Source: an uncultured Thermoplasmata archaeon (GTDB lineage: Archaea; Thermoplasmatota; Thermoplasmata; Lutacidiplasmatales; UBA184). From it: a stretch of 64,000 nucleotides of DNA. Both the position numbers and the translations under genes were made by a program. The notes beneath the pieces were generated by a model. That model did no database searches and was not told the origin of the DNA. It saw nothing but the letters and a program-made list of their open reading frames with translations. Positions 1 to 64,000 of this stretch are shown piece by piece. The stretch spans positions 51,410 to 115,409 of the forward strand of contig CAVYTM010000003.1 of the NCBI GenBank assembly GCA_963771555.1, written 5' to 3'. Numbering within the stretch: the stretch's first letter is position 1; every line of letters starts with the position of its first letter.

Positions 1-928
1 GACGCCGGCCCGTCACTTCCAAGAAGACCGTCTCGAGGCTCGGTTTCTCGACGCTGATGCGTCGGATTTGGTCGGTCTTGAGGATGGCGAAGAGGCGTGG
101 CAGGAACTCCTCCGAGTTGGCGACCCGAATGATCCAGTCGTTCCCCTGCGCCCGCACTTCCTGGACTCCGGCCAACGCGGAGATCGCGACCGGGTCGACT
201 CCCTCGGAGGTCTCGAGCTGGACGATGTCGGCCTTAACGCGGCCCTTGAGCTCGGACGGAGTCCCCTCGGCCAGGATCCGACCCTGGTCGATGATCGCGA
301 TCCGGTCGCAGAGCGCGTCGGCCTCTTCGATGTAATGAGTGGTGAGCAGCACGGTGACGCCAAATTCCTTGTGGACACCGGTCACGATGTCCCAGAGCAT
401 CCGGCGAGTGCTGACGTCGAGCCCGATCGTCGGCTCGTCCATGAAGATCACGAGCGGCTGGTGCAGGAGGGCGAGGGCGATCTCGAGCTTCTTCCGCATC
501 CCCGTGGAGAAATGGCTGACCTTCTCGTCGGCGCGGTCGCTCAAGGAGAAGAACTTGAGCAGGTCCTCCGCGCGGGCCTCCCAGTTCTTCAGGCTCTGCA
601 GCTTCGCCTGGAGCCAAAGGTTCTCGCGCGCGGTGAAGTCGTCGTCCAGGATCACCTCCGCAGCGACCCAACCGATCCGCGCGCGCACGTCCATGGATTC
701 TCTCCGAACGTCGAACCCCGCGACGCTCGCGTCTCCCTCGGTGATGTCCGTGATCCCCGTGAGGACCTTGATGAGGGTCGTCTTTCCTGCCCCGTTGGGC
801 CCGAGGAGTCCGAACACGGTCCCCGAGGGGATCGAGAGAGTGACGTGGTCGAGCGCACGCACGAGGCGGTCGCCCGAACCGTAGTGCTTTGAGAGGTTCT
901 TCACGATGATCGCGTTGTCACTACTCAT
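1..928 (-). CDS. ABC transporter ATP-binding protein (DrrA/multidrug type), runs off left edge
   Basis: Manual translation from ATG at 928: MSSDNAIIVKNLSKHYG...GLLGPNGAGKTT (Walker A), later FSTGMRKK and IFMDEPT; absent from the ORF track because no stop lies in the window. Confidence 0.9.
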   Translation of the reverse strand, partial: MSSDNAIIVKNLSKHYGSGDRLVRALDHVTLSIPSGTVFGLLGPNGAGKTTLIKVLTGITDITEGDASVAGFDVRRESMDVRARIGWVAAEVILDDDFTARENLWLQAKLQSLKNWEARAEDLLKFFSLSDRADEKVSHFSTGMRKKLEIALALLHQPLVIFMDEPTIGLDVSTRRMLWDIVTGVHKEFGVTVLLTTHYIEEADALCDRIAIIDQGRILAEGTPSELKGRVKADIVQLETSEGVDPVAISALAGVQEVRAQGNDWIIRVANSEEFLPRLFAILKTDQIRRISVEKPSLETVFLEVTGRR

Positions 929-1474
929 CCACCCCTCCCTCGGCGGCGGCCGACGGTTCCCCCCGCGTCCGGTCGCGATTTCAGTCGTTTCAGAGCCATC
1001 GCCAATTCGTCGGCGGCGGCCGCTCGCACCGAGCGCGTCCCCGACCGTGCGTCGGGCTGACGGCCCAGGAAGTCGTCGAGCAGCTCCAGCTGACGATGCA
1101 GCCGGCGAAGCAGGTGGTCTCCGGGGTCGGAAGCCCCGGCGATCTCGGCCCAGAGCAACGAGAGGTCCGGGGCGCCGGGGCCGGGTCCGGCCATCCGAGC
1201 CCGGATCCGCCGCAGGACCCGTCCGCCCGTGGGGAGTGATCGAATACACCCTACGGACCCCATCCTTTCGTGTCCGAGCCACTCCCCGACGGACCAGCGA
1301 TTGGAGGGCGGGATAGACCGCTCCGGCGCCCGGCCGCCAGGCCCCCTCCGTTCGCTCCGCGATACGGTCGGCGAGCGCGTATCCGTAGACGGTTCCCTCG
1401 CGCTCCATCGTGGCCAGGGCGTAAAGCCCCAGCACTCGGCCGGGCATCGGTCGCTTGGGGGGAGCGGTGGGCAT
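925..1474 (-). CDS. PadR-family transcriptional regulator (apparent frameshift ~1225)
   Basis: From ATG 1474: ...VYGYALADRIAERTEGAWRPGAGAVYPALQSL...RRVYSITP (PadR wHTH motif), continuing in the frame of the 925..2229 ORF tail; overlaps the ABC gene start. Confidence 0.8.
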
Positions 1475-1629
1475 AGTGTCGGTTTCTGAATCGATTTCGA
1501 TATAAATCGTTCTCGCCCCCTCGGCCCCCGGGAACGAGCGGACGGGGTCGAGACCTCCGGGAAACGAGCGATTCCGCCGCCGGTGTCTCCCGGCAGGGTT
1601 CGGGGCGCAGGTACGCGACCCATCAAGCT

Positions 1630-2031
1630 ATGGTACGGTTTCCCGATGGACGACGTGTGTCCGAGCCCGCGCCCGCCCTCCGACCGTTGACCCGAGCCGA
1701 GCAGCGGGTGATCCTCCACAAGGGCACCGAGCCACCCTTCTCGGGGGAGTACGAACGCACGACCGAACCCGGGACGTACGAATGCAAGCAATGCGGGGCA
1801 CCCCTCTATCGGTCGGACGACAAGTTCGACGCTCGTTGCGGCTGGCCGGCGTTTGACCAGGAGATTCCGGGAGCCGTCCGTCGACTCCCCGACGCGGACG
1901 GCCAGCGCGTAGAGATCCAATGTGCTCGCTGCGGGGGCCATTTGGGCCACGTCTTCGAGGGGGAGCGATTGACGCCTCGGAACACGCGGCATTGCGTGAA
2001 CTCGATCTCCCTCCGATTTCAGCCGAAGTGA
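1630..2031 (+). CDS. msrB: Peptide methionine-R-sulfoxide reductase
   Basis: [36 protein letters not shown] motifs; true start may be a few codons downstream. Confidence 0.95.
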
Positions 2032-2287
2032 GACGGGTTTTCCCACTATTCGAAATTGCGGCGGGTCGTGGGGAGTTTTCATCGCCCTCTCGAATCGCCG
2101 CAGCCCGGAACTGAGACTTGCCGTATCGGCCCCGAGGTAGTGGGTCGTTTGGTCCGGAGACTCGTGTCGTACTGGAGCGCGGGCACCAAGAGCTCGCAGG
2201 CGAAAAGGGACTCCCGCCGACCACCTCAAGGGTCCGTCAACCGAACATTACCTCAGGTCTAAACCCCGAAGGCTCGCTACGCTTCCG

Positions 2288-3886
2288 ATGATTCCTCGCC
2301 AGAGCGGTTCGAAGAGCCTCGCCGCAAGCAGCCAGCTGATCCTGGTGGCCGTCGTGTCGCTGTTGGTGCTCACCCCGTTAGGAGCGGCCGCGGCGACTTC
2401 CCGGGCCCCTCTCGCGACGGTGCTCTCGGACGATTTCACGCAGGACACATCTCTGAACTCCGCCCTTTGGCAGGTGAACGGGTCCGTCGGTGTGGCGTTC
2501 GCGATAGACAACTGCCCCGCGTGCGCCAACATCACTCTCCAACCTAGCTTTTCCAGTACAACGGGCATGGAGATCGCTCAGGCTGATGCGATCTCGGTGG
2601 TGGGAACGATCCAAAGCGTTTCGTCGTTCGCTCCGCCGTTCACCGTGACCGCCGTCGTCACGGCGACCGTCGCGAACGGGCACCAATTCGTGTTCGGCAT
2701 CACCTCTGCGAACACCGGCTCCGGAGTCCAGATCACCGGCAACCTCAATCCCCGTGATTGCAGCAACGAGACCAATTGCGGGAACCAGGCTACCTGCGGC
2801 AATCCCGCCAATCCTTCGGTTGGGCCGAACCAATGCTTCTACGGCGTCTATGCCCGGGCTGCGACCGGCGGCAAGGCCTGGCCGAGGGTGACCCCGTTCC
2901 TGTACCCATCGCCCAGCTTGAACGTGGTCTATACACTCGAGATCGCGGTCGATAGCTCGGGAAACGCGCAGTACAGCATCAGCGCCGGTAGTCAGGTTCT
3001 GGGACAGGCCAGCGATCAGGTTGGAACCGGGCCATTCTACATCATCATCGGTCAGTCGGAGGGAGTGCCGGTCCTTGGACCCGGACCGAACGTGGCGTAC
3101 TGGACGTCCGTTAGTCTGACCCCGACCGCGCCGAGCGGCGGTAGTTCTCCTTCCGGAGCTTCCAATTCCAGCTTCTCTTCACTTGAGTGGCTTCTCATCG
3201 CCGCGGTCGTAGCCGTAGCTCTGATCCTCCTCGCCGTCCTCCGGAACCGCCGGGGACGTGACCTGACCGTCACCGTACTGGACTCCGGTACGCTCTCGCC
3301 CGTCCCGGGAGCCGACGTTTCGGCCGACGGTCCGAAGATCTTCTCCGGCAGCACGGGAACGAACGGAAGGGTCGCCTTTGGCGGCGTGAAAGCCGGCGAT
3401 TACGCGGTTAAAGTCGGTGCCCCCGGATATGCCTCACCTCCCCCCGTAACGATTCCCGTGAAGGGGGCGGCGGTGTACACCGTGAGACTGAACTCGATCA
3501 CCCCGCGTGCCCCCGTAGCAGTGGTCTTTCCGACCCTTGTCGCGGGACCGACCCGCCCATTGGAGGAGCCTCCTCGGGGCCCGGTCCCGACCCTCCCGCC
3601 GACACCCGCCCCGGCGGTTGCACCGTCGGCGCCCCCACCTCCTCCTGCGGCCCCCCTGGCCCGCGGAGAGGAGGAGGGCTTTGGCGGAGCGAGGATCCGT
3701 GAAATCATCCAAACGTTCCGAGCGAAGGGGGCGCTGAGTCCGCAAACGGCCCTTTCAGCCCAAGAGCTCGGCTTGTCTCGAATCTTCGTGCGGATCATGA
3801 AACGGCGGAGAGGAAAGACCATGGTCTTCGTCGAGGTCGACGGGAAGTACTACCTCGACGAGCAGGCGCTGCGGGCGATGAGGTAG
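2288..3886 (+). CDS. Secreted single-pass membrane protein: extracellular beta-rich domain, TM, carboxypeptidase-regulatory-like domain, Pro-rich linker, C-terminal wHTH-like domain
   Basis: Signal peptide; TM WLLIAAVVAVALILLAVL followed by RNRRGR; LTVTVLD..PVPGADVS..TGTNGRVAF..GDYAVKV.APGY pattern; basic C-terminus. Confidence 0.7.
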   Translation: MIPRQSGSKSLAASSQLILVAVVSLLVLTPLGAAAATSRAPLATVLSDDFTQDTSLNSALWQVNGSVGVAFAIDNCPACANITLQPSFSSTTGMEIAQADAISVVGTIQSVSSFAPPFTVTAVVTATVANGHQFVFGITSANTGSGVQITGNLNPRDCSNETNCGNQATCGNPANPSVGPNQCFYGVYARAATGGKAWPRVTPFLYPSPSLNVVYTLEIAVDSSGNAQYSISAGSQVLGQASDQVGTGPFYIIIGQSEGVPVLGPGPNVAYWTSVSLTPTAPSGGSSPSGASNSSFSSLEWLLIAAVVAVALILLAVLRNRRGRDLTVTVLDSGTLSPVPGADVSADGPKIFSGSTGTNGRVAFGGVKAGDYAVKVGAPGYASPPPVTIPVKGAAVYTVRLNSITPRAPVAVVFPTLVAGPTRPLEEPPRGPVPTLPPTPAPAVAPSAPPPPPAAPLARGEEEGFGGARIREIIQTFRAKGALSPQTALSAQELGLSRIFVRIMKRRRGKTMVFVEVDGKYYLDEQALRAMR

Positions 3887-3963
3887 GTCGCGGTAGCTCG
3901 CACTCAGTGGCCCCCGGTCGGACCGATACCCCGATCAGCTCTCGCCGGTCGAAAACAAGGAAA

Positions 3964-3985
3964 CGCCCCGGGTTGCCCCGGGGCG
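3964..3985. terminator. GC hairpin between convergent transcription units
   Basis: CGCCCCGG-gttgcc-CCGGGGCG, followed on the minus strand by TTTCCTTGTTTT. Confidence 0.5.
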
Positions 3986-4140
3986 GATGGGGTTAGCTCA
4001 ACGGTTCAGGCGGTGAAGGAGAGAGGGAACCGCGTGCGTTCGGCGAGCCGAAGGGCGAGGTCGAAAAAGGGGGGGTCGACGATAGAATCGAACGGCCCCG
4101 GACCGATTTCGGGCTTTAGACGGGCCGGGCTCTGACGTAA

Positions 4141-4215
4141 CGGGCGCGGAGGGATTTGAACCCTCGACCGCCGGGTTAGGAACCCGGTGCCCTATCCAGA
4201 CTAGGCTACGCGCCC
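4141..4215 (-). tRNA. tRNA-Arg(CCT)
   Basis: Reverse complement GGGCGCGTAGCCTAGTCTGGATAGGGCACCGGGTTCCTAACCCGGCGGTCGAGGGTTCAAATCCCTCCGCGCCCG folds as a cloverleaf; anticodon CCT; T-loop GTTCAAATC; no encoded CCA, no intron. Confidence 0.96.
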
Positions 4216-4243
4216 TCAGAGCAGGTTTCCCGAAGAGAGGATA

Positions 4244-5272
4244 TCACGGCTTCGACGCCGTGACGGGCGACTCCGTCGCGAGCAATCGGTCGTATCGGTG
4301 GTCCACCTGGGCCACGAACCCGCGGGCAGACTCCTGGAGAATCTCGATCCCCTCGAGGTACTCCCGAAGCGTTGGAAGAACCGGTCGGCGGGTGCTGAGA
4401 GCGTCGGAAGGCGTCGGATTGGCGCCCCCGAGCGCGCTGAGCAGCCAGCGGTCGGTGCTCACGACGAAGAGGAAGGGAAAAACTCGGCATTCCCGGGTCA
4501 GCGTCGAAAAGAGGCTCTCCGGTCTCGCCCCGCTCTTCGGCGACCCCGAGATGAACACGACCTGGTCCGCTGTCTTTCCCCGGTGCTCGGGAACCCGGCC
4601 GGGGTCGAGCAATGTGCGATGCGTGACCCACCCCTTCGCGAGCATCTTTCGTTGGGAGAAGGGAAGGCCAAAGGGTCCCACGAGGTGTCCGCCCCGGCCC
4701 TGGTCGGTCGCGACGAAAGGCCGGCGGAGGAGCTCCCCGACGGCCCAGCGCTGATGCGCGCTCAGAGCGGGTTGCGGTTCGTCTTCGTCCCGGCCCGCGA
4801 GCGGGCCGCCGAGCCCGTGCGGATACGCGAGGGTTCCCTCCAAGCCCGCGAGGTGGCACCAGAGACCTTCAAAGTCGAAGTAGACAGGGACCGTCGGGGC
4901 GTCGGCGCGAACGGTGACCGACCACGGGGTGGCCGCCAGCCGACCCGAAGCGACCCGATCCAGGAGGCGCTTCGCTTCGCCGGGCTGGGCGTGAAAGGTC
5001 ACGGCGAGGGCCGTCTGGGGCCCCGACCAAAGGACCACGTTTCCCGGGTCCTCGGCGACCGCTCGGCCGAACTCCTCGACACGGTCCGCAAAGGGGCGGG
5101 CGACCAGGAACGTGACCCACGGACGACCGAGCGGGACCGGGTGTGGGATGTAGCGATCCCGGAGCCATCCCTCCTCGTACGCTCGGCGGCGCACCGCGTG
5201 ATACGTGGATCGGGGTACCGGAACTTGGCGGAGGCGTTCGCGCTCTCGGTCGGGACGGGCGGCTAGCAACAC
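4244..5272 (-). CDS. Hypothetical protein, possibly a tandem Lrp/AsnC-like regulator
   Basis: Frame stays open upstream (LRALTDAEARVIAVLL); RSTYHAVRRRAYEEGWLRDRYIPHPVPLG..VTFLV resembles an Lrp HTH and linker; a second similar module follows; start codon uncertain. Confidence 0.5.
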   Translation of the reverse strand: MLLAARPDRERERLRQVPVPRSTYHAVRRRAYEEGWLRDRYIPHPVPLGRPWVTFLVARPFADRVEEFGRAVAEDPGNVVLWSGPQTALAVTFHAQPGEAKRLLDRVASGRLAATPWSVTVRADAPTVPVYFDFEGLWCHLAGLEGTLAYPHGLGGPLAGRDEDEPQPALSAHQRWAVGELLRRPFVATDQGRGGHLVGPFGLPFSQRKMLAKGWVTHRTLLDPGRVPEHRGKTADQVVFISGSPKSGARPESLFSTLTRECRVFPFLFVVSTDRWLLSALGGANPTPSDALSTRRPVLPTLREYLEGIEILQESARGFVAQVDHRYDRLLATESPVTASKP

Positions 5273-5440
5273 CGCGATGACCCGTGCCTCCGCGTCCGTG
5301 AGTGCCCGCAGGACTACGACCCCCCGAAGCTGCTACGCCCTAGCACGGTGTCCAAGTCACGAGCCCCTCGCCGGAACGCCCGTTTAAAAGACGGTGCTTC
5401 ATGATTCTTCTCGTAGGAGCCACGGGGAGGGAGATCGAAC

Positions 5441-6889
5441 ATGTACGCACCGGTCAAGCGGCTTCCCGTCCTCGCTGTGACAGGTATGGCTGTGCTCATG
5501 GTATTTGTCCTCGTGGCTGTGTCGGTCGTGGCGGCCCCCACCCCGACGACGTCCACACCGGTGGGGTCGTGGTCCTACGGCGTGGTAAAGACCGTATCGG
5601 TCGCATCGCAGCACACCGCGGACGGCTGGGCGTACCAGGGGAACGCGACGTTCGGATACACGACGACGATCTACGAGAACAACACGTCGGCGACCACCTT
5701 CGAGGTGACGATCCTCCGGACGATGGGGGCCGCCTTCTCGGTCCAGTTCTGTTTCCCCAGCTGTTCTTCCCCGACCGAATGGTTCAACGAATCCTATCGA
5801 GCTTGGGAGGCCACGACCGCTTTCTCGAACTTCACGACCCAGGGAAGCGTGCTCGAAAGCGGGAGTTTGGTACCGGCGATCGGGATCCTGAATTCCACCG
5901 TGTTCCTTCACGCGAACCTCACCGAATCCTCCAACGTCTATTTGCCGCGGGCCGGACAGCTTGGCCCTCACACGGGTTATCTCGGGGCCACGATCGCGGG
6001 TGACTCCGTGGTGAACTTCTCGCCCGCGCTGGGACTCATCCCCACGGTTTTGACCCCGGGCAGTTCGTGGTCGTCGACGAGCAACTTCAACGAGTCGGGC
6101 GCCGCAGAGCGGTCGTTCTATTACGCGGCCCAGTCGCCGCTCAAGAACACGGTCGTCGGCCCTCTCTCCGACGCGGTTTCGTTCACCAACCACGGACCCA
6201 TCAGCATTCAGGGGTCCTATCCCGTCGACAGCGCGGTCCAGTTCGGCGGCGTCAACTATCCCGCGATCACGATCACCGTCGTCGGTCCGTTCAGCGTTCG
6301 GGAAGGGGTCATCTTCGTCCCGAGCTCGGCCGACCTGTTCGGCTCGTCCACCCAGCCGTGGGCCGGTGACGTGAACGGCACGGCGACGGCTCAGCCGTCC
6401 ACGCTCGACCTGAAGGCCTCGGAGGGCGACCACCTCGGACTGATCGCCTCGAGCTGGCGGTTCGACTCGGGTTCCGCGAACGCCGCCGACTCGGCCCAAG
6501 CGGTCTCCGGTACCTCCGGGTTGTCGATGGCGGTCGCTGCCAGCAACCCCGTTTCCACCGAAACCCTGCAGGGCGAGCCCGAGACAGCGGCTCAATCGGT
6601 GTCCTCTCAACAGTGTCTCACCAGCGGCAGTGGGTGTCCGAGCGCCGTCGGCGCCTCGTCGCCCCGATCGTGGCTCGGTGTGGTCGTCTTGGCCGGAGCC
6701 ATCGCCTCGGTCGCCGCTCTCCTCGCTCTCGGGGTCGTTTCCCGTCGCCGCCAGATCCCACCGCCGACCTATCCGAACGCTGTCCTCTACCCTCCGGGCG
6801 CCGCCAGCCCCCCGGCCCCGGTGGGAGCACCGGCCAAGCCCGGAACGCCGCCGCCCGCCGAAGACGACCCCCTCGACCACCTTTGGTGA
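5441..6889 (+). CDS. Secreted, C-terminally membrane-anchored Ser/Thr-rich protein
   Basis: Signal peptide, many N-x-S/T sequons, C-terminal TM then RRR and Pro-rich tail; TATA-like TTTAAAAG ~5383. Confidence 0.75.
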   Translation: MYAPVKRLPVLAVTGMAVLMVFVLVAVSVVAAPTPTTSTPVGSWSYGVVKTVSVASQHTADGWAYQGNATFGYTTTIYENNTSATTFEVTILRTMGAAFSVQFCFPSCSSPTEWFNESYRAWEATTAFSNFTTQGSVLESGSLVPAIGILNSTVFLHANLTESSNVYLPRAGQLGPHTGYLGATIAGDSVVNFSPALGLIPTVLTPGSSWSSTSNFNESGAAERSFYYAAQSPLKNTVVGPLSDAVSFTNHGPISIQGSYPVDSAVQFGGVNYPAITITVVGPFSVREGVIFVPSSADLFGSSTQPWAGDVNGTATAQPSTLDLKASEGDHLGLIASSWRFDSGSANAADSAQAVSGTSGLSMAVAASNPVSTETLQGEPETAAQSVSSQQCLTSGSGCPSAVGASSPRSWLGVVVLAGAIASVAALLALGVVSRRRQIPPPTYPNAVLYPPGAASPPAPVGAPAKPGTPPPAEDDPLDHLW

Positions 6890-6957
6890 ACGACCGACCC
6901 CCGACAAGAGGGGGTCCTTCGATCTCGCGGGGCCCGGGCAGTGCGGCAGGGGCGGGA

Positions 6958-8253
6958 CTATATCGACGAGGGCGAGCGTGGCGGCGGCGGCGCGCGCGTC
7001 GCGATCGGATACCGGAGCAGCGCGGCCACCCCGCGGAACGCCTTCGCGAGAAGCTCGCCCTCTTCGCTCTCGGTAGAGACGAGTCGGGCCGTTGCGCTGG
7101 ATTCGGCCGCCCGCCGGAAGAGGCCCTCCACGTAATCCTCGCTCGACACTTCGCTCACCGTGCGCTGAGCGCATTTCGGGCAGGGTCCGTCCAGCACCGC
7201 CTCGATCTCCTCGTCGTGTAGCGACCGGTCGAACTCGTGCCCGCACGCGGTGCAACGGAAGCGGACCCGTTGCTGACGGAGTCCCTCCGAGACGATCAGG
7301 ATGTCCACCGCGCCGAGGTCGAGGGCGTGGTTGACGTCCACCTCCCCATACGCGGCGAGCCCCGCTTCCGCCTTCCGGATTTCGTTCAGGAGCCGCTGGA
7401 TGAGCCGCTTCTCCTCGGTGAGCTCGAGCCCGTGGAGGGTGTGGGTCGCCTTCTCGACCAGCTCCCGGAGGCCGTACTCGTCCGTGTACCCCGTATCGAA
7501 GAGCGGTTGGACGACCTTCTGCTGGAGCTCGTATTGCAGATAGCCCTCTTTGAAGAAGTACTCCTTGGTCGCGCCCGGTCCGCCGAGGAGGATTCCCTTC
7601 AGCAGGTCCTTGCGAGGCAGGAACAGCTCGGCCGACATCTCGGCGATCTTCACGAAGAACTCGTGCGCGGCATGCTCGATCATGCGTTCGAAGCGGTGCT
7701 GGGACTGTCCGCCGCGCCCGTGCTTGCTCGGAACGAGCGACTGCCGGTTCCTCAGCGGCTCGACCCGCTTCCCCCGCAGGAGGCCGAGGGTCACCTCGGC
7801 GCGGTCCATCACGACGAGGCCCCAGACGTCGGGCTCGTGGACCATCGCGAGCAGCGGGTCGAGGAAGAAGGTGGAGTCGCAGCGGTAGAGGTAGGTGTTG
7901 AGGGGTTCGGGGGGCTCAACGATGAACGTGACCGGTTCGGACTTGTCGGAACCGACCGCCTTGTGCCCGACGAAGAAGGCGACGCCGTTCGACGGCGGCT
8001 CCTTGAAACCGCGGACCCGTCCCATGAGCGAGTCGATCGCCCACATGACGTTCTTGCGGGTCGTTCGACTCTTGATGTTGGAGCTTTGCGCGTATTCGTT
8101 CCGCAGGTAGGACATGACGTCCGAGATCTGCTTTCCGGGCGAGACGTAGAGACTGATCAGCTCCGTCGCGCGGCCCCGGCTCGCCCCGATCTCGTCCAGC
8201 TTCCGCTGGAACGAGTACCGGGCGAGCTGCAGGTCGGCGGAGGGTACGCTCAT
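6958..8253 (-). CDS. prf1: Peptide chain release factor aRF1
   Basis: TELISLY, NIKS, YRCDSTF, GRGGQS motifs; C-terminal Zn ribbon. Confidence 0.97.
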   Translation of the reverse strand: MSVPSADLQLARYSFQRKLDEIGASRGRATELISLYVSPGKQISDVMSYLRNEYAQSSNIKSRTTRKNVMWAIDSLMGRVRGFKEPPSNGVAFFVGHKAVGSDKSEPVTFIVEPPEPLNTYLYRCDSTFFLDPLLAMVHEPDVWGLVVMDRAEVTLGLLRGKRVEPLRNRQSLVPSKHGRGGQSQHRFERMIEHAAHEFFVKIAEMSAELFLPRKDLLKGILLGGPGATKEYFFKEGYLQYELQQKVVQPLFDTGYTDEYGLRELVEKATHTLHGLELTEEKRLIQRLLNEIRKAEAGLAAYGEVDVNHALDLGAVDILIVSEGLRQQRVRFRCTACGHEFDRSLHDEEIEAVLDGPCPKCAQRTVSEVSSEDYVEGLFRRAAESSATARLVSTESEEGELLAKAFRGVAALLRYPIATRAPPPPRSPSSI

Positions 8254-8354
8254 GCGGGCCCCCCTGTCGGAGGAGAACTAAACGGCTCCGGCGGGGGCGG
8301 AGGAACGAGATTCGACTCGGCCCGGGACGGCCACCCGTTCCTCGGGCTGCGGAG

Positions 8355-8672
8355 TCAGAGGAGGCGACGGATGTGTTCGTCGATGACTTCTTCGGGGTAG
8401 GCGCCCACGATCCGGTCGACGAGCTTTCCCTGCTTGTAGAAGAGCAGTGTTGGGATGCTCATGATGCCGAGCGCGCCCGCTTTCTCCCCGTTGTCATCGG
8501 AGTTCATCTTGGCGAACGCCACCTTGCCGTGGTACTTCTCGCTCAGCCGGTCGACGATGGGTGAGACCATGCGACACGGACCGCACCACGGAGCCCACAC
8601 ATCGACAACCGCGGCGGCATTGTCCTGCGCAAAACGGTCGAAATTGACGTCACCCACTTCCTGTACGCCCAT
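8355..8672 (-). CDS. trxA: Thioredoxin
   Basis: WAPWCGPC active site, SIPT. Confidence 0.96.
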   Translation of the reverse strand: MGVQEVGDVNFDRFAQDNAAAVVDVWAPWCGPCRMVSPIVDRLSEKYHGKVAFAKMNSDDNGEKAGALGIMSIPTLLFYKQGKLVDRIVGAYPEEVIDEHIRRLL

Positions 8673-8818
8673 CGAGCTGCCTCATCCCCATTCAGGTGTC
8701 GCGGCTATTAAATCGTTCTCTGGCGCCGGAGAAACCGGGGGGTGCGATCTTCCCTTAGGCACGCTCCCGGGCGCGAACCGGGCGAAGTGTCTTTGTAGCT
8801 CGCGAGCCATTATGGGTT

Positions 8819-9631
8819 GTGTCGTTTTCTTCGAGTGCCCGGCAGGGTCCGGGGCTTTCGACGAGCCTCGGCGCTCGATCCGGCGAATCGGTGCCCTACG
8901 TCGACCGAAACCGCTCGCGGCCGGCCGTGCTCACGCCCGCCGCGCGCAAAGGAATACGGCAGCGCATGCTCTTGTTTCGGCAAGCGTCCCTCGAGCGGAT
9001 CGGTCGCTTGACCGGTGCCACCCTGCCCGAGGTCTATCGGTTCCGCCGAGAACTGCGCGAGAGCGACCTTCCCGACACGCTGCTCGACCGGGGAGCCGGG
9101 GTCGCGTTCACCCGCGAGCTTCCGCAGGGCGCCCTGCTCTACCTCGTGGTGCGGGCGGCCCGTCCGGCCCGGGTGGTCGAGACCGGGGTCCGACCCGGTT
9201 ACTCTACGTTCTGGATCCTGGCCGCGCTCGAGGCGAACGGCGAAGGTGAGCTCACGTCCCTGGGTCCGGGACCGACTGCCGGTCGCGCTTCGGGCGTCCG
9301 GGAGGTCTCGGTGGGTCAGTTCGTCCCTCCCGCGCTCCGTCCTCGCTGGACCCTCGCGCTCGGCAACAGCGAGGAACGGCTTCGGGAGATCCTCGCGGGC
9401 TCGAACGGGGTGGACCTCTTCTTCTACGACAACGGACCCGTGGCGTCCCGCGCTCGGTTCGAGCTGCGGGCGGCGTGGGAGGCGTTGTCACCGCGCGGCA
9501 TTTTGCTCGCCCACCACACCGAAGCTAACTCCGCGTGGGCCGATTTCTGCCGGAACCAAGGGGTCGTTCCCCAGATGCTCGACTCCGGACCCCCGCCGAT
9601 GGGCGGCCTCGCGGTCCGAACGCCCCCGTGA
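8819..9631 (+). CDS. Class I SAM-dependent methyltransferase (Methyltransf_24-like)
   Basis: LYLVVRAARPARVVETGVRPGYST...VDLFFYD...LSPRGILL pattern. Confidence 0.7.
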   Translation: MSFSSSARQGPGLSTSLGARSGESVPYVDRNRSRPAVLTPAARKGIRQRMLLFRQASLERIGRLTGATLPEVYRFRRELRESDLPDTLLDRGAGVAFTRELPQGALLYLVVRAARPARVVETGVRPGYSTFWILAALEANGEGELTSLGPGPTAGRASGVREVSVGQFVPPALRPRWTLALGNSEERLREILAGSNGVDLFFYDNGPVASRARFELRAAWEALSPRGILLAHHTEANSAWADFCRNQGVVPQMLDSGPPPMGGLAVRTPP

Positions 9632-9641
9632 GCCCGTCGGC

Positions 9642-10169
9642 CTAACGCTCGAGCTCCTCGACCAGGTGGATCGCCGCGGGAACGATCAGCTTCTCGATCG
9701 CCGTCCGAACGGCTCGCTCGCTACCCGGGAGCGCGAAGACCGGCTTTCCGTGGATCACGAAGAGCGCGGCGCGGCTGATGATCGCGAGCGCTCCCACCTC
9801 CGCAAAACTGACGGAGCGGTAGATCTCGCCGAACCCTTCGAGCTTGCGACCTCCCATCACCTCGAGCGCGTTCACGGTGAGGTCGCGGGAGCTCACCCCC
9901 GTGCCACCCACCGTGACCGCGGCTTCCACGCCCACTTCCTTCAACCACGGCTCGAGGCAGTCCCGAACGTCGGCAACGGAGTTCGCGACCAGGGCGTAGT
10001 GGACCACCTTATGACCGGCCTTTTCGAGGAGCTCCCGGGCGAGATGCCCGGAGGGGTCGTCCTGCTCGGTATGGGTGTCGGAGACCGAGAGAACGGCCAC
10101 TCCGAGGGACCGGGTGCCGTGCAAATGGTGGCGGCTCGACGCTTCCGTGGGACTGTTTGCTTCCGTCAT
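9642..10169 (-). CDS. moaB: Molybdenum cofactor biosynthesis protein MoaB/MogA
   Basis: VSDT..DDPSG, GGTGVSSRDLT, FALPGS motifs; start at MTEANS. Confidence 0.9.
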   Translation of the reverse strand: MTEANSPTEASSRHHLHGTRSLGVAVLSVSDTHTEQDDPSGHLARELLEKAGHKVVHYALVANSVADVRDCLEPWLKEVGVEAAVTVGGTGVSSRDLTVNALEVMGGRKLEGFGEIYRSVSFAEVGALAIISRAALFVIHGKPVFALPGSERAVRTAIEKLIVPAAIHLVEELER

Positions 10170-10615
10170 GATGCTTCCGTGCGTGACTTCGATTTCGTGA
10201 CCACCCGGACGGGACCGAGGGAGGTGGTGGGATAGAGCCCCCGCGCATCCTTCTCGAGGTACTTGACCATGTCCCAAACGGTAAGGAGCGCGACACTCGC
10301 CCCGACGAGCGCTTCCATCTCGACGCCCGTGCGGTCGACCGTCTCGGCCTCGGCTCTCACCCGGACCCCGCGACGCGAGACTACGAGCTCCACCGAACTC
10401 GCCGTCAATGCCACGGCGTGGCAGTGCGGGATGAGCTCTGAGGTCCGTTTCATGGCCAGGAGTCCGGCAACCTCCCCCGCGGAGAGGGGGTCACCTTTCT
10501 GGACACGGCGGCCCCGGACCGCGCGACGCGTCCCGGCGCTCGTGCGGAGCTCACCCACCGCGACCGCCCGACGGTGAACCCGGGGTTTTCCAGCGACGTC
10601 GCGTTGGCGGGCCAC
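10166..10615 (-). CDS. moaC: Cyclic pyranopterin monophosphate synthase
   Basis: KGDPL, KRTSELIPHCH, TGVEMEAL, WDMVK. Confidence 0.95.
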   Translation of the reverse strand: MARQRDVAGKPRVHRRAVAVGELRTSAGTRRAVRGRRVQKGDPLSAGEVAGLLAMKRTSELIPHCHAVALTASSVELVVSRRGVRVRAEAETVDRTGVEMEALVGASVALLTVWDMVKYLEKDARGLYPTTSLGPVRVVTKSKSRTEAS

Positions 10616-10618
10616 GCG

Positions 10619-11602
10619 CTACTTCCCTCCGGGAACGCTCGCAGCCATATGGGCGAGAACCGCCTCGAGCTGTATCCTGTCGGAGGCGCCCTGGGCGAGA
10701 CGGAAATCGACCTCGCCGAGATACTCGAGCAGCCGCACCTTCTCGCGGGCGGGAAGGACGTTATCCGGGATGTCGGGAAGGTAGGTGTGGATCGCCTTCA
10801 GGATGTCTTCGCCGGACGCCCCGCGTTCGACGAACATCGCGAACAAACGGTCGCGTGCGTCCCGGAAGTTCCCAGCGAGCGCCGCCGTGAGCATGCCCTC
10901 CACCTCGCGACGCAAGGGAATCGTCGCGTACTCCTTGATCGTCTCCGCGGTGATGCTGTCCGAGTGCGTACCGGCGAGCTGAAGCAGGTTCGTGGCGCGT
11001 CGCATGTCGCCACCGCTCGCCGTTAGGATCGTCTCGAGCGCCTCGGCCGAGACCTTCTTTCCCTCGGCCGTTGCGATCCGTTTGACCTGGGTGCGCACCG
11101 CCTCCGGCGAGTACGCTCGGAAACGAAAGACCGCGCATCGCGACTGGATCGGGTCGATGATGCGGGAGGAGTAGTTGCACGAGAGGATGAATCGGCAGGA
11201 CCCCGAGTACCGCTCCATCAGCCGGCGCAACGAGGCCTGCGCCTCGGAAGTGAGATTGTCCGCTTCGTCCAGGAATAGGATCTTGAACCCCACGTCGCCG
11301 AGCGGGGACGTTCGCGCGTACTGTTTGATGGTGGTGCGCACGGTGTCGATCCCACGTTCATCGCTCGCGTTTAATTCTAAAAACGAGGTCCGCCAATCCG
11401 CGCCGAAGAGGTCGCGCGACAGGGCGAGGGCCGCCGTGGTCTTGCCGCTTCCCGGAGGACCGGCGAAAAGAAGGTGTGGCATCGAGCGCTTCTCGGCGTA
11501 CGACCGTAGGAGCGGAAGGATCGCGTCCTGGCCGACCATGTCCCTGAGGGAGCTGGGCCGGTACTTTTCGACCCAAACGGCCTCGGTCCCGCGAGCCGCC
11601 AT
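10619..11602 (-). CDS. rfcS: Replication factor C small subunit
   Basis: WVEKYRP, GPPGSGKTT, ELNASDERG, DEAD, SRC; no intein. Confidence 0.97.
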   Translation of the reverse strand: MAARGTEAVWVEKYRPSSLRDMVGQDAILPLLRSYAEKRSMPHLLFAGPPGSGKTTAALALSRDLFGADWRTSFLELNASDERGIDTVRTTIKQYARTSPLGDVGFKILFLDEADNLTSEAQASLRRLMERYSGSCRFILSCNYSSRIIDPIQSRCAVFRFRAYSPEAVRTQVKRIATAEGKKVSAEALETILTASGGDMRRATNLLQLAGTHSDSITAETIKEYATIPLRREVEGMLTAALAGNFRDARDRLFAMFVERGASGEDILKAIHTYLPDIPDNVLPAREKVRLLEYLGEVDFRLAQGASDRIQLEAVLAHMAASVPGGK

Positions 11603-11651
11603 GGATTTCCTCCTACGTTCTCCCGGGATGCCTAATTAGCGTTGCCCGGGG

Positions 11652-12098
11652 TTACGGAGCGGGCGTGCGGCCCACGGTGGAGCTCCTCGCTTCGAGCCGG
11701 CGCTCGTCCGCCCGGTGTCGGCGCAGGGCCTCCCCCAGGACGCGCCCGTACTGTCCCAGGGCTTGACGGTGCCCACCGTGGTCTTCCTTCTCGACGACCC
11801 GGAAGAACCACCAGAACTGCTCGAGCGATGTCTCGAACCACTCATGATCGCTGAGAACCACCGTCGCGCCCCGAGCGGCCTCTTCGTCGGCGTCCAGGAG
11901 CGGAACGACCCATCGGTCCGCGGAGACCCGATGGGTGCGGACCGCACTTTCGACCTCTTCGAGCGCCTTCCGAAGGTCGGAAAGGGGATATTCCTCGAGC
12001 AGGACGAGACCGTAGCTCCATTGCTCGAGCCAATCGACCTTCTCGTCGAACGTCCGGGGCGGAGAACGCAGGTCGACGGACGGTCGCGGAAACGGCAT
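11652..12098 (-). CDS. Hemerythrin-like helical protein
   Basis: Start MPFPRP; His spacing RTH...SDHE...RRHRADE typical of HHE four-helix bundles. Confidence 0.5.
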   Translation of the reverse strand: MPFPRPSVDLRSPPRTFDEKVDWLEQWSYGLVLLEEYPLSDLRKALEEVESAVRTHRVSADRWVVPLLDADEEAARGATVVLSDHEWFETSLEQFWWFFRVVEKEDHGGHRQALGQYGRVLGEALRRHRADERRLEARSSTVGRTPAP

Positions 12099-12400
12099 CG
12101 ACCGCCGATTCGGTCCCTCACGGAAATCCGTTGCGGACCCCGTACTTCTCCGTCGGTGGTCACCGAAAGTGCGTGTTCGGTGTGCGTCCGGAGAATGACC
12201 TAGGAAACGATGCTGAGCTCGATGAACGGCCTCTGCGTCCGGTCCGCGGTCGAGCAAGCGATGAGCCACCGAGAGAACCCCGTCCCCCTGCCTCCCCGGC
12301 GAACCTTCGACCATCCGCCGGTCGAACGTCCCCTCTCAGGAGGTGGGGGGCCGGGAGCGGTGCCCGAACCTCGGGCGCGCCTTCGGTTCGGGGTTTCGGA

Positions 12401-13466
12401 CTAGGTTCCGACCGGAGGTGGTCCTCGGGCGCCGAGCGGAACGCGAGACATCGCGTGCCGCGCGTTGAGGGTACGGTTCAGCCGAACGAGGAGATAGATG
12501 AAGACGGCTGTGACCGCGAGGATCCCCGGGACCCCGATGAACTCGATGAGGACGTCCCAGACGAAGAGCGCGGTCATCATCCCGGCGGCGAAATAGAATT
12601 CCGAACGCTCGAGGTCCTCGGTGCCCACCCATCGCAGAACGAGGTACAGGGTCGCCGCGTTCGCGAGAACCAGGAAGATCGCCGCGCCCAACGCGGGGAT
12701 CGCGCGCGTCGTGGAGAACACGAGAACGAGAGTATACGCGGCGAATTCGACCGCTCCTAAGAGCCCTAACGCCCTCGGGCTGACCGTCCGGGATCCCGGC
12801 TGGACCGAAAGAAGGTATCGCGGCGCCCAAAGCGCGAGGGCGACGAGCAGCGCGACCACGGCCACGAAGAAGGCCAGGACGGCGGGAGTCGGACCGTGTC
12901 CCACGAGGGAACCGAAGATGACCACTTCGCCCACGAAGACGCCGGCCAGAATCGTGATCGTGCGACGACCGAGCCATCGGGCGTTCTTCACCTGGGGGAA
13001 CCAGAGGCACGTCAGGAGGATCGGGAGTGCGATCGAGTACGTGGAGTGGAAGACGGTGAGTGCGAGGGCCCACACCCAGTTCACTCCGAACAAGTGGCCG
13101 TACGAACCGAGAGCATTCACCGGGGGGCCGGACGGTAGGAAAAACGTGTGGACCTCGAATCCCTCTTCCGCGATGCCATACGCCGCTCCCAGGAGGAGGA
13201 TCGACGCCCAGCTCTTCTGGAACTGCACCGCGAATTCGCGGATCAGCAACGCCCCGGCTCCGTAGAGAGCGATGTCGAGCGTGAATCCGACGACGAATCC
13301 AATCGGGTTCACGACGAGCTCCGTGATCGGAGTCGAACCGGTCAAGTAGCTCGGGGATGCTGGGGGCGAGCAAGAGGAGGGCGTAGGCCGGAAGGTTGCG
13401 GCGGAAGTAGCTCCTCAGCCGGTCCCGACGCTGCCCGATGCGTCTCCCCCCTCCCGGCTGCGCCAT
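12401..13466 (-). CDS. Multi-pass membrane protein (apparent frameshift ~13345)
   Basis: N-terminus ...AYALLLLAPSIPE joins LTGSTP...YGIAEEG...VFHSTYSI; about 9-10 hydrophobic segments. Confidence 0.7.
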
Positions 13467-13544
13467 CCCGTTACTTGAATCATCGGTTGCATCTCGGGGG
13501 CTGCCGGCGTTATTAGCCGAGGGAGCCTCGTGGGCCTTGGTCCT

Positions 13545-14339
13545 ATGAGGGAGCTCCTCGCCCACGTCGCCTTTCGCGGCACGATCCGAGAACGGAGCGT
13601 CGACCCGTACGTTCGGCTGCTGAAGACCCTTCGATACAAGCGCCGCGTCAAGGGCGTACTGCTCGACCTGTCGAGCGGAGGCGGAGAGGCGATCGCCTCG
13701 ATGGATTTCTATCTCGCCGTGAAGCGGCTGAACGAGATCAAGCCCGTCTACGCATCGATCGGGTCGATCGGAGCTTCGGGTGCCTACATGGCTGCGCTCG
13801 GTGCCAAGAAGATCTTCGCCTACCCGGAGTCCGACGTCGGGTCGATCGGGGTCATCTCGGCCCATTTCGCGGTGCGGGACCTCGTCCGACGCCTCGGGAT
13901 CTCCGTCGAGCTGCTCCACGCGGGCGTCCACAAGGACGCCTACCAGGGATACCGGCCCCTCACCGAGGTGGAACGGGCCAAGTTGCAGGCGATCACGCAG
14001 GAGGGGTACGACGTCTTCGTTCAGCTGGTCGCGAAGGAGCGCAAGCGATCGGTCGAAGAGATCCTCCCGCTCGCCACGGGCGAGTTCTGGACCGGGACCC
14101 AGGCGCTCAAGCTCGGACTGATCGACGCGCTGGCCGACCGCGAGGCCGTGCTCGAGGAGCTTGCCCACGCCACGGGCGTCTCGTCCCGAAAGACGGTCCG
14201 AGTGAGCCCTCCTCGCGCGTTGTTCGACCGATTCTTCGGGGGCGCGGCCGACAGTCTCGGCACGGGCCTCGTCCGCCGGTTCCAGGATTCGCTCGAGGAC
14301 GTCGTCCTGGACGGCGAGCGCTTCTCGCTGCGTCGCTGA
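13545..14339 (+). CDS. sppA: Signal peptide peptidase (S49 family)
   Basis: SSGGG, ASGAYMAA, VGSIGV, HKD, TGEFWTGTQALKLGLID. Confidence 0.92.
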   Translation: MRELLAHVAFRGTIRERSVDPYVRLLKTLRYKRRVKGVLLDLSSGGGEAIASMDFYLAVKRLNEIKPVYASIGSIGASGAYMAALGAKKIFAYPESDVGSIGVISAHFAVRDLVRRLGISVELLHAGVHKDAYQGYRPLTEVERAKLQAITQEGYDVFVQLVAKERKRSVEEILPLATGEFWTGTQALKLGLIDALADREAVLEELAHATGVSSRKTVRVSPPRALFDRFFGGAADSLGTGLVRRFQDSLEDVVLDGERFSLRR

Positions 14340-14353
14340 ACCGCCGACAGCGG

Positions 14354-14360
14354 TTATATA
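14354..14360 (+). promoter_or_regulatory. TATA box of the Sec61beta gene
   Basis: TTATATA about 30 nt upstream of ATG 14386 in a GC-rich background. Confidence 0.6.
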
Positions 14361-14385
14361 GCGCCTCCGCGCTCGGACGGTCGAC

Positions 14386-14547
14386 ATGCCCGAACAGCGC
14401 CGGACCGGCTTCTCGAGCGCGGCGGGTCTCATCCAGTACTACGACATGGAGGAGACCCGGGCGCTCAAGCTCAATCCGTACTTCGTGATGAGCATGGGTA
14501 TCGCCGCGGCGATCCTGGTCGAGATCCTCAACTGGCGGCTCGTTTAA
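14386..14547 (+). CDS. secG: Preprotein translocase subunit Sec61beta
   Basis: 53-aa ORF not in track: MPEQRRTGFSSAAGLIQYYDMEETRALKLNPYFVMSMGIAAAILVEILNWRLV (AGLIxYY..E..KLxP plus TM). Confidence 0.9.
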   Translation: MPEQRRTGFSSAAGLIQYYDMEETRALKLNPYFVMSMGIAAAILVEILNWRLV

Positions 14548-15530
14548 CCGACCGCGAGCGTCGCCGCCATCGGCAAGGGGTCCGCGATCGACATTCTCCC
14601 GGGGAGGAAGCGCCCCTCGTTCTTCCGGCCGAGCAGGACCACCTTCGAATCCGGAGATTCGTCGAGCACGAGGTAACCGGTCTTCGAGGCCAAGCGTCGA
14701 GCGAACCCCGCGATCTCCTCGTGGGTCGGCTCCTGGTCGCGCCCGAGACGCTGTCGGGACTTCCCCATGTAGACGTAGCCCTTCGGCTCGATGAAATCCG
14801 GGCGCGCGATCGCGTCGAGCTCGGCGTACGCGTGGACCCAACCGAGGTTCCATCCTTTCACGAGGGTGTGGCGCACCACCCGACGGGTCCGCAGGTCGCG
14901 AACGATGGAGAGCGATTCCCGGAGCCGTTCCCACGCATCCTCCTGGGCCGGGAGCGTGAGTCGGCGGAAGACCTGCGCGTTCGGCGCCGTGACCGAGACG
15001 TAGAGTTGCGTCGGGAGCGGGTCGAGGGCCCGCAGCGCGTCGGGGTTGGTCCCGTTCGTCACGAGGAAGGTCGTGATGCCGCGTTCGTGGCACAGCTCGA
15101 GGAACCGGTTCATCTTGGGATAGAGGGTCGGCTCGCCCGTGAGGGAGATAGCGATGTGCTTCGGTGTCTGGGCTTCGTCCCACCGTTCGAGCGAAACGTC
15201 CGCATCGCCCTTGAACCCTGACAGAATGCGCCGTTGGGCGCCGATGGAGCGGTCGAGCAGGGTCTCGGGGTCGTCGAACTCGGGCATCGTCTCGTCGTTC
15301 TCCCAGCCCTGGTTGCGCCAGCAGAAGCGGCAGTGGAGGTTGCAGGAATCGATCGCGGGGGACATCTGGAGGCAGCGGTGGCTCTCGATGCCGTAGAACC
15401 TACCCTTGTAGCAATCCCGTCCCCGAGAGAGCGATTCGCGCGACCAATAACAGAGCTTGACCGCGCTGTGCTTTCCGACGAGCTGGTATCCCTGCCCCGC
15501 GAGCTCGTTCGAGAGGTCTTGGTCACCCAT
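14544..15530 (-). CDS. taw1: 4-demethylwyosine synthase (radical SAM, Taw1/TYW1)
   Basis: HSAVKLCYW, CYKGRFYGIESHRC, CxxxCxxC, SLTGEPTLYP, IEPKGY. Confidence 0.95.
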   Translation of the reverse strand: MGDQDLSNELAGQGYQLVGKHSAVKLCYWSRESLSRGRDCYKGRFYGIESHRCLQMSPAIDSCNLHCRFCWRNQGWENDETMPEFDDPETLLDRSIGAQRRILSGFKGDADVSLERWDEAQTPKHIAISLTGEPTLYPKMNRFLELCHERGITTFLVTNGTNPDALRALDPLPTQLYVSVTAPNAQVFRRLTLPAQEDAWERLRESLSIVRDLRTRRVVRHTLVKGWNLGWVHAYAELDAIARPDFIEPKGYVYMGKSRQRLGRDQEPTHEEIAGFARRLASKTGYLVLDESPDSKVVLLGRKNEGRFLPGRMSIADPLPMAATLAVG

Positions 15531-15586
15531 CGGCCGAGGGGTCCACCGAGCTGAGGGCCATAAGGCTTTGGAAATTCTCTCGGAAC

Positions 15587-16486
15587 TTAGGTGAACTCTT
15601 CGCGTTCGAAAAGCCAAAGCCCGGCGAGCGCGGTGAGGATGAAGTAACCGAACATGATGGCGAACCCTTCGAGGTACGTGGGGTTCCACGTCGTCGAAGT
15701 GATGCTGGCGCCCCGCGCCCCCGGCAGGGTCCCGGTGGTAACATGCGGGGGCAAGGTCGACAGGAACGGGTAGCCGATCACCTGGTCAGCGTAGGTGATG
15801 ATGAACCAGGGCTCGATCTTCACGAGGTCGGTGATGACGCCCTGAAGCAGGGAGAACCCGAACAGGAAGAGCACCGCGACGACGAGCACTGCGTAGAGGC
15901 TGTTCTTGAACAGCGAGCTGAACAGAAAGACCGACCCGAGGAGCGCGAAGAGGTAGAGGAGCGAGATGAGGAACGACTCGCCGAGAGCGATCGGCAACGC
16001 GTTCCCGTGAAGATAGTACGCTCCGTTCGCGAGCAGGATCGCGAGGTAGAAGAACACCGCCACGAGCGAGGCAGCGAGCGCGGCGAGGAACTTGCCGACG
16101 TAGACCGTCGTCCGCTTGATCGGGAGTCCCATGAGGAAGTAGCCGGTCTTGTTCTGGAACTCTCCGGCGATCGCGTCGCCGCCGAAGATGATGCCCGCGA
16201 AGATGATCACGATGGTGACTCCGCCGGCCCAGGCCGACCCGTAGAAGGCGTCCGCACTCGAGAGAAGGCCCTGGACCGCGGCGTTCGAGTTGAAGTAGGC
16301 GAGGACGAACGAGAGGATGCCCCCGATTGCCGCCACGATGAGCATCATCAGGACGAATCGGCGCGAGCGTAGATAGTCGCGGAACTGGTACCGCGAGAGG
16401 AGGAGCGCCTGCGCGAGCGTGCCCGGTACCACGCCCATCGTCGTGGATCCGTGGGGTTTCAAGACGTTCGGTGTCGCCGCGGCCAT
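15587..16486 (-). CDS. ABC-2 type transporter permease
   Basis: GGDAIAGEFQNKTGYFLMGLPIKRTTVYVGKF motif, about 6 TMs; abuts the ATPase gene. Confidence 0.88.
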   Translation of the reverse strand: MAAATPNVLKPHGSTTMGVVPGTLAQALLLSRYQFRDYLRSRRFVLMMLIVAAIGGILSFVLAYFNSNAAVQGLLSSADAFYGSAWAGGVTIVIIFAGIIFGGDAIAGEFQNKTGYFLMGLPIKRTTVYVGKFLAALAASLVAVFFYLAILLANGAYYLHGNALPIALGESFLISLLYLFALLGSVFLFSSLFKNSLYAVLVVAVLFLFGFSLLQGVITDLVKIEPWFIITYADQVIGYPFLSTLPPHVTTGTLPGARGASITSTTWNPTYLEGFAIMFGYFILTALAGLWLFEREEFT

Positions 16487-17430
16487 CAATCCCCCTTCGA
16501 AATCTCCTGCAGGTAGAGCTCTTCGAGCGCACTCTGGGAAGGCTCGAAGCTCAGGAGGCCAAGGCGCGCAGTCGCCAGTCGCTCGAGGACCTGCGCTTGA
16601 CTCTCGGCGCCCCCGGTGATCGTCACTTTCGCCCGCTGCGGGTCGACCCGCGAAACGGCCGTCACCCCGGGGAGGGACGCTACCTGGGCGGACAGCGTCT
16701 CGTCCGGGATCGGCCGTAAGAAGGTCAGTTGGACGGAGGTTGCGTTGCCCGTCAACCGCGACGACACGTTGGAAAGTGCGTCGTAGAAGAGGAGCTTTCC
16801 GTGGTCGATGAGCGCGACCTCGTCGCACACATCCACGACTTCGCTCAGGATGTGGCTGCTCATGAAAATCAGGCGGTTCTCCTTCTTGAGGCCGCGGACG
16901 ATGTTGCGGACCTCGGCCATACCCCGGGGGTCGAGGCCGGTGCTGGGCTCGTCCAGGATGACGACCTCGGGGTCCGAGAGCAACGATGCGGCGATGTTCA
17001 CGCGCTGTTTCATCCCCTTCGAAAAGCGGCCTACCTTCTGGGTGGCCCATTCGGTCATCTTGACCTCTTCGAGGACCACAGCGGTCCGGGAACGAATCTC
17101 GTCGGGACGCATTCCCCGGAGGGCGCCGCTCATTTCGAGCGCCTCACGGGGGGTGAGCGACGGATAGATCTCGGGAGACTCGATCAGGTCGCCGCACACG
17201 GACAAGGCCCGCTTCCGGTCGTCCTGCACCGAGACGCCGTTGATGAATGCCTCGCCTTCCGAGGGGAAGATCAGGTCGGTGAACATCTTCAGGGTCGTCG
17301 TCTTCCCCGCGCCGTTAGGCCCCAGGAAACCGACGCACTTCGCCCCGTCCACCTTCAGGTTCAGGTGGTCAAGCGCCGTGAACGACCCGAAACTCTTCGT
17401 CAATCCACGCGCTTCGAGACTCGGGGTCAT
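16486..17430 (-). CDS. ABC transporter ATP-binding protein
   Basis: GPNGAGKTT, FSKGMKQR, ILDEPSTGLDP, SSH. Confidence 0.95.
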   Translation of the reverse strand: MTPSLEARGLTKSFGSFTALDHLNLKVDGAKCVGFLGPNGAGKTTTLKMFTDLIFPSEGEAFINGVSVQDDRKRALSVCGDLIESPEIYPSLTPREALEMSGALRGMRPDEIRSRTAVVLEEVKMTEWATQKVGRFSKGMKQRVNIAASLLSDPEVVILDEPSTGLDPRGMAEVRNIVRGLKKENRLIFMSSHILSEVVDVCDEVALIDHGKLLFYDALSNVSSRLTGNATSVQLTFLRPIPDETLSAQVASLPGVTAVSRVDPQRAKVTITGGAESQAQVLERLATARLGLLSFEPSQSALEELYLQEISKGD

Positions 17431-17573
17431 AGTAGCCTAGCTGAGCCCGGTCTTAGTCGGATGGCACAAAAGCGTACCGCCCCAGTGCAATGGATTGGCA
17501 CGGCGCGGGGAGGGAGACACGTGAGCGAGCGCTCCGACGAGTCCAGCGGGGAACCATACAACGTACGTCCCGA

Positions 17574-19705
17574 CTAGGCCGTCGAGGCTTCCTCGCGAGG
17601 GCCGCCGACCGGGGACACGGCTCGACGTTGCTCGCCCCGGGAGCGCCGTCGCAGGGACAGGGAATTAAGAACCACCGTGGTCGATGACAGACCCATCGCC
17701 AGGGCACCGATCATGGGAAGGATTGAGTAGATCCCGAACCCGAGCCAAGGAATGAGGACCCCCGCCGCGATCGGCAGGAGCACCAGATTGTACCCCACGG
17801 CCCAGGAGAGATTCCCTCGCACCTTGTCCACCGTCCGACGGGCGATCCTCAGGGCCTCCGGAACGCCGGAGAAATCCGACCGAACCAAAAGCACTTGACC
17901 CGCCTCCCGCGCGATTTCGCTCCCGGTTCCGATCGCCATGCCCACGTCCGCGGCCGAAAGGGCTGCCGCGTCATTGACCCCGTCGCCGACGAACGCCACA
18001 TGATGACCCGCTCGACGGTAACGTTCTACGAGTTCCAGCTTCCCTGCAGGGGCGGTCTCCGCGTGCACTTCGACCAGCCCAAGCCCGTCGGCCACGGCGC
18101 GCGCCGCGGCGGAGCCATCTCCCGTGACCATGACCACACCGATGCCCATCTCCCTGAGCCGCTCAACGGCCCCCGGCACGTTGGGAGCCACGGGGGAACG
18201 GAACCGTAGCAATCCCCACAGCTCGCCCCCTACGAGCACCATCGACCAAGAGTCTCCCGCCGTCTCGGCCTCACGGACCGCGTCGGAGACCGGGGCCAGG
18301 TCCACCGAATCCGCGGAAGGGCCGTGGCCACGAAGAATCGCGGTGGGTTTTCCCGAGTATTGGCCTCGCACCCCGAGACCGGGCTCGATCCGAACCTCGG
18401 CCACGGGGGCCGGAACGACCCCCTCCTTCGCCGCGCGAGCGAGCACCGCACGGGCCAGCACATGCTCCGAACCGGTCTCGAGACCTGCGGCGATCGAGAG
18501 GACCTCGGCGGAGGTATGCGGCGGGACTCCGCGAATCTCGGTGACCTGGGGCGAAGCGCTCGTGAGCGTCCCCGTCTTGTCGGTCAGCACGAGATCGATG
18601 CGGGCCGCCCGCTCGAGGGCGTCCCCGCCGCGAAACAGGACACCCTCATCCGCCGCCCGACCCGTCCCCACGAGGATCGCGGCGGGCGTGGCGATGCCGA
18701 ACGCGCAGGGGCAGGCGGTGATCGAGACCGTGACGAAGATGAGGAGCGCGACCGTGAAGCCCGCCCCGCCGAAGAGGAACCATGCCAGGGCGGAAACGAG
18801 GGCGAGGCTGAGCACCACCGGCACGAAGACGGCCGCGATCCGGTCGGCGGTCCGTTGTAGCGGAACTCGGGACATTTCCGCCTCGGTGAGAAGGCGCCCC
18901 ACCTGGGCCACGAACGTGTCGGACCCGACGTCGGTCGCCTCCACCTCGACCGCTCCCTCGCCGTTGATGGCTCCCGCGAGCACTCGGTCGCCCGGCCCTT
19001 TCGACACCGGAAGCGACTCTCCCGTCAGGAGGGACTCGTCCACGCTGGTGCGGCCCGATCGGACGACCCCATCCGCCGCGAATCGGCCGCCCGGCAGGAC
19101 TCGCATCCGGTCCCCCCGAGGACCTCGCTCGAAGGGATCGAAAGGAGGACTCCCGAGCGCATCACCTGGGTCTGACGGGGAAGGAGTTCCTCGAGGCGGC
19201 CGAGGGCAGAGCCGGCTCGGACCCGGGTGAGGTGCTCGAGGTAGTTCCCTGTCAGGATCAGGGTGATGATCAGGGCGGACGCATCGAAGTAGGTGGCCGA
19301 AGGAAGGCGGCCGGGGAGGAAGACCACGACCAGGCTGTAGAGGAACGCGACGCTCGTCCCGATGGCGATCAGCACGTCCATGTTGGCGGTCCGATGGCGA
19401 ACGGCGTCGCACGTGCCGCGATAGAAGGACCATCCCGGGGTAGAACTGGACGACGGCCGCCAACCCCGCCGCCACGAAGGTCGAGCCCGAGAACACGGGA
19501 GCGTAGGTGAGGAAGAGGATGACCACCGAGCAGGGGCCAGGCCAAGGCGAGGCGACGCATCAATCGCACGCGCTCGTGCTCGGGCTCCGCAAATGTCCGC
19601 TGACAGGTTCTGGCTGCAAAAGTAGTAGGTCCGATTCTCCCGGGTCAGCAGGAGAGCCTCGGGCCCGGGCTCGACGAACATCCCGCAGACCGGGTCGGTC
19701 GGCAT
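17574..19705 (-). CDS. copA: Cu(I)-type P1B ATPase with N-terminal YHS/TRASH domain (several frameshifts 19100-19620)
   Basis: MPTDPVCGM..YYFCS; NMDVLIAIGT; TGES; CPC; DKTGT; GDGVND; YN and MxxSS TM motifs. Confidence 0.9.
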
Positions 19706-19746
19706 GGTCGAGGGAAAACCGCCAAAGAGTGACGCGCGAGCCGGGA

Positions 19747-19893
19747 TTACCTCGGCCGAGCCGCGTGGGCTCGATCGTAGCTCCGATGGCAGGCCTCGGA
19801 ACAGAAGAACACGGTAGTGCCATCGTAGACCCCGCGTGCGGCCGCCTTCGAATCCTCGATCACCATTCCGCAGACCGGGTCCTTCACCTTCAT
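19747..19893 (-). CDS. YHS/TRASH-domain copper chaperone
   Basis: 48-aa ORF not in track: MKVKDPVCGMVIEDSKAAARGVYDGTTVFFCSEACHRSYDRAHAARPR, directly upstream of copA. Confidence 0.85.
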   Translation of the reverse strand: MKVKDPVCGMVIEDSKAAARGVYDGTTVFFCSEACHRSYDRAHAARPR

Positions 19894-19991
19894 CGGGCGG
19901 TTCAGCGCGCCCGGGAATAAAGGTTGGGCGGTGACGAGAATCCGTCGACCCGGTCGAAACCTCTTTGACCCGGGGTTTGTCCCCGGAGTCG

Positions 19992-20318
19992 ATGGTCACG
20001 GAGATGGAACCGACCGAGGCGGCCCGCCGGTTGAAGGCGACCCCGGACAGGGTGCTTCTGCTGGATGTCCGTGAACCGTTCGAGCGGGAGGTTGCGGTGA
20101 TCCAGCCCTCCTTGCACATCCCGATGAACGAAATCCCGGAGCGGATCGAGGAGATCCCGAAGGATCGGGAATTGATCGTCTACTGCCATGGCGGTACACG
20201 GTCGATGATGGTTGCCGGTTATCTCCAGAGCCGCGGTTTCAAGTCGGTCGTCAACCTGAGCGGCGGCATCGATGCCTGGTCGGTCGAAGTCGACCCGTCG
20301 GTCCCACGGTACGGCTGA
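19992..20318 (+). CDS. Rhodanese-domain sulfurtransferase
   Basis: LLDVREPFE, YCHGGTRS, NLSGGIDAW. Confidence 0.92.
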   Translation: MVTEMEPTEAARRLKATPDRVLLLDVREPFEREVAVIQPSLHIPMNEIPERIEEIPKDRELIVYCHGGTRSMMVAGYLQSRGFKSVVNLSGGIDAWSVEVDPSVPRYG

Positions 20319-20697
20319 GTTCCTCCCGGGAAGCCCCACCCGTCCGATTCGGACCGAACTCAGAGACTGATCGCCGCCGGCTCGTGCGCTCATCGGGGTC
20401 CGGTGATTGTTCGAAGACTTCGATGTATCCCCGCATCTTCCAGTAGGTATCGAGGAATTCCTGCCCGCGCGGCGTGATGTCGTAGACCGCGCGTCCATCG
20501 AACTCCTCGGATTTGAGCAGGCCCAACGACTGGAGGCGGTCCACAAAGTTGCGCAACCGATCGACGGGCATGCCGGCCCCGTAGGAGATTCGGGTGATCC
20601 GCGCCGCGCCGTGATAGCGCTTCACGACCTCGAGGACCGTGGCGTAGAGGTCACTGACCTCACGACGACGCGGAGTCCCCGAGGAGCCCTCCAGCAT
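20251..20697 (-). CDS. Winged helix-turn-helix protein (archaeal HTH_45-like)
   Basis: RRREVSDLYATVLE..ARITRISYGAG..LGLL..YDITPRGQEFL; 3' end overlaps the rhodanese gene, so the stop is uncertain. Confidence 0.75.
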   Translation of the reverse strand: MLEGSSGTPRRREVSDLYATVLEVVKRYHGAARITRISYGAGMPVDRLRNFVDRLQSLGLLKSEEFDGRAVYDITPRGQEFLDTYWKMRGYIEVFEQSPDPDERTSRRRSVSEFGPNRTGGASREELSRTVGPTGRLRPTRHRCRRSG

Positions 20698-20714
20698 GCG
20701 CTCGACCTTCGACG

Positions 20715-21932
20715 TCAGAGAGGGAATGCCGGAAGGCTTGCAACCTTTTGGGGAGGCATCCGTACGCGGGCTCCCGGTCGGAGCTCGATGGCGTCGGTGT
20801 ACACCACCTGGTCGGCGCTCGCTCCGTCCGCAAGGACGACCCGGCGCGCGAGGACGTTGCGCGCCTCGGCCTTCTCATCGAGCTCCACCGAGTCGCCGTA
20901 GAGGTCCTCGACGGTGGCTTTCGCCCCGATCTTGATCGTGCCACCGACCAGCGGTCCCACCGCTCGGGACTTCCGATGGAGGGTGATGCGAGCGGCCTTC
21001 AGTCCCTCGCGGGTCGCGACGGCCCCACCGATCTCGGCGTCGGCCGAGAAGATCGCGCGCTGAGCCGAGATCCGGCCGCCTACCTCGAGCTCGGTCCCTG
21101 ATAGCGCTCCGCCGACGGAGATCATACCCCCGACCTCGAGCTTGCCGGAAAGTTCGAGGGAGCCGTCCACCGTGAACTTCCCCCCGACCTCCACGTTCCG
21201 GCCCTTGCCGTTCCCGCTGATCGTTCCGAGACCACCGATCTCGAGGTCTTCGAAGGTGAGGTCTCGCTCGGCCGTCATCATTCCCCCGGCCTCGATCCGC
21301 CCGCCCTTCGCGGCGTCGCGGAATCGTGCGATCCCACCGACCTCGAGCCCGCCGAACTCGAACGGGGCTTCGGAGCTGAACGTGCCTCCCACTTCGACCT
21401 TGCGGCGCACGATACCACCGGCGAGGCGAACGACCCCTCCGACCTCGAGGGTATCGAGTTCGACGTCGCGCAGCTCCACCGAGCCCCCGGCCTCGACCGA
21501 GCTCGCGGTGAGCTTTCCGGCGAGACGGAACTTCCCCCCCACCGAGACCGACTTCGCCGTGAGAGTCTGGGCGCCCTCGAGCTTTCCGCCGACTTCGAAC
21601 TGTTCGGCCGTGGCGGGACCCCCCACCGTGAGTCCCCGGTCGGCGTCCACGCGGCGGGCCTTGAACTCGCCGTCGACCTCCACCGTTCCGTCCCGGGTCT
21701 CGAGATCTTCCCGGACGAAAAGGTGACCTCGGACGCGGACGGTGCCGTCTTCGGACCGGAACGAGCCGCATTCCATGTCCCCGCGGACATCGGCGTTCCC
21801 GTCGAACCGCGCCTGTCCCGAGACCGCCAACCGGCCGTCGACATCGATGGCCGAGTCTCGTTCGACCCTCAGGTCTCCGTCGAGGGTGCCGAGCCGGACC
21901 ATGCCGCCGCGAGGAACACGCGTCTCCGTCAT
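20715..21932 (-). CDS. Polymer-forming cytoskeletal (bactofilin-like) beta-helix repeat protein
   Basis: Continuous repeats such as VEVGGKFTVDGSLELSGKLEVGG over about 400 aa; start MTETRVP. Confidence 0.7.
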   Translation of the reverse strand: MTETRVPRGGMVRLGTLDGDLRVERDSAIDVDGRLAVSGQARFDGNADVRGDMECGSFRSEDGTVRVRGHLFVREDLETRDGTVEVDGEFKARRVDADRGLTVGGPATAEQFEVGGKLEGAQTLTAKSVSVGGKFRLAGKLTASSVEAGGSVELRDVELDTLEVGGVVRLAGGIVRRKVEVGGTFSSEAPFEFGGLEVGGIARFRDAAKGGRIEAGGMMTAERDLTFEDLEIGGLGTISGNGKGRNVEVGGKFTVDGSLELSGKLEVGGMISVGGALSGTELEVGGRISAQRAIFSADAEIGGAVATREGLKAARITLHRKSRAVGPLVGGTIKIGAKATVEDLYGDSVELDEKAEARNVLARRVVLADGASADQVVYTDAIELRPGARVRMPPQKVASLPAFPL

Positions 21933-22044
21933 CGAACGGGCAAGGGTCGTCCCCCATCTATAGGGGTAGGTCACGTTCGGTGACTACCGGGAGGGACGGG
22001 ACACCCCCGCGGAAGCGCCAAGAGCCGGCGTCCCTCCCCGGTGC

Positions 22045-22758
22045 GTGGCCGACACCCTCGAGACCGTGCGCCGTGAGGTGGTCGCCTGCTCCCGGTGCCC
22101 GCGCCTGGTCCGATATCGCGAGCGGGTGGCTCGGGAAAAGAAACGGGAGTTCCGGAACGACGAATACTGGGGCCGCCCCGTTCCCGGATTCGGCGACCCG
22201 ACCGCCCGACTCGTGGTTGTCGGGCTCGCTCCGGCGGCTCATGGCTCGAACCGTACCGGTCGAGTATTCACGGGCGACCGATCAGCAGCGTTCCTCGTTC
22301 GCGCGTTCTACGAAGCTGGTTTCGCGAGCCAACCCACGTCCGTGCGTCGGAACGATGGACTCCGGTATCGCGACCTCTACCTGACGGCCGCGGTGCGATG
22401 CGCTCCGCCGGAAAATCGGCCCCTGCCGGAGGAGCGAGGAAGCTGCGCTCCGTTCCTCGAGCGCGAGCTTCGCCTGCTTACCGAAACGCGCGCGGTGCTC
22501 GCCCTCGGCGGGTTTGCTTGGGACGCGGTCCGCGAGGTGCTCCCTCGGGTGTACGGGGGCGAACGTCCGGCGGGAGATTTTGGCCACGGCGCCTGCGTCC
22601 CCCTCGGGCCCGGCCGTCCGATGCTCTGGGGGTCGTACCATCCGAGTCCGCAGAACACCAACACCGGCAAACTGACGATGTCCGAGCTGGTCGGACTCCT
22701 CGAACGCATTCGCGCCTCCTACGAACCGAGCGCGACCCCCGGGACACGTCAATCTTAA
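22045..22758 (+). CDS. Uracil-DNA glycosylase, family 5 (UdgB)
   Basis: CxxC Fe-S, GLAPAAHGSNRTGRVFTGD, VRCAPP, YHPSPQNTNTG. Confidence 0.92.
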   Translation: MADTLETVRREVVACSRCPRLVRYRERVAREKKREFRNDEYWGRPVPGFGDPTARLVVVGLAPAAHGSNRTGRVFTGDRSAAFLVRAFYEAGFASQPTSVRRNDGLRYRDLYLTAAVRCAPPENRPLPEERGSCAPFLERELRLLTETRAVLALGGFAWDAVREVLPRVYGGERPAGDFGHGACVPLGPGRPMLWGSYHPSPQNTNTGKLTMSELVGLLERIRASYEPSATPGTRQS

Positions 22759-22785
22759 CCGGTCGAACCGGTCAGCGAGTCAACG

Positions 22786-24702
22786 ATGGATTTCGAACTT
22801 CTGGACCGGGACGGTCTTGCACGGCGGGGACGGTTCACCACTCCGCACGGAGTCATCGAGACCCCCGCGCTCCTGCCCGTGGTCCACCCCGACCCCGCGC
22901 GGCAGCCGGTCCCGCCGGAAGAGATGCGCTCCCGCCTCGGGGTTCGGGCCGTGATCACCTCGGCCTACATCACCTGGCGAACCCCCCCGCTCCGAAAGGT
23001 CGCCGAGCAAGAAGGGATCCACCGACTGATCCGTTTCGATGGGCCGGTGATGACCGACTCGGGTGCGTTCCAGCAGCACGCCTACGGGTCCGTCGAGGTG
23101 ACACCGACCGAGATCGTGGCCTTTCAGAACGCGATCGGTAGCGACATCGCGACCGTGCTCGACGTGTTCACCGAGCCCGAGGACAGTTACGAGGAGACCG
23201 AGTCGGCGCTCAACGCCACGATCGATCGAGCCCGGGCGAGCCGGCTCTCCCGAACCGGGCTCCTCGCCGTTCCGGTCCAAGGCGGGTCCTATTCGGACCT
23301 TCGTGCGCGGTCTGCGCGCGCCGCGAGCGAGGTCGGCGACGTCCTCGCGGTCGGCGGAGTGGTGCCGCTCATGGAACAATATCGCTTCCCCGAGCTCGTC
23401 CGTGTCCTGGTCGCGACCCGCTCGAGCCTCTCGCCCGCGTGCGCGGTCCACCTCTTCGGCACCGGGCACCCGATGACATTCGCGCTGGCCGCGCTCTTCG
23501 GGGTCGACCTGTTCGACTCGTCCGCGTATCACAAGTTCGCGCGACGAGGCAGTCTCATGTTCCCGGAAGGGACCGTTCCGCTCGACGAGCTACGGGAGAA
23601 CTCCTGCCGGTGCTTTCTTTGCGCCGAGCTCCCGCTCACCGAGGTCGCGCGACTCCCGGCGGACGAACGAGAGCGAAGGGTGGCGTACCACAACCTCCTG
23701 GTCTCGGTCGAAGAGATCGGCCGGGTCCGCCAGGCGATCCAGGACGGGACGCTGTGGGAGCTCGCCGAACGGCGAACGACGGCGCACCCGGCCCTGCGCG
23801 CAGGCCTGAAGGAGGCCATGGCCCATCCGGACGTGTTCCTTCCGGCCGAGCCCGAGTCCCGTCGAGCGTTCCGAGAGGTGGTGGTGGAGAGCGCGGGGCG
23901 TCCGGCGGCGGTCCGATTCCGGCACGCGGTAGAGGTTTACCAGACCGGAAGGATGGCGAGCCACGAGGTCCCCCGGTTCCCGTTACGTCCCGAGTATCTT
24001 CGATACCTTCCGGCGAGCGACCGGTCGGGTGTTCCTCTGGAATGGGAGAGCCTGACCGCCTTCGGCCGGGTCCCGGTGGAACTGGGCGACCTCTACCCCG
24101 TGGGTCCCTATCTGGGCGTCGAGGAGTTCCTCGCCCGACCCCACCACCGGTCCCCCTCGATGTTCGCAACAGCTGTGGCGGAATCGGCCGGGCTCGACGC
24201 GGACCTCGACCGGGATTGGACCTCGGCCTGGGACGAGCGGCAGGTCGTGCGCCTGCTCGAATGGCGGTACGGCCGGGCGGTCGCGTCAAGTCTCGCCGAG
24301 GGCCTCCGCGGCGACCGCTCCCGGAGGACCGGTCGACTTCGTGCCATGATGCGCGACGGACAACCCGAGCTCGTTGTCGGTACCGACGGGATCCCCCGAC
24401 CGACGTTTCGCGGCGGGGTCCACCTTCATGCGAAGTTGGCGCCGGGCCGGGAGCGGGTCGTGGTCCACGCGGATGCGGTCCCGTTCGTGCGCGAGGGCCG
24501 GAGCCTCTTCTCGACGTTCGTGATGCAGGCCGACCCCGCCCTCGTTCCGGGCGCCTCCGCGCTCCTCGTCGACGAGAACGACGTGCTCCTCTCGGTCGGC
24601 CGATTGGTGCTCGCCCCGAACGAGATGGGCCGCCTCCGACGGGGCGTCGCCGTACGCGTCACCGCTCACGCCCGGTCCCGGGCTCCGGAGCCCGAAGAGT
24701 GA
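22786..24702 (+). CDS. tgtA: tRNA-guanine(15) transglycosylase (archaeosine) with C-terminal PUA domain
   Basis: ETPALLPV, MTDSGAFQ, VHLFGTGHP, FDSS, CxCxxC..H, PUA (FVREGRSLF..GVAVRV). Confidence 0.95.
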   Translation: MDFELLDRDGLARRGRFTTPHGVIETPALLPVVHPDPARQPVPPEEMRSRLGVRAVITSAYITWRTPPLRKVAEQEGIHRLIRFDGPVMTDSGAFQQHAYGSVEVTPTEIVAFQNAIGSDIATVLDVFTEPEDSYEETESALNATIDRARASRLSRTGLLAVPVQGGSYSDLRARSARAASEVGDVLAVGGVVPLMEQYRFPELVRVLVATRSSLSPACAVHLFGTGHPMTFALAALFGVDLFDSSAYHKFARRGSLMFPEGTVPLDELRENSCRCFLCAELPLTEVARLPADERERRVAYHNLLVSVEEIGRVRQAIQDGTLWELAERRTTAHPALRAGLKEAMAHPDVFLPAEPESRRAFREVVVESAGRPAAVRFRHAVEVYQTGRMASHEVPRFPLRPEYLRYLPASDRSGVPLEWESLTAFGRVPVELGDLYPVGPYLGVEEFLARPHHRSPSMFATAVAESAGLDADLDRDWTSAWDERQVVRLLEWRYGRAVASSLAEGLRGDRSRRTGRLRAMMRDGQPELVVGTDGIPRPTFRGGVHLHAKLAPGRERVVVHADAVPFVREGRSLFSTFVMQADPALVPGASALLVDENDVLLSVGRLVLAPNEMGRLRRGVAVRVTAHARSRAPEPEE

Positions 24703-24798
24703 ACGGGACGGTCGCGGCAGCGCGCTCGGACCTCCGCTCGACCGTCCGTCTTTAATCCCGCCAAGGCTAGCGCGGACCGGGTTCTTCCCACCGATTCG

Positions 24799-25030
24799 AT
24801 GACCAAGACGTTCCTCCTCGTCCAGCTCGACAGCGAAGGCGCCCCTTACTCCGAGGTCGCGACCATCCTCGAGGACCTCGGCTTCCGGCCGGAGACGGAG
24901 GGCTACGACTTCCAGTACCGATTGGGGACGAGCGGTGAGCGTGGCGGAATCCCTGGCCTTCGCGGACCGGATCCAGGAAGCGCTGCGCGGCTCGCGCGTG
25001 CGGTTCCGGATCGAGTCGACCGAGGACTGA
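24799..25030 (+). CDS. Small hypothetical protein (~76 aa, apparent +1 insertion ~24919)
   Basis: MTKTFLLVQLDSEGAPYSEVATILEDLGF..GYDFQY then DWGRAVSVAESLAFADRIQEALRGSRVRFRIESTED* in the adjacent frame; TATA-like TTTAAT ~24751. Confidence 0.7.
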
Positions 25031-25080
25031 ACCCCTCCCCTCGGCCGGGGGGTTATTACCCACTCGACGGTGGAAGGACG

Positions 25081-26067
25081 ATGGTCGTCCTCGGCATCGA
25101 GTCGACGGCGCACACGGCCTCGGTCGGTATCGTCGGAGCCGACGCCCAGGTTCTCGGCCTCGCCTCTGATTTCTATCGTCCCCCCACGGGGGGAATCCAT
25201 CCGCGGGAGGCCGCGAACCACCACGTCGAGGTCCTGCCGTCGCTCGTCGGGCGGGCTCTGGAGGCCGCGGGCGTACGACCGAACGAGATCGACGCGGTGG
25301 CCTTCGCCCAGGGACCCGGCCTCGGACCGTGCCTCCGGGCCGGCGCGACCGTCGCCCGCATGCTCTCGCTCGCATGGAACCGCCCTCTCGTACCGGTGAA
25401 CCACTGCGTCGCGCACGTCGAGATCGCTCGAGTCCTGAGCGGTCTCGACGACCCACTGCTGCTCTACGCGAGCGGAGGCAACACCCAGGTGATCTCCTAC
25501 GCACGCGGTCGATACCGGGTCCTCGGCGAGACGCTCGACATCGGAGTGGGGAATTTCCTCGACAAGCTGTGGATCGGCCTCGGAGGGACGTTCCCGGGCG
25601 GTCCGGCCATCGAGGCCGAAGCCCTGCTCGGGAAGGAGCTCCTGCCTCTACCGTATTCGGTCCACGGAATGGACGTGGCCTTCTCGGGAATGCTCACCGC
25701 GACCCTCGCGCTCCATGCGAAGGGGGCGAACCGACCGGACCTCGCCTACTCGGTCGAGGCGACCTCGTACTCGATGCTGACGGAGATCACCGAGCGTGCC
25801 CTCGCTCACCGCGGTCGGAACGCGGTCGTCCTCGGCGGAGGGGTCGCGTGCAACGAACGTCTTCGCGGCATGGTCCGAACGATGGTCGAGAGCCGCGGAG
25901 GGACGATGTTCGCGCCTCCCAAGTCGTTGTGCGTCGATAATGGGGCCATGATCGCCTGGACCGGGCAGCTGGCCTTCGGAGCGGGCGTGACGTCCTCGGT
26001 CGAGGCCTCCGCCGTCCAGCCGCGCCAGCGGACCGACCTCGTGTCCACTCCCTGGCGTGCCGACTAA
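25081..26067 (+). CDS. kae1: tRNA t6A threonylcarbamoyltransferase Kae1 (not fused to Bud32)
   Basis: LGIESTAH, GGIHPREAA, GPGLGPCL, HCVAH, GETLD, GGVACN, DNGAMIA. Confidence 0.96.
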   Translation: MVVLGIESTAHTASVGIVGADAQVLGLASDFYRPPTGGIHPREAANHHVEVLPSLVGRALEAAGVRPNEIDAVAFAQGPGLGPCLRAGATVARMLSLAWNRPLVPVNHCVAHVEIARVLSGLDDPLLLYASGGNTQVISYARGRYRVLGETLDIGVGNFLDKLWIGLGGTFPGGPAIEAEALLGKELLPLPYSVHGMDVAFSGMLTATLALHAKGANRPDLAYSVEATSYSMLTEITERALAHRGRNAVVLGGGVACNERLRGMVRTMVESRGGTMFAPPKSLCVDNGAMIAWTGQLAFGAGVTSSVEASAVQPRQRTDLVSTPWRAD

Positions 26068-26107
26068 TTGCTCCCGCCGTTAAGAGCGCGAGCTGGCTAG
26101 CGGAGTC

Positions 26108-27352
26108 GTGGACGAGCTCGACGTCCTCGTAGTGGGGGCCGGACCCGCCGGGTCGACCGCGGCGGCTCGGCTCGCCCAAGGAGGTCAGAAGGTTCGGGTC
26201 GTCGAGGAACATCCGAGGGTCGGGCACCCCGTCCAATGCGCGGGCCTCGTGTCACAACGGGTCCTCGACCTCGCCGGCTCGAATTCCATGGTCCGTACCT
26301 CGGTTCGCGGGGCGAGCGTCTTCGGCCCGTCCCTCGAATCGATCACTTTCCGAGCCGACGCTCCTCGCGCGTTCGTGATCGACCGGGCGGGTCTCGACGT
26401 GTATCTCGCGAATCGAGCGGTCGGCGCCGGAGCGGAAATCCGCACCTCGACCCGGTTCGATGGCATCGAGGGTGAGTCCGGCGACCGACTCACCGTCCGC
26501 CTGCGCGGTCCCGACGGGGGCCACGAGGAGGTTCGGACGAGGCTGGTCATCGGCGCCGACGGGGTCGCGAGCGCGGTCGCTCGAGCGTTCCGGCTGCGTC
26601 GACCGGTCGAGGTGCTCCCGGCGTTCGAAGCCGAGTTCCCGGTGAGCCCGGGCGACCCGGACACGGTCGAGGTCTACCTCGGACGCAAGTTCGCTCCCGG
26701 GCTCTTCGGATGGTGGATCCCGGACGGGGCGGGGGGAGCACGCGTCGGGGTCGCGACGGACGCGGACGGCACGCCCACGCGCCAGTACTTCGACCGGCTC
26801 CTCGAGCATCTCGAACGTCGTTTCGGTCGACGGCTCGCGAATCCGACCGCCTACCTCGTCTCGGGGATCCCGATCGGGACGCTGCCCCGGACCCATGCTC
26901 GACGCGCCCTCCTCGTCGGCGACGCGGCCGCGCAGGTGAAGCCCCTCTCGGGCGGGGGCATCTTCACGGGCATGCGGTGCGCGGAGATCGCCGCGGACGT
27001 TGCCCAGGTGGCCCTCGCGAACGGTGACCTCTCGGAGGCTTCCCTCGCCGAGTACGACCGACGCTGGCGCGCCGAGCTCGGCGAGGAGTTCCGGCGCGCG
27101 CTCTACCTGCGGCGCTTGTTCACGCGCCTCTCGGATGACGAGCTCGACCGGGTCATCCACGCCCTCAAGGGCGCCCACCTCGCCGCGACGATCGTCGCGT
27201 TCGGGGACATCGACTTCCCGACCCACGTGGCCCGCGAGCTGCTGAAGGAGTCACCGGGCCTTCTCCGTCTGCTCCCGAAAGCGGTCGGCGCCTGGGTCTC
27301 GTCCGGTCCCTACCGGGCGCCCGTGCTCGATTTCGGACCGCGTCGGAAGTAG
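26108..27352 (+). CDS. Geranylgeranyl reductase family FAD oxidoreductase
   Basis: VVGAGPAGS, PVQCAG, GADG, FGWWIP, GDAAAQVKPLSGGGI. Confidence 0.9.
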   Translation: MDELDVLVVGAGPAGSTAAARLAQGGQKVRVVEEHPRVGHPVQCAGLVSQRVLDLAGSNSMVRTSVRGASVFGPSLESITFRADAPRAFVIDRAGLDVYLANRAVGAGAEIRTSTRFDGIEGESGDRLTVRLRGPDGGHEEVRTRLVIGADGVASAVARAFRLRRPVEVLPAFEAEFPVSPGDPDTVEVYLGRKFAPGLFGWWIPDGAGGARVGVATDADGTPTRQYFDRLLEHLERRFGRRLANPTAYLVSGIPIGTLPRTHARRALLVGDAAAQVKPLSGGGIFTGMRCAEIAADVAQVALANGDLSEASLAEYDRRWRAELGEEFRRALYLRRLFTRLSDDELDRVIHALKGAHLAATIVAFGDIDFPTHVARELLKESPGLLRLLPKAVGAWVSSGPYRAPVLDFGPRRK

Positions 27353-28053
27353 ACGAACGCTCCCGCGCCCACGAGAACGATCGACGCCCCGAGGATGAGC
27401 GCGAGCGCCCAGTCCCAATCGGAGCTCGAAACGAGGATCGCCGTCTCCGCGGTCACACCCGAGACCCCGAGGGTCGTCAGGTTGAGGGTCACGCTCCCGT
27501 TCGGGAGTTCGGTCGCCGCGGCCCAGAGGCTCGCCGTGAACCATCCTCGGGATTCCAGGCGGTAATGAGTTCCGTTCGCCGTGAACGAGAGCGCCGTTCG
27601 AACCGCGAAGGTGCCGGCCGGCGTGTCGGAGGCCGTCGCCACTCCGACGGAGCCGTCGAAGTGAGTTCCGGGTAGGATGGTGTTGAGCGACACGTTGACA
27701 GTCGTCCCGGAGGAACTGGCCCCGAGAAGGACGGGCGTTCCCGCACTCGCGATCGAGGAGGTTGCGTTGCCCGGAAACGCGTTGAAGGCGTAGACATCGA
27801 GCGAGAGGGTCACGTTGGTCATCGATGCGAACGTCGAGGGGTCCGCGACCTGGAATTTGAGGGCACTCTGGCCCCCGGGAGTCATGTCGGCGCCGGAAAG
27901 GTTCGAGAGGAACTTCGAATCGAACGCGAGAGGGAGCGCGGGGAACGGGGCCGCTCGGGAGGTCGGGACCACGGCCGTCAGCGCCGCGACGGCCAGGGCG
28001 ATCGCGAGGAAGGTCGAGAGGACGCGTCGTGCGGGTCGGGTGTGATCACCCAC
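27310..28053 (-). CDS. Secreted protein with C-terminal membrane anchor
   Basis: Signal peptide (RRVLSTFLAIALAVAALTA), beta-rich body, C-terminal TM then RR; start overlaps the upstream peptidase stop. Confidence 0.7.
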   Translation of the reverse strand: MGDHTRPARRVLSTFLAIALAVAALTAVVPTSRAAPFPALPLAFDSKFLSNLSGADMTPGGQSALKFQVADPSTFASMTNVTLSLDVYAFNAFPGNATSSIASAGTPVLLGASSSGTTVNVSLNTILPGTHFDGSVGVATASDTPAGTFAVRTALSFTANGTHYRLESRGWFTASLWAAATELPNGSVTLNLTTLGVSGVTAETAILVSSSDWDWALALILGASIVLVGAGAFVYFRRGPKSSTGAR

Positions 28054-28943
28054 CGAATTCCTCCGGGAACCGTCCGCTCTCCGCGAGCGCGACGAGCCGC
28101 CGGATCCGCTCCATGGCATGGCGCCGTCCTCGTCGCCCGCCGACGCCCAGAAGCCCGGGAACGCCACGGGTCGTAGGAGGGGAAAGGAAGGCCGCCTTGT
28201 AAAGCGCCCGTGCCATGGCCCGCGGCCGTCGGGTCAGCTCGACCGCGTCCAGGTCTGCGCGATACTCCTCGCGGCTCGTGAGGGACTCGGCAAAGTAGGC
28301 GAGGATCGGGTCCCAACGCATGAGCCTCGAGAGGGTTCGGAAGAACGTCAGGTACCGACCATCGAGCTCCCGAAGATGACCGACCTCGTGCGCGAGCACG
28401 GCCTCCCATTCTTGGGGCTCGAGCTCGGCGAGAAGCCGGTCCGACACCAGGATCACGTCCCGCCGTCGGATACCCCGTTCGCCGCCGCGCTCGAGAAGAG
28501 TGAAGGCGAACGCGCCACCGGTTTCCGACCGGAAGGCCCGGAGGCTCGTCACGGTCGTCGGGGCAGGGACCCCCGACGGCCACGGAAGTTCGTGCGAGGG
28601 AAACAGCCGAAGAAAACCTCGGCCGACCGTTTGGCTCAGGAGGAAAGGCGGTCAGGAACACGAGGAACGCGCCGAGAGCACCCGCGACCCAAACGAACGC
28701 GGAGGTCGGTGAGAAGAGGAGAGTCGGTGTCCGCGCCAGTCGGAGGAGGGCGTCCCAGCCGCCGTTCGAGAGCACCCAGGCGAGCGCGGTGGTCGCGAAC
28801 AGGGCCCACACCCCAAGGAACAGTGCCGTCAAGCGAAAGACCGTCGACGACCCTGACCGCCGGAAGGCGAGCGCGAGCGAGAGCCCGAGCGCGGCCCAAA
28901 GGACCACCGGCACGTAGAGGAAGGCGAGCGCGGCTACCGCCAT
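28046..28943 (-). CDS. BlaR1/M56-M48-like membrane zinc peptidase (frameshift ~28640)
   Basis: N-terminal TMs; AVLAHEVGH, EYRADLDAV, AMARALYK. Confidence 0.82.
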
Positions 28944-28961
28944 GATCGGGTCAGTGCGGGC

Positions 28962-29321
28962 TCAACCGAGCCCGAGGCGGCGTCGAAGCTCTCGCTCTTC
29001 TTTCGGCTTCAGCTTCGCGATTTCCTCGTTCAGGTGGACGACCCCCGAGGGGCCGAACATGTCGACCACCCCGCGGAGCACGTTCATGAGGTATTTGTGC
29101 TCGACGACCGCGGGCCGGTACACATATCGCTCGCCGCCCCGGCACGTCTCGCGACGCCGCCTGACGAGCCCCTTCGTGAACAGCCGGGAGAGAATCGTGG
29201 CCACGGTGGTGTACGCGACGCGCACCCCACGGCGTTCGAGCGCTTTGCGGACGTCCCGCGCGGGAGCCTCCCCCAGGCCCCGCAGCGAGGACAGCACCTC
29301 CGTTTCGAGCGAACCGAGCAT
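28962..29321 (-). CDS. BlaI/MecI/CopY-family repressor
   Basis: LGSLETEVL..AYTTVATILSRLFTKGLVRR..YVYRP. Confidence 0.9.
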   Translation of the reverse strand: MLGSLETEVLSSLRGLGEAPARDVRKALERRGVRVAYTTVATILSRLFTKGLVRRRRETCRGGERYVYRPAVVEHKYLMNVLRGVVDMFGPSGVVHLNEEIAKLKPKEERELRRRLGLG

Positions 29322-29493
29322 TCCCGAGGTGCCTCGTCCGGCCGAAAAAGAGAGGGACCCGCCTTAAGACATTGGACGGAGGTGAACGAACCAGTTCGTA
29401 CCAACCGTATTCTTCGGTGAGGGCCCCCGGGGAAGGGCGGTCGTCCGCGCCGGGCCGGCAAGGGTTAATGGGGAACCCTCGTTCGGCGCCTCC

Positions 29494-30894
29494 GTGCCCG
29501 CCCGGAACGCAGTGCCGGAGAGCATCCTCGACCTCATCGGCAACACGCCCATGGTTCCGCTTCGGCGGGTGGCCCACGGCCTGCCGTACCGCATCCTCGC
29601 GAAGCTCGAATACCTGAACCCCGGCGGCTCGGTGAAGGACCGTATCGGGACCTCGATGATCGAATCGGCGGAGAAGGACGGCCGATTGAAGCCGGGCGGC
29701 ACGATCGTGGAGGCAACGAGCGGCAACACGGGCGTCGGTCTCGCGCTGGTCGCGGCGGTACGAGGGTACCGTATCGTGTTCGTCATCCCCGACAAGATGA
29801 GCTCGGAAAAGATCCGGCTCTTGCGCGCGTACGGCGCCCGTGTGGTGGTGACGCCCGCCGGTATCCCCCCCGACCACCCCATGAGCCACTATTCCGTGGC
29901 ACGCCGGCTGGCGGAGGAGATCCCCGGTGCCTACTACCCGAATCAGTACGAGAATTCCGGGAACCCCGATGCCCACTACCGGACGACCGGACCTGAGATC
30001 GACCAGGACGTCCCGAAGGAACTCGGAGCGGTCGTGGGGACGGTCGGGACCGGCGGCACGATGAGTGGCGTGGGTCGGTACTTCAAGGAGCATCGCCCGT
30101 CGGTCCGGGTGGTCGCCGTCGACCCGGCCGGCTCCGTGCTCGGCCCGTACTTCCGGACCCACCAGCTCGGGAAGGCCGCTCCCTACCAAGTGGAGGGGAT
30201 CGGGGAGGATATGATCCCAAAGTCGATCCAGTTCCAGTACCTGGACGACTTCGTGGAAGTGGGCGACCGCGAATCGTTCCTGATGGCCCGTCGCCTCGCC
30301 CAGGAGGAAGGACTGTTCGTCGGCGGCTCGTCCGGCTCGGCGGTGGTCGGAGCGCTGCGCTGGCTCTCCGACCGGCCCCTGCCCGACGGGAGCACGGTGG
30401 TCGTGATCCTGCCCGATTCGGGCGATCGATACCTGTCGAAGTTCTACTCGGACGATTGGATGCGCGAGAAGGGATTCCTCGACGTGGGCGCGACCGCCCG
30501 CGACCTGCTCTCCCGCAAGACCAACACTCCGGCACTCGTGGCAGTGGAACGCACCACCGTCGTCCGCGACGCGCTGGCACTGCTCCGTCATCACGGGATC
30601 GCTCAGGCCCCGGTCCTCACTGGCACGAGCAACGTCGGTCGGGTCGAGGAGGACGACATTCTGCGTCGGAGCCTGATGGACGAGACCGTGCTCGACCGCT
30701 CCGTCGGGGCGGTCCCGTCGGAACCGTTCCCCGAGGTCCCGGCCGACGCCCCCGTCGCCGAACTCCTTCGTCGTCTCCGGGAGGAAGGAACGGTGGTGGT
30801 GCGCGACGCGGTCACGGGGGCCGTCATCGGGGTGCTTACCCGTCACGACCTCCTAGGATACCTCTCCGAGGAAGGCGGGCAACATGCGATTTAA
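29494..30894 (+). CDS. Cystathionine beta-synthase with C-terminal CBS domains
   Basis: IGNTP, NPGGSVKDR (PLP Lys), TSGNTG, GTGGT, EGIG, DSGDRYLSK; two CBS repeats. Confidence 0.9.
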   Translation: MPARNAVPESILDLIGNTPMVPLRRVAHGLPYRILAKLEYLNPGGSVKDRIGTSMIESAEKDGRLKPGGTIVEATSGNTGVGLALVAAVRGYRIVFVIPDKMSSEKIRLLRAYGARVVVTPAGIPPDHPMSHYSVARRLAEEIPGAYYPNQYENSGNPDAHYRTTGPEIDQDVPKELGAVVGTVGTGGTMSGVGRYFKEHRPSVRVVAVDPAGSVLGPYFRTHQLGKAAPYQVEGIGEDMIPKSIQFQYLDDFVEVGDRESFLMARRLAQEEGLFVGGSSGSAVVGALRWLSDRPLPDGSTVVVILPDSGDRYLSKFYSDDWMREKGFLDVGATARDLLSRKTNTPALVAVERTTVVRDALALLRHHGIAQAPVLTGTSNVGRVEEDDILRRSLMDETVLDRSVGAVPSEPFPEVPADAPVAELLRRLREEGTVVVRDAVTGAVIGVLTRHDLLGYLSEEGGQHAI

Positions 30895-32027
30895 CACGCG
30901 ACTCCTGCACGACGGATCAGCCGGCCGACCCCTTGACCGGGGCGGTGAACACCCCGATCTACCTCTCGAGCACCTTCCGCCAGGCGGCCCCGAACCGCAA
31001 CCAAGGGTACGTCTACTCGCGCTCGGGGAACCCGACCCGGGCGGTCCTCGAAACGACCCTGGCGAAGCTCGAGGGAGGAGCCACGGGCCTCGCCTTCTCG
31101 TCCGGCCTCGGCGCGCTGACCACGCTCCTGGAATCGGTCCCCAGTGGGTCTCGGATCGTGTCGGTGGACGACGTCTACGGCGGAACCTGGCGACTGTTCG
31201 AGCACCACCGTCGGCAGTTCGGGCTCCGGGTCGATTACGTCGACATGACGGACCTCGCGAACCTTCGCTCTGCGCTGAGCTCACCCGCGGACATGGTATA
31301 CCTCGAGACTCCGACCAATCCGCTCTTGAAGCTCGTCGACCTTCACGAGGCGGTTCGACTGGGCCATCGAGCCCACGCGTCGGTGGTCGTGGACAACACG
31401 TTCGCCACGCCCGCCCTGCAACGACCCCTCGAACACGGGGCGGATATCGTCCTCCACTCCACCACGAAGTACCTCGGGGGCCACTCGGATATCATCGGGG
31501 GAGCGCTCGTGGTCCGGGACGCGAAGGTCGGCGAACAGTTCGCCTGGCTGCAGAATGCGGTCGGGGCGGTCCCGAGCCCGTTCGACTGCTTCCTCGCCCT
31601 GCGCGGCATCCATACGCTCGGCGTGCGCATGCGAGCGCATGGAGAGAGCGCGCGCGCCGTCGCCGAGGCGCTCTCCGGGCCGCGCCACGTCCGACGGGTG
31701 CTCTATCCCGGACTGCGTACTCATCCTCAGCACTCGCTCGCCCGACGTCAGATGAGCGGGTTCGGCGGGATGGTCAGCGTCGAGCTCGAGGGCGGTCGTA
31801 GGGCTGCGCTTCGCTTCCTGAAGGGTCTCACGGTCTTCACCCTCGCCGAGAGCTTGGGCGGCGTCGAGTCGCTGGTCGACCACCCGGCCACGATGACCCA
31901 CGCGAGCGTTCCGCGCCGCGAGCGCGAGGCCCACGGGGTCACGGACGGACTCGTTCGGCTCTCGTGCGGTATCGAGGACCCGGCGGACCTCGCGGACGAC
32001 GTGCGGCGTGCCCTGAAGGGGACCTGA
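30884..32027 (+). CDS. Cystathionine gamma-lyase/synthase (frameshift ~30915)
   Basis: PIYLSSTF, YSRSGNPT, ETPTNP, DNTF, STTKYLGGHSD, AESLGGVESL, RLSCGIED. Confidence 0.92.
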
Positions 32028-32029
32028 AG

Positions 32030-33473
32030 GTGCGTCGATTCACCGTCTACGACACCCGAACGCGCGAGACCCGCGGCTTCGCGCCCATCGCACCGCCCCG
32101 GGTCGGCCTCTACGTTTGCGGCCTGACGCCCTACGCTCCCGCTCACGTCGGGCATGGGCGAACGATGACGTTCTTCGACGTCGTCGCACGCGCGCTTCGG
32201 CGTTGGGGCTACCGAGTCTTCTACGTCCAGAACGTCACGAACCTCGACGATCGGCTGATCACGCGCGCGAGCGAGTTGGACGTCGACCCGCTCACCCTCG
32301 CCGACCGTCACTTTCTCGAGTTCCAACGTTCGATGGACCGCCTCGGGAACCGGTCGGTGAACCACTACCCGTTCGCGACCGATTACGTTCCCGAGATCAT
32401 CGCGCAGACACGGACCCTGGTCGACCAGGGGTATGCCTACGTCGCGGACGATGGGTCCGTCTATTTTTCCGTCGCGAAGTTCGCTGAATATGGCAAACTT
32501 TCCGGTCAACGGGTCGAGGCCCTGAAGCCCGGAGCCCGGCTCGAGCTCGATGCACGAAAGCGCTCCCCGGAGGATTTCGTGATCTGGAAGGCGGCGACCC
32601 CGGGCGAGCCGAGCTGGGAGAGCCCGTGGGGACCCGGACGTCCCGGGTGGCACATCGAGGACACCGCGATGACGATCCGCCTCTTGGGCGAACGCTACGA
32701 CCTGCACGGCGGCGGGATCGACCTCATCTTCCCGCACCACGAGGCCGAGATCGCGCTCGCGGAATCCGCGACGGGTGCTGCCCCGCTCGTGAATTACTGG
32801 ATGCACGGAGGGCTCCTCTTGATGGAGGAGGAGAAGATGTCGAAGTCGATCGGCAACGTCGTCTCCCTGGACGACGCGATCGACCGCGTCGGCGCCGGTC
32901 CCCTGCGCCTCTACTACCTGAACGCTCACTATCGGAGCCCGCTCGCCTTCCAGGCGGGTAAGAGCCTCGAGGAAGCGCGGGAGGCGCACACGCGGCTGAC
33001 GTTCGTGTCCGACCGGATCTCGGAGATCCTGGAGCGGGACGGCGCCGAACGGCCCGGGCAAGGACCTCCCCGAGGCGCTCGGCGACGAAGTGGAGCACCT
33101 CGTCGAACGCCTCGACACCGTGCTCGCAGAGGATTTCAACACGCGCGAGGCGATCGCCCTTCTCTTCAGCTGGACGCGACGGCTCGCCGACGAGGTTCCC
33201 CGCCTCGAGGGATATTCCGGGAGCGCGCTCGAGGAGCTCAACGGGCCGTATCGCTGGGGCGAGGAGGTGCTCGGCCTCTTCGGCCGTGCCTCCGTCGGCC
33301 CTTCGGGTGCCTGGGCGGCCGTCGTTCCCGTCCTCCTCGCCGCACGGGCCCGGGCCCGAGCTCGGGGCGACTTTGCCGAGGCCGACCGGATCCGGGACGA
33401 GCTTCGGACGTCCGGAGTGGAGCTCGAGGACGACGCCGGGGGAACCCGCTGGCGGGCCGCCTCGAAGAGGTAG
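32030..33473 (+). CDS. cysS: Cysteine--tRNA ligase (frameshift ~33055)
   Basis: YVCGLTPY..HVGH, GRPGWHIE, FPHHE, KMSKS; second frame DFNTREA..ADRIRDEL..LED. Confidence 0.95.
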
Positions 33474-33479
33474 CGGACC

Positions 33480-34522
33480 GTGAAGGGGTTCGGTTTCGCT
33501 CGCCCACGGTGGGCTCGACCGACTGGAGTACGTCGATATCCCGGAGCCCGAACCCGGTCCGGGCGAGGTCCGGGTGCGGATCCGCGCCGCCGCGTTCAAC
33601 CGTCTCGACCGTTTCACTCTCGAAGGGATCCCCGGGGTCCCCATCGCCCTCCCGCACGTTTTCGGCTCGGACGGGGCCGGCACGGTCGACCGCGCGGGGG
33701 GCGATGTGCAGGACCTCGCCGAGGGGACCAAGGTCCTGCTCAATCCGGGCATGTGGGACGGAACCTGCCCCGCTTGCCTCGCTGGCCGGGAGGCCCTCTG
33801 CCGGAACTACCGGATCCTCGGAGAGCACGTCCAGGGAACGGTCACCTCGTTCGCGGTCGTCCCGCGACGTAACGTCCACCCGCTTCCCGACCGGATGTCG
33901 TTCGAGGAAGGGGCCGCGTCGCCCCTCGTGTTCCTCACGGCGTGGCGGGCGCTCAAGACCGTCGGCGAGGTCCGCCCGGGCGACCGGGTGGCCGTGGTCG
34001 GCGCTGGAGGAGGCATTCCGACCGCGGCCGTCCAAGTCGGCGAAGCTCCTCGGAGCCCGGGTCGCCGTCGTCGCGCGCTCCTCGGCCAAGGAGGCCAAGG
34101 TCCGGGCGCTCGGGGCCGACGCCTTCCTCACCTATTCGGACGAGCGTCCGCTCGACCGGGCGCTCTGGGAGTGGAGCGAGAAGAACGGCGTCGACGTGAT
34201 CCTGGATTCGGTGGGCGCCCCGACCCTCCCCCGTTCGGTGCGCTCGCTCGCGCGAGCGGGCCGGGCGGTCGTGATCGGGGCGAGCGCCGGCCCCAAGGTG
34301 GAACTGGACGTGCGGACGCTGTTCTGGCGACAAGCTTCGGTGCGCGGGAGCACGATGTCGTCGCGGGAGGAGTTTGACGAGGTCTTGGGGCATCTGGCTT
34401 CCGGAGAGCTCCGGGCGGTCGTGGACTCGACGTTCCCGTTCGAGCAAGCGAGCGACGCGTTCCGCCGGTTCGACGCTCCGGACCTGTTCGGAAAGCTGGT
34501 GGTCCGAGGCCCCGGATTTTGA
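33480..34522 (+). CDS. Zinc-binding dehydrogenase / quinone oxidoreductase (MDR family; frameshifts ~33505 and ~34040)
   Basis: GEVRVRI..FNRLD..PHVFGSDGAG, C..C..G.E.LC, FLTAWRAL, GVDVILDSVG, GST, FGKLV. Confidence 0.88.
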
Positions 34523-34615
34523 CCCGCTCGAACCTCCCGGCTCGAGGGAAAAAGCCCGTGGTCTTCCGTAAGCGAAGGCACTCTTAAATACCAGAACTCG
34601 GCCTTTCTTCTGTTC

Positions 34616-37600
34616 GTGAGCCTTTCATTGCGAGCTCCCTCACGAGCCGGGAGTATCGGGCGCAGCGCTCGTCGGTCGATTTCGGTCGTGCTCTCCATCC
34701 TGGTGGTCGCCCTGATGGTCGTGGGCGGGCTCAGCGTGCTCGCGACCGCGCACGGCCCGACGGCCTTGGCGGCACCCTCCCTTCCGACGGCCGCAGCCTC
34801 CCCCTTCACGCACGGCGACCTTCTCGTTACCCCCGGCGAACAGTTCGTGATCCAGCCGACGCCCGGCACGCACACCTACTTCCAGGGCGGGAACATCACG
34901 GTCGAACGCGGTGGGACGCTCATCGTCCGAAACGTCACCCTCTCGTTCGTCCAGTTCGTCTCGAGCACGGGCACGCCGATGCAGCGACTTTCCCACATCT
35001 TCCGCTTCATCGATAACGGGACGGTCAACCTGTACAACTCCACCGTGACCACCGATGTATCGATCATCAATGCCTACGCGAAGCTCAACGTCACCGTCCT
35101 CAACGACATGACGGCGTGGAACTCCACGTTCGCGTTCCCCGGATGGCTCAACGTGGAAGGCGCGTCGGCCGACCTGACGCTCAACAGCTCGCGAATCACC
35201 TCGAACCCCGTCGTCGGCACCCTTTCCGGGTTCGAGCCCAATGCGATCTTCGGAGACACCCTCTACGCTCCCTCCGTCACGGTCCTGGGCGGCGCCGAAC
35301 TCAACGCCTTCAATTCCTCGATCATCGACACCTACGCGGACAACACCAACGCATTCGGCCATGCGCAGCCCGTTCCGCTCGGGCTCCCCGGCAACCCGGC
35401 CCTCGTAGCGATCGGGGTCGGCGACCACAACTTTAGCACGCTCTCGACTCCGACCGACTCCGCGAACCTTTCCCAGGACTGGTTGTACCCGAACGCGGAC
35501 TTCCAGGCCGGCAACTTGATCGTAAACTGGACCAATCCCAACTCGGCGACTTCCGCGTCGGTCGATGCGAACGTCTGGTACGATGGGTCGGAGTACGCCG
35601 TCGCGGCCGGTCTCAATCTCGGGAGCTCAGGATCGGGGTCGTTCCTGCTGCCCCTGCCCGCCAATCTCCTCCAGAACATCACCCGGGACGGCGTCCTGAA
35701 CTACCTCAACTGGACGGGGGATTTCGGGGCGGGCCCTTCCCAGATCGCCATCAACTTCGATGTGCTGTCCGGACCGGCCGTGGTGAACGTCTCGGCCGAG
35801 ATTTCGCTGCTTCCCTCCGTCGACTACAATGTAATGTTCTCCGGAGTCGGGTCGACGCTCAACAGCATCGACACGTCCTTGGGCCTGAACTGGAATCTCC
35901 TGCCGGCGAACTCGACCTCGCAAACGCATCCGTTACCGTGGGGTTCGAACAAGCTCCTCCTCACCGACGGCGCCGTGGCGTACCTGGCGAACGACACCGT
36001 GCTGGCCCCTCTCCCGGGCGTCTTCAGCATCTCGGCGGTCCTTCCCGACGCCGCAAGTCAGGCCTACTTCTACCGCTGGGCTCAGTTCAACCTGACCGGT
36101 CGGGGCGGGTTCCTTCCCATTCCGGACGCCCAGGTGAAGGCGTACTATGCCTACTCGACCATCCAGGCTGACAACGCGACCGCGAACGCCCTCAACGACC
36201 TCGCGAGCTCGAACCCCGAGATCTGGGGGTACGTCCAGGTACCTGGGACGCGCAGCACGGCGTGCAAGCGTACGGTGAGTCGAACGTAGTGGGCCGGGCG
36301 GCCGTTCTGCTGGCCTCCTCCAACCTCACGGGTCCGACCCTCCCCGACGGGCTCTTCCTCGGCGGATACCATATCGGCGTGATCGTTCCCGCGGTCGGCG
36401 TAAGCCCCCACTGGTTCAACTGGTCGGTGAGCCCGTACCCCGAAGGCGTCGCCCAGTCGCCCCCCGCCGTCGCGGGACCCGACTTTGGCCCGCTACAACA
36501 GTTCAACCAGTACTTCGGCGCGGTCGTCGTCACCTCGGTCTCGGTCCTGGCGAACGGGTTCGCGAGCCCCACCGTCTACCTCGGCCAGACGCTGGACGCG
36601 CGGGTCCTGGTCACCGACATCGGCACGGCCCCGATCGACCAGGTCCAAGGCACCCTGCTCTACAACACGTCGGGCGTGCCCAGCGCGCTTCTCGCAACGT
36701 ACGAAAACACGACCCTCCACCTGACCACGCCGGGTCAGCAGACCACCTTCAATCTCGACTGGCGAGCGACGAAGAACATCACGGGTGTCAACGCGGCGTT
36801 CGCCCACAACTTCACGGCCATCATCGATTGGAACTACAACAACGCCACCCTCGCGGGAGGCAACCTTACTCAAAATGTTCCCGTGACGTTCTCCGAGACG
36901 ATCGCGACCGTCACGTCCGCCACGGTGCAGGCCAACGGCCTCGACAACACGACGGTCGAACTCGGCCAGACCCTCGGGGTGGAGGTGACCGTCAACGACG
37001 TCGGCAACGGCACCATCAACGAACTCTCGGCCTGGCTCTACTACAACGCGACCGCGGTCCTCGCCTCCTACGAGAGCAGTTCACTGAACCTCACGGGACC
37101 CGGCCAATCCGTCACGTTCACGCTCACGTGGAAGGCCACCGAGAACATCACGGGCCTCCACGGTTGGTTCGATTACAATCTATCTCTCGCCCTCAGCTGG
37201 AACAACAACAGTGCGAGCACCTGGCTCGGTAACGGCAACTTCGCCCAGAACGTCTCGATGAAGTTCGCTCCGTCCGAGATCGCGTTCACGAAGCTTCGTG
37301 CCGCCCACGTCGCCCGTTGGACCTCACCACGACGTACTTCTCGACCGGCGTCCTGGTGTACAACGGCTCTCATCCGGCCCTGATCGAGCTCATTGCCACG
37401 CCCGTCGGCGGCGGCAGCCCCGTGGAGATCGCGGCAGCCGCCTCGCTTCCGGGACCGTTCTCGATGCAATGGTCGCCGCTCACCGGGCTCCTGATTCCCG
37501 GGACTACCTACGTCCTGAAGGCGATCGCGATCTACAACGGTCGGGAGACGAACCTCACGCTACCGGGGACGTACGCCGTCCCACCGTCCCCCTCCTCGCC

Positions 37601-38351
37601 CGCGAGCTTCCTCTTCCAGACGTTCCTCGGACTGCCGCTCTGGGTCTGGATCGCCATTGCCGCGGCGGCCGTGGTCGCCATCCTGCTGTTCCTCTTCGTC
37701 GCTCGGCGCCAGGCCGCGGGCAAGCTCGTGGAGTGCGGCGAGTGCGGTAACCTCATCCCGGAGGACGCGACCATCTGTCCGAAGTGCGGCGCGGAGTTCG
37801 AGACCGACCTCATCCGCTGCAGCCGATGCGCCTCCACGATCCCGGCCGATTCGAAGTTCTGCCCGGAGTGCGCGGCCCAGCTCCTCGGTACCCCCGGGGA
37901 GGCCGAGTCCGACCCCGAGAAGCAGGCCTACGCGGACTTCACCGAGAAGTACCGGGCCGAGGCGAAGAAGGAGCTCGGCGACAACTACAGCGAGGGCGCC
38001 TTCTGGGACTGGTGGAAGCGCCAGCCGACTTACACGCCGTTCAGCCAGTGGAGCCTCCAGCAGGGCCAGGGAACGGCCCGCGCCGGCATGACCGCGCCCC
38101 CGGTCGGCACGCAGACCACGCCCGAGTTGGACGACGGTCGAATGCCTCCGAAGGGCGGCGGCTCAACCCCCTACGCGGAGACCGGGGCCGCTTCGGCCCC
38201 CGCCACGTCGGCCGCGGCACCACCCACGACGTCCGCCGCGGTACCTCCGCCGGCGGCTGGCGGGGCGGGCCTCAAGGCGTGTCCCAGCTGCGGCAAGGAG
38301 ATCCCGACCGAGTACCTCGTCTGTCCGTTCTGCAACGCGGTGACCCAGTAG
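34616..38351 (+). CDS. Large (~1240 aa) surface glycoprotein with TM and cytoplasmic zinc ribbons (frameshifts ~36240 and ~37300)
   Basis: Three consecutive ORFs (34616, 36262, 37317) join: signal peptide, beta-rich sequon-rich body, two tandem Ig/CARDB-like repeats, TM, six CxxC motifs; TATA CTTAAATA ~34583. Confidence 0.75.
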
Positions 38352-38437
38352 GGAATCGCGATCGGCGCGGTCGCTCGACCAACCCCTTCCCTCCCTCAGC
38401 CTTTATCTCTGCCCGTTCTACCACGGGTCGATTCCGA

Positions 38438-39674
38438 ATGACCGGGGACCTCGCGCGCGGTCGTCTCAAACTCGAGTGGGCGCGCTCGCACATGCCGGTC
38501 CTCGAAGGGCGTCCGCCACCGCTTCGAGACCGAGCGTCCCCTGCGCGGTCTCACCGTCTCCGCCGTCCTGCACGTCGAGGCGAAGACCTGCGTGCTCGCC
38601 CTCGCACTGAAGGCCGCCGGGGCGGACGTCCGTCTCGCCGCGGGCAACCCGCTCTCGACCGACGATGATGCGGTCGCCGCCGTCCGCGAGGAAGGGGTCC
38701 CCACCTGGGCGGAGAAGGGAGAGTCGATCGCCCAGTACGATGCGGGCATCCGGGCGCTCTTCGAGGCCGACCCCGACGTCATCATCGACGACGGGGCGGA
38801 CCTGGTCGCCCTCGTGCATACCTCGGGACGTGGCTGCGGCAAGATCCGTGGCTCGACCGAGGAGACGACGACGGGCGTCACGCGGCTCCGTGCGCTCGAA
38901 AGGACGGGGAAGCTCCTCTTCCCGGCGATCGCCGTCAACGACGCGGAGATGAAGCATCTCTTCGACAACCGCTATGGCACCGGCCAGTCGACGATCGACG
39001 GCATCCTCACCGCGACCAACCTGCTCATCGCCGGGAAGGTCTGCGTGGTCGCTGGCTACGGCTGGTGCGGAAAGGGGGTCGCCGCCCGCCTCCGTGGCCT
39101 CGGAGCGGACGTCGTGGTCACCGAGGTCGATCCGGTGCGCGCGATCGAAGCGCGCCTCGACGGCTTCCGGGTGATGCCGATGCTGGACGCCGCCCGGGAG
39201 GCCGACCTCATCGTCACCGTCACGGGAAACACCGGGATCGTCCGGACCGAGCACTTCCGAGTGCTCAAGGACGGCTGCCTGCTCGCGAATTCGGGTCACT
39301 TCGATGTGGAGGTCTCGAAGTCGGACCTCGAGGGGATGGCCGTCAGCCACCGTACAGCGCGCCCCCAGGTGGAGGAGTACCGCTTCGCCGACGGGCGGCG
39401 GGCGTACCTGCTGGGAGAAGGGCGCCTCATCAACCTCGCCGCCGGCCAGGGCCACCCCGTCGAGATCATGGACCTATCGTTCGCGCTTCAGGCGCTGAGC
39501 GCGGAGCACCTCGCGAAGCACGGTCGGGAGATGGAATGCAAGGTCCATCCCGTGCCCGCCGAGCTCGACCGCGAGGTCGCCCGCGCCGCGCTCGCTCCGC
39601 TCGGCATCCGGCTCGATGAGCCGACGAACGAACAGGTGAAGTACGGCGCGGCCTGGGAGGGTGGAACGACATGA
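38438..39674 (+). CDS. ahcY: S-adenosylhomocysteine hydrolase (frameshift ~38508)
   Basis: WARSHMPVL, NPLST, DDGADL, EETTTG, KHLFDNRYGTGQS, GYGWCGKG, GHFD, GRLINL, GHP..MDLSF. Confidence 0.96.
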
Positions 39675-40070
39675 GCGAAGAGAAGGTTCCCGAACGAACT
39701 TCGGTACACGAAAAGCCACGAGTGGGTGAAGGTCGACGGCGAGGAGGCGACGGTGGGGATCACCGACCACGCGCAGGGCCAGCTCACCGACATCGTGTTC
39801 GTCGACCTTCCGGCGGCCGGCAAGGCCGCGGTGAAGGGCGCGAGCGTTCTCGTCCTCGAGTCGGTGAAAACGGTCGCCGACGTCTACGCTCCGGGGAACG
39901 GCTCCGTGACCTCGGTGAACGTCGAGCTCAAGGCACATCCCGAGCTCATCAACCAGGACCCCTACGGTAAGGGCTGGATCTTCCGACTGCATCTCTCCGC
40001 CCCGATCCTCGCGAGCGACCTCATGAGCGCGGACGAATACCGCGCGTTCGCCGCGTCGACGTCCGGGTAG
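39671..40070 (+). CDS. gcvH: Glycine cleavage system H (lipoyl carrier) protein (frameshift ~39690)
   Basis: ELRYTKSHEWV, VGITDHAQ, ESVK (lipoyl Lys), PELINQDPYGKGWIF. Confidence 0.93.
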
Positions 40071-40086
40071 CGGACCCGCGCCGTCT

Positions 40087-41993
40087 CTACTGGCCCCTGA
40101 ACTCGGGCTTGCGGCGTTCGAGGAACGCGCGCATCCCTTCGAGCCGGTCCTGCGTCCCGAACGTATGCCCCGCGGACTCCGCCTCGAGGTGGAGAGCCGT
40201 CGAGAGCGGCGCATCCATCCCGCGGTCGATGACCCGTTTCACCCACTGAACCCCGAGCGGGGCGCGGGTCGCGATCAACTCCGCGACCGCTCCCACCTCC
40301 TCGCGCGCGCTCGCGGCGGGCACGACCTTGACCACGAACCCGAGGCGGTATGCTTCCTCCGCCGTGACGGGGACCCCAGTGTACGTGAGGAGCTTCGTCT
40401 TGGCCCGCCCGATCAACCGCGTTAACCGGGTGGCGCCCCCCATCCCCGGGTGGATCCCGACCGTCACCTCGGGGAGACCGAGGAGGGAACCCTCCGCGGC
40501 GATGATGAAGTCGGCGGCGAGGGCGAGCTCGAGGCCGCCGCCGAGCGCATACCCCTCGACGAGGGCGATCACCGGCGCCGGGAATCGTTCGATCGTCTCG
40601 GCGACCCGTTGGCCCTGGAACCCGAACGCGACCCCCTCGGCGAGGTTCTTGCGCTCCATCTCCGCGATATCGGCCCCTGCGGCGAACACAGGGGACGAGC
40701 CGGCGAGCACCACGACCCGGATCCCGTGCTCCGCCTCGAGAGCTTCGAAGGTCGCTTCGACCTGGTCCAAGAGCTCGGAATTGAGCGCGTTCAACGCCTC
40801 GGGCCGGTCGAGCAACACCCAGGCCACCGAGCCGCTCCGCTCGACCCGGACGAGCGAGAGCGGCCAGGAGCGCTCGCCGCGTCCGGCACGTTCGCGAAGC
40901 TCCTTCGAGACGGGAAAGTTGCCCGGCCATCGGGAAGCGTACTGCTCGACCAGGCGGAGCCCTTCGGGGACCCCGACCGACGAAAGCTGGGCGAACGGGC
41001 CGAACCGACGTCGCAGTCCCACGGTCGCGCCTCGGTCGGTCGCCTCGGCGCTCGCGACCCCCTCCTCGACCAGTCGGGTGGCGATCCCGAGGGTGAGGCC
41101 GAGGAATCGCTCGCGCACGGCGGCCTTCTTCGAGGGTTCGACTTCCGTCGTCTTCCATGCCCACGGCAGGTTCGAGCGGAACTGGGACTCGAGGAGCGCG
41201 GAAGGCGCGTACGCCGGTCCGAACGCACGATACAGACTCGTCTCGGCGTGGAAGGCGATGGCGATACCGGTGACGTTCATGAGTTCGAACGGGCCGAGAG
41301 TGGCGCCGAAGAGTTCCCGGCCAACCTCCTCGATCGTCGCGAGGCTCGCGACGTTCTCCTCGGCGAGGCGGGCCGCCTCGTTGAGGTAGGGAACGAAGTA
41401 CCGGTTCACGCAGAAGCCGGCCCGGTCGGCGGTCGAGATCGGGATCTTCCGGACCAGGTACGAGAACCGCTCGAGTTCCGCGACGATGGCGGGCTCGGTC
41501 GCGGCGCCGGCGATGATCTCGACGAGCTTGTTCACCGCCGCGGGGTAGAAGAAGTGGAGACCCGCGAACCGGCCGGGGTTCGGGAACCCCTCGGCCAGCT
41601 CGGTGACCGAGAGCGAGGAGGTGTTCGTGGCGACCACCGTATTCCGGCCCACGAGGGGAGCTACCTCCGCGAGCAGCATCCGCTTCACGTCCCGGTCCTC
41701 GAAGACCGCCTCGATCACGAGCGCCGCCTCCCGAACGGTTTCGGCGAGGTCGGTCGAGAACGTGATGCGAGCGAGCACCTCGTCCCGCTTCGCGCTCGAG
41801 ATCTTCTTTCGGGAGATCGCCCCCGCGAGCATCTTCTCGATCAGACCCCGGCCCCGTGCGATCGCCGCGTCGTCCACGTCACGAACCCGTACCTGAAGCC
41901 GGCCTGGGCACAGGCCTGAGCGATCCCACTGCCCATGTTCCCGCCTCCGAGCACGGCGACGACCGCGGGGGGTCGTAGAGACGTGACCATCAT
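40087..41993 (-). CDS. 3-hydroxyacyl-CoA dehydrogenase / enoyl-CoA hydratase bifunctional protein (frameshift ~41900)
   Basis: GGGNMGSGIAQ in adjacent frame; EAVFED, NTSSL, HFFYP, LVE; crotonase NALN, AGADI, GGGLELAL, PE. Confidence 0.92.
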
Positions 41994-42130
41994 GGAATCC
42001 CACGAAGGCCCTCGAGGGCGCTCGGCGGCGAAGCAGGGGTCCGGACTCTTAACGGTTCGGTCCCGGCCGGGTCTTCCGCGTGATCGTGCCGGACGGTGAG
42101 AGTCCTTAACCGTTGGAGCCTGCCCCTTCC

Positions 42131-43010
42131 GTGGCCCGCGACCGAGACGACCTCGAGATCGAGGCGGCGCTCTACTCCGAGCGCCAGTTTGTCTTCACCC
42201 TCGGCGGGTTCGCGTTCGAGATCGCGGGCGCGTCGCTGGTCACGCACGAAAAACTTCCCGTTCCACGGTTCAACTTCGTTCAGGAGCTCGGAGTCGGGAA
42301 GGAACGGCAGACCTCCTTCTTCGAGCACGCCCTCGACCATTATTTCCAGCGGGCGTTACGGCCGACCTTCCGTGTCCCCACGCACGTTCCGGGGCACGTG
42401 GACGCGGGGCTGCGCCGGTTCGGGTTCCGGCCGAAGGACGTCTCCGCTCGTCCTGATGCTCGCGGGGGGACCGCCGACCCGCGTTCCCGACCCGGCCATT
42501 CACGTGCGCGTGGCGGAGCACCGGGACCTCGACCTCATTTCCTCGTTCTGGACCTCCGAGCGCGAGCGTCCGGAGTTTCGCGCTGCCCTTGACATCGCAT
42601 GGACCCACCCGAATCCCCACGAGACCCTGGTGCCGTTGCTCGCCACCCTGGACGGGGAGGTCGTCTCGGCCGCGCTGGTTTACCGGTACCGTGACGCCGC
42701 GGGGATCCACGCCGTGGCGACCCGACCCCCGGCCCGAGGCCGCGGGGCCGCGTCGGACTTGGTGGCGTTCGCGGTCGGTCGCGAAGTGGCCGGCCCCGGC
42801 GCGCGCTACTCGATCTTCGCGGATTCCTCTCGGCTCGAGCGACGCCTCGAATCACTCGGCTTTCGCTCCGTGCGCTCGTTCATCGAATACGAATTGCCGC
42901 GTTCCGCGGAACTATCGCTCCCTTCTCCGGGACCGCCCCTCGCGCCACAATGGCGTCCCCCTCGAACGTCCCGGCCGGGACCGGCACCCACGTCGAACGA
43001 ACGTTCCTAA
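42131..43010 (+). CDS. GNAT-family N-acetyltransferase (frameshift ~42440)
   Basis: C-terminal AGIHAVATRPPARGRGAASDLV..LESLGF; N-terminal half lies in the 42113 ORF frame. Confidence 0.75.
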
Positions 43011-45352
43011 GGTCGAGCGCGCAGGCCCTGCAGCTTCATGCGCTGCTCGAGCGACGCGATCGTGCGGATCGTCGAGACGACCGTGTCCGCGTTGAGCGAG
43101 ATCGAGTCGATCCCCTCGCGAACCAGGAACTCCGCGAACTCCGGGTAGACGCTCGGGCCCTGCCCGCAGATCCCGACCGTCCGTCCCTCGGCGTGCGCGC
43201 CTTCGATCAGGAGCTGGATCGCGCGCATCACGGCGGGGTCACGCTCATCGAAGTATCCCATGCGGCCCAGGGTCTCGGAATCGCGGTCCGCGCCCAAGAT
43301 GAGTTGGGTCAGGTCGTTCGACCCGATCGAGAAGCCGTCGCAGTGCTTCGAGAACTCGCGCGACAGGAGCGCGGTCGAGGGAACCTCGGCCATGAGATAG
43401 AGCTGGAAGTCCCGGGAACGCCGAAGCCCTTGGGCGCGCATCATCTCCGCGATCTCTTCGAGCTCCCAGGTGTTCCGGACGAACGGGAGCATCACCATCG
43501 CGTTCTTGAGACCCATTTCGGTGCGGACCCGGTGGATCGCCTCGAGCTCGCACAGGAACGCCGGTCGATAGACCGTGGAGATGTACCGGGAGCATCCGCG
43601 CCAGCCGATCATCGGGTTCTCCTCGACCGGCTCGAACTCTTCGCCCCCCGGCATGCCGCGGTACTCGTTGGTCTTGAAGTCGGAGGTCCGGATGATCACC
43701 GGCCGAGGATGGAAGGCCTGGCAGACCGTGCCGATGCCCTCGGCGAGCCGTCGGACGAGCTCCTCCTTCTTGCCCTTCTTGAGGAGCGCGAGCGGATGCT
43801 CGCGTACGTGCGCGGTGAAGATGAACTCGATCCGCAGGAGGCCGACTCCCGCCACGGGCAGCCGCGCATACTCCTCCGCCTTCTCGGGCACTCCCACGTT
43901 GACGTAGATCTTGGTCGCGGTGACCGGGCTGCCCTCGTGCGGGTGCATCCCCGGGGCCATCGCGGCCGAGCCGCCGCGGGAGGTCGCGGGCTTTCCCCGC
44001 TGGACGATCCCGCGGTAGACCATACCGGTCTTTCCGTCGAGCGTGATCTCGCTTCCATCGACCACGAGCTTGGTCGCCTCTCGGGTTCCGACGATGCACG
44101 GCACCCCGAGCTCGCGCGAGACGATCGCCGCGTGGCACGTCATTCCGCCCTCGTCCGTAACGATCCCCGCCGCCCGGGACATCGCGGGGACCATGTCGGG
44201 GGTGGTCATCGTCGTGACCAGGATCTCCCCCGCCTTCAGCTTCTCCATCTCGGCCGGTCCTCGCAGGATCCGGGCCACTCCGGCCGCGACCCCCGGGCTC
44301 GCACCGAACCCGCGGAGCATCGGCCCTTCGTCGTCGCCCTCGCCCTTGGTCGCACCGGCCGGGGTCGCCGCGTCGCCGGACCCGGGAGCCGTGGACTTCG
44401 GGATCGTCGTCACGGGCCTCGCCTGGACGATGTAGAGGGCATCGGCGTCACCGCACCACTCCACGTCCATCGGCCGACGGTAGTGGGACTCGATGAGCCG
44501 CGCGAGCGAGACGAGGCGCTGAAGGCGATGGTCGGAGAGCTTCTGGGCGCTTCGTTCGGCCGCCGGGACGTCCTCACGTCGGTTCCCTCCTCCCTCGGCG
44601 CGGACCAGTCGTACCCGCTGCTCGGATAACTGTTTATGGACGACCTTCTGCGTGGCCCCGTCGATCACGTAGTGGTCGGGCGTAACCTCCCCACCCACGA
44701 TCGCCTCGCCGAGGCCCCAACCGGCCTCGACGATCATGTGATTCTCCCCGGTGTTGGGGTCGCGGGTGAACAGAATGCCGCTGACGGTCGCATCGACCAT
44801 CTTCTGGATGAGGACGGCGAGGCGCACGGCGCTCTGGTCGAACCCCTTTCGATGGCGGTAGATGAGGACTCGAGGCGTGAACAACGATCCCCAGCACTTG
44901 CGCACGGACGCCACCACCTGGTCGGTCCCCGTGACGTTGAGATAGGTGTCCTGGAGTCCGGCGAACGAGGCCCCTTCGAGGTCTTCCGCCGTGGCGCTCG
45001 ACCGGACCGCGCAGAATCGCACCGAGAATTGACGAACGAACGTCTCGTACGCCGTCTCGAGCTCCTTCTGGAGGGCCGGGGGGAACGGGACCGATTCGAA
45101 GGCCCGTCGAATGCGCACGGACGCCGCCTCGATGGTGTCGGCGCGCTCCGCGACGATCGATGCGAGAGCGGCCGGGATCTCCGTCTTGAGGGCCGTCTGT
45201 TCGACGAACGCATCGTACGCTTCCGTCGTCAGGATAAAACCGGGGGGCACCGGCAACCCCTCGCGGACCAGCTCGCCGAGCTTGCTCGCTTTTCCTCCGA
45301 CCAAGGGAAGGTCGGACTCCGACACTTCGGCTAAGCTCACGACGTGCGCCAT
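43007..45352 (-). CDS. ppsA: Phosphoenolpyruvate synthase
   Basis: VGGKAS.LGEL, AVRSSATAEDL..SFAG, TCHAAIVSRELG, ENPMIGWRG, SIGSNDLTQ, GICGQ. Confidence 0.96.
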   Translation of the reverse strand: MAHVVSLAEVSESDLPLVGGKASKLGELVREGLPVPPGFILTTEAYDAFVEQTALKTEIPAALASIVAERADTIEAASVRIRRAFESVPFPPALQKELETAYETFVRQFSVRFCAVRSSATAEDLEGASFAGLQDTYLNVTGTDQVVASVRKCWGSLFTPRVLIYRHRKGFDQSAVRLAVLIQKMVDATVSGILFTRDPNTGENHMIVEAGWGLGEAIVGGEVTPDHYVIDGATQKVVHKQLSEQRVRLVRAEGGGNRREDVPAAERSAQKLSDHRLQRLVSLARLIESHYRRPMDVEWCGDADALYIVQARPVTTIPKSTAPGSGDAATPAGATKGEGDDEGPMLRGFGASPGVAAGVARILRGPAEMEKLKAGEILVTTMTTPDMVPAMSRAAGIVTDEGGMTCHAAIVSRELGVPCIVGTREATKLVVDGSEITLDGKTGMVYRGIVQRGKPATSRGGSAAMAPGMHPHEGSPVTATKIYVNVGVPEKAEEYARLPVAGVGLLRIEFIFTAHVREHPLALLKKGKKEELVRRLAEGIGTVCQAFHPRPVIIRTSDFKTNEYRGMPGGEEFEPVEENPMIGWRGCSRYISTVYRPAFLCELEAIHRVRTEMGLKNAMVMLPFVRNTWELEEIAEMMRAQGLRRSRDFQLYLMAEVPSTALLSREFSKHCDGFSIGSNDLTQLILGADRDSETLGRMGYFDERDPAVMRAIQLLIEGAHAEGRTVGICGQGPSVYPEFAEFLVREGIDSISLNADTVVSTIRTIASLEQRMKLQGLRARP

Positions 45353-45362
45353 GATCCCGAGA

Positions 45363-46385
45363 TCACTCCCTTCGTTCCAGCACGAACGCGACGAGGTCGG
45401 ACATGGGCGAGTACGGATGGACCACGCGTTCGGCGGCCACCGTAAAGATTCCGGACGGTGCGAGCGACTTCACGAGCTCGGTCCTTCTCCGTAGTAGGTC
45501 GGTCCTCGGGGTGACCTCGTAATAGTAGAGCCGTCCCCCGGGCGCGACGGTTCGCGCCACCGACGGTAGATACTTAATTCCTTCGTGGGGAAGATTCAGC
45601 ACCACCCGTTCGACGGGGTCGGCCGACGGGACGAACTCCTCGAGCGCTGCCGCGATCGGGACGACTCGGCCGCCGAACGGGTATCGCGCCAGAGTGGCCC
45701 GGAGGAGGGCGATCGCCTCGGAGTTCGAATCGACCGCGGTCACGCTCCGCGCTCGGGTCCGGTGGGCGATCGTGACGGAAAACGGTCCCACGCCGCAACA
45801 GAGGTCGTACACTCGGTCTCCGTCCCGGACTTCCTCCGCGACCCGGGCGTGTTCCCGAGCGAGGCGAGGAGAGAAGTACGCTTGTTCAACATCCACCTCG
45901 AGCTCGATCCCGTTCTCCTTGTGCCGGGTCCGCCAGGGTCCGGAACCCGCGACCCGCTCGACCTTCCGGCGTCGCTCGGGTCCGTGCACGCCGTGGTCCA
46001 GTCCGACCAGGCGAGCGCCCGGGACGAACTCGAGGAGCGCCTGACCGACCGCCTCCTTTCGGGCATCGAGGTCCGGGGGAAGGCGGATCAGGACGATGTC
46101 GCCGACGATGTCGAACGAGCGGGGAAGGGCGTCCTTCTCCTCCTCGGGCCAGTCGAGCAGATCTCGGTAGCGAGCGGGTCCCTTTCGGGCGTGCACGTCG
46201 AACTCACGCTCGACGATCTCTCCCCACTCGCTCGAAGGTTCGTCCGGCCCTTCCCGGAGGGGCAGGACGAGGAACTCGTCCTCGGAGCGAATCCCGAGGT
46301 CGTTGCGCAGTCGGCCGGATTCCAGGAGGTCGCGCCGGACCTCCTCTCCCCGCGCCCGGGGCACGCGAAGCCCTCGCGCGATCAC
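45363..46385 (-). CDS. tRNA (guanine37-N1) methyltransferase Trm5 family
   Basis: LPRSFDIVGDIVLI, HKENG, YFSPRL..EH.R, DLCCGVGPF, NLP, YSP. Confidence 0.88.
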   Translation of the reverse strand: MIARGLRVPRARGEEVRRDLLESGRLRNDLGIRSEDEFLVLPLREGPDEPSSEWGEIVEREFDVHARKGPARYRDLLDWPEEEKDALPRSFDIVGDIVLIRLPPDLDARKEAVGQALLEFVPGARLVGLDHGVHGPERRRKVERVAGSGPWRTRHKENGIELEVDVEQAYFSPRLAREHARVAEEVRDGDRVYDLCCGVGPFSVTIAHRTRARSVTAVDSNSEAIALLRATLARYPFGGRVVPIAAALEEFVPSADPVERVVLNLPHEGIKYLPSVARTVAPGGRLYYYEVTPRTDLLRRRTELVKSLAPSGIFTVAAERVVHPYSPMSDLVAFVLERRE

Positions 46386-47716
46386 GTGACGGTCGCCGGT
46401 GGGTGGAACAGGAGCCGCAACACGTCCGCGCCCGTCCGATGGCCAAGGACCCCATGGGACGCCGCCGACTCGCCGAACTTCGTCGGCACGGAGGTCACGG
46501 ACCCCGACACCCCCGCGCCCCAAAGAAGCAGGGGGACGGGGTCATCCGAATGCCCCTTCAGAATGCACGGGGTGGCGTGGTCGGCCGTCACCGCGATGCG
46601 CACCCGGGAAGGGTCGAGACCCTCGAGGAAAGGTGCAAAGAACGACCGGTCGATCGCTTCCACGATCTCGCGTTTGAGCGGAGCATTGCCATCGTGGCCG
46701 GGTTCGTCCGGACCTTTGAGGTGAACGTAGACGAACGGGGTCCGATCCATGACTTCCCGCGTCACCCGGGCCCGATCCCGGTAGCCGGCATCTCGATCGG
46801 CACCCATCGGTCCGACGTAACAATCCTCGAGGCCGAGCACCCGGGCGATCCCCCGCTCGACCGGCATCTCGGTCACGGCCGCGCCGCGGAGACCGTGTTT
46901 CGTCTCGAACGACGGGGGGGGCGTCCGGCGGACCGTTCCCGCGTTCCGGAGGAGCAAGCCGTTCCCGACCCTCTTTCCGCCGAGCGCACGGCGGGCGTTG
47001 ACCCCATGACCGGCGAGGACGTCCCGAGAGCGGGAGAGGAACAGGTTGATCGCGCGAGCGGTGCGGGCCGCCTCGGGCGAGGCGTCGGTGGGCTTCACCT
47101 CGAGGATCTTCGGAGACTCCGGCCGTCGGGCTTGGCCCATTCCGCCTACCCTCTCGTAGAACGGGTCGGAGTTCGACACCTCGGGCGAAAGGGCGCCGCC
47201 CCCGAGCGGACGGAGCCAGAGCACGCCGCGGTGGCCCACGGTCGCCCGGACCTCGGCGCGGATCTGCTCGGGACCGAGTAGATTGGCCTCGGTGATGTCT
47301 CGGGCCAATTCGCTGGCTTCGTTCGTCGTCAGCGACCGTCCGACGCGGGAATCGAGGACGTTGCCGTCGCCGTCTACCGTAGCGAAGTTCAACCGCAAGG
47401 CAACGTCCCCCGGCGCGAGCGGAATCTCCACACCCAGGGCTTCGAGCACCCCCCGACCGGGCGAATCGTGGATCGGGTCGTAGCCGAGAAGCGCGAACAC
47501 CCCAGCGTCGGATTCGGGCGCGACCCCGGGTCCCACCACCACGACGTCGCCGATCGCCCCCGACGCCGTCAACCGGTCCAGATGGGGCGTCGCGGCCGCC
47601 TCGACGGGACTCCGGTTCTCGGTGGCCGGATGCGGCCGGTCGCCGAGCCCGTCGAGCACGATTAGCGCGAGGGATATCGGCGATGGAGCGGCCGGCCGGG
47701 TCGTCGTTGCCATCAC
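46382..47716 (-). CDS. apgM: 2,3-bisphosphoglycerate-independent phosphoglycerate mutase (archaeal type)
   Basis: LDGLGDRP, APESD, GRGVLEALG, HLKGPDEPGHDG, TADHATP, HSDDPVP. Confidence 0.93.
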   Translation of the reverse strand: MMATTTRPAAPSPISLALIVLDGLGDRPHPATENRSPVEAAATPHLDRLTASGAIGDVVVVGPGVAPESDAGVFALLGYDPIHDSPGRGVLEALGVEIPLAPGDVALRLNFATVDGDGNVLDSRVGRSLTTNEASELARDITEANLLGPEQIRAEVRATVGHRGVLWLRPLGGGALSPEVSNSDPFYERVGGMGQARRPESPKILEVKPTDASPEAARTARAINLFLSRSRDVLAGHGVNARRALGGKRVGNGLLLRNAGTVRRTPPPSFETKHGLRGAAVTEMPVERGIARVLGLEDCYVGPMGADRDAGYRDRARVTREVMDRTPFVYVHLKGPDEPGHDGNAPLKREIVEAIDRSFFAPFLEGLDPSRVRIAVTADHATPCILKGHSDDPVPLLLWGAGVSGSVTSVPTKFGESAASHGVLGHRTGADVLRLLFHPPATVT

Positions 47717-47750
47717 CTAATAAGGGGAGGCTGACCTGTCCTCCCGTCCC

Positions 47751-48872
47751 GTGGCGAAGCAAACTCAGGGCCGCTTTAGGCGTTTCCTATCCACGACTCC
47801 GGGAAAGATCACGCTCATCGTGATCGCGATCCTCACCGTCTTCGCATCGAGTGCGTACGTTCTCGTCGTCGTAGCCATTCCGGCCATCCTCCTTTTCGGA
47901 CTCGCGCTTCCGATCTGGGCGGGTCTCAAGCGCCCCAGGTTCCTCGCGGTGGTGGGCCTCATCGTGATGCTGGCGGTTCCACCCATCGCGACCGTCGTGT
48001 TCACCCAGGATATCATGACCCCGGTCGGCGCCGCCTCCTCCTCGTCGGATCTCTCCGTCTCGAACGGGAGCGCGGTCATGCAGAACGCGACCGTCAAGCC
48101 GTTCCTAGGAACCACGAGCACGAACTTCACCTGGACGGTGTGGATCTATCCCCAGAACGTCGCGCAGAACAATTCGACCCCGGTCTGGTTGGACCTGTAC
48201 ATCAGCACCTGTCCGGGAGCCACCGGAAACGGTTCCCTGAGCTGCACCCAGCCCTACCCGCTCACGATCTTCAATCGCACCCTGAACCCGAACGCTACTT
48301 CCCCGTATGTCGAGACGTTCCACTACCAAATTGGCTCGGACGGGGTCTGGGAATGGCAGATGGGCCTCTGGACGCTGAACCGAACGACCCACAGGCCGTT
48401 CTTCCAGCTCTTGGTCGGTGACCCTACGTACAACGGAATCGAGGGCCCGGTCATCGGAGGCTTCGGGACGATCTACGGGGAGCTGATCCTGAGCGTCTAC
48501 GTCGAGGACTTGATTTACCTCGGTGCGCCGTTCTACTTCGTCCTCCTCATCTACATGCTCTTCAAGAACCGGGAACGACGCAAGAAGGACGCCCAGCAGC
48601 GGGCTCCGGGACCGATTCCCGACGTCGGAGTGGCGAACGCCGCTCCGCCACCCAGCAAGGGAAGTCCGTTACCCTCGTCGAAGAGTTCTTCCGGCTCCCG
48701 GCCGGGCCACCCGATTCAGCCACCGCCAGCCAGGAGCTCAACTGCCCGAAGTGTAACGCCGTGGTCTATGTCGGCGAGACGTCGTGCTGGAAGTGCGGGG
48801 CCGCCCTCCCCGCTACTCAAGTGCGCTCGGTCAAGTCTCCCTAGGACCCAACCGTCCGAGTTTCCGGGCTGA
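47751..48872 (+). CDS. Membrane protein with extracellular domain and C-terminal zinc ribbon (frameshift near 48700; true end uncertain)
   Basis: N-terminal TMs, sequon-rich domain, TM then KNRERRKK, Pro-rich linker; ELNCPKCNAVVYVGETSCWKCG in the adjacent frame ~48735-48800. Confidence 0.7.
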   Translation: MAKQTQGRFRRFLSTTPGKITLIVIAILTVFASSAYVLVVVAIPAILLFGLALPIWAGLKRPRFLAVVGLIVMLAVPPIATVVFTQDIMTPVGAASSSSDLSVSNGSAVMQNATVKPFLGTTSTNFTWTVWIYPQNVAQNNSTPVWLDLYISTCPGATGNGSLSCTQPYPLTIFNRTLNPNATSPYVETFHYQIGSDGVWEWQMGLWTLNRTTHRPFFQLLVGDPTYNGIEGPVIGGFGTIYGELILSVYVEDLIYLGAPFYFVLLIYMLFKNRERRKKDAQQRAPGPIPDVGVANAAPPPSKGSPLPSSKSSSGSRPGHPIQPPPARSSTARSVTPWSMSARRRAGSAGPPSPLLKCARSSLPRTQPSEFPG

Positions 48873-48932
48873 TGTAATATCGGGCCGCGGATCCCGTCTT
48901 GGAAAACGGGGCTTCCTCAGATTTGCTACAGA

Positions 48933-51002
48933 CTACGTCCGGTTGAAGGTTGCCGTCGCGGTCTGTCCGCTCGCATAGGCGGTAGCAATGAAAGTATACA
49001 CCGCCGCTCCGGAGGCCTTTGTGAGGGTCAGAGTACACGTGAAGGCGCCGGCGGCGGTCGGTGTAATCGTCGACCCCGAAACACTGCTACCACTGCTGCA
49101 GGTGAACGACAGCGTTCCGGACACCAACAGGGTCCCATTGAGCGTTATCGTCTCCTTCGAGCCGGAGGCGAACCCAGCCCCGGTCAGTGTGACCGCTACG
49201 GTGCTTGTGTGAACCCCGAATTTCGGACTAACCGTCAGGCTCCATGGGGTGACCGTGTAAGTGGTCGTGTAGGTCTGTCCCGCCGCGTCGGTGGCCATGA
49301 TCGTGTCCGCGCCCGTCGGCGCACTGAAGGGAACCGGGAAGGTGCAGCCACTGAACGAACCGGCGGCCACAACCGTAACGGTCGAACCGGACGATGATCC
49401 GGTCGTACAGGCGCCCGCAAATACGACGGGTTGCCCCGCGAAAGTGATTGTGACGGTCGTCAAGGTCACCCATCCGGCACCGCCGAGCGTGACTGTGGAG
49501 TTCATCAAACCTGAGGTCGGCGACGGGGTGACGACCCAATCCGTCACGGCGTAGGCCGCGGAGGCGTTCTGACCCGTGGCGGTGTCGCTCGCGATCACCG
49601 TACTAGCGGTGAACGGGGTTCCTGTAGCTACCGTGAACGTGCAGACGAACCCTCCCCCTGCCGTCGTCGTGACCGCCGCCGCGTTCCACGAAATGTCCAA
49701 GGAACACCCCGTGATCGTCGCGGCCACTCCCGAGAGGCTTAGCGACACCGGTGAGTCGCCAGCAAACGCCGCCCCGGTCGCCGTGACAGAGCTTCCGATG
49801 ATTCCACCACCGCTCGATAGACTAAGAGTCGAGGTTGTGAATCGCATGACGCCGCTCGCGGTCGGCGAGACTCCGGTGACGGTCGCATTCGCGTACACTG
49901 CGAAGGAGGTGGGTGAAGCGGGGATCAACCATTGAGCCTTGCTGACGACCGTCACGCTGGACGTGCCGCTAATTGTCAAGCCTGACGGGGCATACCCCTT
50001 GAATCCGCTGCTCGAGGAAAAGGTGACGTTGAGCGCGGCGTTCTGCAGGACTCCCGTGTAGGTCACGACTGCCTGCACCGACTCCGTAGTCCCCGCGTTC
50101 GGAGGGGCCGGTACCAGGATCACGCCGACGGAGAGAGGTCCGTTCGAAGTGGCCGTGGAAGAGATCGTGATGACGATAGCCCCGGTGGCCGTTTGGCCGT
50201 ACGCGTTCGAGGCGTTGACGAACCCGTAGAACGTTCCGTTCTTGGTGGTGTTCCCCGCCTTGACGACGAACCCCCACACGCCCTGGCCGTTCTGGGTCAT
50301 CCTGACCACGGAAGGGCTGGCCGCCCCGGGCACCGAAGCCAAGTTGAGATACACTGAGTTCGACGTATAGCTGCCCGCCAGGGTCGCATTCACCGTGAAG
50401 CCCTGACCAATGGTAGGGTTGGCGGGGGAGATCCAGGTGGAAACGACGGTCGGGGGAACCGCCACGGCGCTTCCGGGAAGAATGATGCTGAAGAGGAGCT
50501 GGGAGGCCGAAACGACGTACACCGTGATGTTACCGAGGGCGCTCGGCTGTTGCGTGGTCGCGAACGTGAGGGACCACACCTGACCCAGGTTCCACGTTCC
50601 TGCTCCCCCGATGCCCGAGGAGACGGTGTACGGGTCGAGGGGCGAGGTGAACTCGGGCGCGTTCGGCTGAGTGGCGGACTTGAGATAGATCTGACCGATT
50701 CCGGGGACCGACGGTCCGGCGAGGTGAACGATTTGAATGGTCGTGATGTTGAGTCCGCTACTCGTGTAGATCAGGGACGCCTGGAACTGGTTGTTGTTCT
50801 GGGAGGGAGGTGGCGGGAACTGGGTGACAAAGGCGAAAATGGAGGCGAAGAGGGTAACCGTTAGCGCGAGGAGCAGTATGGTCGCAACGACGTCCGAAAC
50901 ACCGCGTCGGCCCGCTCGATGGCGCCGGCGGACCCTCCAGCGAGATTTCGCTGGACGACGGTCGGAACCTACGGTTAGCCCTCGCCTTCTCGACACACTC
51001 AT
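48933..51002 (-). CDS. Large type IV pilin-like protein (class III signal peptide) with Ig-like repeats
   Basis: RRG|VSDVVATILLLALTVTLF; IVHLAG..WNLGQ pilin-domain pattern; three C-terminal repeats (S...G..VT.TG.GF type). Confidence 0.82.
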   Translation of the reverse strand: MSVSRRRGLTVGSDRRPAKSRWRVRRRHRAGRRGVSDVVATILLLALTVTLFASIFAFVTQFPPPPSQNNNQFQASLIYTSSGLNITTIQIVHLAGPSVPGIGQIYLKSATQPNAPEFTSPLDPYTVSSGIGGAGTWNLGQVWSLTFATTQQPSALGNITVYVVSASQLLFSIILPGSAVAVPPTVVSTWISPANPTIGQGFTVNATLAGSYTSNSVYLNLASVPGAASPSVVRMTQNGQGVWGFVVKAGNTTKNGTFYGFVNASNAYGQTATGAIVITISSTATSNGPLSVGVILVPAPPNAGTTESVQAVVTYTGVLQNAALNVTFSSSSGFKGYAPSGLTISGTSSVTVVSKAQWLIPASPTSFAVYANATVTGVSPTASGVMRFTTSTLSLSSGGGIIGSSVTATGAAFAGDSPVSLSLSGVAATITGCSLDISWNAAAVTTTAGGGFVCTFTVATGTPFTASTVIASDTATGQNASAAYAVTDWVVTPSPTSGLMNSTVTLGGAGWVTLTTVTITFAGQPVVFAGACTTGSSSGSTVTVVAAGSFSGCTFPVPFSAPTGADTIMATDAAGQTYTTTYTVTPWSLTVSPKFGVHTSTVAVTLTGAGFASGSKETITLNGTLLVSGTLSFTCSSGSSVSGSTITPTAAGAFTCTLTLTKASGAAVYTFIATAYASGQTATATFNRT

Positions 51003-51180
51003 GCGCACCGGTATAGAGGCCGAGGGGCGGTATTTAGACGTTCCCGTGACGACCCTTCGTCCCGAGGCAAGAAACAGATGGGCACGTTGACGGCGCTCTC
51101 TTCATCTGGCGTTCGGGCGACCCGAGCGCGACGTACGGGCGGGTTCCCGAAAAGGCGCCGTTCAGGGTCGAATCCGCTGG

Positions 51181-51203
51181 AAAAAAAAGGGAGAAGGAAA
51201 GGG
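51181..51203 (-). terminator. Pyrimidine/oligo-T terminator of the pilin gene
   Basis: Minus strand CCCTTTCCTTCTCCCTTTTTTTT about 30-55 nt after the pilin stop. Confidence 0.65.
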
Positions 51204-51234
51204 TTGGTCGAACCTTTGCGTTCGCTCTTCCGCT

Positions 51235-51858
51235 CTACGGGAGACTGATCGAGGTCGTGCCCGTGAAGCCACCGTTTCCGAGCGTGACGAAGGTGAGCCC
51301 CGTACCAGCGGGGGAGGCCGCGGTCACACCCAGGTCGACTACGATGGTGTAGAGGTTGGTCAGAGGGGACGACGAGCTACATGCGGTGGTCTGAGTCGGC
51401 CCGCAGAAGTTGCCGAACGTCGCGAACGACGCGGTCATCGCCATCCCGCTTGCGGCCGCCACAGTCGCCGAAGCGGCTGCGCCGCCAGCGATACCCAAAA
51501 CGGTAAAGCTACCGGCCACCGTGGCTACTGCAATCGCGCCCGCAGAGGTCTTCACTTCGAAGAGGACGTTACCGAAGTTCACGGTCGAGGATTCGACCGT
51601 CACGGTGTAGCAGTAGTGGTTTAGGGCGCATCCGGTTACGGCAGCGGCCGGGCCCGACAAGAGAGGGGCTCCCACCGTGAACGCCGTTCCAATCGGCTTC
51701 GATCCTACACCGCCACCCGTCAAGCCCGAAATGAGCACGTACAGCACAGCGGCCAACACGACCGTGATCGCGACCAGCAAGATCGTCGCGATGATCGGCG
51801 ACACTCCGCGCTTCCGTGCCTTTCTCCAGCTTCGTTCGTTCTTTCCAAAGACGTTCAT
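51235..51858 (-). CDS. Archaeal type IV pilin (class III signal peptide)
   Basis: RKRG|VSPIIATILLVAITVVLAAVLYVLISG; two Cys pairs; GGAGG RBS upstream. Confidence 0.9.
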   Translation of the reverse strand: MNVFGKNERSWRKARKRGVSPIIATILLVAITVVLAAVLYVLISGLTGGGVGSKPIGTAFTVGAPLLSGPAAAVTGCALNHYCYTVTVESSTVNFGNVLFEVKTSAGAIAVATVAGSFTVLGIAGGAAASATVAAASGMAMTASFATFGNFCGPTQTTACSSSSPLTNLYTIVVDLGVTAASPAGTGLTFVTLGNGGFTGTTSISLP

Positions 51859-51946
51859 TCGCTTTCGTTCCTCCGATTTGGGTCGTTTGACCCGTGGGTT
51901 TCGGTATGGCCGGCATCTGCTATTTGAATGTAAGGCCCAGTGGAAA

Positions 51947-51977
51947 CGACATATGCCGACTTATAAATCGACATATG
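51947..51977. promoter_or_regulatory. TATA box flanked by direct repeats CGACATATG
   Basis: CGACATATG at 51947-51955 and 51969-51977 around TTATAAA (51961-51967). Confidence 0.55.
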
Positions 51978-52309
51978 ACGTAATACACACTAATGCGCAT
52001 AATGCCACACTGACGCACGTCAGAGAGTGACACTGCGGGACGAGCCGCAACACCTCTGCAACCGGTCGGGAGGTGCCCGGGATCCGCTCCCGGGGGGTCG
52101 CTGAACTTCCGGTCGGAGGGTCGCCAAACCCGTGAAGAGCTTCTTGGGGCGTGTTATACTGAGCCGACCGAGCCTCGACGGCTGGTTCGACTGATTTCCT
52201 TGCGTGTTCGACACGTCAGGAAACACCACTTTCCCCAACTCCGCAGGGCTCTCTTCGGCCGGACGTGCTTGCGTTTAAGTACAGGGAGTTTCAATCCTTG
52301 TGCTCGACT

Positions 52310-52810
52310 GTGTTCGACAACGCTTCCAAACGAGCATCCGGGGCCTCTCCGGATCCGGCGGCCCGTGTGGAAGAGCCCGAGGATGCGCGCATCGCCCTAC
52401 GGTGCAACCGCAAGGAGCTCCAGCTGGTCGACTCGTTCGTGGCGAACGGCGAGTTCCCGACCCGCTCGGAGCTCATGCGAGCGGCGCTGCACGCGTTCCT
52501 CCGCTCCCGAGCGATGTCGGCCGCGCCGACACCCACGATCGACGCCGAGGGCTTCATCGAGGTCCCCGTGCGTCTGCGGCCCGAGGAGTACGCCACTCTC
52601 GAGACCTACGCCCACCACGTCGCGAACCGAGGCTCGGTGAAGGACATCCTTGCCGAGATCATTCGGCGCGGCGAGCTGGAGATGAAGGTCGGCGAGCTCG
52701 TTCAACGGGCTCGCGCAACGGTGCGCGAGGCGGTGGAGACTCGGACCCAGGTCGGAGCGCTCGGAGAGAGCGCGAAGGACCTAGAGCGAAAGGGGGTCGT
52801 CGGTCGGTAG
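52310..52810 (+). CDS. CdrS-like ribbon-helix-helix protein (two RHH-like modules)
   Basis: RIALRCNRKELQLVDSFVANGEFPTRSELMRAAL resembles CdrS/CopG RHH; second module EVPVRLRPEEYATL..SVKDILAEII; TATA TTTAAGTA at 52274 favours GTG 52310. Confidence 0.75.
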   Translation: MFDNASKRASGASPDPAARVEEPEDARIALRCNRKELQLVDSFVANGEFPTRSELMRAALHAFLRSRAMSAAPTPTIDAEGFIEVPVRLRPEEYATLETYAHHVANRGSVKDILAEIIRRGELEMKVGELVQRARATVREAVETRTQVGALGESAKDLERKGVVGR

Positions 52811-52850
52811 GACGGCGAGGTTCGTTGGAGCACTCAGTCAAGGGGGGGTT

Positions 52851-53771
52851 GTGGGGAGCTACGAGGCCGGGCAGGATGGGGACGACCGAAACTTAACGCC
52901 GGGGAGCGGAGACCCGATCGGCGGAGGGTGGGACACTTCGCTTCGCCTCGGTCAGGACGTTCGTTTCGTCCTGGCCGCGGTCGGTGGCGGAGCCATCCGC
53001 GTGGCACGGGAAATCGCTCGCCGCCACATCCGTCACTTGGAGACGGTCGCGATCAATTGCGACCCGAAAGTTCAAGGATTTGATGAATTCGACCGCCGCG
53101 TCTATCTTGGTCCGGACTCCGGGATCGAGACCGACACCGGCGGCTCGCCGTTCGTCGGAGGAGTGCTCGCGCGCGCCGCCGAACCGGCCCTTCAGCGGAT
53201 CTTCCGCGGAGTGACCTTTGTCATCGTCGTGGGCAGTCTCGGCGGGGGTGCCGGCAGCGGCGCCTTCCCCTACGTGCTCGAGGTTGCCTCCCGGAACTCC
53301 GAGGTCGTCAGCGCCTTCGTGATCAAGCCGTTCCGGTGCGAGGGAGACCGTCGAGCCTTGGCGGACCGCGCCATCGGGCGACTCCACTTCGTCGACTCCT
53401 TCGTCGAGAAGCGCGAGCGCGGCGTCGCCACCCTCCAGACACTCGATAACGAGAGCCTGGTGCGGACGTGCGGCACGCTCGCCTTCTCGCGAATCGCCGA
53501 GCACTGGGCCTCCGTGATCGAGGAGCACATCGAGCGCTCGTTCCTCGCTCCGACCGAGGCGATCCTCAGCGCGGCGCAGCTCGCTCCCAGCGCACTCTCC
53601 GAAACGACCGGGAACGGGGAAGTCGAGACCCCGGAGTTCGGGGTCGTTCCCCCGGCCCGAGTCCCCGAGCCCCCTCTACCGGCGCCCATGCCAGCGCTTC
53701 AAGCGGAGCTGCGGGAAGTCGAGCTCACGTTCGAAGTCGACGGCCAAGCCCGACCTCCTCCGGCCCACTAA
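52851..53771 (+). CDS. Divergent FtsZ/tubulin-family protein, GTP-binding domain only
   Basis: VGGGA, AINCD, TGGSPFVG, LGGGAGSGA, KPFRCEG, LDNE motifs in FtsZ order; no T7 loop or C-terminal domain; true start possibly ~52928. Confidence 0.85.
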   Translation: MGSYEAGQDGDDRNLTPGSGDPIGGGWDTSLRLGQDVRFVLAAVGGGAIRVAREIARRHIRHLETVAINCDPKVQGFDEFDRRVYLGPDSGIETDTGGSPFVGGVLARAAEPALQRIFRGVTFVIVVGSLGGGAGSGAFPYVLEVASRNSEVVSAFVIKPFRCEGDRRALADRAIGRLHFVDSFVEKRERGVATLQTLDNESLVRTCGTLAFSRIAEHWASVIEEHIERSFLAPTEAILSAAQLAPSALSETTGNGEVETPEFGVVPPARVPEPPLPAPMPALQAELREVELTFEVDGQARPPPAH

Positions 53772-53859
53772 CCGATTCTCGGCGGGGAGGCGAACCCCCT
53801 TCCTTCCCCGCCACGAGCGAAGCTTAGCTTTATGAGAGGTTCCGGCTCGGGGACTCTCG

Positions 53860-54027
53860 ATGGACGGACGACTCCTCACGGTCCTCTTGCTCCTGGTCCT
53901 TCCCGCGGCGCTGATCGGGGTAACCTGCTTTGAGTTCCATTCGAACCCCGTCGCGATCCTCGGCCTAATCGGCGTGATGATCGTCGGGACGTTCTATCTC
54001 GTCTCGTACACCGAGTCGTTCGCGTGA
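53860..54027 (+). CDS. Small two-TM membrane protein (55 aa)
   Basis: Not in track: MDGRLLTVLLLLVLPAALIGVTCFEFHSNPVAILGLIGVMIVGTFYLVSYTESFA; TATA-like TTTATGA ~53829; fills the gap. Confidence 0.7.
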   Translation: MDGRLLTVLLLLVLPAALIGVTCFEFHSNPVAILGLIGVMIVGTFYLVSYTESFA

Positions 54028-54054
54028 GCCCACGGAGGCGGGACGCTCCGCCGT

Positions 54055-54861
54055 CTATCCGTACATTCCGGGAGTGGGCGTAACCGCCTCGGGGGGTGTC
54101 GAAGGTTGGTTCCCCGGATGGGACTTCATCACCGCACGCAGGGCCTTCTCGATCTGCTCCGCCTGGGCCCGCAGCGGACCCGTATCGATCCGGAGTTCGG
54201 GTAGCACCCGGTCGAGGCTTTCGATCAACGCTGCTCCGGCGCGATGGTCCGGGAGGCCTTCGGCCACCCGGGCGCTCACGAGAAGGACCGCGACGGGTAT
54301 CGACCGTCCGATCCCCTGGACGAGCAATGCCCCCGAAACCCCGCCGATCACCCCGTCCTCGAGAAGACGAGCTTTCGCCGGCTCGAACGCCTTGACGATG
54401 GCGGGTTCTTTGCGCGAGAAGGCGACCCACACCTGTTCCGGCGATTGTTCCTCGGCGACCGCGCTCTCCTCTCCCTCGGGCGCATCGTCCCCCGGAGGAT
54501 GCGGCACGACGCCCTCGAGGCCGATGATCATACGGGCCTTGTGGCGCTCCGCGGCTTCGAGGATCGTCCGGGCGATTGCGTTGGCCTGGGACGGGCTCGG
54601 GGGGAACTCGGAGAGGACGAGTCCGAGGTCGGACCGGCCGTACACACGGATGATCGGATTCACCTCGCCTCCCTGAACGACGGCGATCGGCGAAAGGTCG
54701 GGAGATTCGAACCGACCGATCCGCGGCACGCTCAGCGCGCGGATCATGTAGTGACCGGCGACGGTCGTGGCAAGTCCGGCGCTCGGGAACGCCGAGACCA
54801 CGACCGAGCCCTCTCCGAAGTCCTTCGAGGCGGGCGCTTCCTCTCGCCACGTGAATTCCAT
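54055..54861 (-). CDS. Proteasome assembly chaperone (PAC2 family)
   Basis: AFPSAGLATTVAGHY, PIIRVY, GVIGGVSGALL, LPDHRAGA, LRAQAEQIE, C-terminal MYG (HbYX-type). Confidence 0.88.
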   Translation of the reverse strand: MEFTWREEAPASKDFGEGSVVVSAFPSAGLATTVAGHYMIRALSVPRIGRFESPDLSPIAVVQGGEVNPIIRVYGRSDLGLVLSEFPPSPSQANAIARTILEAAERHKARMIIGLEGVVPHPPGDDAPEGEESAVAEEQSPEQVWVAFSRKEPAIVKAFEPAKARLLEDGVIGGVSGALLVQGIGRSIPVAVLLVSARVAEGLPDHRAGAALIESLDRVLPELRIDTGPLRAQAEQIEKALRAVMKSHPGNQPSTPPEAVTPTPGMYG

Positions 54862-54960
54862 GGTGGGCTCTCCGTCGGGGTCGAGGCATCGACCCCTATA
54901 GAGGCTGGCGGCCAATTCCGCGCGGTAACCCCAAGTACTCGGTTCCGCTCGGACGCCGCC

Positions 54961-55998
54961 GTGGGGCTCCCGCTCAAAGACCTCGTGGTCGCGCAGGAGC
55001 TTCCGTGGGATGCGTTGGCGGGCCGGACGCTTGCCGTCGATGGCTACAATGCCGTCTATCAGTTCCTCGCGACTCTGCGCCAACGCGATGGCCAGCTCTT
55101 CTGCGACCCCGAAGGTCGCGTGACGAGCCACCTGATGGGGGTCTTCTACCGAACGACCTCCCTCCTCCGGGAGGGAGTTCTTCCCGTCTGGGTCTTCGAC
55201 GGAAAACCTCCCGAGCGGAAGGCCGGAACGATCCGCCAGCGGATCGTCGCGAAGGAGAAGGCCGAGGAACAATGGCAGGAGGCGCTCGCGTCCGGCGACC
55301 TCGAAACCGCCCGGAAGAAGGCCGCCCAAACGTCCCGGCTGACCCGGCCGATGGTCGAAGAGCTGCGGCAACTGCTCACCGCGCTCGGTGTTCCTTCGGT
55401 ACAGGCTCCGAGCGAGGGCGAGGCCCAGGCGGCGATCATGGCCGCGAAAGGGTCGGTTTGGGCCGCCGCGTCGGAGGATTACGATAGCCTTCTGTTCGGG
55501 GCTCCCCGATTGATCCGGGGCCTCGCGGCCCGGGGCCGCGGTGGCGTGAGTCCGGGAGCGCAACTGGTCGACCGCGCTGAGGTCCTCGCGTCCCTCGGCA
55601 TCAGCGAAGAGGAGCTGATCGTCCTCGGAATCGTCATCGGCACGGACTTCAACGACGGGGTGCGGGGATACGGCCCCAAGAAATCGCTCAAGCTGGTGCA
55701 GGAACATCTCGGCTTCCGAGCCACCGTGGAAAAGGTGGGATTGGCCTTCGACGAGGCCGAGGAGGTCGCGGAGATCTTCCGACACCCCCAATTCGTCGAC
55801 GTCCCCGCCCCGTCCTTCGGGCCGGTCGACGAGACCGCGGTCCGCACGATCCTCGTGGACGCGCACGGATTCTCGGAAGAGCGCGTCCGAAGTGCCGTCG
55901 CCCGAGCTCGCCAGAGGCCCCGCGTGAGCTCGAGCCCCCAGGAGGCTCGGGGTCACCAGACGCTGATCGAAACCTTCGGAGGAACTCCCGATCCATGA
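54961..55998 (+). CDS. fen: Flap endonuclease 1
   Basis: AVDGYNAVYQFL, TSHL.G, VFDGKPP, APSEGEAQA, SEDYDSLLFGAP, GTDFN, PIP-like Q.LIETF. Confidence 0.96.
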   Translation: MGLPLKDLVVAQELPWDALAGRTLAVDGYNAVYQFLATLRQRDGQLFCDPEGRVTSHLMGVFYRTTSLLREGVLPVWVFDGKPPERKAGTIRQRIVAKEKAEEQWQEALASGDLETARKKAAQTSRLTRPMVEELRQLLTALGVPSVQAPSEGEAQAAIMAAKGSVWAAASEDYDSLLFGAPRLIRGLAARGRGGVSPGAQLVDRAEVLASLGISEEELIVLGIVIGTDFNDGVRGYGPKKSLKLVQEHLGFRATVEKVGLAFDEAEEVAEIFRHPQFVDVPAPSFGPVDETAVRTILVDAHGFSEERVRSAVARARQRPRVSSSPQEARGHQTLIETFGGTPDP

Positions 55999-57475
55999 CG
56001 TTATTCGAGTGTGTGCCGAATTTTTCAGAGGGACGCGAGACCGAGCGGATCGAACGCATCGTAGCTCCGGCGAGGGAGGCAGCGGGAGTGACCGTTCTCG
56101 ACGTCGAGCGCAATGCCGACCACAATCGGTGCGTGGTCAGCCTGGTCGGCGAGGGGGAGGCTCTTCTCGACGCCGTGTTCCGGATGATGAAGGTCGCCAC
56201 CGAACTGATCGACCTCAACGTTCAACGCGGCGAGCATCCGCGTATGGGGGCGACGGACGTCGTTCCGTTCGTGCCGATCGGTGCGTCGACCATGGCCGAG
56301 GCCATCCGTCTCGCCGAGAAACTGGGAGCGCGGGTCGCGAAGGAGCTCGGGATCCCGGTCTACCTTTACGCTTCCGCCGCGAAGAGGCCGGAGCGCTCGG
56401 ACCTCGCCAAGGTCCGGGAGGGACAGTTCGAGGGATTGCGCGAGGTCATCGCGACGGACCCGAACCGGGCGCCGGACTTCGGGGAGCCGAAGCTGCACGC
56501 CACGGCCGGCGCCGTTGCGATCGGCGCCCGTCCGGTGCTCATCGCCTACAATGCCTATCTCACCACCCCCGACGTGGCGATCGCCAAACGGATCGCGAAG
56601 GCCGTCCGCGCACGGGACGGTGGCCTCCCCGAGGTGAAGGCTCTCGGGTTCGAGATCCGGGAGCGCAACCGCGCCCAGGTGTCGATGAATCTCACCGATT
56701 ACCACGTTACTCCGATCCATCGGGCGCTCGAAGCCGTTCGTCGCGAGGCGCTGCGTTTCGGAGCCGGGATCGAGGAGTCGGAGATTGTCGGCCTCGTTCC
56801 CGAGGATGCGCTCTACGACGCCGCGGAGTACTATCTCCAACTCCATTCGTTCGACCGCTCCGCGGTCCTCGAGCGGAAGGTCCGCTCGGTGGAGGGCTCC
56901 GGACCGGGCCATGAGTCCATCGCCTCGTTTGCCGGGCGCCTCGCGGCACGAACGCCTACGCCCGGAGGAGGCAGCGCAGCGGGAGTGGTCGCGGCGCTCG
57001 CCTCGGCCCTCGGAGAGATGGTGCTCGCCTACTCCATCGACCCGGCCCAACCGGCGGAAGACCTCGTGGCGGTGAGCTCGGTCCTGACCCAAGGTCGCCG
57101 CCGATTCCTCGAGCTCGCGGACGAGGATGCCCGCTCCTACGATGCCGTTCGCCAATCGAAGAAGGTTCGCAAGGAGCGACCGAACGACCCGGCGGCCCAG
57201 GAAGCCTACTTGAAGGCCGTGCGGGGAGCGGCTGAGGTCCCGCTCGAGACCGCCCGTCGCGCGGTCGAGCTCGCCCACCGCCTTGACGGCGTGCGGACGC
57301 GCACGCGCGCGGCGCTGACGAGCGACCTCGTGACGTCCCTCGCCATGTTCCGCGCGGCGACCGAAGGGGCGCTCGCGAACGTCGCCATCAACCTCGACGA
57401 CCTGAAGGCCGCGGGTCAACCGATCGACGACTCTCGAGGCCGAGCGCGCTCCGGCTCACCCCACCGGCGCGCTGA
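55995..57475 (+). CDS. ftcd: Glutamate formimidoyltransferase / formiminoTHF cyclodeaminase fusion (3' end blurred by indels)
   Basis: ECVPNFSEGR, DHNR, GEHPRMGATDVVPF, QVSMNL; second domain TPTPGGGSAA..EVPLETA..NVAINL. Confidence 0.92.
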
Positions 57476-57485
57476 GGTCCATCGA

Positions 57486-58231
57486 ATGGGCACCCCGAAC
57501 GACCCCAAGGCACGGCGCCCGTTCGTCTGGGTGAACTGTGCCGCGTCGCTCGACGGTCGACTCGCGTTCGCGGGCGGGAAGCGCGCGGGCCTCTCGAGTC
57601 CGGAGGACCTCGAGCGGGTCCAGCGCCTCAGGACGGAAGCCGACGCCATCCTCGTGGGGGTCGGCACGGTCGTCAAGGACGATCCTTCGTTGCGGGTCCA
57701 CTGGGAACTGCTCGGTCAGACCGCCCGGGAAGAACCCGACTCGGGTAATCGTCGACGCGAGCGGCCGGACACCGACCAACGCTCGCGTCCTCGACGGGTC
57801 GACCCCCACGATCATCGCAACCTCCGAGCGCGACCACTCGGGTCTTCCCGCTCGCACGTTCGGACCGTCATCGCCGGTGCGTCCCGGGTCGACCTCGGTC
57901 GTCTCTTCACGGTCCTCTTCGATCTGGGGAGTTCGAAAACTGATGGTCGAAGGGGGCGCCGAGATCCTCTCGAGCGTGTTGCGCGCCGGGCTGTTCGATC
58001 GATTTACCATCTACTATGCCCCGACCGTCATCGGTGGAGCAACGGCTCCCGCCCGTCGTGAGCGGACCCGATACCCAAGGCCCCGAGGATGAGGTGAAGT
58101 TCGAGCTCGTCTGGGCCTCGAGCGCGAGGGCGACGGATACCTGGCCACGTACGCTCCGCCGGGCCGAAGGGGGGACGCATCGGAGCCGGGGGCCGCCCCG
58201 ATTCCACCGGGACGCACCTTCATTACCCTGA
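57486..58231 (+). CDS. RibD C-terminal-type pyrimidine reductase (several frameshifts, end uncertain)
   Basis: RPFVWVNCAASLDG, DAILVGVGTV.KDDPSL, RVIVD, LMVEGG spread over three frames. Confidence 0.82.
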
Positions 58232-58276
58232 ACGGACGTTCAGGAGCTGCGGAACCCTCCGTGAACGGAGCTTTCT

Positions 58277-58683
58277 GTGACCACGCAATACCCGGCGACC
58301 ACGTATCCCGCGAGCCCCTCGTCCGCTCGGCGTTGCCATACTGGCCGTTCTCGTGGGGCTTTTCGGAGTCCTCATCGTCCTCGGCGGTCTTCTCGTTCTC
58401 GCGGGGCCGCGCGCTCTGACGTTCCTCGGGGTTCCCTCGCGATTCGCGGGAGGGCGTGGCGTCGCTGTGCGGCGTCATCGTCCTGATCATCGGTCTCATC
58501 ATCCTCGGGCTCGCGCTCGGTCTCTGGCACCTGCGGATGTGGGCGCTCGTCCTCACCCTGATTCTTCGTCTTCATCGAGCTGGTGAGCTTCGCCATCGCG
58601 GTGAAACTTCTGTCGCTCGGCTTCATCCTCTCGGACTGATCATCTTCGTCTACCTGCTCGCGGTCAATCGCCACTTCCGTTGA
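58277..58683 (+). CDS. Small multi-pass membrane protein (frameshifted)
   Basis: Hydrophobic segments across frames, ending GLWHLRMWAL..GLIIFVYLLAVNRHFR. Confidence 0.55.
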
Positions 58684-58786
58684 ACCACAGCCGCTCCCGT
58701 CCGAAATCGCGGACCGCGCTCGGCGTTCCGCGGCATCGCGCTCCCGTTATCAACCCGGAGGGTTCCCCGCTATCGGAAGGCTCTCG

Positions 58787-59792
58787 ATGAAGCTCGTCCA
58801 CTTCACGCTGCAGGACCAGTTCCACTTCGGCATGATCACGGACGCCAACGAGTTCATCGACCTCGACACCGCGGTCCGCGACTACTACGGGGTGAACCCG
58901 GTCAAAGGCGCGGACCCGAGCCGGTTCCGCGACATGCAGGCGTTCTTCGGCGGCGGGGCCGATTCGGTGGAGCTGACGAAGAAGATCCTGCAGTACGTCG
59001 ACCGTCGCCGGGCCGCCGGATGGACTCCCCGGGCAGCGACCGGGGCGCGATTCCTGTTCAAGCCCGAGGAAGGCATCAAGCTCCTCGCTCCGGTCGTGCG
59101 CACGAGCAAGATCTACTGTCTCGCCTCCAACTCGAGGAGCCACGTCACGGAGCAGGGGCGACCGCTTCCGAAGAATCCCTTCGTCTTCTCCCGGCAGTTC
59201 AACAGCCTCGTCGGCCCCAGCGAGAACCTGATGCTGAATCCCACGGGAACCTTCCCGGACGTCGAGCTCGAGCTCGCTGCGGTCATCGGCCAACGAGGAA
59301 AGCACATCCCCGCGGCGAAGGCGATGGAGTACGTGGCCGGTTACACCATCGCTCTCGATATGGGCTACCGGGACCTCCAGTACCCCACCCAGGGCACGGT
59401 CGACTGGGTGATGGGAAAGGGGTTCGACGCCACGATGGCCGTGGGTCCCTGGGTCGTCCCGAAGGAAGAGGTCGGCGAACCGTACCCGCTCGACAATGGA
59501 ACTCAAGGTCGGCGGAACGGTGCGCCAGCACGGCGACACCTCGGACTACATCTTCCGGATCCCCGAGATCATTGCGCACCTGTCCCAGGGGATCACCTTC
59601 GAGCCGGGCGACATCCTCTCGCTCGGCAGCCTGGGGGGCGTCCCCGGGTTCGAGTTCGGCAACGAGTCGAGGAAGCTGAAACCGGGCGACCAGGTGGAAG
59701 GGTCGATCGAGAAGATCGGCCGGCTGGTCATCCCGGTGAAGGCCGAAGCTCCGCCTCCCCCCGCAGCAGCAGGAACAGCGCCTCCGGCGTAG
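58787..59792 (+). CDS. Fumarylacetoacetate hydrolase family protein (frameshift ~59490)
   Basis: SKIYCLASNSRSH, DVELELAAVIG, GYTIALD, KGFD..GPW; second frame RQHGDT..IAHLS..TFEPGDIL. Confidence 0.9.
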
Positions 59793-60993
59793 GGAGCTCG
59801 TCCGTCCCGTCCGGTACCGCGTGGAGCTCGCCTCCTGGGAACGGGTAGCGGGCCTCGACCAGGTAGGTGACGGCCGTTCTCGATTCCTCCAACCCGGAAA
59901 GGAGCGCGTCTCGGAAAGGGTCGAATCCCGCGATCTCCTCGCGCGCCAACGGCACCACTCGAAATCCGGTGCCGCCGTGCAGCGAGTTCGGGAGGCGGAT
60001 CAATCGGTGGATGTCGGTCGTGACCGGAGCGTCGGTCTCTCCCTGCACCTCGATGGCGGCGTGAGGAACGACGACCTCGAGAAAGTCGGTGGGCAGGTCG
60101 GACCGGAACACGTCGAGCGAGAGATGGGCGCGGATCTTCGCCGCCCCTCCCTGGTCGATGAGGAGCCTCGCGTAGCGCCGTGCCTTCACCGGAGCGATCC
60201 CGTAGCTCGTCATCTCGGCGACGGCCACGGAGGACCCCTGTTCTTCCCACCGCCGCAGCATCTCGAGGAGGGCCCTCGTGGTCCGACCTCGCCACCCGGG
60301 GGCGTCGGGCGGCGCGAGGGTTCGAGTCCGAGGGACGGAGCGACTCACCGGTCCCGGGTCGCTTTCCTCGTCGAGGCCGGCCGCGGTTCGCCCGGACCGG
60401 ACGTCGGTCCGTCGACCTTCGACCACCATCATCGGGTCAAAGCCCGTCCCGAGAACGTAATCGACGAGCTCCCGCCGTTCGGGGCTGCTCAAGGGACGGA
60501 ACCGGTCGTCCCGAACGTGGACGTGGTAGCCGCGGCCCCCCGAAAAGACGAAGGAGGTCGACTCGGGTTCGATGCCGAAATCGCCGAACAGGAAATCGTC
60601 GACCAGCGCGACGAGCCGGGTCTTCACGAGGTCGAGTTGACCCGCGTAGTCCAGGGCTTCCGCACCGCGAAGGTGGTCGGAGTCGAGGTCGAAGATCAGG
60701 TCCGCGCCCTGCCATCCCTTCTCGGTCATGGTCGGGGCCGCCGGGTGCCGATAGTACGCGGACGAGTAGTAGACGTGGCGAGGCGTCTCCCGCCGCAGGA
60801 ACCCGTGGAACTCTTCGGGGGTGCGCAGCGTCGCGTGCCGGCGCATCATCGTCTCGGTCGCGAACGGGAAGGCGGCGAACTCGCGGCGCGCGAGCCGATG
60901 CGGTGGGGGGATCGAGGCATGATCGTAGTAGTCGGCGAACCGTCGACGCGCCCACTCGAGGGGAGCGCCCTCGATCGCGACCGTCTTGCCCAC
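59728..60993 (-). CDS. priS: DNA primase catalytic (small) subunit
   Basis: REFA, HVYYSSAYY, GADLIFDLDSDHL, FSGGRGYHVHV, DAPVTTDIHRLIRLPNSLHG. Confidence 0.95.
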   Translation of the reverse strand: MGKTVAIEGAPLEWARRRFADYYDHASIPPPHRLARREFAAFPFATETMMRRHATLRTPEEFHGFLRRETPRHVYYSSAYYRHPAAPTMTEKGWQGADLIFDLDSDHLRGAEALDYAGQLDLVKTRLVALVDDFLFGDFGIEPESTSFVFSGGRGYHVHVRDDRFRPLSSPERRELVDYVLGTGFDPMMVVEGRRTDVRSGRTAAGLDEESDPGPVSRSVPRTRTLAPPDAPGWRGRTTRALLEMLRRWEEQGSSVAVAEMTSYGIAPVKARRYARLLIDQGGAAKIRAHLSLDVFRSDLPTDFLEVVVPHAAIEVQGETDAPVTTDIHRLIRLPNSLHGGTGFRVVPLAREEIAGFDPFRDALLSGLEESRTAVTYLVEARYPFPGGELHAVPDGTDELPTPEALFLLLRGEAELRPSPG

Positions 60994-60997
60994 GGCG

Positions 60998-61569
60998 TCA
61001 GCTCCCGGCGCCGTCGATCTCGTCGAGCGAGGTCGCTTCCTTGAGGGCGTCGTCCCGCTTCATGCGAGCCAGCAGGTGGAATACCGTCGAGTGCTCGCTC
61101 CCCTTGAGCAGGAGTTCGACCGCGCGAGTGGCATGCTCGAGCTGTTCCTCCTCCCCGATGAGGGCGACCGTGGACCCGTAGACGCTCACCGAGCATCCGG
61201 AGAGCTCCTCGATGCGGGTGCGCGCTCGGCCGTGCGTCCCGATCACGCGCGAACGGATCCGGCGAAGGGCTGCCTTGTCGCGGTGGCCGGTGGTGAGTTT
61301 GATATCGAGAACGCCGAAGAACGTGTTCTCCTTGAGGAGCCGCATCGCTCGGTCCGGAGAGAAGCCTCGACCGATGGCGAGCACGATGTCCCGCGCCTTG
61401 ATCGCTCCCATCGGGTCGGTGTCCGGGCTCACCAGACGCACTTCCCCTTCCTCCGCGTCCACAGCGATGTCGGTCGCCGTGGCGAGTGCGATGGACCTCT
61501 TGGTCCGCCCCCCGGCCCGATGAGGGCCCCCACCCGGTCATCGGGGATGCGGGCATAGAGCGTCGGCAT
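60998..61569 (-). CDS. KH-domain pre-rRNA processing protein Dim2/Pno1 (frameshift ~61480-61500)
   Basis: RIPDDRVGALIGPGG; AIGRGFSP..A.RL; RVIGTHGRAR..IEE; GSEHSTV. Confidence 0.9.
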
Positions 61570-61571
61570 CG

Positions 61572-62363
61572 TTAGGCCTCGGCGGAGGGAGGCCCGATCG
61601 CCTTTCCGCCCACCGCTTCCAGAAAGTCGGCCGGTTCGACCTCGAAGCCGAGGCGACCCAGGAACTTCGAGAAGTTCACGATATCCCGCTCCATCAATCG
61701 GGAGGCCTCGGGGTGGTTGGAGGCGACCGCCTGCGCCACGTCGATCAGCACCACATGCTCGTCCTGGATGAGGACATTGTAGGGAGAGAGGTCGCCGTGA
61801 ACCAGCTTGGCCTCCCGAGCCATTCGGCCGATCTGGACCACGAGCTCCTCGTAGAGCGTCGCCGGGTCCTCGACCGCGACGTCCACGAGGCGCGGCGCCG
61901 CGATCCCCTCAGGACTTCCGATGAATTCCATGACGAGAATGTTCCGGAAATGGCCGTACGGACGCGGGACGCGCACCCCGGCGTCGGTGAGACGACCGAG
62001 GATCGTATGTTCCCTACGGGTCCAGGCGAAGATAAGTCCACCGAAATTCCGCACGCTGGTCTCCCGTCGCAGCGACTCCAGTGCGTACGCGGGAAGATGG
62101 CGGAAGACGCTGTTCCCGATGCGATAGATCTTCACCGCCCGGAATTCCGCGCCGAGCGGCGCCCGGAAGACCCCGCCTTCCTTCCCGGTCGAGATCGGGT
62201 AGTCGACGGCGTCGAACTGGCCCCGGTTCACGAGGCGCGACACCGCGAGGAGCGTCGAGTGGTCGAAGAACTCGTCGAGGAGCTTTCGGTGCTCACCCTC
62301 CTTGCGCCGGTCCTCGAGGCGCTCGCGGCGGCGAGGAAAGACCACGTCGTGAGGTCGAGGCAT
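61572..62363 (-). CDS. rio1: RIO1 serine kinase
   Basis: ISTGKE, AVKIYR, LVMEFIG, VHGDLSPYNVL, IDVAQAV. Confidence 0.93.
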   Translation of the reverse strand: MPRPHDVVFPRRRERLEDRRKEGEHRKLLDEFFDHSTLLAVSRLVNRGQFDAVDYPISTGKEGGVFRAPLGAEFRAVKIYRIGNSVFRHLPAYALESLRRETSVRNFGGLIFAWTRREHTILGRLTDAGVRVPRPYGHFRNILVMEFIGSPEGIAAPRLVDVAVEDPATLYEELVVQIGRMAREAKLVHGDLSPYNVLIQDEHVVLIDVAQAVASNHPEASRLMERDIVNFSKFLGRLGFEVEPADFLEAVGGKAIGPPSAEA

Positions 62364-62502
62364 CGCTCGGGAGAAGGAGGTCGTCCGCTCTTAGGCTCTC
62401 GGGCGGCTCGAACGGCTCGAGCGGGAGCTCTCCCGGGGGCAGGGTCCTCTCGTTTCCTTTCGGTAAGCGACCCTATATCCCGTCCGGCCGAGTGTGTGGA
62501 CC

Positions 62503-63069
62503 ATGGCGCTCCTGCTCTCCCCCTCCCGCTCACCGCCGGCGCGCCGTCCGCCGTTCGCGCCGGCCTCCGCCTCGGGTTCTCCCTCCACCGTGGCTCGAGC
62601 GCTGGACGGACCCGCCGATTACGACGCCGTGTTCCGAGTCGTGCGGGATGCGGTCCGCCAAGTGCTCGGCATCGAGCGGCCGGGGCTCGGCCTCGGGCTC
62701 TCGAACCTTCCGCCGCAGCTGGGGGCGTACTGGCAAGTGACCGGGAACCTCATCGTGATGAACGAGGGACTCGTCAACACGATGCGCGCGAACGCCGAAA
62801 ACCCCACCGAACTCAATTCGTTCATCTACGTGATCCTGGCCCACGAGTATCTCCACGCCCTCGGCTACCTCGACGAACGGTCGGTGCGCGAGGTCACGGC
62901 CCGCGTCACCCGGACCGCCCTCGGACCGGACCACCCCGCGACTCGGATGGCGGAAGGCGACCTCTGGCGCCTTTACCCGTTCCTGGCCTACTCCCCGGGG
63001 GGCAACGGAAGTCGCCTCGAGGTCGTGACCCGGTTCGACCTCGACACGACCGACCGTTACATCCGGTAA
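62503..63069 (+). CDS. Hypothetical minimal zincin-like protein (HExxH)
   Basis: ILAHEYLHALGYLDE; start uncertain. Confidence 0.65.
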   Translation: MALLLSPSRSPPARRPPFAPASASGSPSTVARALDGPADYDAVFRVVRDAVRQVLGIERPGLGLGLSNLPPQLGAYWQVTGNLIVMNEGLVNTMRANAENPTELNSFIYVILAHEYLHALGYLDERSVREVTARVTRTALGPDHPATRMAEGDLWRLYPFLAYSPGGNGSRLEVVTRFDLDTTDRYIR

Positions 63070-63121
63070 GCTGACCCCCGTCCTTTAATCCTCTCCGGTT
63101 CATTCCCCCTCGGCGAGGAAC

Positions 63122-63592
63122 GTGAGCGCAGCGGACCCCACGATTGGCATTGCCCTCGTCATCGTCGGCATCATCCTGCTCGCCTTCGAGCTCATCCACC
63201 CGGGGGCCCTGCTACTGATCCCCGGTTCCATCCTCCTCGTCGCGGGGTTTCTCTACCTCTTCCTCCCTAACGTCCTCCTCGACAGTTACATCGGCCCGGT
63301 CGGGATCATCGTGGTCGCGATCGTCGCCGCGCTCATCGAGATTCCCTACTACCGGTGGGTCGCCCCGAACCATTCGCCGTTAAGCACGACGAGCGGCGGC
63401 CTGGTCGGTGCCGAGGCGATCGTCATCGTTCCCATCATCCCGAACACCCTCAAGGGAAAGGTTCGGGTCCGGTCCGAGGTTTGGTCAGCTCGCGCCTCCG
63501 TTCCTATCCCCGAAGGTACCAAGGTTCGTGTCGTCCACGGGGAAGGCGTCTCCGTGACGGTCGTTCCGATGGACCCCGCGAAACCGGCGTAA
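63122..63592 (+). CDS. NfeD-family protein (short form)
   Basis: N-terminal TMs, LVG.EA.V..GKVRVRSEVWSAR..IPEGTKVRVV..G OB-fold; adjacent to an SPFH gene. Confidence 0.88.
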   Translation: MSAADPTIGIALVIVGIILLAFELIHPGALLLIPGSILLVAGFLYLFLPNVLLDSYIGPVGIIVVAIVAALIEIPYYRWVAPNHSPLSTTSGGLVGAEAIVIVPIIPNTLKGKVRVRSEVWSARASVPIPEGTKVRVVHGEGVSVTVVPMDPAKPA

Positions 63593-63686
63593 CCGGCACG
63601 CGGGCGCGACGGAAAGAGTTACACCCTCTCGTGCGATTCGACCCGCCGGTCGTCGTTCTCGAACGACGCGCACCCGAGGGAATCCC

Positions 63687-64000
63687 ATGGATTACACGTT
63701 CGTCATCGTAGGTATCGTCCTCGCGTTCGTGATCATCCTCGTCCTGCTGACGCGGATGATCTACACGATCCAACCGTACCAGCAGGGTATCGTCACGCTC
63801 CTCGGCTCGTACAAGCGGATGATCAATCCAGGGTTCAACCTGGTCAGCCCGCTCGCGAGCGTCCTCAAGATCGACCTCCGTACGCAGGTGCTCGAGGTCC
63901 CGCGCCAGGAAGTCATCACGAAGGACAACTCCCCGACCAACGTCGACGCGATCATCTACATCAAGGTCGTCGACGCACCGAAGGCGATCTTCCAGGTACA
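63687..64000 (+). CDS. SPFH/band 7 (stomatin-like) protein, runs off right edge
   Basis: MDYTFVIVGIVLAFVIILVLL..PYQQGIV..LG..PG..IDLR..VPRQEVITKDN..VDAII. Confidence 0.92.
   Translation, partial: MDYTFVIVGIVLAFVIILVLLTRMIYTIQPYQQGIVTLLGSYKRMINPGFNLVSPLASVLKIDLRTQVLEVPRQEVITKDNSPTNVDAIIYIKVVDAPKAIFQV

Follow-up and report, generated by a model that had tools for sequence, protein, structure and literature searches.

A gene encoding a shortened FtsZ paralogue (short FtsZ) is located in the 64,000-nucleotide stretch of Thermoplasmata DNA analysed here, which is called the window throughout. Its reading frame starts at a GTG, and no earlier start codon follows the preceding stop codon. Comparison with related loci showed that short ftsZ lies in the centre of a conserved three-gene cluster, preceded by a gene for a double ribbon-helix-helix (RHH) protein and followed by an ORF for a putative 55-aa membrane protein. 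The features of the locus are compiled in Table 1.

Table 1. Features of the short ftsZ locus; positions are those of the window, residue numbers those of short FtsZ
Feature	Position	Strand	Residues	Remarks
TATA-box-like element TTTAAGTA	52274..52281	+		about 30 nt before the likely RHH start; putative promoter
Double RHH protein	52310..52810	+		166 aa from GTG 52310; profile matches, orthologues
G-run GGGGGGG, Shine-Dalgarno-like	52842..52848	+		3–9 nt before GTG; putative function
Short FtsZ paralogue	52851..53771	+		306 aa plus stop codon
Variable N-terminal extension	52851..52961	+	1–37	conserved YEA motif near start
Nucleotide-binding domain and core helix H7	52962..53546	+	38–232	alignment A1, AlphaFold2, Foldseek
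Loops of the nucleotide-binding domain				T1 GGG 45–47; NCD 69–71; TGGSP 96–100; PFRCEG 160–165; RR 167–168; DN 199–200
T4 signature GGGAGSG	53241..53261	+	131–137	Ala for the usual Thr
Extension of H7 across the positions of T7 loop and H8	53547..53591	+	233–247	predicted by AlphaFold2 as single helix 212–247
Glu E236	53556..53558	+	236	motif xPxE(A/S/G)
Pro/Glu-rich disordered linker	53592..53705	+	248–285	length and sequence variable; columns poorly conserved; pLDDT <50
Conserved C-terminal peptide EVELTFEV	53715..53738	+	289–296	alignment A1
55-aa ORF	53860..54027	+		two hydrophobic stretches, likely small membrane protein; topology by eye

The start of the RHH gene was moved by means of orthologues from the mechanical ORF start at 52265 to 52310. 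Ahead of VFDNA, the reading frame is interrupted by stop codons in three orthologous loci; therefore, the conserved DNA in this region is regarded as non-coding. The 181-aa RHH ORF reached 18.3 bits with the Pfam family RHH_1, below the cut-off of 20.5, and its best NCBIfam match was the CdrS model NF058555 with 28.4 bits at a cut-off of 100; the 166-aa form gave no Pfam match at E ≤ 0.001. The tail of the protein, DLERKGVVGR, is conserved. With an HMM of the RHH family, such a gene was detected ahead of all short and all divergent two-domain FtsZs that were examined, and short ftsZ itself is preceded by it in 64 of 70 related loci. The gap from the RHH stop codon to short ftsZ is 40 nt here and 33–41 nt in most orthologues. 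On the other side of short ftsZ, the initial annotation had placed the next gene about 300 nt away, but the 55-aa ORF starts already 88 nt downstream. This ORF was found by tblastn to be conserved in 79 of 88 related loci, on the same strand and mostly 70–100 nt past the ftsZ stop codon; it gave no match in Pfam.

Evidence for RNA came from assembled metatranscriptome contigs, which may contain DNA and indicate presence only. For the RHH gene, such contigs were obtained from RNA libraries of three studies on peat or soil, and one contig of 502 nt (31 differences) spans the RHH stop codon and an ftsZ-like start. Parts of short ftsZ are covered at low depth or lack such contigs, which by their nature show neither absence nor level.

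The gene product had been described initially as an FtsZ homologue reduced to its GTP-binding domain, and Pfam, the AlphaFold2 model and Foldseek agree in this respect. The Pfam family Tubulin (PF00091) matched residues 64–175 with 44.4 bits (cut-off 33), and FtsZ_C (PF12327) and Tubulin_C gave no match at E ≤ 1, which is the outcome predicted for this search. The ftsZ model TIGR00065 scored 67.6 bits at a cut-off of 295.2 and covered only positions 24–167 of its 353. Among 52 sequence matches in the PDB at E ≤ 1, 49 were FtsZ, all confined to residues 33–190 of the query. AlphaFold2 yielded a confident model for residues 29–247, comprising the N-domain and one long helix (212–247), with pLDDT values mostly above 90 for residues 40–240; residues 1–28 and almost all of residues 248–306 lie in segments with a pLDDT below 50. 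The top Foldseek matches were all FtsZ, with E-values from 3e-12, and their alignments extended over 167–231 columns only, whereas the FtsZ chains are about 300 residues long.

The N-domain motifs listed in the initial annotation were all present and in the order given there. In an alignment of the short FtsZ family (A1), the columns G45, G46, G131, G132, G135, P160, F161, E164, R167, R168, D199 and N200 are invariant; likewise, T1 GGG, PFxxEG and DN are invariant in the family. We presume that R167/R168 may correspond to Arg143 of Staphylococcus aureus FtsZ, which is mutated in PDB entry 7ojb, one of the Foldseek matches. Within the N-terminal extension, E5 is found in at least 90% of the sequences. 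The Pro/Glu-rich linker and the short terminal peptide following it could also be recognized in A1, the former with low pLDDT. In the end peptide, E295 is invariant and E291 occurs in at least 90% of the sequences; ELREVELTFEVDG is a stretch near the C-terminus of the protein.

Thus, short FtsZ consists of the nucleotide-binding domain of the FtsZ family, H7, a Pro-rich linker and an acidic-hydrophobic end peptide, and it lacks the C-terminal β-sheet subdomain (S7–S10, H9–H10) which forms the "bottom" polymerisation face in FtsZ. The PF00091 match, the nucleotide loops and the N-domain fold with H7 place the protein in the tubulin/FtsZ superfamily; by its TIGR00065 score and by the lack of FtsZ_C and of an NxDFAD T7 loop it lies outside FtsZ proper. 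Assignment to CetZ was rejected: no chain named CetZ was among the 52 PDB matches, and a CetZ cluster ranked only 25th (score 0.85) in an Atlas feature search. The same feature search returned a viral cluster of 229 aa labelled "Tubulin/FtsZ GTPase domain (fragment)" with a score of 0.90. A split gene with the C-domain encoded elsewhere was also rejected. A six-frame search of the 83.6%-complete assembly for FtsZ_C detected three two-domain ftsZ genes only, the fourth match having an E-value of 0.217; a separate C-domain gene was not found in this assembly, nor was any FtsZ_C signal in the six frames of the short ftsZ locus.

Conservation of the gene was analysed in related genomes. Within the genus, 18 of 24 other genomes contain a full-length orthologue (17 of 23 when the unpublished genome G018 is left out), and the six genomes lacking it are 62–89% complete. 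Relatives were identified in 70 species-level Thermoplasmata genomes of the UBA184/Lutacidiplasma type. They include 66 complete frames with a median length of 307 aa, 62 of which are 294–331 aa long. Of 68 relatives whose 3′ end is complete, 64 carry the end motif. A search of 1.84 billion representatives gave 19 clusters at the 50% level at E ≤ 1e-30, none of them longer than 321 aa. For the GTPase part (residues 38–232), dN/dS was 0.017–0.15 in nine of ten pairs; higher values were obtained for the N-terminal extension (0.1–0.9); the linker gave 0.13–0.84 and the last 21 codons 0.15–0.38 in seven of ten pairs. Short forms in general, the end motif of which varies between subfamilies, were found in about one half of the 121 genomes sampled from the class.

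These data bear on the possibility that the locus harbors a decaying pseudogene, or that an assembly error or frameshift masks a full-length ftsZ. Indel artefacts had been noted initially elsewhere in the window, and four relatives (L012, L088, L092 and L109) have aberrant tails which look frameshifted. However, frames of nearly uniform length recur in independent assemblies together with the end motif, dN/dS is far below 1, FtsZ_C is absent from every frame at the locus, and in the large representative set no relative above 321 aa reached E ≤ 1e-30. As far as comparative data can do so, they refute a pseudogene or artefact, the probability of which we consider negligible; the initial annotation had arrived at the same view. 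Judged from sequence comparison, short ftsZ is a real, conserved gene under purifying selection, the truncation of which is not specific to a single strain.

The T7 synergy loop NxDFAD of FtsZ provides catalytic Asp residues to the next subunit. In short FtsZ, the corresponding position reads SFLAPTEAILSA and NxDFAD is absent; residues 231–244 (53541–53582) are FLAPTEAILSAAQL. According to the AlphaFold2 model this place is part of a helix, with a pLDDT of 88 for residues 231–240. In correction of the initial annotation, this place is not featureless, since a near-invariant residue, E236, is located there: it is found in 23 of 23 aligned family members (A1), and inspection of printed segments by eye showed its loss in only one intact relative (L070) among 70 loci. 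A folded C-domain with an acidic T7 equivalent had been named beforehand as one of the findings that would refute the initial interpretation; the folded domain is absent, and the acid is present at the place of T7 and H8. Conservation of E236 suggests that some function of the bottom face remains.

Alignment of the E236 region to the canonical NxDFAD is uncertain with both MAFFT and hhalign. In other subfamilies of short forms, most sequences have an acid which MAFFT aligns with the final Asp of DFAD. Homology of E236 to this acid is unproven, because the hhalign comparison of short FtsZ with the other short forms (probability 99.6, residues 30–233) ends at the end of H7, MAFFT puts E236 several columns ahead of the DFAD column in question, and by residue count the offset from a shared S-F motif to the acid differs by 1–2 residues between short subfamilies. 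Furthermore, the Asp which canonical sequences carry in H7 in the MAFFT alignment, and which we take to be the residue reading the guanine base in FtsZ, is not kept in the short FtsZ family; hence, the nucleotide specificity of short FtsZ is uncertain.

The three two-domain ftsZ genes of this genome, the number of which the initial annotation had proposed to determine, comprise two canonical copies and one copy linked to an RHH gene. The canonical proteins scored 417.6 and 387.2 bits with TIGR00065, both contain FtsZ_C, and they end in DLDII and VIDLV; SepF is encoded as well. The canonical copy on contig 1 is somewhat nearer to Methanocaldococcus jannaschii FtsZ1 (380 versus 345 bits), the labels FtsZ1 and FtsZ2 being provisional. 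The RHH-linked two-domain FtsZ, also on contig 1, has 343 aa and an FtsZ_C match of 40.6 bits. Its T7 loop reads NVDLAS, without the final Asp of the motif, and it may be a poor activator of GTPase activity; basal two-domain members linked to RHH genes have an intact T7 loop, N(L/I)DFAD.

Phylogenetic trees were calculated with IQ-TREE and, for a set with added sequences, with FastTree. All RHH-linked FtsZs formed one clade apart from the canonical FtsZs (UFBoot 100; SH-like support 1.0). This clade spans the class, comprises two-domain as well as N-domain-only members, and lies outside both canonical groups; its attachment point is weakly supported in a tree lacking a named FtsZ2 reference. 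The short FtsZ family is found on a long branch (1.2–1.4 substitutions per site), inner nodes of the clade are weak, and the placement of the family within it is tentative. On these grounds, short FtsZ is assigned as an N-domain-only member of the RHH-linked Thermoplasmata FtsZ clade, a grouping defined here. Three genomes (G033, G038 and G039) each contain a two-domain and a short RHH-linked form.

Five genomes of another family of the class, Methanomethylophilus-type by their database names and 98–99% complete, contain only RHH-linked forms of FtsZ, namely exactly one two-domain and one short form each. Neither a canonical FtsZ nor an FtsZ_C match was detected in these five genomes, the best-scoring FtsZ homologue of which is the short form. 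For the long form, a compact FtsZ fold with both domains was obtained, with TMq values of 0.70–0.75 over about 310–330 alignment columns for the best-scoring fold matches; compact forms of this kind are assigned to the wrong class if frame length is the sole criterion. ESCRT-III (Snf7) was matched in none of the five genomes by a search which was only weakly positive in its Sulfolobus control.

Canonical archaeal FtsZ1 and FtsZ2 share with short FtsZ the N-domain fold, the loops T1, T4, PFxxEG and DN, H7, and a disordered linker with a terminal peptide. They differ in possessing the C-subdomain and NxDFAD, in the T4 sequence (GGGAGSG in short FtsZ), in clade, in TIGR00065 score and in the end peptide, which lacks a GID-type motif in short FtsZ. 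The archaeal FtsZ peptide that binds SepF centres on a nearly invariant GID according to PMC8178401; EVELTFEV does not match this motif. A precedent for an RHH gene combined with ftsZ is the cdrS-ftsZ2 operon of Halobacteria and other Euryarchaeota, in which, as PMC7439475 describes, the gene for a small RHH protein is likewise located directly upstream of an FtsZ paralogue on the same strand and probably co-transcribed with it. However, the RHH protein found here contains two repeats in about 166 aa, as compared to one in about 60 aa in the CdrS described there, its score is far below the CdrS cut-off, and its downstream gene does not encode a full-length FtsZ2.

Truncated FtsZ paralogues of Hyphomicrobiales, e.g., Agrobacterium FtsZ1 and FtsZ3, are also extra shortened copies kept over long periods, and PMC13732431 proposes them as tuners of division and reports that over-production of FtsZ1 blocks division. 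They are bacterial, of independent origin and without a link to an RHH gene. Agrobacterium FtsZ1 has kept its whole globular core and lost linker and tail, the opposite of short FtsZ. FtsZl1 (Makarova and Koonin 2010, PMC2875224) resembles short FtsZ in a divergent FtsZ-like N-domain without a recognizable FtsZ C-domain, and that paper doubts that it forms filaments; there, FtsZl1 is described as lacking T6–H7, and most of the proteins found in the search of that study bear a coiled coil and an α-helical C-terminal domain. Short FtsZ retains T6 (DN) and H7, and its tail is disordered and Pro-rich; hence, we do not assign it to FtsZl1 as described there. MciZ, SulA and MipZ would have the same outcome as proposed for short FtsZ, i.e., the blocking of one filament end or interface, but their folds are unrelated to FtsZ, whereas short FtsZ would cap as a mimic of a subunit. 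MipZ is said to be a plus-end capper of FtsZ. FtsZ chains from FtsZ-MciZ and FtsZ-SulA structures were among the Foldseek matches.

None of the well-studied members of the FtsZ/tubulin family is known to do without either domain: the T7 loop and C-domain of a subunit complete the GTPase site of its neighbour. The relative movement of the two FtsZ domains underlies cooperative assembly and treadmilling. Short FtsZ would bind GTP, since all nucleotide loops are kept, but the switch in conformation between N-domain and C-domain would be impossible for it. It would present a full "top" (GTP) face and, with E236, at most a vestigial "bottom", and would thus be expected to co-assemble with a two-domain FtsZ, its GTP face contacting the T7 face of that protein. 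We tentatively prefer this reading of short FtsZ as a GTP-loaded partner co-assembling with a two-domain paralogue, although we would put it below an even chance. The RHH-linked sister paralogue would be the first candidate, and a canonical FtsZ may serve as well. The co-assembled protein could end, limit or anchor the filament, its linker and end peptide may tie it to a further partner, for which the 55-aa membrane protein and SepF are candidates, and its dose may be set by the RHH protein, as is that of ftsZ2 by CdrS in haloarchaea. A near-invariant E236 speaks against co-assembly insofar as it could mean a working bottom and self-assembly.

The initial annotation had proposed that a protein with one face could cap, nucleate or sequester canonical FtsZ, or be a non-polymerising GTP-binding adaptor. 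Absence of the C-domain, on which this proposal was based, was verified, and FtsZ mutated in its bottom face reportedly caps growing filament ends at substoichiometric amounts. That short FtsZ caps, nucleates or sequesters canonical FtsZ1 and FtsZ2 of the same cell by its GTP face only would also fit the two canonical FtsZs and SepF of this genome and the invariance of the nucleotide loops and the Arg pair R167/R168 after PFxxEG. However, short FtsZ is not a recent offshoot of canonical FtsZ, and E236 suggests leftover bottom-face function. In addition, N-domain-only forms occur in the five methanogen genomes without canonical FtsZ, so that this architecture cannot in general serve to cap canonical FtsZ. 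We consider this explanation distinctly unlikely; capping of canonical FtsZ is probably too narrow and at best part of the story, whereas capping of, or co-assembly with, a two-domain paralogue is plausible from the sequences. Short FtsZ may also assemble by itself: in such a minimal FtsZ, the extended H7 with E236 would stand in for the T7 loop and allow filaments or oligomers without a C-subdomain. The conservation of E236, the acid in the DFAD column of other short subfamilies, the predicted projection of the helix from the bottom of the domain, and the best score of the short form in the Methanomethylophilus-type genomes are consistent with this. On the other hand, the acids of the different short forms may not be homologous, most of the canonical bottom interface is gone, and the Methanomethylophilus-type genomes also retain a two-domain partner; self-assembly therefore appears rather improbable.

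Short FtsZ may also act without polymerising, as a GTP-dependent switch or adaptor in which the N-domain would serve as nucleotide sensor and the tail and exposed H7 would act on other partners; besides the RHH protein, the 55-aa membrane protein and SepF, these may include further ones. The conserved three-gene cluster, the conserved terminal peptides on both short FtsZ and the RHH protein, the H7 face predicted to be exposed by loss of the C-subdomain, and the absence of a canonical T7 loop are in favor of such a role. Its partner is only putative, however. Complex prediction for short FtsZ (A1) and the RHH protein (A2), run without controls, gave a score of 0.01 (mark 0.32), which speaks neither for nor against contact between the two. 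T4 GGG, PFxxEG, RR and DN are invariant; in our reading they shape the pocket in which hydrolysis in trans takes place, and a mere switch would have no evident need of it. The end motif differs among short-form subfamilies. We regard a switch or adaptor as unlikely. In partition systems, RHH-type adaptors are paired with cytomotive NTPases. By comparison with TubZ/TubR and ParM/ParR, the RHH protein could be a site-specific DNA adaptor and short FtsZ a motor recruited by its tail, and the strict pairing of the RHH protein with a tubulin-family NTPase bearing a flexible, conserved tail agrees with this. Such a DNA-segregation module is very improbable, as the nearest studied case, CdrS with ftsZ2, combines a transcription factor and a division protein according to PMC7439475, and many species carry the locus once, on the chromosome.

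The preferred co-assembly of short FtsZ with a two-domain paralogue could be part of a wider arrangement, to which we assign only a small chance: in Thermoplasmata there may be a third cytoskeletal system of the tubulin family which is coupled to RHH regulators, consists of a pair of paralogues with divided labour and replaces FtsZ1/FtsZ2 in Methanomethylophilus-type methanogens. In such a system the compact two-domain FtsZ would contribute the T7/C-domain face and the N-domain-only FtsZ the GTP face and a tether, in loose parallel to the α/β split of tubulin, and the pair would act as the division machinery of these methanogens instead of FtsZ1/FtsZ2.

The searchable full-text literature, to which subscription journals and supplements do not belong, contained no description of an archaeal FtsZ without the C-terminal subdomain or of its RHH link, and the main text of the Lutacidiplasmatales genome paper does not contain the terms "FtsZ", "tubulin" or "cell division". 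The widespread short FtsZ family thus seems not to have been described before. A natural family without the C-domain, the pocket of which is under strong selection, represents a ready-made test of the N-domain alone. Should short FtsZ cap or seed filaments, it would regulate an archaeal cytoskeleton by mimicking a subunit; we found no description of such a regulator in searchable papers. With this locus, the combination of an RHH regulator and an FtsZ paralogue seen in cdrS-ftsZ2 is also extended to a new clade, and the five genomes of gut-methanogen type with the RHH-linked pair only bear on the mode of division of such archaea. In public databases the proteins are labelled only as "cell division protein FtsZ", "tubulin/FtsZ family protein" or "hypothetical protein".

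The short FtsZ is a conserved FtsZ paralogue that has the N-domain only; it belongs to a clade whose genes have a ribbon-helix-helix (RHH) gene directly upstream (RHH-linked). Its domain match, signature and fold place it in the tubulin/FtsZ superfamily. The FtsZ motifs named in the initial annotation were all found, with the order and coordinates reported there, and a Pfam search returned the pattern it had predicted, a Tubulin match without FtsZ_C or Tubulin_C: the Tubulin/FtsZ GTPase domain reached 44.4 bits (cut-off 33) at residues 64-175, and FtsZ_C and Tubulin_C were absent at E ≤ 1. The FtsZ equivalog model TIGR00065 scored 67.6 bits (cut-off 295.2), with a match restricted to profile positions 24-167 of 353. 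PDB sequence matches at E ≤ 1 comprised 49 FtsZ chains out of 52, all aligned within residues 33-190; the remaining three were PhuZ-type chains (E 0.36-0.41).

An AlphaFold2 model built from 23 family members (mean pLDDT 76.9) was confident for residues 29-247, comprising the strands and helices of the N-domain followed by one long helix (212-247); pLDDT was below 50 for residues 1-28 and nearly all of 248-306. Structure prediction had been suggested as a check for a folded C-domain with an acidic T7 equivalent; no folded C-domain follows residue 247, but an acidic residue, E236, is present near the place of T7. Only FtsZ structures were found by Foldseek among the matches listed (E from 3e-12), with alignments over 167-231 columns of the ~300-residue FtsZ chains and a TMq of 0.47-0.56; in the predicted structure, the aligned part is the N-domain plus H7. 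The protein fails defining features of FtsZ proper, namely equivalog score, C-subdomain and T7 loop, and should not carry the plain label "cell division protein FtsZ".

The truncation proved to be conserved and the gene to be no pseudogene, as had been proposed, judging from orthologue frame lengths and a dN/dS below 1. Among 41 related genomes, orthologues with near-full query cover and 49-80% identity were found in 18 of the 24 other genomes of the genus (17 of 23 without the unpublished G018); the six genomes without an orthologue are 62-89% complete. The 19 genus frames, own included, measure 295-310 aa and share a common end point, with one exception, a 330-aa frame with an apparently frameshifted tail. 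When one genome per species was scanned, 70 loci were obtained, UBA184 and Candidatus Lutacidiplasma silvani among them; 68 are titled Thermoplasmata or Thermoplasmatales archaeon. The complete frames (n = 66) have a median of 307 aa, and 62 fall within 294-331 aa; outliers include a 156-aa fragment and a 347-aa frame; the tail of the latter is aberrant, as is that of the 314-aa frame of locus L088. In 5.8 billion clustered proteins, 438 matches were obtained at E ≤ 1e-5, the best 120 being 244-323 aa long; among 1.84 billion representatives, 19 matched at E ≤ 1e-30 with length unrestricted, the longest having 321 aa.

Whole-gene dN/dS (Nei-Gojobori, ten pairs, one also drawing on G018) was 0.056-0.485 and that of the GTPase part 0.017-0.15 in all pairs but one; many pairs have a dS close to saturation, which makes the values rough, yet their direction is clear. 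A six-frame search of the 1.83-Mb assembly (83.6% complete) located FtsZ_C in three two-domain ftsZ genes only, and therefore no separate C-domain gene was found. As far as comparative data and a search of an 83.6%-complete assembly can show, the related frames, dN/dS and the six-frame FtsZ_C search speak against a strain-specific deletion, a misassembly and a split gene; that the short FtsZ is an artefact has practically no probability left.

In an alignment of 23 sequences of the short FtsZ family (lowest identity to the query 34%), the invariant columns were G45, G46, E64, L114, L130, G131, G132, G135, P140, P160, F161, E164, R167, R168, L198, D199, N200, E236 and E295. All except E236 and E295 lie on or beside nucleotide-binding loops, which indicates that the pocket, including the Arg pair past PFxxEG, is kept by selection. 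E236 belongs to a motif xPxE(A/S/G), four residues beyond H7 proper on the predicted helix extension. E295 is part of the terminal peptide (D/E)(V/A)ELTFE(V/I), which is kept in 64 of 68 relatives having a complete 3' end; the linker between E236 and this peptide is rich in Pro, differs among relatives in both length and sequence, and evolves faster. The H7 column that is mostly Asp in the aligned canonical FtsZs, the residue contacting the guanine base in FtsZ, holds no conserved residue in the short FtsZ family, and base specificity is therefore uncertain.

The best NCBIfam match of the upstream RHH protein was the haloarchaeal regulator CdrS (28.4 bits, cut-off 100), and Pfam RHH_1 gave 18.3 bits, under the cut-off of 20.5. 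Two RHH repeats are seen in its orthologues, and its C-terminal tail DLERKGVVGR is almost invariant. Stop codons upstream of the conserved VFDNA in three orthologous loci suggest GTG 52310 as the real start; together with a TATA-like element ahead of it, this points to a probably nearly leaderless gene for a protein of 166 aa, where the mechanical ORF would give 181 aa. An HMM of the RHH family detected this gene upstream in 64 of the 70 short FtsZ loci; the upstream sequence is too short in four of the remaining six, and two gave no match. The RHH gene is covered by contigs from RNA libraries of three studies on peat or soil, and two of these contigs are nearly identical to the window; a 502-nt contig with 31 differences starts inside the RHH gene, crosses the RHH stop and reaches 22 nt into the short ftsZ, and low-depth pieces lie at 53283-53567 inside the latter, all of which, as assembled contigs that may include DNA, indicate presence only.

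Features of the short ftsZ locus and of RHH-linked loci used for comparison
Feature	Position	Strand	Remarks
Short FtsZ ORF	52851..53771	+	GTG, first start codon past the upstream stop; 306 residues
RHH gene	mechanical start 52265, likely start GTG 52310	+	directly upstream of the short FtsZ gene
TATA-like TTTAAGTA	52274-52281	+	~30 nt before GTG 52310
55-aa ORF, two hydrophobic stretches	53860-54027	+	right after the short ftsZ; kept in 79/88 related loci
Archaeal type IV pilin-like ORF	48933-51008	-	Pilin_N 35.8 bits
Archaeal type IV pilin-like ORF, smaller	51235-51858	-	Pilin_N 27.5 bits; upstream of RHH-short ftsZ
PAC2-family gene	within 54055-55998	-	residues 387-608 of a 633-aa frame
FEN-1/XPG nuclease gene	within 54055-55998	+	residues 255-468 of a 584-aa frame
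Divergent two-domain FtsZ	contig 1, ~271665-272696 (locus L003, 1009..2040)	-	second RHH-linked paralogue
Double-RHH gene, 135 aa	L003, 2055..2462		precedes the 343-aa two-domain FtsZ
Double-RHH gene, 112 aa	locus L024 (genome G029), row 1060..3338		first of three genes; another family, same order
RHH-linked FtsZ, full-length, 352 aa	L024, same row		second gene; T7 NIDFAD
Tubulin-like ORF, 281 aa, very divergent	L024, same row		third gene; degenerate T4 SMHGRTGIG

The source genome contains four tubulin-family genes. A count of full-length ftsZ genes, proposed in the initial annotation, gave two canonical copies (TIGR00065 418 and 387 bits, each with FtsZ_C) and one divergent two-domain copy of 343 aa (TIGR00065 191.7 bits, FtsZ_C 40.6 bits), in which T7 reads NVDLAS and the motif's last Asp is replaced. 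Six short-frame matches from six other families of the class, chosen by frame length and hence not an unbiased sample, were all FtsZ-like ORFs of 255-283 aa directly behind a double-RHH ORF of 120-143 aa. A Tubulin domain without FtsZ_C was likewise seen in five short proteins (242-303 aa) taken from the representative search. An RHH HMM match was present upstream of every short form examined and of every divergent two-domain form (341-361 aa; genomes G026, G029, G033, G038 and G039), and absent beside all 16 canonical ftsZ genes of that set.

The RHH-linked proteins formed a single clade separate from the two canonical groups (IQ-TREE, LG+G4, 185 N-domain columns, 42 sequences; UFBoot 100), which was recovered by FastTree with seven sequences added (SH-like support 1.0). 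Four two-domain members with an intact T7 N(L/I)DFAD are basal, and the short forms are nested inside; the short FtsZ family comes out as monophyletic (100 and 1.0) and sits on a long branch, whose exact position the trees do not fix. When 121 genomes of the class were searched with a profile built from the other short forms and the 150 listed of 455 rows were read by eye, at least about 59 showed a match extending beyond H7 in an open frame of ≤330 aa; frame length as sole criterion gave 68. This tally, the only one to count the unpublished G128, is a rough lower bound, and frame length by itself can mislead, as the compact two-domain gene of family f8 illustrates.

Another family of the class, f8, was represented by five genomes (G035, G091, G100, G109 and G145; loci L119-L125) that are 98-99% complete, three being single contigs. 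The Tubulin-domain search gave two matches per genome and no more, one in a frame of 238-270 aa and the other in a frame of 273-311 aa. FtsZ_C was matched in none of the five, and the source genome's canonical FtsZ as query recovered these two genes and no others; SepF was found in three. The short form (227-245 aa) is annotated in databases as "cell division protein FtsZ", under names including Candidatus Methanomethylophilus sp., Thermoplasmatales archaeon BRNA1 and Candidatus Methanoplasma sp.; it lies behind a double-RHH gene in the two closed genomes examined at the locus and on the G035 contig. In all five genomes a shorter RHH-like gene precedes the second gene (266-285 aa). The model of this second gene, from a shallow four-sequence alignment (pLDDT 75.4, pTM 0.81), gave best-scoring fold matches over ~310-330 alignment columns with a TMq of 0.70-0.75 and predicts a compact two-domain FtsZ. 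Searches and model together indicate that the only FtsZ-family members in these five genomes are an RHH-linked two-domain paralogue and an RHH-linked paralogue with the N-domain alone.

The data establish the architecture and its conservation, the gene cluster, the clade and the presence of a two-domain sister alongside; the mechanism is a reading of these in the light of general FtsZ structure. The FtsZ N-domain carries the nucleotide and makes the "top" face; T7 loop, H8 and C-subdomain form the "bottom" face completing the neighbour's active site, and cooperative assembly depends on a shift of the two domains relative to each other. An N-domain-only protein could accept a T7 loop and would have neither a normal bottom face nor a conformational switch; the short FtsZ might thus be a subunit-mimic ending or limiting a filament, or a tethered terminal subunit. 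The initial annotation had proposed that a protein with one polymerisation face could cap, nucleate or sequester canonical FtsZ or be a non-polymerising adaptor. This is borne out in part: the architecture fits capping by a subunit-mimic, but canonical FtsZ need not be the natural partner, since in f8 the N-domain-only form persists without it, always beside the two-domain RHH-linked sister. Since the same architecture survives there, specific capping of canonical FtsZ appears rather improbable. We tentatively favor, at clearly less than even confidence, co-assembly with a two-domain paralogue, the sister being the first candidate.

A non-polymerising GTP switch or adaptor is an unlikely reading, although one to be reckoned with. 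Self-assembly, to which we assign a low probability, or some other bottom-face function would be consistent with E236, nearly invariant where T7 and H8 would sit, and with the acidic residue that most sequences of the other short subfamilies have in the column of DFAD's last Asp (MAFFT); however, hhalign alignments of the short FtsZ family with other short forms stop at the end of H7, and homology of this acidic residue is therefore unproven. A partition-like module formed by the short FtsZ and the RHH protein seems quite improbable. The mechanism, including the favored co-assembly with the sister, is open to direct test.

Truncated bacterial FtsZ paralogues are shortened in the opposite way to the short FtsZ. 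They are of independent origin (PMC13732431). The closest studied arrangement is the cdrS-ftsZ2 operon (PMC7439475); in contrast to it, the RHH protein of the short FtsZ locus carries two repeats and scores far under the CdrS cut-off, and its FtsZ partner is not a full-length FtsZ2. RHH-short ftsZ loci may be listed in Table S1 of that paper. The FtsZl1 family is described as lacking T6-H7, and most proteins from the FtsZl1 search as having a coiled coil and an alpha-helical C-terminal domain (PMC2875224). The accessible part of an archaeal CetZ survey mentions "non-canonical" tubulin-family proteins and describes no truncation (PMC9856176). A search of main texts, mostly from journals outside subscription, returned no description of the short FtsZ family.

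The third-ranked look-alike of the short FtsZ in the ESM Atlas (0.90) was a family of 229 aa labelled "Tubulin/FtsZ GTPase domain (fragment)", 73% of whose members are viral (Uroviricota); phages or archaeal viruses may likewise have short tubulin-like proteins. Downstream of the short ftsZ, the product of the 55-aa ORF, which has no Pfam family, is a candidate membrane partner. At 54055-55998, two long mechanical ORFs overlap on opposite strands because of the high G+C content, and the real genes are only parts of them. The smaller pilin-like ORF was matched in 38 of 88 related loci.
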